Shown one piece after another: positions 1-30,060 of a stretch of DNA of 30,060 nucleotides (the first letter of the stretch is position 1; the number at the start of each line of letters is the position of its first letter). A program made the translations under genes and the position numbers. Source of the stretch: a virus. Taxonomy: Duplodnaviria; Caudoviricetes. The notes under the pieces were generated by a model. It was not told the DNA's origin. It searched no databases and was given only the letters and a program-made list of their open reading frames with translations. The stretch spans positions 1 through 30,060 of the IMG/VR virus record IMGVR_UViG_3300037506_000112; one strand, 5' to 3'.

Positions 1-1450
1 CGAGCTGATCTTGCAGCCGTTTTGCGCCGAAATCCTGGCGTTCGCGACGGTCGCGGATGAGCCGATCGTCGTCGATGCGTTCGGTTTCTTCGGCAAATGA
101 ATTCATCGCCTCAGCCGCTTTTTCGATGAAGTCGATTTCCTTCTGCCGGGAATCGGAGAGCTTATCTTCCTCGGCAATAAGCGTCCTGGTCTCTTCGGCG
201 CGCTCCATCTCACTGCGAGAGAGATCTTCTTCGCGGGCCGTAACTACTGGTAGAGCAGCGCCGAGATTGCCGATTTCAATATCTAATGCCTGGAGACGTT
301 CTCGAAGGACGTTAGCCTTGTCTAGCGACGCCTGATCGCCAATCGATTCCAGTCGCGTGATGGCGTTCTTATAGATTTCCTGTTCGCGTTTGGCCGCTGC
401 GAGCCGCAGTTCAATCTGTTCCGTGGTTCCACTTCGCAAGATCTCGACCTGCTTGACAGACGCCTGCACCTCCTGGTCAATGCGAGCGGCCCGTGCTTCG
501 GCCAACTTGCGCTCGGCTTCTGCGGCATCACCTGCGACAAAAGCATTTTGTTCGATGCCTTTGCTATACAGGTCGATCTTTGTCCTCGCGTCAAGGATCT
601 GTTTATCCAGGTTCGCCAGAGAGGATTGCGCTTCTTTGAACCCCTCGTCAAAAATGCCCTTGAAGCCAGTTCGAATTCGCGCTCCAAGATCGTTGAAGCC
701 CTGCTTGGTTTCATTTACAAAGGTGTCGTCGATTTCTTTCTTTAAATTGGCGCGCTGCTGTTCGAGGGACTTCAGATCCTCCTGGGCCGTTTTAAGCTGG
801 GCCTGCGCGTCTTCCGTCGTCCCCTGGTTCAACGTGTCGAAATAGTCTTTCTGCACCCTTGCCAGGCTTGCCAGCGCCGCACTTTGCTGTTTTACGTTAT
901 CCAGGTAAATGGCCCCGGCAGCGGTTACAGCGGCAATACCAACCGCAAGCGGGCCGGCCACCGCAAGTGCAGATCCCAAATTACCGGAGAGGCCACCCAG
1001 TTCCTGTTTAAATTTCCCGAGCGATTCAACCGCGCCCAGGATATCGCCAGCCAACCCTGCGGCTTGCCCCACGCCGGTGTTGCCACCGGCAACGCTGGCC
1101 AACGCACCGCCAACGGTCGATCCTTGGCCGACAATGTCGATAACACTGCCCCCGGCTGATTTGGCAGTACCACGACTCTCCTCGCGTTTACGAGCCTTGG
1201 CAGCTTCAGCCGCGCGCTCCTCTTCCTTGCGGATCGCCTCAAGGGCATCGCGGTATTTCTTAAGAGGAGAGAGCGCCTGGTTAGCCGCCTCGACCTGGGC
1301 ATCTCCAGCGCGCTTTGCCGCCGCGGCAACATCGGCCAATCCTTTCCGCTGGTCGGCGACGCGATCAATTACCCGTTCAATGCCACGGATAGCCTGATCG
1401 GTTCTGGCTTCATATTCCAGGATCGCTTTCGTGCGTCGTTCGTCAGCCAT
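1..1450 (-). CDS. Tail tape measure protein (3'-truncated by window edge)
   Basis: Absent from the ORF track because it has no stop in the window. ATG at 1448-1450 directly follows the TAG of the chaperone extension. My translation MADERRTKAILEYEARTDQAIRGIERVIDRVADQRKGLADVAAAAK... stays open to the window edge. It is Ala/Glu/Lys-rich and helical with a Gly/Ala-rich hydrophobic stretch (SALAVAGPLAVGIAAVTAAGAIYL), and sits in the canonical position after the tail chaperone. Confidence 0.85.
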   Translation of the reverse strand, partial: MADERRTKAILEYEARTDQAIRGIERVIDRVADQRKGLADVAAAAKRAGDAQVEAANQALSPLKKYRDALEAIRKEEERAAEAAKARKREESRGTAKSAGGSVIDIVGQGSTVGGALASVAGGNTGVGQAAGLAGDILGAVESLGKFKQELGGLSGNLGSALAVAGPLAVGIAAVTAAGAIYLDNVKQQSAALASLARVQKDYFDTLNQGTTEDAQAQLKTAQEDLKSLEQQRANLKKEIDDTFVNETKQGFNDLGARIRTGFKGIFDEGFKEAQSSLANLDKQILDARTKIDLYSKGIEQNAFVAGDAAEAERKLAEARAARIDQEVQASVKQVEILRSGTTEQIELRLAAAKREQEIYKNAITRLESIGDQASLDKANVLRERLQALDIEIGNLGAALPVVTAREEDLSRSEMERAEETRTLIAEEDKLSDSRQKEIDFIEKAAEAMNSFAEETERIDDDRLIRDRRERQDFGAKRLQDQL

Positions 1451-1735
1451 CTACTTCAACTGTTCCAACCACCAATTGAACATCTTGAGCAAGGTGTGAA
1501 AATCCCTAACCAGCTTCTCTGGCTGCTCATCATATGCTTTGCCATTCGGCCACACCTGGAACTTGCTTTTGATCCACACGTCAAAGCGCGGGAGCAAGTA
1601 ACTGGCCGGATAAAAGAAGCCGGGGTCTTGCACCTCAGTTGCAGGCTTTAGGCCCGGTTTCCCTAGATTCCCGAGTGCCATCTCTTTCAGGTAGTCGTCG
1701 ACTTGCCCTCGCTGCTCGTCTCGCTTTTTACGGCT
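1451..1735 (-). CDS. Tail assembly chaperone gpGT-like C-terminal extension, reached by -1 frameshift
   Basis: 3' part of track ORF 1451..2116 (…SRKKRDEQRGQVDDYLKEM…WPNGKAYDEQP…). It is in the -1 frame relative to 1687..2097, is entered at slippery heptamer C CCT TTA, and its stop abuts the tape measure ATG. Confidence 0.75.
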   Translation of the reverse strand, partial: SRKKRDEQRGQVDDYLKEMALGNLGKPGLKPATEVQDPGFFYPASYLLPRFDVWIKSKFQVWPNGKAYDEQPEKLVRDFHTLLKMFNWWLEQLK

Positions 1736-2097
1736 AAAGGGGTTTTCGGCTTGGCTCCAGGCTTCAGGTCTGGTGCGTTGAAATCCGGCTCGACCTTTTC
1801 CAACGCGTCGCGCCAGGCGTCGACGATCTTGGCTGGTAAAGCCAACCATGCCCGGAAACCTTCGGCCAACATTTCGCCATCCAGTTCCCAGTGGGGCAGT
1901 GCAAAGTCCAGGCCATTGATTTGGTCGGTCTGGGCGACAATACTTGCAAAGTCGGCCTGATAGTTGAATCCACCTCTGATGTTGTATTCGGGCGTGAATT
2001 CTTCCATCCGAGCGCGCACCGACCACGCAATGAGACTGTCCCGGCCAGTGGCCGGGTGCATATCTACGGTTACTCCGGGTACGAGTTCGACTATCAT
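1687..2097 (-). CDS. Tail assembly chaperone (gpG-like)
   Basis: 136 aa, ATGA overlap with the upstream tail gene, slippery site near its 3' end, synteny. Confidence 0.75.
   Translation of the reverse strand: MIVELVPGVTVDMHPATGRDSLIAWSVRARMEEFTPEYNIRGGFNYQADFASIVAQTDQINGLDFALPHWELDGEMLAEGFRAWLALPAKIVDAWRDALEKVEPDFNAPDLKPGAKPKTPLAVKSETSSEGKSTTT
1735..1741 (-). other. Programmed -1 ribosomal frameshift site CCCTTTA
   Basis: Plus strand taaaggg = minus CCCTTTA, phased X XXY YYZ (acC CCT TTA) in the chaperone frame. Located between major tail and tape measure genes, as in lambda G/GT. Confidence 0.75.
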
Positions 2098-2948
2098 GAC
2101 AGCCGCAGCGCCTCATATTCGATCACGACATACAATCCGCTGGCCGGGGCAGCCGATAGCTGAATGGTCTTTGTTGCCGGTGTCACACTGCTTACGGTCA
2201 GCGCGGCCACAGTTGTACCGTTGAACGAGTAAGCCTTGGTCGAGGCGACATTGACTGGCGTGTAATCCACCACGATGGTGTCCCAGGTTCCATTCCCAAT
2301 CTTTACATAAAACAACGTGCGATAGATCGAGAACCACGTTACCTGCAACCCATCGGAAACGCTGAAGTTGTCGCTGTCGAAGGGATCGCCAGTGACCCAG
2401 GTCGTCATGGGATTGAACGCAGTCGAGTACCGTGTTTTGCCTGCCGCCTGGAAGGCAACATTCTCCGGCCCAACCGGTAGCATCAGGGTGCTGCCATAGA
2501 GCGTGTTCAGGAAGCCCTTTTGTCCCGGGTTGGCCGGGTCTTCTGAGACAGCGTCCTGGTGCAGAAGCACGATCATGTCTGACAGCGTCGGCGCAGTGAT
2601 CCCGCGCACGTGCTTGCTCCAGTTGCCGAGCGCCCAGACCGTCGACCCTTGCATTGCTGCTTCGGCGTCGATATCCATCGTGGCGACTTCAATCAGCCCC
2701 GATGCGTTGTCGGCGTTGGCAAACGGGAACGAGCGGATGCGCACGTTATCCCCGGTGACTGGCGAGAACACGCCTTCTGGCACCGCATTGGGCGCTTGCT
2801 GGATGCCCTTGACTTTGCGCATCCCCGATCCCGTGCCGGTGTTGGCAGAGGTCAGGCCAGCGAACCCAGCGAGGACGCCGCTCTGCCCGCGCTTGCTGAT
2901 ATGAATGCTATCGGCCCCTGCAAAGGTGGCGATTTTCTCGTTAGACAT
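2094..2948 (-). CDS. Major tail (tube) protein, possibly with a C-terminal beta-rich accessory domain
   Basis: 284 aa, rich in Thr/Ser/Gly/Val, directly upstream of the chaperone/tape measure genes. Assigned mainly by synteny. Confidence 0.65.
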   Translation of the reverse strand: MSNEKIATFAGADSIHISKRGQSGVLAGFAGLTSANTGTGSGMRKVKGIQQAPNAVPEGVFSPVTGDNVRIRSFPFANADNASGLIEVATMDIDAEAAMQGSTVWALGNWSKHVRGITAPTLSDMIVLLHQDAVSEDPANPGQKGFLNTLYGSTLMLPVGPENVAFQAAGKTRYSTAFNPMTTWVTGDPFDSDNFSVSDGLQVTWFSIYRTLFYVKIGNGTWDTIVVDYTPVNVASTKAYSFNGTTVAALTVSSVTPATKTIQLSAAPASGLYVVIEYEALRLS

Positions 2949-3264
2949 CGCTTTCGTCGGCCTCCTCTGTTACACCCTCACTGTCGAGGGCAGCTTCGTT
3001 TAGGGTGAGCACTGGCGCGGTTTCGTCTTCCGGCTGCTCTGGCTCTGGCGTCGGCAAGCGCTTTTCAATCTCTGCCCGCACTTCCGGCGTGAATAGGCTG
3101 GCCGCGCTGGCCTTGACGTAGTAGAAAAATCGTCCGTCAACAGCATCCACACGCATGTCGCCCGACTCGACGAAACCGTTTTCCGGTATCACTGTCCGGC
3201 GCGGTTGCCGGAGGATTCGTCCGCTTGCGGGGTCGATTTCCCCGTAGTCAAATTCGATTGGCAT
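2941..3264 (-). CDS. Hypothetical protein with acidic, Pro/Glu-rich C-terminus
   Basis: 107 aa ORF with upstream GAGGAG, tightly packed between tail genes. Confidence 0.6.
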   Translation of the reverse strand: MPIEFDYGEIDPASGRILRQPRRTVIPENGFVESGDMRVDAVDGRFFYYVKASAASLFTPEVRAEIEKRLPTPEPEQPEDETAPVLTLNEAALDSEGVTEEADESDV

Positions 3265-3267
3265 AGA

Positions 3268-3783
3268 TCAATACTCCTCGTCGATTGCGATATTGAACGG
3301 CAGCCGCAGCCGCAGTTCGATACCGACCTGATTCGTGTTTCGGAAAGCACCAAGCGCACTCGCCACCTCGATCCGCACATTGGCCGAATCGAGATACTTG
3401 GGCGACGCCATCGGTGTCGTTCCATCGCTCTCATAGTCGGCATAGATCAGGCGTTTGTGTGCCTGGAAATAACTCGTGACCTTCGGCAACACTTTGAAAA
3501 CCGAGCGTTGCAACGTGCCGTCGTAGCCCTCAGTCCCCAAGCCAATCACATATCTGAGGGCTAGGGGCCACACCTGGACATTTACATCCTCGGCCTGGTC
3601 GTTTTGCTGTGTCGCATCAAGGAAGATCCACCAGAACGGTGGTTTGACCTTGGGATCGACATAGTCAAGAACGGCAGGTTTGAGGAGTCCAGAAGCGCCT
3701 GGATCGCTCGCGATTGTGAGCATCGCCTTGACGCGCTGTACCGCAAGGTCTAGAAAGGTCGTGTCGAGATCGGTAAATCTCAT
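3268..3783 (-). CDS. Putative tail completion/terminator protein
   Basis: Start placed at ATG 3783 (ATGA overlap with the connector stop; track starts at 3795). Size about 171 aa, and its position between connector and major tail gene fits. Confidence 0.5.
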   Translation of the reverse strand: MRFTDLDTTFLDLAVQRVKAMLTIASDPGASGLLKPAVLDYVDPKVKPPFWWIFLDATQQNDQAEDVNVQVWPLALRYVIGLGTEGYDGTLQRSVFKVLPKVTSYFQAHKRLIYADYESDGTTPMASPKYLDSANVRIEVASALGAFRNTNQVGIELRLRLPFNIAIDEEY

Positions 3784-4664
3784 ACCGGCACCCACCCGAA
3801 GCTACGCCGTTCGTTCAAGATGTTCAGCACTTCCTCCGGAGCGTCCGGCGGGAACTGGACAACAGTTGCGCCATCAGTCTTGAGCGTTTCGTAGGCCCCG
3901 CGCCGTGCGTACAGATAACCAGTCCAACGCAGGCAGGCCCGCTGGATGATCGGATCTGGTTCGAAGATGTCGATGGTCGTGTTGATCGGGTAGTCCGTCA
4001 CAGCAGCCGACGAACCGTTGACCGCGCGCTTGACGATCAGCTTGTCGGGATTTGATCCATCGGCATTGATTTCGAGGATGATCATCAGTTCGCTGACCAT
4101 CCGGATCATCTGCCCGGCGCTGAAGCGTGGAGTACGATAGAGTCCGTCGCGGCCATCAATCGAGCCGTTGACCAGCGTGATCTCCGTCCCTGATGGGGTG
4201 AGTGCGACAGAGTTCACCCCGCCGCTGGTCGTCCACCCCTCCAGGTCGTACCGTTGCCGATAGCCCCACAGCGCTTTGATCGAGATGGCGTTGATCCAGT
4301 CGCTCGTATACTCCGACCAGGAGTGTCCACCCAGTCGGCGAAGCTGAGTCACCGGGTAAACATCCGTCGGATAGAACTCGTAGTCGCTGTTCAGCACGAG
4401 CGTTGTGCCAGTGCCATCCTTCACTTCCACAGGCGCAAGTAAGGGCATCGGCAGGTCAATGACATCCAACTCATCGTCGATGTGCAGCCCAAGCGCATTG
4501 AGCTTCTTGGTGATGACACGCGGCGCGAACTCGAAATCGGTCATGGCGTCGATGCGCGCCGACGTGAACCAGAGCGCTTGCTTTAGGTAGTCGTCGTGCT
4601 GCAAGTCGCCCGGTTGAACAATGCTCTCCATGCGAGCCTGGGCGAGCGATGCGTAGCGGATCAT
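3780..4664 (-). CDS. Head-tail connector/adaptor (gp6/gp15-like) with internal insertion
   Basis: N-terminal YASLAQAR…ARIDAMTDFEF and C-terminal PDPIIQRACLRWTGYLYARR…PEEVLNIL resemble the adaptor pattern (Y..l.e.k…ID..t…P..i..A.l……Y..R). Synteny agrees. Confidence 0.7.
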   Translation of the reverse strand: MIRYASLAQARMESIVQPGDLQHDDYLKQALWFTSARIDAMTDFEFAPRVITKKLNALGLHIDDELDVIDLPMPLLAPVEVKDGTGTTLVLNSDYEFYPTDVYPVTQLRRLGGHSWSEYTSDWINAISIKALWGYRQRYDLEGWTTSGGVNSVALTPSGTEITLVNGSIDGRDGLYRTPRFSAGQMIRMVSELMIILEINADGSNPDKLIVKRAVNGSSAAVTDYPINTTIDIFEPDPIIQRACLRWTGYLYARRGAYETLKTDGATVVQFPPDAPEEVLNILNERRSFGWVPV

Positions 4665-4970
4665 TTACAGCTTCTCCAACGTCACCGAAACCGCGCCGTC
4701 CGCACCGGTTGCGCGGATCAGCTTCAACTGCTGGATATTCTGGTTGCCTTCGATGACGAAACTGGTATCGGCTGCCGCCAGGTGGCCGAGACTCGCCGTT
4801 GGCGCTCCACCGTCGTAGCGGTAGCGGATCGCCTGCGTCGCCACCGTTATCCGCGCGCGATCTGCCTGATCCACTTCGGCCTGAGTAAAACCAACATCGA
4901 CCAGACTCAGGGCCGTGCTGCTCACCGTTGCATCGTCGAAGTCAAAGCCTATGGTTGTGTTGATTGGCAT
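4665..4970 (-). CDS. Small virion structural protein (head spike/decoration-like)
   Basis: Start at ATG 4970 after GAAGGA. Motif AIRYRYDGGAPTASLG resembles small beta-rich phage head proteins. Lies between capsid and connector genes. Confidence 0.5.
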   Translation of the reverse strand: MPINTTIGFDFDDATVSSTALSLVDVGFTQAEVDQADRARITVATQAIRYRYDGGAPTASLGHLAAADTSFVIEGNQNIQQLKLIRATGADGAVSVTLEKL

Positions 4971-4987
4971 CGTTCGTTCCTTCACAT

Positions 4988-5009
4988 GGGGCGAGGTATC
5001 ACTCGCCCC
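4988..5009. terminator. GC-rich stem-loop (ggggcgag-N6-ctcgcccc), possible attenuator or mRNA-stabilising hairpin
   Basis: Perfect 8-bp inverted repeat in the intergenic gap. No U-tract on the coding (minus) strand. Confidence 0.45.
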
Positions 5010-5029
5010 TGCATTCTTATGCTGCTTTG

Positions 5030-5452
5030 CTACTGGATGTAGTAGAGGCAGGCCACGTCGAGATCGCCCGCTGCTGCGTCGGCTACCGATTGCACAAAGA
5101 TCGCCGTGATCTGGGTCTCGTCAGTGAGCGGCGTGTACAGTTCTGCCGCAACATACCCGGTGAGCTTTTGCCCCGCCGATGACACGTCGATGTCATTGGC
5201 GAATCGGTTGGCTGTACTGCCATCGCCGATATCGAGCAGGTCAGTACCGGACGAGTTGAACGCTGTGACGACGTTGACGATCCAGGCCACGATCACCGCG
5301 CCCTTGGGCAGTTTGAACAGGTTCTTGGTGGTTGTGTTCGTGTAAGCGACGGTGTTGTGTTTGACGGCCAGCGAGCCGCCAAGCGGCGGCGGAGCAAAAC
5401 CGTCGCTGTCGACGACTTCCTGCCCTGAGAAATTTCCGAATGGGAGTACCAT
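5030..5452 (-). CDS. Putative capsid decoration protein
   Basis: 140 aa, GAGGAAGG RBS. LFKLPKGAVIV…VVTAFNSSGTDLLDIG resembles beta-sandwich head proteins commonly encoded after the major capsid gene. Confidence 0.55.
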   Translation of the reverse strand: MVLPFGNFSGQEVVDSDGFAPPPLGGSLAVKHNTVAYTNTTTKNLFKLPKGAVIVAWIVNVVTAFNSSGTDLLDIGDGSTANRFANDIDVSSAGQKLTGYVAAELYTPLTDETQITAIFVQSVADAAAGDLDVACLYYIQ

Positions 5453-5479
5453 TGCGCACCTTCCTCGGCCAGCGGCCTG

Positions 5480-5899
5480 TTAGTAGCTGGCTTTTTCGCC
5501 AACGACGATGCCCGCAAAGACAACGTCGATGGATGCACCAGCGGTGGTCGCCACGAGGCGGATATAGCGGCGCAGGTTGTCGCGCTTCAGCGCCAGTGTT
5601 TCTTCGCGCGCAGCCGCGTCGGTAACCTGTGAAAAGGTCGCAGCGGCCCCGGTGTCGGGGTTTACCAGCGATGCGGCAGGCACAGAAGCCCAGCTCGTCG
5701 AGCCGTCTTCACTGTGCTGCACGGTGAAGTCGATGGTGTCGCCGCTGGATGCAGCCGGAGCGCTAACCTTCAGCAGCACCGGCCCGTTATACTTCGCCAG
5801 ATCGACAGCATCGCCGTTGATTGCACCTGCGGAAGCGGTGCTGCGCTGGGCCTTCAGGCTGCTGGTGATCTCTGCTTGATTCGCAAGATAGAAAAACAT
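5480..5899 (-). CDS. Putative capsid cement/decoration protein (Bbp16-like)
   Basis: 139 aa, AGGAG RBS, first gene after the capsid gene. Pattern FTVQHSEDGSTSW…RRYIRL resembles jelly-roll cement proteins. Confidence 0.6.
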   Translation of the reverse strand: MFFYLANQAEITSSLKAQRSTASAGAINGDAVDLAKYNGPVLLKVSAPAASSGDTIDFTVQHSEDGSTSWASVPAASLVNPDTGAAATFSQVTDAAAREETLALKRDNLRRYIRLVATTAGASIDVVFAGIVVGEKASY

Positions 5900-5943
5900 C
5901 TGTGTCTCCTACGGCTTGGAGCCGTTGACAATTTCAGTCTGAT

Positions 5944-5965
5944 GCCGGGTAGGTAACTACCCGGC
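5944..5965 (-). terminator. Stem-loop downstream of the major capsid gene
   Basis: Perfect 9-bp stem gccgggtag/ctacccggc with a 4-nt loop, 27 nt after the stop. No U-tract, so a partial terminator or stabiliser. Confidence 0.55.
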
Positions 5966-5992
5966 GAAAGTCACTTCAGGCGTCAGGTCGCT

Positions 5993-8122
5993 TTATCCCC
6001 TGACGCCGGTGATGACCTCGAACGCCTCATCGTAGAGAACGGCGACATCAACGTATGTCCATGCGACGATCACGGTCATCAGATCGTTTGATCGGCTGTA
6101 CGGATCGACCAGAAACTCAAACTGGTTGCTGAGGCCCAGCGCCAGCCATTTCCAAACGCCCGCGAAGATCGTCGAGCAATCCGAAGACGAACCTACCACT
6201 TGGTTGATGGGGATCAGGTTGGTGGTTTCCCACCCATATCCTGCAATGTCACGTTCCTCTTTGTTAGCCCAAGTGCCGCGCAGAATCGGACGCCCCGTTG
6301 TGTCGGTCATGTCCGCAAAGGTCTGCTTTGTGCGAGGAGCGAACAGAAACTGGGTAGTTTCGTCGATCTCGACGTTTGCGCTTTCGATACGCAAAATAGC
6401 CCCTGTCAGATCGGTGATCTTCGGCTTTGCCCCGTTTGTACCCAGCGAAGTTCCCGTGACCGCACGCCCCGACATCCCGGCAAGCGTTGCTAAACCGACG
6501 GGCTGCGTTCCGACGTTTGGTGCAGTTGTGCCACCTGTGCCAAACAGTGCCGCGCGCATAATGGCACGATTAATTCGGTAGGTAACCTTCTCTCGCACAC
6601 GCGACTCATAGTCCACACGGCTATTGGCGAGGTACTTGTTGGGGATCTCGATACGTGTGGCAAGCGGACGCGGATACAGCACCACGCCGCCAACGGTCTC
6701 TTCGCTCGCTGGGACTTCGGTGGCTTCACCGACCCAGTACGCCTCATGCTCCCCCTTATCCTTGGGAATCGTCAGCGACTCGACGCCATCCATGTCGTAT
6801 TGCTGGATGCCCATATCGGTCAACGGGAGCGCATCGCGCAAGGCGGGCAGAAACTCATCGGCTGTTTCATGGTTCATGATGTAACCACCAGTGTTGCCGA
6901 GTTGGTACGACTGGGCTTTCGCGCCCTTCATGTCCCGGAACATGGGGTGGGCGTAGCGCAGCATGTCGACCAGACCGGGCTTCTTCGCGCCCTTGTTGAA
7001 GTGGACGTTGTGACGACGCGGCTTGTCCGGGCTGTTGTTCTTCCGCGTCTTGAACGGCGGCTCGTCCTCGTCTTCGTCGGGCTGCTCCAGCTCGTCGTCG
7101 ACCAGGCCGGTGAAGCGTTTCAGCGCGTCGTAGTTCAGCTTGCGACTGCGAGCTGCCGGCGCTGGTTCAGCCAGTATCTTGGCGATGCCGTTGAGCTTCG
7201 CGACGATCTCCGACTTGCCGGCGGTCTCAGCCAGGCCGAGGGCAGAGCGCAGTCCCGACATCATTTCTTCGGGCATCGCTTCGGAGGGCGTACCATTGGC
7301 ATCGCCGCTCCCCTGTAGTTGCGTGATGATTTCCTGGAGCGCAGCGGCCACCGCTTCGGGGGTAGCTTCAACGCCCAGGAATTCGGCCAGTGCGGCCAGC
7401 ATTTCCGGGGTCATCTTGACTCCTTGTGTTTCTAGAGACGTTTGGCTATCCCGTCGTTGCGCCTCCCGCGCCTCGGACGGAGGTAGTTGCTTCAGGTATT
7501 TCTTCAGGGCTGACTTGAAGGCTTTGATAGAGACCGGGCCTAACCCCGGCTCGGCAGGATCGCGGGTCAGTGAGCATCCGGCAAACGGCCAGACACCCAG
7601 ACGCCCATCAGTCGGATCGAACCCTTGTTGGACATAGTGGCGGATGCTGTCGGAGCTATAGGCAAACTCGCCGTTCTCGCAGCCCTCACGGGTCTTCTCG
7701 AATAGTGGATGCTCCTGGTGCAGCTCGTGCTCCAACCAAACGCCGTAGCCGTAGATCGCCGCCTGGGTGCGGCGACCAATCGGCGTCGCGTCATATTCTT
7801 CGAAGCCGTGCTCGCCCCACAGCGGCGCGCCCTGGTAATATTCCAGCAACAGCTTCGTGGCACGGTCGAAATATTCCTTGTGCTCATCCCGCACGTTCGC
7901 ATCGGTGAACAGCATTGCCCAGCCCTGGACGATGACCTTGCCATCGGCGGTGGTGCGGCTCTTAACTGCGTAGCGCGCTTTGGTGACCGCACCCCAGGCA
8001 GCCGCGGCGGCTTTCTCTTCGCTGCTCGTTTGGGCATAAACAGCATTGAAGACTTCGAGCCACTGGCGCTGCTCTTCAGGGTTCAGGTCGCGCACAGAAG
8101 GCGGTAAGGTGCTAAGGCTCAT
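5993..8122 (-). CDS. Fused ChaB-like domain + prohead protease + scaffold + HK97-fold major capsid protein
   Basis: Start at ATG 8122 after GAGGAG (track starts at 8152). ChaB-like LPPSVRDL…QWLEVFNAVY…EEKAAAAAWGAV. Protease-like VQGWAMLF…D…F…PLWGEHG…PIG…YSS…SLTRDPAEP. Helical, acidic scaffold. Capsid motifs GGYIM…AYWVGEATEVP…ALFGTG…QPVGL…DTTGRPI…IAGY. Confidence 0.9.
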   Translation of the reverse strand: MSLSTLPPSVRDLNPEEQRQWLEVFNAVYAQTSSEEKAAAAAWGAVTKARYAVKSRTTADGKVIVQGWAMLFTDANVRDEHKEYFDRATKLLLEYYQGAPLWGEHGFEEYDATPIGRRTQAAIYGYGVWLEHELHQEHPLFEKTREGCENGEFAYSSDSIRHYVQQGFDPTDGRLGVWPFAGCSLTRDPAEPGLGPVSIKAFKSALKKYLKQLPPSEAREAQRRDSQTSLETQGVKMTPEMLAALAEFLGVEATPEAVAAALQEIITQLQGSGDANGTPSEAMPEEMMSGLRSALGLAETAGKSEIVAKLNGIAKILAEPAPAARSRKLNYDALKRFTGLVDDELEQPDEDEDEPPFKTRKNNSPDKPRRHNVHFNKGAKKPGLVDMLRYAHPMFRDMKGAKAQSYQLGNTGGYIMNHETADEFLPALRDALPLTDMGIQQYDMDGVESLTIPKDKGEHEAYWVGEATEVPASEETVGGVVLYPRPLATRIEIPNKYLANSRVDYESRVREKVTYRINRAIMRAALFGTGGTTAPNVGTQPVGLATLAGMSGRAVTGTSLGTNGAKPKITDLTGAILRIESANVEIDETTQFLFAPRTKQTFADMTDTTGRPILRGTWANKEERDIAGYGWETTNLIPINQVVGSSSDCSTIFAGVWKWLALGLSNQFEFLVDPYSRSNDLMTVIVAWTYVDVAVLYDEAFEVITGVRG
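7412..7425 (-). promoter_or_regulatory. Internal in-frame RBS and ATG (AAGGAG-tcaag-ATG) for a scaffold-capsid product
   Basis: Strong Shine-Dalgarno 5 nt before the in-frame Met of MTPEMLAAL, at the protease/scaffold boundary. Confidence 0.6.
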
Positions 8123-8462
8123 TGGACTCCTCAATGGACAGGGCCTTGGCAACTTCGGTTCTAATCAATTCCCGCAATTCAGGACGATCAGACAGCTTCT
8201 CGACTGCCAATACGCCACGAATCACGATGAAGTTCATGTCCTTATATTGGGTTTTCAGGCAGCGAAGCAGATCTCCAACCTGTTGCATATCCGTCTTCGC
8301 GGAATCGAAACCCACGATTGAAAGATGTGGTTCAAGCAGATACAGCATGATATGGCTATTGCGTGGATCAATCTTGTAAGGCGCAATCATGTCAACCGAA
8401 CAACGCACACCTATCACATGCTCAGATATCCACTGCCAGACCCGTGAAATATTCAGTCGCAT
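8112..8462 (-). CDS. Hypothetical protein
   Basis: ATG 8462 lies 2 nt after the upstream stop and follows a G-rich RBS (track starts at 8489). Its 3' end overlaps the capsid gene start. Confidence 0.55.
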   Translation of the reverse strand: MRLNISRVWQWISEHVIGVRCSVDMIAPYKIDPRNSHIMLYLLEPHLSIVGFDSAKTDMQQVGDLLRCLKTQYKDMNFIVIRGVLAVEKLSDRPELRELIRTEVAKALSIEESNEP

Positions 8463-8464
8463 CT

Positions 8465-8950
8465 CTACACCCCCACCACCTGGAACCAACCGTCGATCAT
8501 CTTGTCGTTGGCCTTTTCGCTGATATCGATCAAGCCCTGATCGAACCCTTCTCCCCAGCCAGTCTTCTTATGCCCCGGACTCTGCCATGCGCCAAACACG
8601 TAAATTGCTGCTGGATCGTCGTTGAAGATCGACATGAAGCCGTCGTTACGGCGACGATCTACCCTGACCTGCCAGGCATCTTCGACGCCGGGATCGCGGC
8701 GCTTGGTGGGAATACCCTGACCGAAACCGTCGCTCGCGAAAAAGGCTTGCTGGCTAAGCAACGAGGCAAACTCAAATGGCGAGCTAACAGGCAATGGCGC
8801 TCTGGTCAGTGCTGAATCCGCCACCAGGCCCTCGACATACGGTTTGACCGTGCGGTCGACATACTCACCAAACCGACCCGGAGCGGTACGCGCCGACTCG
8901 CGGTAGGCCAACAGCACATCATCGTCGAAGATCAGCGCGCTGTAGAACAT
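8465..8950 (-). CDS. Putative virion morphogenesis/neck protein (HK97 gp10-like)
   Basis: 161 aa, TGATG overlap with the portal gene. IFNDDPAAIYVFG…Q..GH…GW loosely resembles this family. Synteny agrees. Confidence 0.4.
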   Translation of the reverse strand: MFYSALIFDDDVLLAYRESARTAPGRFGEYVDRTVKPYVEGLVADSALTRAPLPVSSPFEFASLLSQQAFFASDGFGQGIPTKRRDPGVEDAWQVRVDRRRNDGFMSIFNDDPAAIYVFGAWQSPGHKKTGWGEGFDQGLIDISEKANDKMIDGWFQVVGV

Positions 8951-11769
8951 CAGCTTCCCTCCGCGATGGGTTCGGGATGCTCGTGATCATCAGCCGACTT
9001 GGGGCCGATGAGTGCAGGCGGGGTTCGCTCCGATACAGGTTCATCCGTCGGGTCAAATCGACACCCGCAGTTGAATCCGTGACAATTGAGCTTGCGACTC
9101 TTCGGCGTAATGCCCAGCTTCGCCCATTCGTCACCGGTCAACACCAGACCATCGAGCGCCTTGCAGTCCGGACAGCTACCGGGCTTCGAGGGATCGCGTC
9201 GCCACTTGAAGCGCTTCTCACGACCCAGCAGAACCTTGGCGATATCTTCCTGTCTTCGGAAGCCTTCGACCCACAAATCGGCGCGCTGGAGCAATGGCGC
9301 AAGCTGCCCGCCCTTGACTTTCGTACCCGCGTCAACGGCATCCGCAAACCCGGTGATAAACGTCGCTTCGTCCGCGATCTCGGCTTCTAGTCGGTTGAGA
9401 TCCGTTGCGCTCAATGCATCAAGCGACAGGCCGTAGCCTTTGGCAACGTCTGCCCAAGCTGCATGATAATTGCGCCGCACAGCTAGAAACATGCCATCGG
9501 TGAAGTCGAACTTGGTGATCTGACCCGCCCAGAAACCGCGCACCTGAGATCGAATGGTGCGGCGGTAATCGTCGATGCCCTTGATCCCGGCCAAGCGATC
9601 AAATGCCACTTCGACCTCCGCCTTGTCGGCCAGGGCGCTTTTTGCCACATCGAACACCTGTGGAATCTCGTGCTTCTCGTCGAGAAGCGATTCACGAATG
9701 AAGGTGACGATCTCGTGATCGGCCAGCTCGCGTGGCTCGAAGGCATAGGTACGACCTTTGCGCTCGCAAATCTTGCGCCAGTCGGTGAGTTCCTTGAACT
9801 GTGCATCGGGTATCCAGTCGCGCTTCTCGGATGCCGGAGCAGCTTCATCGGCTTTGTTGTCGTCCTCGTTCCAGGGACAGCGATAAGCGATATCGTCACC
9901 GACGCCGAGTAGCAGTTCCTGCGGCGTGACCTGGATCTTGGTGTGGAAAGTGATCGCCGGAGGCTTCTCGCTCGCATAACCCATCGTGATGTGTGGCTTG
10001 TATTTCTCTGGAAGCGAGTAGGTACTCAGGCTCAGCCCATGCCCGATACACAGGTCGTAAAGGCTTTCCTGAAGTTCAAGCAATATCGGGTTGTTGCGGA
10101 CGCGGAAGTGCAGTGCGTGTTCACCCAGGTTGTCAAACGAATTGAGTGAGCCGACCCAGAGCGCCAGATCTTCCGGCCAGTCAATGTCGGCCAGCGAATT
10201 CTTCACAGCGGTGATCTGTGCATCCGTAACTGCTGGCGCGTAGATCAGCGTCACATGGAAACTGTCGGGTGCGTTCCATTTGACGGGGATCGCCGCGCAC
10301 CGTTCCTTGACAGTAGCTTGGAGCGCGATGAGATCCGGGTTGTTGCTGAGGCCGATCATGAGACATAGCGATTTCGAGCCTTCAGGCGGTTGTGTATCGG
10401 CTTGTGTCGCTGCCGGAAGCTGCGGAATAGCAGCGTCACCATCGCCCGCTTCTGTTGGCCTGGGTGGCAACGGATGCGCGGATTCATCCACCTGGTTTGG
10501 TGTGCTGGTGTCTACGGAAGGGGCAGGCAATGCTGGTGACCGCACCTGGTCGATCTGGGAGATATGCGTAGGCAGACCACCCCAGATGTAATAGTCCCTC
10601 AACCGTTCTATCGCGTCGCCGTCCACGTCGACTTGCGTCGCCTTGGCCGCTGAGTATAGAGATCGGTAGCCGCCTTGAACCTGGGCGTTAACCACATTCG
10701 TTTTGGCCGCCATATCCTCTTTGAGGATGCCGACCTTTGACGAATCGATAGCAACGGTCAGTCCAGAACCGTATCGCTGGACAACTGCATAATCGCTGCA
10801 CAGGTCTTCGGTGTAGCGTTCGGCGTACCATTCCCAGCGCGGCACTAACCAGGATTGGCCCCAGTCACGTCGCGCCACCTCGGCCTGGGCGTAGTTGGAG
10901 GCCGATTCGCGGATCAGAGCGAGGGGCATGTCGAACGCCATCGACACCGCTTCAAATGACTGATCAAACTGCTCGGTGAAGGCGTTTTCGTCCCACTTTC
11001 CCTGCAGTTGCACCCACTCCCAGCGCATCGTCTGAATGAGTGTGCGACCAGCGTTGCGCGCACCCTGATACAGGCGCTGGAGCATCCGCTGCATCATGGG
11101 CACCGTTTTTCCATCCGTAAGGGGATTCTCCCCTTCTGCCGGTTGGACAATCGCGGCAGGGACGGCGCGGTTGCGCATGAACGAAACCTGCGTTTCGACC
11201 ATCTCGACGCCGAGTTCCGCATAGCGAAAGGCGACTTCCACCGGTGCAACGCCGTCGAAGTCATCTTCGAAATCGATGCTGTGCATGTACACCGCATCAC
11301 GGCGCTCGATTTTCTGGCGCGGTACTTCATAGCCGCGACCACGCCGGATAACTCGGAAGCCCTTCAGCCCGCCGCGCAAGTCTTCGTCGGGATACCACAG
11401 GGACGGGTTGATCCAGCGCAACTTATAAATCGACCCGGAATAGTTGCGGTTCTTCCACAACAGATTGCGGCCCCAGAAGCAAAGCGACAGTTCCGAGCGG
11501 CGCATGTTATCGCGATAATCGCGAGACATGGCCTGCATCAACGGATCGGTCTTCGAGAGCGGCTCACCGAACTTGTCCTTTATGACCAGCTCGCCGAGAG
11601 CCACCGCATCAGCGCGCTTGTTGCCTGCACGATAGGCTACAACCGATGTGGCGTAGAGACGGGCAAGATCGTGCGATGTCGCGTCGGGCCGGTCTGTCGA
11701 GATGAACTGGTCAAGCCAGGTCTTCAGCGCTTCAGGTCGTGTGTCTCGGCGCAGGATAAAGAGGCTCAT
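8950..11769 (-). CDS. Portal protein fused to a 2H phosphoesterase (LigT/Acb1-like) and a C-terminal MuF-like head morphogenesis domain
   Basis: Start ATG 11769 overlaps the TerL stop (ATGA). Portal motifs LCFWGRN…LRWINPS…GVAPVE…FMRNRAVPAAIV…GARNAG…VSMAFDMP…SNYAQAE. Pro-rich linker. Two HxT motifs (FHVTL 10249-10257, PHITM 9985-9993). C-terminal KRFKW…SCPDCKALDG…CHGFNCGC. Confidence 0.88.
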   Translation of the reverse strand: MSLFILRRDTRPEALKTWLDQFISTDRPDATSHDLARLYATSVVAYRAGNKRADAVALGELVIKDKFGEPLSKTDPLMQAMSRDYRDNMRRSELSLCFWGRNLLWKNRNYSGSIYKLRWINPSLWYPDEDLRGGLKGFRVIRRGRGYEVPRQKIERRDAVYMHSIDFEDDFDGVAPVEVAFRYAELGVEMVETQVSFMRNRAVPAAIVQPAEGENPLTDGKTVPMMQRMLQRLYQGARNAGRTLIQTMRWEWVQLQGKWDENAFTEQFDQSFEAVSMAFDMPLALIRESASNYAQAEVARRDWGQSWLVPRWEWYAERYTEDLCSDYAVVQRYGSGLTVAIDSSKVGILKEDMAAKTNVVNAQVQGGYRSLYSAAKATQVDVDGDAIERLRDYYIWGGLPTHISQIDQVRSPALPAPSVDTSTPNQVDESAHPLPPRPTEAGDGDAAIPQLPAATQADTQPPEGSKSLCLMIGLSNNPDLIALQATVKERCAAIPVKWNAPDSFHVTLIYAPAVTDAQITAVKNSLADIDWPEDLALWVGSLNSFDNLGEHALHFRVRNNPILLELQESLYDLCIGHGLSLSTYSLPEKYKPHITMGYASEKPPAITFHTKIQVTPQELLLGVGDDIAYRCPWNEDDNKADEAAPASEKRDWIPDAQFKELTDWRKICERKGRTYAFEPRELADHEIVTFIRESLLDEKHEIPQVFDVAKSALADKAEVEVAFDRLAGIKGIDDYRRTIRSQVRGFWAGQITKFDFTDGMFLAVRRNYHAAWADVAKGYGLSLDALSATDLNRLEAEIADEATFITGFADAVDAGTKVKGGQLAPLLQRADLWVEGFRRQEDIAKVLLGREKRFKWRRDPSKPGSCPDCKALDGLVLTGDEWAKLGITPKSRKLNCHGFNCGCRFDPTDEPVSERTPPALIGPKSADDHEHPEPIAEGS

Positions 11770-13205
11770 GCTATTGCCCCTTCCCATTCACCACCAGCTT
11801 GCTTGTTCGCCATGAGCGAAAGGACATAGCTCACTGCCCGATCATCCATCTCGCCGGGCGGCGCGCTCAGCGTTGAGCCTTCAATGCTGGCAAGCTGCTG
11901 TTGCACCAGGAACGTGTGGATGATCGTGTCACCGTCACGGAAGGTAGGGGCGGCGTGGTCATACAAGAGCACCTTGCTAAGGTCTGTTGTGTGCCAGCCG
12001 ATTTTCTTGTCGTGTCCGCGCAGGAGAGTCAGCGGGGAATGCTCGCGCAGCCACAAAATCACTGCGTGGCCGTGATTGTTACGCTCGACCAGCAGCGGCG
12101 CGTTATTGAAATACTTGCCGACGGTATCAGCGTGCGCGGCGAGCACTTCCGGCTGGAACTTGCCGGAGAGATGAGCGACTTCTTCCTGAGTCACGCGATC
12201 AATAAATGTGAAGCTTGATTCGTCACTGGTCGGGTTGCCCTCTGCCGGATCGACCCCGCCGACATATTTCACACCGGGTTCTGGCAACCGATAGAGCAAC
12301 AGGCCAGGGATCGCCGGGGCTGCTTTCGGTTCAAGCGATGCCATTTCGATGTAGCACCGCATCAACCACTCAGCGGAGATGCGTTTGTTCAGAGTCTTCC
12401 CGGCCAGCGCCTCAACATCCGTTGCCGGGTACTGCTCATACAGATCGTCCAGTGCGCCGGTGGCGGCCAGCGTGTCTCGCTTCTTCTGCTCGTACCATTC
12501 CAGCATGCGACCTGGATGAGCATTCCAGGGCAGGAACACGGCCTTCCAGCTATTCAGGCCTGCCTTTGCCGCACGGTAGATCTGTTTGAACCTCGAATTC
12601 GGCGTGCGCTTATCGACACGGCTAATGACGGCCAGCTTGCCGCCCGCGTCGATGGTTGGCTGAACGCGATTGAGTAAGCCGCCCTGATCCTCGACCAGGT
12701 CGAACTCGTCGGCCAGCGCGAAGGTCGCCGTGTAGGAATCACCTGCCGAGGTAGGGAAAGCACGGGCAATGCTGCCGTTCGACAAGCCAAAGATATGCCT
12801 GTCGTCCGTGGTGACGCTCTGTGCCTGCATCCACTCTGGCAAGCGGTAGTACATGCCGCGCAAACGCTCAGGGCCGAGCAGGTACACGGCTTCGTCGTCC
12901 CGCTTGGAGAAGATGAGGATAGTGGCAATGGGGTAGAAAATCATCAACCACAGGGCATAACCGAGCATGAGCCAGGTCATGCCGAGCTGGCGAGCTTTGA
13001 GTGCGATGAGAAGCTGGAACTGTTGGAGAAACCGCAGCACTTTGAACTGGGCGGGCCACAGCTTGAACGGTATCCAGCCCAGCGCTTCGGCATCATACAC
13101 CTGGCAATAGGTGTCGATGAAATACGCCACGCTGCGCTTGCACTTGCGCCATTCGACCAAGCGAGGATCGACGACAGGTTCAGTCGTCTGCCGTATCGCT
13201 ACCAA
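11766..13205 (-). CDS. terL: Terminase large subunit
   Basis: TTG start after GAGGAGG. Q motif LWPAQ, Walker A-like KARQLGMT, Walker B ALADE, RNase H-like nuclease GVDPAEG…DES…VERNNHG…DDRAVS. Confidence 0.95.
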   Translation of the reverse strand: MVAIRQTTEPVVDPRLVEWRKCKRSVAYFIDTYCQVYDAEALGWIPFKLWPAQFKVLRFLQQFQLLIALKARQLGMTWLMLGYALWLMIFYPIATILIFSKRDDEAVYLLGPERLRGMYYRLPEWMQAQSVTTDDRHIFGLSNGSIARAFPTSAGDSYTATFALADEFDLVEDQGGLLNRVQPTIDAGGKLAVISRVDKRTPNSRFKQIYRAAKAGLNSWKAVFLPWNAHPGRMLEWYEQKKRDTLAATGALDDLYEQYPATDVEALAGKTLNKRISAEWLMRCYIEMASLEPKAAPAIPGLLLYRLPEPGVKYVGGVDPAEGNPTSDESSFTFIDRVTQEEVAHLSGKFQPEVLAAHADTVGKYFNNAPLLVERNNHGHAVILWLREHSPLTLLRGHDKKIGWHTTDLSKVLLYDHAAPTFRDGDTIIHTFLVQQQLASIEGSTLSAPPGEMDDRAVSYVLSLMANKQAGGEWEGAIA

Positions 13206-13791
13206 AGCGATCCTCCTCGAACTGGGCGACTTCCTTTTCGGCCCGTTTGTCGGCGGCAGCCAGAATGTCGGCGGTCAGTGCGGTTAGTTCTTTGCCGTTG
13301 CTGGTGTGATCCACGTGATCAACAAGTAAGCCGTGATACCTGGCTAAAGTCTTAAGCGCGTCCTTTGCGTCGTGCAGCTTGAGCTTCGTCGTGCGGACGA
13401 GGATATCCTCGCCGTCTTCACGCGGGATGCGCTTCTCAACTATTGTTTGCTCTTTAATCAAGTGACCTTTGCCGCGCCGGCGCACTGTTTTAATATCGAA
13501 GCTGCCGTCCGGGTTGAGCACATCACTGATGTCGCTTTGCGCAATAGAGGTCAATCTGGCGATGACCTCATCCTCTCCCATCGCGATCCGTTTAAAATGT
13601 TTGTCTATTTCTTCACGAACTTTAGGATTCTTTAGGTTATCGTGGGCTGATACTGCAAGCGTTGAATAGCTGCCCTGATAGCCTGCCGAACGAGCGGCAC
13701 GCACGCCATTGAATCCATTGTGACAGTAGGCCACAACGAAGGCGCGTTGCTTGTCGGTCAGTAGTCGCTTCGGGGCAGACTTACGAGCCAT
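13180..13791 (-). CDS. terS: Terminase small subunit
   Basis: LTDKQRAFVVAY…NGVRAARSAGY…NLKNPKVREEI…EVIARLTSIA…KLHDAKDALKTLARYHGL is the typical TerS HTH pattern. Directly upstream of terL. Confidence 0.93.
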   Translation of the reverse strand: MARKSAPKRLLTDKQRAFVVAYCHNGFNGVRAARSAGYQGSYSTLAVSAHDNLKNPKVREEIDKHFKRIAMGEDEVIARLTSIAQSDISDVLNPDGSFDIKTVRRRGKGHLIKEQTIVEKRIPREDGEDILVRTTKLKLHDAKDALKTLARYHGLLVDHVDHTSNGKELTALTADILAAADKRAEKEVAQFEEDRFGSDTADD

Positions 13792-14283
13792 CTATCGCAT
13801 CGCCCTCAACATCTTCTCAAGGGCAATCGTCGCTTCGTTGCGCGGCCTGTCACCCAGGTAGTACATGCGCACAAAGGCATCCGCGAACTGGCCGGGAAAG
13901 GCGCGCTCATAGTGCTGAAGCCTGCCGGGGTAGACTGCCTTCAACCACTCATGCAGTCGCTTGCCCCATTGGTAGGTCAGCGCGATCTCCGGGCGGCAAG
14001 CTCGACCCGGACAATAGATATAGGTGCAGCGCAACTTGGCCGTGTTCACATAGATCACCGGTGGGTTGACCAGGGCGGCGTACTTCACCCCACTGACAGC
14101 CCGAATGTCGCGGAACGCCGCGCCGATCATCGGGAACTGCTCCGATAAAAAGTTGAAGCGCCGCGTTACCGATTCCGGGACAGTGGGTACTGCGCCCAAG
14201 GCCGGGCTTGGCACGAACATCACGAACAGCAGAACAAGGCACACGAAGGCCGTGAGAAGTCGTTTCACAGGTTGCTGGTTCAT
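13792..14283 (-). CDS. Secreted/membrane-anchored protein, possibly a degenerate zincin-fold protein
   Basis: Basic N-terminus plus hydrophobic helix and ALG-A cleavage-like site. ALTYQWGKRL…GQFADAF aligns by eye with HExGH…ExFAxxF but lacks the catalytic residues. Confidence 0.55.
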   Translation of the reverse strand: MNQQPVKRLLTAFVCLVLLFVMFVPSPALGAVPTVPESVTRRFNFLSEQFPMIGAAFRDIRAVSGVKYAALVNPPVIYVNTAKLRCTYIYCPGRACRPEIALTYQWGKRLHEWLKAVYPGRLQHYERAFPGQFADAFVRMYYLGDRPRNEATIALEKMLRAMR

Positions 14284-14294
14284 TGATAGGTCTC

Positions 14295-15080
14295 CTATCG
14301 AATGGGCTGCGCAATACCCTGCGCCTGGAGTGGGGCTGTATCGCCACTGTCGAGTGCAGGTTCGGGAATTGTCGGGCTGCGCTGAACCAGGGCAGCAGTG
14401 ATCACCTGTTCCACCGCTTTAAAGAACCGCTCTTCGGCTTCCTTCAGCGTATTGGAAAATTGGGTGTAGATAGGCTGAATAGCGGTTAACAGGTTGTCAG
14501 GCAAGCTGTCAAGCCGCCGGTGCAGCTCAACAATCTTTCCCTGAGTAACCTCGTGATTGCTGACACTGATTTGAAAAGCCCGAGTAAACGTGTCCGCATT
14601 GGACTTCGCCAGCGCCGCGACGCCAGCATTGTAGTCGTTGCGTGCCTCAACAAAGTCACTCTGCATTGCTTTGAGCTGGGTGAGCGTGTTGGACCAAAAC
14701 TCTTTAAGTGCAGTACGCTCCTCGATACTTGTCGCGACAGCCTGCGAAACCGCATTGATGGCAACCGCCAGCGCTCTCCCTGATTCCTGAGCCTGTGTTT
14801 CCAGCCCAAGAATCTGGTCAAGTTGACTGTCTCGCTTGACGCCGTTTTGCTCAATGTGCTGCACAGCCTGGAAAAGCTGGCCCTGGATACCGATCACTTC
14901 CCTGAGCAAAACGCCGGACTCTTTGCGATCCTGCCGACTAGCACGTGAAATGTAGAAAAGCAATAAGAGCGCACCAATCGCAAAGAAGGCGAGCACAGCC
15001 GCCACGCCAATAGCCCCCGCTTGCACGACTGCGATGAGCGTGTCGCTCGTTTTACTGATTGCCGCCCCGGTCGGGTCCAT
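14295..15080 (-). CDS. Single-pass membrane protein with long coiled-coil (possible holin/lysis accessory)
   Basis: Hydrophobic segment LIAVVQAGAIGVAAVLAFFAIGALLLLFYI followed by basic residues and a heptad-rich helical region. First gene of the late operon. Confidence 0.6.
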   Translation of the reverse strand: MDPTGAAISKTSDTLIAVVQAGAIGVAAVLAFFAIGALLLLFYISRASRQDRKESGVLLREVIGIQGQLFQAVQHIEQNGVKRDSQLDQILGLETQAQESGRALAVAINAVSQAVATSIEERTALKEFWSNTLTQLKAMQSDFVEARNDYNAGVAALAKSNADTFTRAFQISVSNHEVTQGKIVELHRRLDSLPDNLLTAIQPIYTQFSNTLKEAEERFFKAVEQVITAALVQRSPTIPEPALDSGDTAPLQAQGIAQPIR

Positions 15081-15232
15081 TCAGCCTCACATCTCTACCT
15101 CGCAAAATGTCACATCCGCGACCATCACGGCTTACCCGGACGCGCCACGACTCATGCGTTGGAAAAAGCGTCGGGGCGGATAAGTGACAACGAAAAACCT
15201 CCACGACAGAACAGACATACGTTCTATCATGA

Positions 15233-15262
15233 AGGTTAAATTAAGTCGGTCGATCTCGTCAA
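15233..15262 (-). promoter_or_regulatory. Candidate sigma70-type promoter for the late operon (TTGACG-N18-TAACCT)
   Basis: Lies in the largest intergenic gap (15081-15290), locally AT-rich, and flanked by two AAC-N4-GTCT boxes. Confidence 0.4.
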
Positions 15263-15290
15263 TGAAGACGTTCGTTTTACAACAAGCGTC

Positions 15291-15623
15291 TTAGGGCGTC
15301 GGCAATTTCCTGAGAATGCGCTTGAAGCGCTTCTTCACGAGGGGATGGGTGTATTTACTGTCCACAAGCCAGAAATCGCCGTGACGGCTGATAGCACTAC
15401 CCCGTGCGGCTAAGGTCATCGCGTAGCGGTAGGCGTTGCCTTTGGAAATGTCCATGATGTCCGCGATGAGTTGAAAGGGCGGGGCATTCCCGCCGTGATC
15501 ATAGGCATAGAACGCGACGATCAGCTCTACCCGCGTGTGCTGCCTGATGGATGTATCCTTGAGTAGTTGCAGCAACTCATCAGGCGGTTCCCAAGGTTTA
15601 TCTTCTGGTGAATAGAAGTACAT
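15291..15623 (-). CDS. Winged-helix DNA-binding protein resembling the LexA N-terminal domain (no peptidase domain)
   Basis: HGGNAPPFQLIADIMDISKGNAYRYAMTLAARG matches the LexA-type G.PP..REIA…..S…V…L..L…G pattern. Only 110 aa. Confidence 0.7.
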   Translation of the reverse strand: MYFYSPEDKPWEPPDELLQLLKDTSIRQHTRVELIVAFYAYDHGGNAPPFQLIADIMDISKGNAYRYAMTLAARGSAISRHGDFWLVDSKYTHPLVKKRFKRILRKLPTP

Positions 15624-15628
15624 AGGTT

Positions 15629-15642
15629 AGTGATTTATCACT
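15629..15642. promoter_or_regulatory. Palindrome AGTGAT-TT-ATCACT, candidate operator
   Basis: Perfect 6-bp inverted repeat 5 nt upstream of the wHTH gene ATG, next to a TTGACT hexamer. Confidence 0.4.
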
Positions 15643-15657
15643 CAGTCAAACAGGACG

Positions 15658-15885
15658 TTAACGATCATCCATCGGATACATCAGAGTCACGGTTCCCCCA
15701 ACGCACGGCTCTGAAATGTGAACCACTGGTACAGACTTCGTTGGCGCTGGCCGACGCCGGATGATCCGCCACAGGCGCTGCCAGAAAGTCTCTGGTACAG
15801 GCACACTGGCTATCTCGACGTGGGGTGATACTTGCACACCATTGACGAATGCCGCTCCGGGCGGCAGCTTCCACTCATATTTCAT
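15658..15885 (-). CDS. Hypothetical protein
   Basis: 75 aa ORF overlapping the upstream stop, co-oriented in the operon. Confidence 0.5.
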   Translation of the reverse strand: MKYEWKLPPGAAFVNGVQVSPHVEIASVPVPETFWQRLWRIIRRRPAPTKSVPVVHISEPCVGGTVTLMYPMDDR

Positions 15886-16174
15886 CGATTACCGGCCTTC
15901 CCCGCTGTACTGCCCGTTCCTTCACACGCTCAATGGCCTTGCGAAACGTAACGAACGCCTCAGCGATCTCCTGCTGATCGTTCAGGTTATCGCCGCCACC
16001 ACGCATCCAGGCGGCAGGTTCGAGGATCGGCGCGATCCCCTGCATCACGCCGATTGTGTTCAGAAGTTTGCTCAAGGTCTCCATCGGGAGTACCTGTGCC
16101 GTGCGCGCGATGCTGGTGATCAGCGCGAAAGTTGCCTTGTATTCGTCGTCGTTTAGAGTCTGGTTACTGCTCAT
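15875..16174 (-). CDS. Hypothetical protein
   Basis: 99 aa helical ORF with GAGGTG RBS. Confidence 0.65.
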   Translation of the reverse strand: MSSNQTLNDDEYKATFALITSIARTAQVLPMETLSKLLNTIGVMQGIAPILEPAAWMRGGGDNLNDQQEIAEAFVTFRKAIERVKERAVQRGRPVIDEI

Positions 16175-16182
16175 GCATCACC

Positions 16183-16659
16183 TCAGTTCAGATTCCCCGT
16201 CCGGCCCTTGATGTAACCGAACACGAACGCATCTAGGAACGATCCGTAATCGGCTTCCGGCTCATTCTTGCGCACCGCGTCAATGAGTTTCCCCAGTCGA
16301 TTGCGCTTCATTTCAAGAACGGCCACGTGTCGCCCTCCGTCGACAAAACTCGCTTGGCACACGATCAATGCTTCAATCCGGTTCGGATCATGTGTTGGGC
16401 GAACGGAAGGCGGAGCTTCGTCTTTCTTATACTTGCTCACCCACGCCTCGGAAATGAAGAATACCTGCTGAAGATCGGGATGTTCCTTCGCGAGTTTTGC
16501 TCCAAACATCGCCATCTCGTTATGACGACCAGGGCCGAACTCCGCGAAGTAAACCAGGATAACGTTTTCGGGAGTTTCACAAATCATTTGCGGGGCGTGT
16601 TTCCCGCTCTTCATTAGAACCTCACGGGCTATGCTCACTACGGCATCCAATGTCTGCAT
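16183..16659 (-). CDS. Hypothetical protein (FISEAW motif)
   Basis: 158 aa ORF with AAGGAG RBS and globular composition. Confidence 0.7.
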   Translation of the reverse strand: MQTLDAVVSIAREVLMKSGKHAPQMICETPENVILVYFAEFGPGRHNEMAMFGAKLAKEHPDLQQVFFISEAWVSKYKKDEAPPSVRPTHDPNRIEALIVCQASFVDGGRHVAVLEMKRNRLGKLIDAVRKNEPEADYGSFLDAFVFGYIKGRTGNLN

Positions 16660-16672
16660 TGGTAATTACTCC

Positions 16673-17059
16673 TTATTCCTCATCATCATCGAATTTCAAC
16701 GGCTGATAGCGATCCGCCAGGCTCGCCTCGAAGTCGCTCACGTCCTGGATGACTTCCTCTACGGCCTGGTGCGGTACGGATGAATGACCGTTCGAGGCCA
16801 TGGCCGACAACCGATCAGCGGCGGCCAGCAAGTCCGCGATCCGCTGCTCTATTGCGCCGGACAGCACAACACCTCGCTGGAATGGTTCGACCATTTCCGC
16901 ATCGCCATACTTCTCGGCCAGCGCGATCAGGGCATTGCCGATGATCTGCTTCTGCGACCATCCCTGCCCGGCGAAATGCTTGGCTATCGCCAGCACCCGC
17001 GCTTCGATGCCTGACCATTCAGAATCGTCGAACCATGCCTGGAGGTGTTTGCGTGCCAT
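16673..17059 (-). CDS. Putative ParR-like centromere-binding adaptor
   Basis: 128 aa, 4 nt downstream of the parM-like gene. N-terminal strand-helix-helix pattern (ARKHLQAWF…RVLAIAKHF…SQKQIIGNALIAL) is compatible with an RHH fold. Acidic C-terminal tail. Confidence 0.55.
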   Translation of the reverse strand: MARKHLQAWFDDSEWSGIEARVLAIAKHFAGQGWSQKQIIGNALIALAEKYGDAEMVEPFQRGVVLSGAIEQRIADLLAAADRLSAMASNGHSSVPHQAVEEVIQDVSDFEASLADRYQPLKFDDDEE

Positions 17060-17063
17060 TGGG

Positions 17064-18221
17064 TTAGCCCTTCACCTTCTGGCGATTCAGGTGTGCGATC
17101 AGCCCCTTGCTCGCGCCCCGGATTGCGCCGAACCGCATCCGGGTGAGATCCGTTTCGCAGGGGTACACAAAATCGTGCTCAAGCACGTTGTCCTTTAGAT
17201 AGTTAAAGGACAGACCGCCACCGCCACCGCTGACGGCGATCCCCGCGGCGGTCACACCTCGCGCATACCTGTTCGCGTATTGCGCTTCAATTGGATTACC
17301 AATGACCGCCATTGAGTTGGCAACCTGTTCGGCGCAATCTTCAGACCGGTTACGGATCGAAATCTTTCCGGTCATCAGCGCGTTGTGCATCATGTTCAGG
17401 GGGATCTCCGGCAAGCGGCCCAGCGTGTTGGGGAAAGCTGCACGCAGTTCCTGCTCGAAGGTTTCGATGACATCCTGGATACCCTTGCGGATCGGGGGGG
17501 CTTCCGAGATGTTGACCTCGATCTTGCGGTCTTCCGTAATGAGGCATGGCACGAACACGGTCAGCGCGCCGCCGACATCTACCGTGTAAATTTCGTTCCC
17601 TGGCTCCAGGGCAATCGGTGACTTCTCGTAAGTCCGTCCCTCGGTGGTGAGAAGAAACGTCTGCAAGCTCGCTACCGGCTCTTCGAGCGGGATGATCTCG
17701 GTGACATTGAAGTTGAACTTGCGCCCGTCGGGCAGATCAACGCTGTGCTTACCGTTAAGCGACTTATAGAGTGCCCTAAGATTTTCCGTGTTCAGGCGTG
17801 GCGGGTGCAGCACGACGACACGGACATCCTGGTGCGAGCCGTGATAGAGCTGTACAAGCGCGGCCAGGAACAATACGCCGAAGTGGTCACGAAGATATTT
17901 CGCGGCTCCGATCAGGCGCTCGCCTTTGCCGACCTGCGCAGCGTGCCGCCCTACTACATAGCCCTGCCCGGCAATGCGGAAGATGGCCGTTCCTTGGAAG
18001 TCAGCCGCCCGGTGTTTATAGGCTGCCGTCAACGTGTCATAGTCAGCTTCACTTGGCCGACGAATGGCGTGCGGAAAAACGATCTCCTCACCCCAATGAC
18101 CATGCAGCATGGCTTTACAGTCCGTGTTGCCCAGGTCAACGATAATCCACAACGGCTCGTCCTGGCCGATGTGGCGATATTTAGTACCGTTCCGGTAGGT
18201 ACTCCATACGGGAGCGTTCAT
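17064..18221 (-). CDS. parM: Actin-like ATPase, ParM/StbA family
   Basis: Start ATG 18221 after AAGGAG (track starts at 18254). Phosphate-1 IVDLGNTDCK, connect-1 EEPVAS, phosphate-2 VDVGGALT, adenosine VSGGGG, connect-2 AIRGASKG. Confidence 0.85.
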   Translation of the reverse strand: MNAPVWSTYRNGTKYRHIGQDEPLWIIVDLGNTDCKAMLHGHWGEEIVFPHAIRRPSEADYDTLTAAYKHRAADFQGTAIFRIAGQGYVVGRHAAQVGKGERLIGAAKYLRDHFGVLFLAALVQLYHGSHQDVRVVVLHPPRLNTENLRALYKSLNGKHSVDLPDGRKFNFNVTEIIPLEEPVASLQTFLLTTEGRTYEKSPIALEPGNEIYTVDVGGALTVFVPCLITEDRKIEVNISEAPPIRKGIQDVIETFEQELRAAFPNTLGRLPEIPLNMMHNALMTGKISIRNRSEDCAEQVANSMAVIGNPIEAQYANRYARGVTAAGIAVSGGGGGLSFNYLKDNVLEHDFVYPCETDLTRMRFGAIRGASKGLIAHLNRQKVKG

Positions 18222-18236
18222 GATTTTCTCCTTGTC

Positions 18237-18281
18237 TATACGACTTTTATACACTTCATATACAGGTTGGATAACGGTTAT
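18237..18281. repeat. Three TATAC-core direct repeats at 11-bp period plus ATAAC-G-GTTAT palindrome (parC-like candidate)
   Basis: TATAC starts at 18237, 18248 and 18259. Palindrome at 18271-18281. AT-rich and immediately upstream of the parM RBS. Confidence 0.5.
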
Positions 18282-18282
18282 T

Positions 18283-18309
18283 GCATCCCCGCGAACTCGC
18301 TAGGGATGC
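18283..18309 (-). terminator. Stem-loop after the HerA-like gene
   Basis: gcatccc…gcga-ac-tcgc…gggatgc bulged hairpin, 24 nt after the stop. No clear U-tract. Confidence 0.45.
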
Positions 18310-18333
18310 CAGTTCCTGCGTGAACGAATGTCT

Positions 18334-19980
18334 TCATTCCGACGAATTTAAAAACAGCGTCCGACTCGCCGCGACCTGATCGCCACGGACATCGACCAGC
18401 CCATTGCGGCGCAGCGTGCCCAGATAGGTTCCGAACGTTCCGCCCGACACTTCATACCCAGCGGTATCACCGAGCGCCTTTCGTGAAAGACTCCGGGGGT
18501 AGACACCAACCAGCACGTCGAGCATCCGCCACTCGCCTGACCGGAGCGCATTGCGCCACATGGTGAGTACCTCGTTGGTTGTCTGCGGCTTGCGCGGCCT
18601 GTCCATGCCTAGGTAGTCAAATCCATCCTGGGTGATACTCACCTCGCCATCTTGCTCGACGAGCAAGGCGTTGCGCTTCAGTGTGCCGAAGTATGTGCCG
18701 AATGTTCCGCCTGACGGTGTGAAGCCTGATAATGTGCCAAGCTGGGCGCGAGTGAGCTTGGTCGGATGCCGCCGCGCCAGGACTTCCAGGATGCGGCGTT
18801 CGCCTGCTCGCAGGTGCAGATCGCCGTCAGCAGTAACTTCGTTTGTGTCTTCTGTCACAACGATTTCCGCAGGGAAAACTACACCACGCTTCAGGCAGGC
18901 CATGATCTCATTGGCCGAGTCGATGAGCAGTTGCGCTTGTTCTCGCATTTCTTCGGCAAGAGCGGTTAGTTGATCGACCTGCGCATCGGAGATAACAGGC
19001 ACTTCTACCCGCTCAACTTCACGAGAGCGCAGTCGGGCGTTTTCTTCTCGGAGGTGTTGGATAAGTTCCGGCTGATCGGCTGCGGCTAGTGGGACTGTCA
19101 GCAGTGCCTTCAGTTCGTCGATAAGGGCCGAATCGCCGGGCATAAGGGGGGGTGGAACGAATAGAGTCTTGTCCTCTGGTCGGAAGGTATCGCTTTGCCG
19201 CACCTGAATCACCTGAGCATCGTCCTGGATCATGAAGATGGCCTCACCACGATCCAGACCCGGCACGATGTCTTTCGCGTTGGCGAGTGATCCGGGCAGC
19301 AAATCATCGTAGACCTTCAACGTGCGACCACGCGGCACGCGATGGAGGAACCGGATATCGGTGGCATCCAGTACGGCCTTATCGACGTTCTGCGGACGCT
19401 GGCTGGCGACGAGCAGGGCCAACCCCCGTTTCCGGCCACGTGCCGCGATGTCCTGGATCAGTTCCTTGGCGTCGGTTTGCGGCCCTTGCGGTGCGAAGAG
19501 CTGCACCTCGTCGATGATCAGGCGCATGGGTGGCAGATCTTCGTACTGGTACATTGCCCAGAGACAGCCGACGTAGGCCAGTACGAAGCTGTTCTTACTT
19601 CCGAGCGGCCAACCGCTCAGATCCAGGATCACCCTCTCGCTACGTCGGGTAAGCAGTTCGGCTGCTTGTCCGGCGCGTTCAATGCTGATCTCGACATCCA
19701 GCGGATTGCCGCGCCGGGCATTCCCGATGATGAGAATCTCCGCGCCGTTCCGAAGATGATGAAAGTCACCTTCAGGATCGAGGATCGTCAACGTGCCGCC
19801 CGCACGTAGTTCTTCTTCCGCCCAGACATAGGCGGTGTTGGTCTTACCGCTGCCCGTCATGCCGAGCACGGCGACATGTTTGCCTAACGTCTGAACATAA
19901 GGCAGATGCGCTTTTTGTTTTGCATCCAGATGCATCTTGTACTCCGCATCTAGATACAATAACGCTAGTCCGTTCAACAT
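18334..19980 (-). CDS. HerA/FtsK-superfamily (DUF87-like) ATPase with coiled-coil and two C-terminal winged-helix repeats
   Basis: HVAVLGMTGSGKT (Walker A), ILDPEGDF, LIIDEVQLFAP (Walker B), GRKRG arginine finger, ASQRP. Duplicated LRxGExRxLxVL…SGGTFGTYxGTLxRNxL. GGAG RBS with TGATG overlap. Confidence 0.88.
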   Translation of the reverse strand: MLNGLALLYLDAEYKMHLDAKQKAHLPYVQTLGKHVAVLGMTGSGKTNTAYVWAEEELRAGGTLTILDPEGDFHHLRNGAEILIIGNARRGNPLDVEISIERAGQAAELLTRRSERVILDLSGWPLGSKNSFVLAYVGCLWAMYQYEDLPPMRLIIDEVQLFAPQGPQTDAKELIQDIAARGRKRGLALLVASQRPQNVDKAVLDATDIRFLHRVPRGRTLKVYDDLLPGSLANAKDIVPGLDRGEAIFMIQDDAQVIQVRQSDTFRPEDKTLFVPPPLMPGDSALIDELKALLTVPLAAADQPELIQHLREENARLRSREVERVEVPVISDAQVDQLTALAEEMREQAQLLIDSANEIMACLKRGVVFPAEIVVTEDTNEVTADGDLHLRAGERRILEVLARRHPTKLTRAQLGTLSGFTPSGGTFGTYFGTLKRNALLVEQDGEVSITQDGFDYLGMDRPRKPQTTNEVLTMWRNALRSGEWRMLDVLVGVYPRSLSRKALGDTAGYEVSGGTFGTYLGTLRRNGLVDVRGDQVAASRTLFLNSSE

Positions 19981-20243
19981 CAGACTCCTCGCTTTCGGTA
20001 ATCGACAACCAGCTTGCCCGTCGTGTCCACAAATTCGCGGGCTACTTCAAGCTGGCCATCACGGAGTAACGCCCGGAACGTGGATGGGTAGAAGCGCACC
20101 AGTTCACCGTCGCAGACGCCTATCCCCGGATTCCCGCCGTTCTCCACATCCGCCTTGGCGATACGAATGATCGCGCCCTGTTCCAGGCACATCATGGCTC
20201 GCTTGTAGTCCTGCGTGTCGATCCACATATCATCAAGCCTCAA
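19980..20243 (-). CDS. Hypothetical protein
   Basis: 87 aa ORF overlapping neighbours at both ends. Confidence 0.55.
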   Translation of the reverse strand: MRLDDMWIDTQDYKRAMMCLEQGAIIRIAKADVENGGNPGIGVCDGELVRFYPSTFRALLRDGQLEVAREFVDTTGKLVVDYRKRGV

Positions 20244-20508
20244 CTAGATAACCGTGTACCGTGCGGCGATACTCTTGCTTTTTCGACTCAGGTACGTTGT
20301 CTTCGAGACGGCAGGTGTCCGAGCCACCCCAGATAAATTGGCCGATTTTGGGTCGATACGTGAAATCTTTCACGCGAACTAATGGCCTGCCGGGGTTACT
20401 TACTCCCCACTTGCCGCTTGCATCTTGGTAAATACGAGGCCCCAGGATCAGTATTAGGTCGCCGTTAGCTTCCTTTACATTCATCACTACCGCATCGATA
20501 GCCATCAT
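20233..20508 (-). CDS. Hypothetical protein
   Basis: 91 aa, GGAGGG RBS, ATGA overlap with the HAD gene. Confidence 0.65.
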   Translation of the reverse strand: MMAIDAVVMNVKEANGDLILILGPRIYQDASGKWGVSNPGRPLVRVKDFTYRPKIGQFIWGGSDTCRLEDNVPESKKQEYRRTVHGYLVEA

Positions 20509-21107
20509 TCCCCTCCGTTTTCAGGCTTTGGACGCCCGAAGAATTCCCAGGCCCACTGGAAGGCACACCCGGCGTTTTCGGCGGCCTGTTTATCCTCGTC
20601 GCCGTCACCGACCATGAGCGTTTCCTCTGGCGCTGTTCCGCACAGGCCCATCGCATGGAATAACATCCCTGGTTCAGGTTTGCGCCACTCTGGATGCCAC
20701 ATGGCCCCTGGCAAGACCCCCGGCGGAAGGGGCGACCACGCCCCAGTTTTCTTGCTCTGGTAGCGCGCGCACATCAGAATGGTTGGCTTGAGCGCGGGAA
20801 ACATACGCCCGATCCGGCCCTCAAAGTCTTCCAGGGTTGGGTATTTATCCGGCTCTCCGAAGCCTCCCACTGACATCCAGTGTCGGAGTCCGATCCCGCC
20901 TTGATTGGTTGCCACGATAATTTGCTTATTCAGTACCGCTTCCTGATTGGTCTCCAGCCATGCCGCCGCATCGGGGTAGAGCTGATCTGAATCGAACGGG
21001 GCAAGTGTGCCGTCGAGGTCAAAAATAATGAGCTTGAATTTAGAGTTCACAGTTGTATCCTCCGGTTGCCCGTACATTTCATTCATGTACTGTTCTAGTG
21101 CGTCCAT
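20505..21107 (-). CDS. HAD-superfamily subfamily IIIA phosphatase (GmhB / polynucleotide 3'-phosphatase-like)
   Basis: Motif I IIFDLDGTL, motif II ATNQGGI, motif III RKPEPGM, motif IV MVGDGDEDKQAAENAG. Confidence 0.9.
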   Translation of the reverse strand: MDALEQYMNEMYGQPEDTTVNSKFKLIIFDLDGTLAPFDSDQLYPDAAAWLETNQEAVLNKQIIVATNQGGIGLRHWMSVGGFGEPDKYPTLEDFEGRIGRMFPALKPTILMCARYQSKKTGAWSPLPPGVLPGAMWHPEWRKPEPGMLFHAMGLCGTAPEETLMVGDGDEDKQAAENAGCAFQWAWEFFGRPKPENGGE

Positions 21108-21200
21108 CGATCACCTTGTTTCTTGGCTCTATGCGCCGCTTGTTCCGATAACACAGGTTATCTTGATTAGATCGGTGGATTACGGCGCGATGCCGTGTTC

Positions 21201-21500
21201 TCAGTCAATGTTCTCCAGGTTGGGCTGGGTAATCCAGTTCTTGTAGCGCACCTCACCAAACAACAGGCGCAGCGCCTGGTCAATACCCCATTGCTTGTGA
21301 TGGGCACCGTCGACCTGTCCAACCTGGATCAGCGTCGTCGCGGCATCTTCCAATGCCGCTCGCAACCGTCGCACTTCGTTCACGAGATCCAGGGCATCTT
21401 TGGCTTCCTGCATAACCGTGTCGATCTGTGATACGTGCAGCGTCATTTGTTGCTTGCTCTCCCAATATGCCTGGATAGCGTTTAGTCGTTCTTTGTTCAC
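21201..21500 (-). CDS. Hypothetical phage protein (DGAHHKQW motif)
   Basis: 99 aa, GTG start, coiled-coil followed by DGAHHKQWGIDQ. Confidence 0.6.
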   Translation of the reverse strand: MNKERLNAIQAYWESKQQMTLHVSQIDTVMQEAKDALDLVNEVRRLRAALEDAATTLIQVGQVDGAHHKQWGIDQALRLLFGEVRYKNWITQPNLENID

Positions 21501-21517
21501 CTGATCAGCGCCTTTGT

Positions 21518-21871
21518 CTAATGGCTTGCTTGTTGCTCATCCGGCGGCAGCTCGACCACGATTTGCAAGCCATAGTTAGCCATCTCGCCGTCGTCCAGCT
21601 CGAACCCACCGGTAATGCTATGCAGCCTGACCATGACTGCCTCGCCTTCGAGTAAGGGGGCGATTTGCGCCGCCAGCTCGCGAGGTACGAAGCCAACATG
21701 CTTGACCCCATCGTCGGTCGCAACGTGGACAGCCAGAGCATTGGGATCGAATTTGTTCTCCGGCTCAGGAACAATCCGGCAAGGTTCGTTGCCGCGCAGG
21801 CCTGCGATGATTGATTGCCGGTCTTCGTAGGACACTCCGGCTACCTTGGTGATGAGCGTGCGCCCGGACAT
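21518..21871 (-). CDS. Stand-alone HIRAN domain protein
   Basis: KVAGVSY…EPENKFDPNALAV…VGFVPRELA is the HIRAN consensus. Confidence 0.9.
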   Translation of the reverse strand: MSGRTLITKVAGVSYEDRQSIIAGLRGNEPCRIVPEPENKFDPNALAVHVATDDGVKHVGFVPRELAAQIAPLLEGEAVMVRLHSITGGFELDDGEMANYGLQIVVELPPDEQQASH

Positions 21872-22132
21872 TTACTTTCCTTTCAGCGCGCGTTTGAGCG
21901 CCCAACGTTTTGCCCGTTCTGGATGTGTGGGATCGCCATGCCTCTGGCGGTATTCCTTCCCGTACCCCCTCATGTACGTGTTGTAGTGCTTCCGATTGCT
22001 GGCCCTCCACAGTGCCATCGAGAGGTTCTTACAATCCTTACATTCAGACCGGTAGCCCGGTTTACCGCGTCGGCTTTGACGGTAGAACCGGGACAGCGGC
22101 AGCTCCCGGCCACACTTCGTACAGCGCTTCAT
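21872..22132 (-). CDS. Small basic Cys4 zinc-finger protein
   Basis: KRCTKCGRELPLSRFY…YRSECKDCK resembles the N-terminal Zn finger of phage HNH/EndoVII proteins, but no nuclease domain follows. Confidence 0.7.
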   Translation of the reverse strand: MKRCTKCGRELPLSRFYRQSRRGKPGYRSECKDCKNLSMALWRASNRKHYNTYMRGYGKEYRQRHGDPTHPERAKRWALKRALKGK

Positions 22133-24537
22133 TCCGCCGCACCGTCCACCAGGTTGATATTGACGATCCAGTCCGTCGCGAAGCGCACCCGCCTATCCAG
22201 TAGATCGATGTACCCGCGCCGGCGCGCGGCTTCGGCTTGCAGCTCCTCTGCTGTCATCCCGACCAGATCAACGGTATCCGCGCCGAGGTTTGCTGCCTGC
22301 AACCAGGCCAGCGGGATCTTCGCGTGGTTGTTCAGGTCAACCGTGATGGCTGCCCCAACTCCAAACAGCCCTTTTGCATCCCTGACCGGCAGGTGCGCGG
22401 TGAATTCCTCACAGAACGCCAGGTCTAGACGGTTCCACAAGCTGACCAGGAAGGCGCGGATCTCCCCGCGTTCGGCGCGTGTAAGCTGCGAAAACTTCAC
22501 GCCGCGCCGCGCTTTTAACTTCCAGGTGAAGTGGAGGTCTTCGAAGCGAATCTCGACCAGGGGGATCTCGCTAGGCGCAGGCGTGACCAGATCAGCAGAG
22601 GTGGGCAGCACATTCTGTGAACCTTTCGGAGCTTCCGAATGAACGACCTCCGGATGCCACTGGAAGCGCCCCCACTTTTTGTCGTTTTCAGCCAGGTCTG
22701 GTTGAGCGATCCAGCGCACCTCCGGCACAGTGCGAGCGTTCAGTTCGCCGGGGAGGATCTCGTGTTCCATCAGCCACGTCGCCCGCGCAAGCGCTTCATC
22801 CCATTCCGCGTGGTCTATCTCCAACACAATCGCGTCGTGAATGTCCAGGGCCACCCGGCTGCGCCAGCCGCGTTGTTCAAATTCCTCGCTGATCAGCACG
22901 ATGGCCCGTTTGAGCATCTCGGCCACCCCGCCCTGGCAGAGATAATTCCATGCCGTGTAAAGCTGCTCTGGATTAACCGGCACGCGGCGACCTGTCCACA
23001 GGTCGATGTGTCCGGAACTTCTGGACTTTTCCTCGGCGAGCTGCTTGGTTTCGGCGACTGCCGGAAACGCACGATCTTTGCTCGCGAGCAGGCGTTTTGC
23101 CTCCTCCACTGAGATCCCCAGATTCTGCGCCAGCTTGGCGGGTCCCATCCCGTAGGCCGTGCCGAAGGTCAGGATTTTGGACAGGCGGCGCAGGCGCTTG
23201 CGTTCTGCGGCGTCGGCCTGTTCCCATGCCTTCCCGAAATACTGGGCAGCCATTGCCGAGTGGAAGTCTTCTGCCGCGCAGGCCGCAGCCAGGTTGTTGT
23301 CGCCCGACAAGAGCGCCGCCATCCAGTTTTCGGCATTCGAGTAATCGATCTCGACCAGCGTAAATCCATCATCGGCGGTAGCTGTGCCTGCCATGCTTCC
23401 TACGATGTCGTTTTCAGGAGCCTGCATCTTCCAGTTCTGCATGTTAGGGTTCGAAGACGCGCGCCGGTCAGTGGCAGTGGCGATGGAGATCACCGAGTGC
23501 AGGCGACCATCGGAGGCTGAGTGATCAAGCAGCGACGTGAGCAGGCTTTGCGTCCACTTCGCATTGGCATAGAGCGCCAGGTCGTGGAGCTTTTCCGCGT
23601 GTTCCGGGAACTGCGCGATGAGTGCCTGGATCACCTCGTCCTTAGCCGATAGGCCCCCGGTCGCGGTGAAGTATTCCGGGTTCTCATCCGGATCGGGTTT
23701 CGGAATGCCTTTCTTTTCGTAAATGTACTTGACCCGCTCGGCTGGCGAGTTGGCGTTGAACAGGCCGTCTTCGGCGAGATTCTTCGCTGTGTGCTTCATC
23801 AGGTCAGACAGGGCTAGGATACGTTCGCGGGTATGCTCGACGTTGAGCCGGATGCCCTGGGCGGCCATCTTGCAGTAGGCCCGCACCGCGCGCATCTCCC
23901 ACTCGACGAGCTGGTAAGTCAGCCCGTCTTCGCCAAGTACCTGCCGTTCGGCCAGTGCCTGCTGGCGCTGGTAGATCTGGTAAGTCACCAGGGCGTCGGC
24001 CAGCACGTATCGGATGACCTGATCAGCGGGCAGCTTGTGCAGCTCGGCGCGCTTGCCTTTCGTTTCGCGCTGCACCTTTGCGGTTTCGACTCCCAGCATG
24101 TGCGCCACGCTGAGCAGATCATAGCTTGCGCCGATTGCCGGATGGAGTAACCGGGCCATGACCTGGGTATCCCAGATCACATCCGGGATCTTCCCGTCGG
24201 TTAATCGGGAGATCTGTCGGAAGTCGAACACGGCGTTATGGGCAACAAGCGTGTGCGAGGTTTTGACGAGCTGCACCAGCCAGGCGAGCGTTTCGTCGTC
24301 GAACGGGGCAGCCAGCACCGTGCCCGTCGGTTCTTTGCCTTCCTGCCAGACCAGGGCGATGTGGGTGATATCGGCGCTGTAGCTCAACCCGAAGTCTTTC
24401 TTCGGGCCGATGCCCTTCCACTGGGTATCGGTTTCCACATCGATGGCGACAACCGGCGCAGCCAGCGCACGGGCCAGGGCATCGCGATCTACATCGATGT
24501 GTGTATCAGTCAAGAAAGATTGCTGAATAGCGACCAT
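22129..24537 (-). CDS. polA: Family A DNA polymerase (3'-5' exonuclease + polymerase, no 5' nuclease) with C-terminal extension
   Basis: ExoI AIDVET, ExoII HNAVFD, ExoIII YVLAD. Polymerase motifs TATDRRASSNPNMQN, A DYSNAE, B RRLSKILTFGTAYG, NYLCQG, C IHDA. Confidence 0.93.
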   Translation of the reverse strand: MVAIQQSFLTDTHIDVDRDALARALAAPVVAIDVETDTQWKGIGPKKDFGLSYSADITHIALVWQEGKEPTGTVLAAPFDDETLAWLVQLVKTSHTLVAHNAVFDFRQISRLTDGKIPDVIWDTQVMARLLHPAIGASYDLLSVAHMLGVETAKVQRETKGKRAELHKLPADQVIRYVLADALVTYQIYQRQQALAERQVLGEDGLTYQLVEWEMRAVRAYCKMAAQGIRLNVEHTRERILALSDLMKHTAKNLAEDGLFNANSPAERVKYIYEKKGIPKPDPDENPEYFTATGGLSAKDEVIQALIAQFPEHAEKLHDLALYANAKWTQSLLTSLLDHSASDGRLHSVISIATATDRRASSNPNMQNWKMQAPENDIVGSMAGTATADDGFTLVEIDYSNAENWMAALLSGDNNLAAACAAEDFHSAMAAQYFGKAWEQADAAERKRLRRLSKILTFGTAYGMGPAKLAQNLGISVEEAKRLLASKDRAFPAVAETKQLAEEKSRSSGHIDLWTGRRVPVNPEQLYTAWNYLCQGGVAEMLKRAIVLISEEFEQRGWRSRVALDIHDAIVLEIDHAEWDEALARATWLMEHEILPGELNARTVPEVRWIAQPDLAENDKKWGRFQWHPEVVHSEAPKGSQNVLPTSADLVTPAPSEIPLVEIRFEDLHFTWKLKARRGVKFSQLTRAERGEIRAFLVSLWNRLDLAFCEEFTAHLPVRDAKGLFGVGAAITVDLNNHAKIPLAWLQAANLGADTVDLVGMTAEELQAEAARRRGYIDLLDRRVRFATDWIVNINLVDGAAE

Positions 24538-24540
24538 CAG

Positions 24541-26622
24541 TTAGTTCCTTTCCGGTTCTGGCAGGCAGTCCTCTGCCATGAAATCCCGCACGCGACGGAC
24601 GGATAGGTAGTGGGTGATGAGCGAGTTGGCGTCACCTTTGGTAAGTTCTTTCGGGAGCTTGCGAGCGCCGAGCGATTTGAGGTACTGGCGCTGGCCGTCG
24701 CTCGCCAGTTCACCGCGCCAGTTGGCAGTTTTGTCGGCACCACGCCCGCCGCGCATCCGGGCTTCGCTATCGGCCTCGGTCATGAGCGATGCCAGATCGC
24801 CGTTCGAACGCAGATACTCCACTGGCGGCTGAAGATGCGCAGGCAGGTTACGTTTGGTGATCGGATCTTTTTGCGCTGGCGGAACGTAGTACAGGCTGTA
24901 CTGTTCGATGTGGCGCAGCTCCCGCTCGAGCTGGCTCATCTGCCAGAGCAGCGTGTCTTTCAGTTCGGGATCGCCCCTGTCCGCTTCGACCAGCGCGCGG
25001 AGCATCGCCCCGCCGCTTTGCAACCGTTCACGCAGCCGGTCACCGTTGCCGGCGTAGCTGGGTGGTGCGATGACCAGGGACCCGGCGTAGCCGATACTGC
25101 ACGAGAACCAACCACTCTCGTCTGGATACCAGGCGGCACCGAGATTGTGGAACAGATCCGCCACCTCCGCGATCAGGCCGTCGCCGCGACCTTTGAAGTC
25201 CGCAGGGGCGATAATCCTGGGGATGATGTAGCCGCAGTAGGGGCAGACCTTTGCAGCGCGGGGGATCTCCTGTCCGCATTTGGGGCATGGCTTTGTATTG
25301 ACCGATCCCGTCTCCGCTTCCGCGCCACACTTTGGGCAGTGCTTCAACCCCTTCCAGAACTGCGCACGGCAATCGGCATTGGCACAATCCACCATTTGCC
25401 CTAGAACCGTGCCCACGTCGAGCACCTTGGTATCGACCACCGTCAGATCGATGATCCGGCAGTCAGCCTTGCCAGGAAACTGGCGCAGCCCGCGTCCGAT
25501 GATCTGGGTAAATAGCGTCTCGGATCGGGTGGGGCGGGCCATCAGGATCGCGCCGGTCTGGGGCGCATCGAAGCCTTCGGTCAGTACGCCCATGTTGGAG
25601 ACCACCCGCACGTCGCCGCGCTGGTAGCGCCGCAGCATATCGGCCCGTTCGTCCTTGGGCGTGTTGGCGTCGATATGCTCGGCGGGTATTCCTGACTCGC
25701 GTAGCCGGCGCACGAACTCACGGGACATCTCGACCTTGGGGAAGAAGGCCAAGGTTTGGCGATCATCGGCGTAGTCTGTGTATGCCTCAATCGCGAGTGC
25801 GATCCAGTTCGAGGCGTCGAGCACCGAAATGAGCTGCTTCTGGTCGTAGTCGCCCTTACTGGTCTTGACTGCGTTTACATCCACACCGGTCTTGATCTTG
25901 ATCCGTGTCGCCGGGGCCAGATACCCGCCCTTGATGCCGTCGAGAATCGTCCACGAGAAACAGATCTTGGTGAACACCACCCCCAGACCCTTCTTATCCG
26001 TGCGCTTAGGGGTAGCTGTGAAGCCGCACACTTTTACATCGGGGTTCGCTGCCCGGAGCGTTTTCAGGATGTCATGATAGGTGTTATCGGGCGCGACGTG
26101 ATGGCCCTCGTCGATGATCACCACGTCGAATGGGCCTTCGGTGAGCACCCGTTCCAGGCGCTTGCGGTGCAGACTCTGCCGCGTCGCGATGACAATCCGG
26201 GCATCCGGCGAATCGTTCGTGCCCATGACCACGCCGATGCCGGGCAAGAAGCGTGGGCCGTAATAGGGTCGGAGGATCTCGCCGTATTGGTTGGAGACCC
26301 GCTCCGCGATCTGGTGGATGATTTCCTGCGTGTGTGCGAAGACCAGCGCCCGCTGAAAGTCGGGATTGACCGTTTGCACCAGCAGGTCACTGAATATGGT
26401 CGTTTTTCCGCCGCCAGTTGCCAGCCAGGCCAGCGGGATATCCCCGCGCGCCCAGGCAGCGATGATTGCCTGATTGCAATCCACCTGGTAGGGCCGCAGA
26501 ACTTGTGCTGTACTTGATCGGATAGGTAACGTTACTTCCATCGATGGGCTTGTTCTTTCTGTCACAGGTGATTCAAGAACTTCAGTTTGTCTAGAAGATC
26601 TACTAGGCGATTTGAAGTTCAT
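24541..26622 (-). CDS. SF2 DEAD/DEAH-like helicase (ResIII/RadD/Irc3-like) with double zinc ribbon
   Basis: LRPYQ, ATGGGKT, IIDEGHH, TATPKRTD, VLTEGFDAP, RPTRS…QIIGRGLR, then four Cys pairs. The true start may be the later Met (MEVTLP) because the first ~27 codons overlap a palindrome. Confidence 0.92.
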   Translation of the reverse strand: MNFKSPSRSSRQTEVLESPVTERTSPSMEVTLPIRSSTAQVLRPYQVDCNQAIIAAWARGDIPLAWLATGGGKTTIFSDLLVQTVNPDFQRALVFAHTQEIIHQIAERVSNQYGEILRPYYGPRFLPGIGVVMGTNDSPDARIVIATRQSLHRKRLERVLTEGPFDVVIIDEGHHVAPDNTYHDILKTLRAANPDVKVCGFTATPKRTDKKGLGVVFTKICFSWTILDGIKGGYLAPATRIKIKTGVDVNAVKTSKGDYDQKQLISVLDASNWIALAIEAYTDYADDRQTLAFFPKVEMSREFVRRLRESGIPAEHIDANTPKDERADMLRRYQRGDVRVVSNMGVLTEGFDAPQTGAILMARPTRSETLFTQIIGRGLRQFPGKADCRIIDLTVVDTKVLDVGTVLGQMVDCANADCRAQFWKGLKHCPKCGAEAETGSVNTKPCPKCGQEIPRAAKVCPYCGYIIPRIIAPADFKGRGDGLIAEVADLFHNLGAAWYPDESGWFSCSIGYAGSLVIAPPSYAGNGDRLRERLQSGGAMLRALVEADRGDPELKDTLLWQMSQLERELRHIEQYSLYYVPPAQKDPITKRNLPAHLQPPVEYLRSNGDLASLMTEADSEARMRGGRGADKTANWRGELASDGQRQYLKSLGARKLPKELTKGDANSLITHYLSVRRVRDFMAEDCLPEPERN

Positions 26623-26630
26623 GAATCACC
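26567..26630. repeat. 64-bp imperfect palindrome (candidate origin/priming hairpin)
   Basis: Left arm ggtgattcaagaacttcagtttgtctagaaga versus the reverse complement of the right arm ggtgattcatgaacttcaaatcgcctagtaga gives 26/32 identity with no spacer. Confidence 0.8.
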
Positions 26631-29600
26631 CCCACGAATTATTTGAAATGCGCGAGTGAACGTGCCTATGCTGATTTGCGAAAAGGCTTTGTGTGCCGCA
26701 CGAACAGACAAATTAAGACGCTCTGGATGTGCAGGTTCGGTGAGCCAGTCAATCGCCTTCTGAATCGCCGATTTCTCCAGCATGGGATCAGGTTCCAGGC
26801 GGCCTTCAGCCTCCAAGGCGGCCTTGACTCGTAGATAGGATTCCTGCGCGCGTTGGTAGTTGGTTTCTTGTGGGAGCACCGCTTCGATGTATCTGGCTTG
26901 AATTGTTCCTTTTTTGCCGGCTGCGATCTGTGCTTCGTACCATGCCCGGCCAGCCTGGTCGGTATCCCACTGTGACCAGTGGAGCACCTCATCCACGTGA
27001 TCGGAGCAGGGCATCTGGGCCGCGATGTAGACAAACTTGGGCTGAAGCGCACCGGTGGATTTCAGGATCTCTGGGGCATTGGCTCGGATACGCTCGTAGC
27101 ACTGGCGCATCTCGGCCTGGATGTTCCACACGTACATGCGGTTCAGACGTTCGTCGCGGTAGCCTGGATAGCCGTAGGCGCGGGCTTTTCCATCCGGACC
27201 GACATACCCAGGGTAGGGTTCAGTTTTCAGGCTTGAGGTATCCAGATCGAATTCAATCGGCAGCGCGTCGTCCCAGTGCCAGATCTGCGCTGCTACGAAT
27301 GTCTCCATTGGCGGGATTCTAGGTTCCCCAATGAGCAGACAGGCTTCCAGGTGCTTGAAGTCATTGCGGCCCCGGAGATTGCCGTAATACTGGATGTAAT
27401 CAGGGTTGATCACGCTGGTCTTGACGGCCCATTTTTTGAGGTCGTTGTAGATCGCCATGTACGTCACGACCAGGAGCGAACGGTCATGGCGCTCGGCGAG
27501 ATGCTTTATTTGCTGTTTGGCGCGGGCCAGCGCTGCACCATCGGGCGACAGGTCTTCGAGCGCGTGCTGATTGCCTTCAATATCCGTAATCTCAAGCGCA
27601 GCAAGCTGGCTTTGGGAAGCCTTCTTTTTCTGGTAGAAGAACGTCCGGCGGGAGTTACCTGAATTCGTCCACTGCGTAATCCGGGCGTGAGGCTGAAGCC
27701 TGGATTCATAGATATATCCTTCGCGTGCCTTGCCGGTGCGGGTGTCGCCGAAGGCTTTGTTGTAGAGTTCCGGCTGTCCGGTGGCATCGGTGACGACCAC
27801 TTTGGTGTTCTGCTCGAACTGGAACGCACGCATCGGGTAGATACGCAGCGTCTGGCCGTAGGGGATTAACCGCGAATTCCAGCGCTTGTGATCGGCAAGA
27901 TAGTGCGTTTCGTACTCATAGCGCACGATGTCCCACAGGTCATACAGATAGTTGTAGGGCAGCGCCGCCACGTCTTCCAGGGTCAGCCGGAAGAATCCGG
28001 GCTGCCCGGCGCGCTGCACCGGCTTGGCATCGAGCGCGGCCAAGCGGGAAAGCACGTCGCCGCCAAGTTCCATGTCCAGCCGATCAAATAGCCAGCGCCC
28101 GCCGAGTCTGACATGTTCCTGTGTGGCGTAGCCGTTCACGGGGGTGTTCGCGGCGATAATCCTGCGCAGTGCCTCCAACAACTGGCTAAGCAGCGCGACC
28201 AGTTCAGGATACTGATCGGCGAGCGCCACCGGCGGCGCGAAGGTGAGATCCTTCACGGCAAGCTGTAGCATTCCTGCTACAACATCGAGGGGGCTTTCGT
28301 CGAAGATGATTAATCTCCGGTAACCGACGAGTAAATCAATCACGCCATGCTGGTGGCGGGCGATCACAATGTCTTTCTTTTGGGCGCGCTTGAACTGGTG
28401 CAGATACCAGGATTCTTCGCACTGGGGTTGCAAGGGGCAGCGCTTGCACACCATCTGCACTGCGTTGTGCCCCTTGGCGGCCACCGCATCGGCGATGGTT
28501 TGCATGGCACAGTATCCGGCGCTGTTCTGGTCGTTATTGCGCGCGACGATATACATGGCGCGGCTCGTATCGGCGATGCCGAAGTCCTGCAACCACTGCC
28601 GCCAGGCGGTCTCCTGAATCGTGAACTGGGTGAGGATCGCCACTTTGCCGCGCCGGGGACGATCACTGCCCACCGCACTCCTGCGCAGGGCATATTCATA
28701 GGCCACCTGGATCGCCGCGTGTGTCTTACCCGCGCCGGGCGGGGTGCGCACCAGCATGTAGGTGCCCAGCCCTTTAGGTGTCTTCGCCTCGACATACTCT
28801 CGAATATGCTTGAGCTGCGCAGCCCGGACTTCGGGCAAGCTAGGTGCAGCACTTTCTCCATCGTGGGGAGAAGGTGCGTCAGCAAGCATGGTTCTGTCTC
28901 GCAGCGCTTCCTGTGCCTCAAGCGCGGCGCGCGCAAAGCCGTCGGGGGTGAGCTGGATCAGCCAGGTGCCGGTGATGGTGCGTTCTGGGTCTTCGGCGAC
29001 TCGCGTATATGCCCAGCGCACCATGCGGGTCAATTCGTCGTCGGCCCGGTGCGGCTCAGAGCCAAACCACTGCCGGGCGATGGGCCGCACGCGTTCCAGG
29101 AACATGTCGTCCGGCATTCCAGCGCGCGCCGCCTGCATGGCAAGGCGGAGCAGCGTGGGGTGACGTTCGGGCGGACTCCCGTCCCGCTCGACCAGGTAGT
29201 GAATGAATTCTTGCCCGACCTGGTAGGTGCCCGACTCGTTGGGAACGATCTGGAGCGGCGCAAAGAGCCTGATCCGTTCGCCTGCGTGGTGTTCTGGGAG
29301 CGGCGCATATTGCTTGATCTGCGCGACGGTATATCGGGCATCGGGGTTGAAGTACACAAGCCTTGCCATCGCGCCGCCGCGTTCGGGCTTACGGTTAATG
29401 AATCCTGGCAAGCGCATTTCGCGCGCCGCTTCATTGACACTCTTGTCCAGGGCCAGCCCGGCACGTTCAAAGGTGGCCCGGTAGAGCGCCAGGCTGTACT
29501 CCCGATATTCGAGCGCCGCTTCCCGGTTGATCACGGGCCAGGGTTCGCTCAATACATGCACTGGTTGAAGCCCCCCGCCTGAAAACACAACAGCGGTAGG

Positions 29601-30060
29601 GGCCAGCGGCATCGAAAGCAGCAAGTCCAGCCCGCGCTCCAGGTCATAGCTGCGCTTGGCTACATCGAGATCTGCCCAAAATGCGGAGACAAGTAACAGG
29701 TCATCATGCCCGCCGCGTGCAGCGTACCGGTTGAGCACACTTACCTTCCGGCTCGCGCCGTTGTAATAGACACTGCCTGCCCCGGCAAGTGGGTAACTGC
29801 GCATGTTCTGCTGGCGCGCCCAGGGGAGGAGTCCTGCGCAGTCGGCGCTTTCTGATCGGATCTGGTCGAGCCAGCGCCAGCTCGATGTCTGGGTCATGCG
29901 CCAGATGCCCTCTTTCTGATAACACGTCTGGGCGGCTAACCCGACGAGCTGATCTCCTGGCAGCGCAGACCACAACGTTTGGAGAAACGCCCCCGGCTGC
30001 GCCGATTCAGGCAGGTCGACACCGTGCAGGTCGGCCAGGCGTTCGGCTTGCACCGCATAG
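26619..30060 (-). CDS. RepB-like AEP primase fused to an SF2-like helicase/origin-binding domain (5'-truncated by window edge)
   Basis: Frame stays open past 30053 to the edge. AEP motifs FWADLD, PTAVVFSGGGLQ, MRLPGFINRK. PriCT-like ERHPTLLRLA. Walker A TPPGAGKT, Walker B IIFDES, motif III TDATG, YGNLRGRNDF, QCYERIR. Possible C-terminal HTH. Confidence 0.8.
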   Translation of the reverse strand, partial: YAVQAERLADLHGVDLPESAQPGAFLQTLWSALPGDQLVGLAAQTCYQKEGIWRMTQTSSWRWLDQIRSESADCAGLLPWARQQNMRSYPLAGAGSVYYNGASRKVSVLNRYAARGGHDDLLLVSAFWADLDVAKRSYDLERGLDLLLSMPLAPTAVVFSGGGLQPVHVLSEPWPVINREAALEYREYSLALYRATFERAGLALDKSVNEAAREMRLPGFINRKPERGGAMARLVYFNPDARYTVAQIKQYAPLPEHHAGERIRLFAPLQIVPNESGTYQVGQEFIHYLVERDGSPPERHPTLLRLAMQAARAGMPDDMFLERVRPIARQWFGSEPHRADDELTRMVRWAYTRVAEDPERTITGTWLIQLTPDGFARAALEAQEALRDRTMLADAPSPHDGESAAPSLPEVRAAQLKHIREYVEAKTPKGLGTYMLVRTPPGAGKTHAAIQVAYEYALRRSAVGSDRPRRGKVAILTQFTIQETAWRQWLQDFGIADTSRAMYIVARNNDQNSAGYCAMQTIADAVAAKGHNAVQMVCKRCPLQPQCEESWYLHQFKRAQKKDIVIARHQHGVIDLLVGYRRLIIFDESPLDVVAGMLQLAVKDLTFAPPVALADQYPELVALLSQLLEALRRIIAANTPVNGYATQEHVRLGGRWLFDRLDMELGGDVLSRLAALDAKPVQRAGQPGFFRLTLEDVAALPYNYLYDLWDIVRYEYETHYLADHKRWNSRLIPYGQTLRIYPMRAFQFEQNTKVVVTDATGQPELYNKAFGDTRTGKAREGYIYESRLQPHARITQWTNSGNSRRTFFYQKKKASQSQLAALEITDIEGNQHALEDLSPDGAALARAKQQIKHLAERHDRSLLVVTYMAIYNDLKKWAVKTSVINPDYIQYYGNLRGRNDFKHLEACLLIGEPRIPPMETFVAAQIWHWDDALPIEFDLDTSSLKTEPYPGYVGPDGKARAYGYPGYRDERLNRMYVWNIQAEMRQCYERIRANAPEILKSTGALQPKFVYIAAQMPCSDHVDEVLHWSQWDTDQAGRAWYEAQIAAGKKGTIQARYIEAVLPQETNYQRAQESYLRVKAALEAEGRLEPDPMLEKSAIQKAIDWLTEPAHPERLNLSVRAAHKAFSQISIGTFTRAFQIIRGGDS

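Follow-up and report, generated by a model that had tools for sequence, protein, structure and literature searches.

The locus described here raises the question of whether a tailed phage carries a plasmid-type partition machine and, if so, what such a machine does for the phage. The DNA analysed (the window) is an entire virus record of 30,060 bp, linear and 38% complete according to CheckV. A first-pass annotation had read a complete-looking type II (actin-like) parMRC cassette in it and had inferred that the phage persists as an extrachromosomal plasmid or uses filaments to position replicating DNA. The parMRC-like layout was upheld by our analysis. A plasmid lifestyle is a possibility only; the carriers of the cassette differ, one being a provirus (G001) and another a circle (G005). 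A DNA-linked actin/adaptor system of some kind is very probably encoded here, and this is much more secure than any role assigned to it.

DNA of this phage is present in two freshwater metagenome runs. In one of them, which may be the source sample itself, a single 21-kb contig spans the cassette and the head genes with zero differences, and another contig extends at least 11.8 kb beyond the right end of the window. The main genes all lie on the minus strand, in the order primase-polymerase, helicase, PolA, small genes, HerA-like ATPase, cassette, a few uncharacterised genes, terminase, portal and major capsid protein. The order of array, motor gene and adaptor gene within the cassette matches plasmid parMRC. 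The features of the cassette and its borders are as follows (positions in the window):

16183-16659, minus strand: ORF of 158 aa, 13 nt after parR and outside the conserved cassette, without Pfam, PHROG or NCBIfam match
16673-17059, minus strand: parR-like adaptor gene, 128 aa, recognised by homologues beside an Alp (actin-like protein) gene and by the tail-motor model
17064-18221, minus strand: parM-like actin-fold NTPase gene, 385 aa, recognised by Pfam ALP_N, AF2, Foldseek and homologues
18227-18232, minus strand: parM ribosome-binding site AGGAGA, from the sequence
18236-18263, minus strand: candidate parC/operator consisting of three GTATA cores (11-bp spacing; -42, -31 and -20 relative to the ATG), recognised by sequence, matrix and offsets in L002
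18246-18274, minus strand: putative sigma-70-type promoter TTATCC-17-TATAAA within the array, 8 of 12 consensus matches, from the sequence
18269-18274, minus strand: degenerate fourth core (TTATCC, position -53), which doubles as the best -35 candidate; in relatives the fourth core is complete
18283-18309, minus strand: GC-rich hairpin between the HerA-like gene and the array, possible insulator/terminator without U-run (fold -21.3 kcal/mol, z -3.0)

The 158-aa ORF is probably co-transcribed with parR. The genes after parR in G001, in the 14-kb phage-like fragment L002 and in G005 differ from those in the window. On the other side, the HerA-like gene was rejected as a part of the cassette, as no tblastn homologue of it was found in the carrier loci.

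The motor and its family

The motor gene starts with an ATG behind the ribosome-binding site. A 396-aa frame beginning at a GTG was rejected, since it would extend across the repeats and has no ribosome-binding site. The actin-fold motifs noticed earlier in the translation were confirmed: the protein matches Pfam ALP_N (E 5.5e-11), its AF2 model (pLDDT 91.7) has a ParM-type fold, and ten residues (D29, N32, K36, E181, D215, G217, G333, G334, G369 and K372) do not vary among the 35 sequences aligned, a set that includes the query and leaves out one fragment. Altogether 35 homologues were found, with 35-58% identity. The phosphate-2 loop reads DVGGAL; the usual form is DxGGxT. Family-specific features are RGASKG in the last helix and the DxGGx(L/I) loop.

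Foldseek searches with the motor model gave Ta0583, pCBH ParM and pSK41 ParM as the best matches (E 1e-16 or better) and ranked these three, together with Bacillus thuringiensis ParM, CorM, R1 ParM and Alp7A, ahead of MreB. All matches are distant (17% identity or less). The best solved relatives are pCBH ParM of Clostridium botulinum, Ta0583 and Alp7A, with TM scores of about 0.66-0.69 at 13-16% identity; pSK41 ParM of Staphylococcus aureus matches with E 6e-17, but again with at most 17% identity. A single-sequence search of the PDB returned no match, and a profile search reached pCBH ParM with E 1.8e-8 and pSK41 ParM with only E 4e-4. The fold also separates the motor from type III TubZRC, whose motor has a tubulin/FtsZ fold. 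Clostridium c-st, previously named beside this locus as an actin-like example, belongs there, being described as encoding TubZ/TubR of the tubulin type (PMC8026635, PMC4446434).

The suggested phylogeny among Alp families placed the core motor family in a clade of its own (FastTree, 69 sequences, support 0.93), which leaves out pSK41 ParM, SPO1 gp27.9 and the Alp of G006. The motor thus represents a separate, ParM-type Alp family. Its profile matches 127 cluster representatives at E 1e-30. The named collections gave less: tblastn with the motor found no match at E 0.01 among 50,697 GenBank phage records and none among 72,556 PLSDB plasmid records, so that no plasmid donor was found, and there was no NCBIfam or PHROG match. 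Two pattern scans of GTDB genomes, which are limited by their patterns and do not prove absence, returned no motor relative; the two matches of one of these scans were discarded, since tblastn and HMM showed no relation. In viral sequences, scanning with the motor protein alone and with A1 gave no match, and the scan with A2 returned G001 as its only match.

Actin-like systems had been described as known from few phages. ParM-like and RHH pairs are in print for the Bacillus phages IEBH, vB_BtS_B83 and Bp8p-C/T, which are plasmid prophages (PMC6669507, PMC8026635), and pSK41 ParM matches 58 GenBank phage records, so the statement was too narrow. As described there, IEBH, B83 and Bp8p-C share with the window phage a tailed virion, an actin-type motor, a small adaptor and a putative centromere. 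B83 differs in its described RepA and Xer recombinases, neither of which was seen in the available 38% of the window phage genome. ParM/RHH pairs in tailed phages and AlpAC of phage CGP3 are therefore already known. New are the Alp family, its short GTATAC-type array and its spread over integrating and integrase-free phages. Word searches of the literature, which cannot find an unnamed family, returned no paper on it. What the cassette contributes is a distant family of compact (about 1.6 kb) partition systems of the actin type. Its phages are uncultured, its candidate centromere is very short, and a contact between motor and adaptor is predicted.

The adaptor and the repeat array

The small gene with an acidic tail that had been called RHH-compatible begins 4 nt past the parM stop, and its product ends in DDDEE. 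The RHH assignment held as a pattern only. A candidate N-terminal beta-alpha-alpha unit, with an alternating strand-like motif and helices at residues 18-31 and 36-51, is compatible with an RHH fold and is followed by a conserved C-terminal tail (residues ~108-128). Sequence searches for RHH gave no family match at a meaningful E-value, and no library match, including NCBIfam, names the protein. Antitox_RHH was matched at E 0.1 by one of six adaptor members, and hhalign against pSK41 ParR gave a probability of 0.8%. The AF2 monomer is weak (pLDDT 55) and shows no N-terminal strand, and was therefore too poor for a fold search. The named atlas clusters nearest to the G001 adaptor, Plasmid_stab_B (0.83) and RHH_1 (0.79), are leads only. 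The RHH identity is thus putative, fitting as a pattern and not as a database match.

In G001 and L002 an adaptor homologue (about 30% identical in G001) lies directly 3' of the Alp gene, and in L001 the start of one is visible after it. The homologues share the strand-like N-terminal motif, two helices and a tail with an acidic end. In a complex model of the motor with adaptor residues 92-128, the score was 0.78, compared with 0.48 for the best control; the mark used was reached by 116 of 157 solved pairs and by 2 of 215 mismatched pairs. At least 71% of contacts were shared between runs, and the partner pLDDT was at least 57. The model places adaptor residues 108-121 on motor residues 148-156, 175-179, 183-197 and 373-380, a surface that would correspond, from the fold, to the IA/IIA cleft. 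This cleft is where the ParR tail is described to bind ParM (PMC5016525). The pass of the model may stem from likeness to solved ParM-ParR complexes.

The TATAC cores that had been noticed at 11-bp spacing over the promoter/RBS region (18237, 18248 and 18259) were recovered. They are the sole exact 5-mer triplet with a period of 8-15 in the window; however, a period-11 triplet occurred somewhere in 6% of 200 Markov-simulated 30-kb sequences, so that the triplet taken alone is a modest statistical signal. On the coding strand the cores read GTATAT (-42), GTATAA (-31) and GTATAG (-20). In all three relatives found through the proteins, four GT-AC cores stand 10-11 bp apart before the start codon, at -50/-39/-29/-18 in L001, -53/-42/-31/-20 in L002 and -57/-46/-36/-25 in G001, so that the last core begins 18-25 nt before the start codon. 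The offsets of the window are the same as those of L002. Because the cores are kept in three of three protein-found relatives, the repeats are not due to chance. When scored with a matrix derived from 22 cores at six other loci, the window site ranked first with 18.4 bits, compared with 13.4 bits for the best of 30 simulated windows, in a setting where the core pattern was chosen after the window had been seen. The array is single in each record that carries it (the window, G001, L002 and G005), and neither the matrix search of the window nor the search of G001 revealed a second one.

The same arrangement is familiar from plasmids. In pSK41 and R1 parMRC, as in the window, repeats lie upstream of parM-parR, the small adaptor has an acidic tail and the periodicity is 10-11 bp. 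The pSK41 parC record contains AGTATATACT-like 10-mers, about 8 as counted by eye, with the same GTATA/TATAC core. The window array, with 3 clear cores, is about half as long, and its carrier is a tailed phage. R1 parC has ten repeats. If 3-4 cores suffice to segregate DNA, the array would be among the smallest type II centromeres, which would bear on the number of adaptor tails needed per filament end.

The array also coincides with putative promoters. The window candidate falls below the threshold of a promoter scan; in the relatives the candidates over the arrays are TTGACA-18-TATACT (L001) and TTGACT-17-TATACG (G001), and the best -35/-10 pair overlaps the array in five of five loci examined (8-11 of 12 matches). 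A hairpin was found upstream of the array in all 3 loci folded, and those of L001 and L002 have U-runs (z -6.3 and -3.3). An array that overlaps its promoter candidate and has a hairpin upstream suggests that the cassette regulates itself, outside the lytic cascade.

This overlap also bears on a different reading, which we consider improbable, namely that the array is an operator only, through which the adaptor would autoregulate its operon and tune a filament directed at the host cytoskeleton, cell division or rival elements, a kind of role that has been suggested for ParMs encoded on chromosomes. Such a reading would account for the presence of only 3-4 cores, always over a promoter, and for the position of the array between the motor and adaptor genes in the distant G006/G007 family. 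Genome-encoded ParMs are described, and among them atypical ParR behaviour (PMC12270681). Against this reading, the known parMRC centromere is described as doubling as the operator (PMC4911067, PMC5016525), with pSK41 parC described in both capacities (PMC4911067). In addition, the conserved tail is predicted to sit in the ParR-tail cleft, which would tether the filament to the array.

The core motif was also used for scans of viral contigs. At least 120 viral stretches contain GTATAC cores with 11-bp spacing. The first scan (120 loci, 40 of them with only ~300 bp of flank) returned G005, G006 and G007 as further Alp loci besides G001, and the second (43 loci) returned one more, G010. Of the motif loci, 4 of 120 and 3 of 43 had an Alp in the flank retrieved, whereas 116 and 40, respectively, had none there; a GTATA array by itself is not diagnostic of an Alp cassette. 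G005, G006, G007 and G010 are not independent tests of the motif, because they were found through it.

Many of the motif-only arrays are followed by short AT-rich repeats and look, by eye, like origin iterons inside replication-initiator genes. G006 (L071:1852-3429) and G007 (L135) represent a more distant ParM/StbA-like family in phage contigs, in which three GTATAC cores separate the motor gene from an RHH-like gene instead of preceding the motor. In G010 (L181:2501-3525), a complete phage of 36.7 kb, GTATA cores of 11-bp spacing precede an unrelated ParM (PRK13917, E 1.7e-8); a search limited to serine recombinases found none in it.

Carriers of the cassette and its role

The closest carrier with a near-whole genome is G001 (80 kb, motor 52% identical), which is classed as a provirus. 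At its left end lies an intact-looking large serine integrase, which has the catalytic, recombinase and zinc-ribbon domains and runs in the same direction as the early genes; the right end of G001 holds lysis genes. With such an integrase, this provirus has no need of a plasmid state. G005, from a sister family (motor about 26% identical), is a complete 47-kb circle with direct terminal repeats, an adaptor gene beside the motor, and genes for an O-like initiator and DnaB. No tyrosine or serine recombinase, integrase or resolvase was detected in its complete genome. In the window itself, the recommended checks of circularity and integrase met a linear record: no integrase or att sites were found within the 30 kb (38% of the genome), and no plasmid-type Rep among the 34 ORFs scanned of this 38% complete genome.

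A parMRC-like cassette alone cannot mark a phage-plasmid, because one carrier of this family is a provirus with an integrase, while a sister family occurs in a circle in which none was detected. It is also stated in the literature that ParM-like genes are no guarantee of a plasmid state in phages (PMC8026635). The neighbours of the cassette differ at every locus. Its spread over unrelated phage backbones, differing in replication and head genes, shows that it is a portable module whose presence does not fix the lifestyle.

Three phages related to the window phage through its terminase, head or replication genes were inspected for the cassette. G002, which is complete and related by terminase only, has a tyrosine integrase; G004, which is 84% complete and related by replication genes, has no detected integrase. 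No Alp was detected in these two or in G003, and no array was found in the three, two of which are incomplete. The cassette is therefore not a core lytic function of these lineages. As each shares a single module with the window phage, all three were rejected as stand-ins for the missing part of its genome.

We consider it likely that the conserved three-part cassette acts as a partition machine of type II. The parMRC-like reading is favoured by the motor fold, the kept three-part layout, the predicted tail-motor contact and the pSK41-like core. Adaptor dimers would bind the 11-bp cores, thereby repressing the promoter inside the array and building a small segrosome; their C-terminal tails would dock in the IA/IIA cleft of the motor and stabilise nucleotide-driven filaments, which in turn would push two DNA copies apart. 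The chance that the machine separates copies of the phage genome while these are free circles in a living host, whether stable or transient, seems to us about even, higher than for any other role considered here. The circle could be stable, in a plasmid prophage such as G005 may be, or transient, following excision or recent entry, as would apply to the integrase-bearing G001. For the latter, srpMRC of the SXT/R391 ICEs, a type II system reported to stabilise an integrating element during its transient circular state (PMC4489591), offers a possible model that would reconcile an integrase with parMRC, although it belongs to a conjugative element and not to a phage.

The short array, the phage's own replication enzymes and the presence of an Alp (gp27.9) in SPO1 count against partition. 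SPO1 is strictly lytic. The same machine may instead serve lytic or induced growth, its filament moving replicating DNA to the membrane or along the cell and raising the yield of replication or packaging. This we hold to be somewhat unlikely. It is consistent with the replication enzymes encoded in the window (PolA, helicase and primase-polymerase), with the Alps of SPO1-like and other Bacillus myoviruses, and with the position of the cassette, which in the window, in G005 and in the early region of G001 lies between replication genes and terminase, in the same orientation. G001 is moreover an integrase-bearing provirus like CGP3 of Corynebacterium glutamicum, for whose AlpAC a role in DNA positioning during induced growth has been proposed (PMC4446434). 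As described there, AlpC, AlpA and alpS combine an actin-like protein with an adaptor that binds repeats at its own promoter, in an integrating phage, an arrangement to which the cassette of G001 would be parallel. However, alpA lies upstream of alpC in CGP3 and the repeats are 24 copies of TTAAnnG, whereas the window has the motor first and 3-4 GTATAC-type cores, so that in gene order and array position the cassette follows plasmid parMRC and not alpAC. The promoter candidate of its own and the upstream hairpins also suggest expression apart from the early operon, and the relatives in head or replication genes (G002, G003 and G004) are without a detected Alp.

It is very improbable that the cassette is a mere passenger, acquired from a plasmid and no longer serving the phages. 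Its patchy distribution, including its absence from G004 and from G002 (complete, related by terminase), and its changing neighbours would fit such an origin. Yet both frames, the catalytic residues, the ribosome-binding site and the array are intact in four of four protein-found loci, at about 40-52% motor identity; the second assembly, possibly from the same sample, has no differences across the cassette; and the 72,556 PLSDB records contained no plasmid donor.

Chloroflexota is the phylum that occurs most often in the top atlas cluster; as to the host, this is a lead only. A broader proposal, which we regard as doubtful, is that the new Alp family with its minimal centromere of 3-4 half-sites is a plug-in among unrelated phages, probably of Chloroflexota, and would move phage DNA along or between long host cells, in integrating, integrase-free and self-replicating phages alike. 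If so, actin-driven positioning would be a general phage function and not a mark of plasmid prophages.

Other features of the window and of G001

Beyond the cassette, a 110-aa ORF just before the late genes (15291-15623, minus strand) looks by eye like a winged-helix regulator and has no family match in Pfam, PHROG or NCBIfam. The HerA/FtsK-like ATPase directly upstream of the cassette (18334-19980, minus strand) has a tandem duplicated C-terminal domain, with the repeats 267 nt apart. The 719-aa major capsid protein (5993-8152, minus strand) shows a ChaB-like N-terminal match and a possible protease/scaffold region. The 945-aa portal (8950-11787, minus strand) is fused to a LigT-like 2H phosphoesterase domain (residues ~483-620), and its further C-terminal domain is also found in the portals of G003 and G005. 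Phage 2H domains can be counter-defence enzymes.

G001 carries a low-GC cargo block (6934-12267, plus strand) with two beta-propeller proteins, one of them with a cellulose-binding CBM3 domain, and also encodes RecA, ThyX, dCTP deaminase and an intein-bearing terminase.

In one freshwater run, a variant of the window at 20227-20524 is present at about half depth, in which 296 bp are swapped for 22 other bases. The replaced segment holds a 91-aa ORF (20233-20508), and a further divergent stretch lies at 20101-20193. The variant reflects two strains that differ in an accessory gene.
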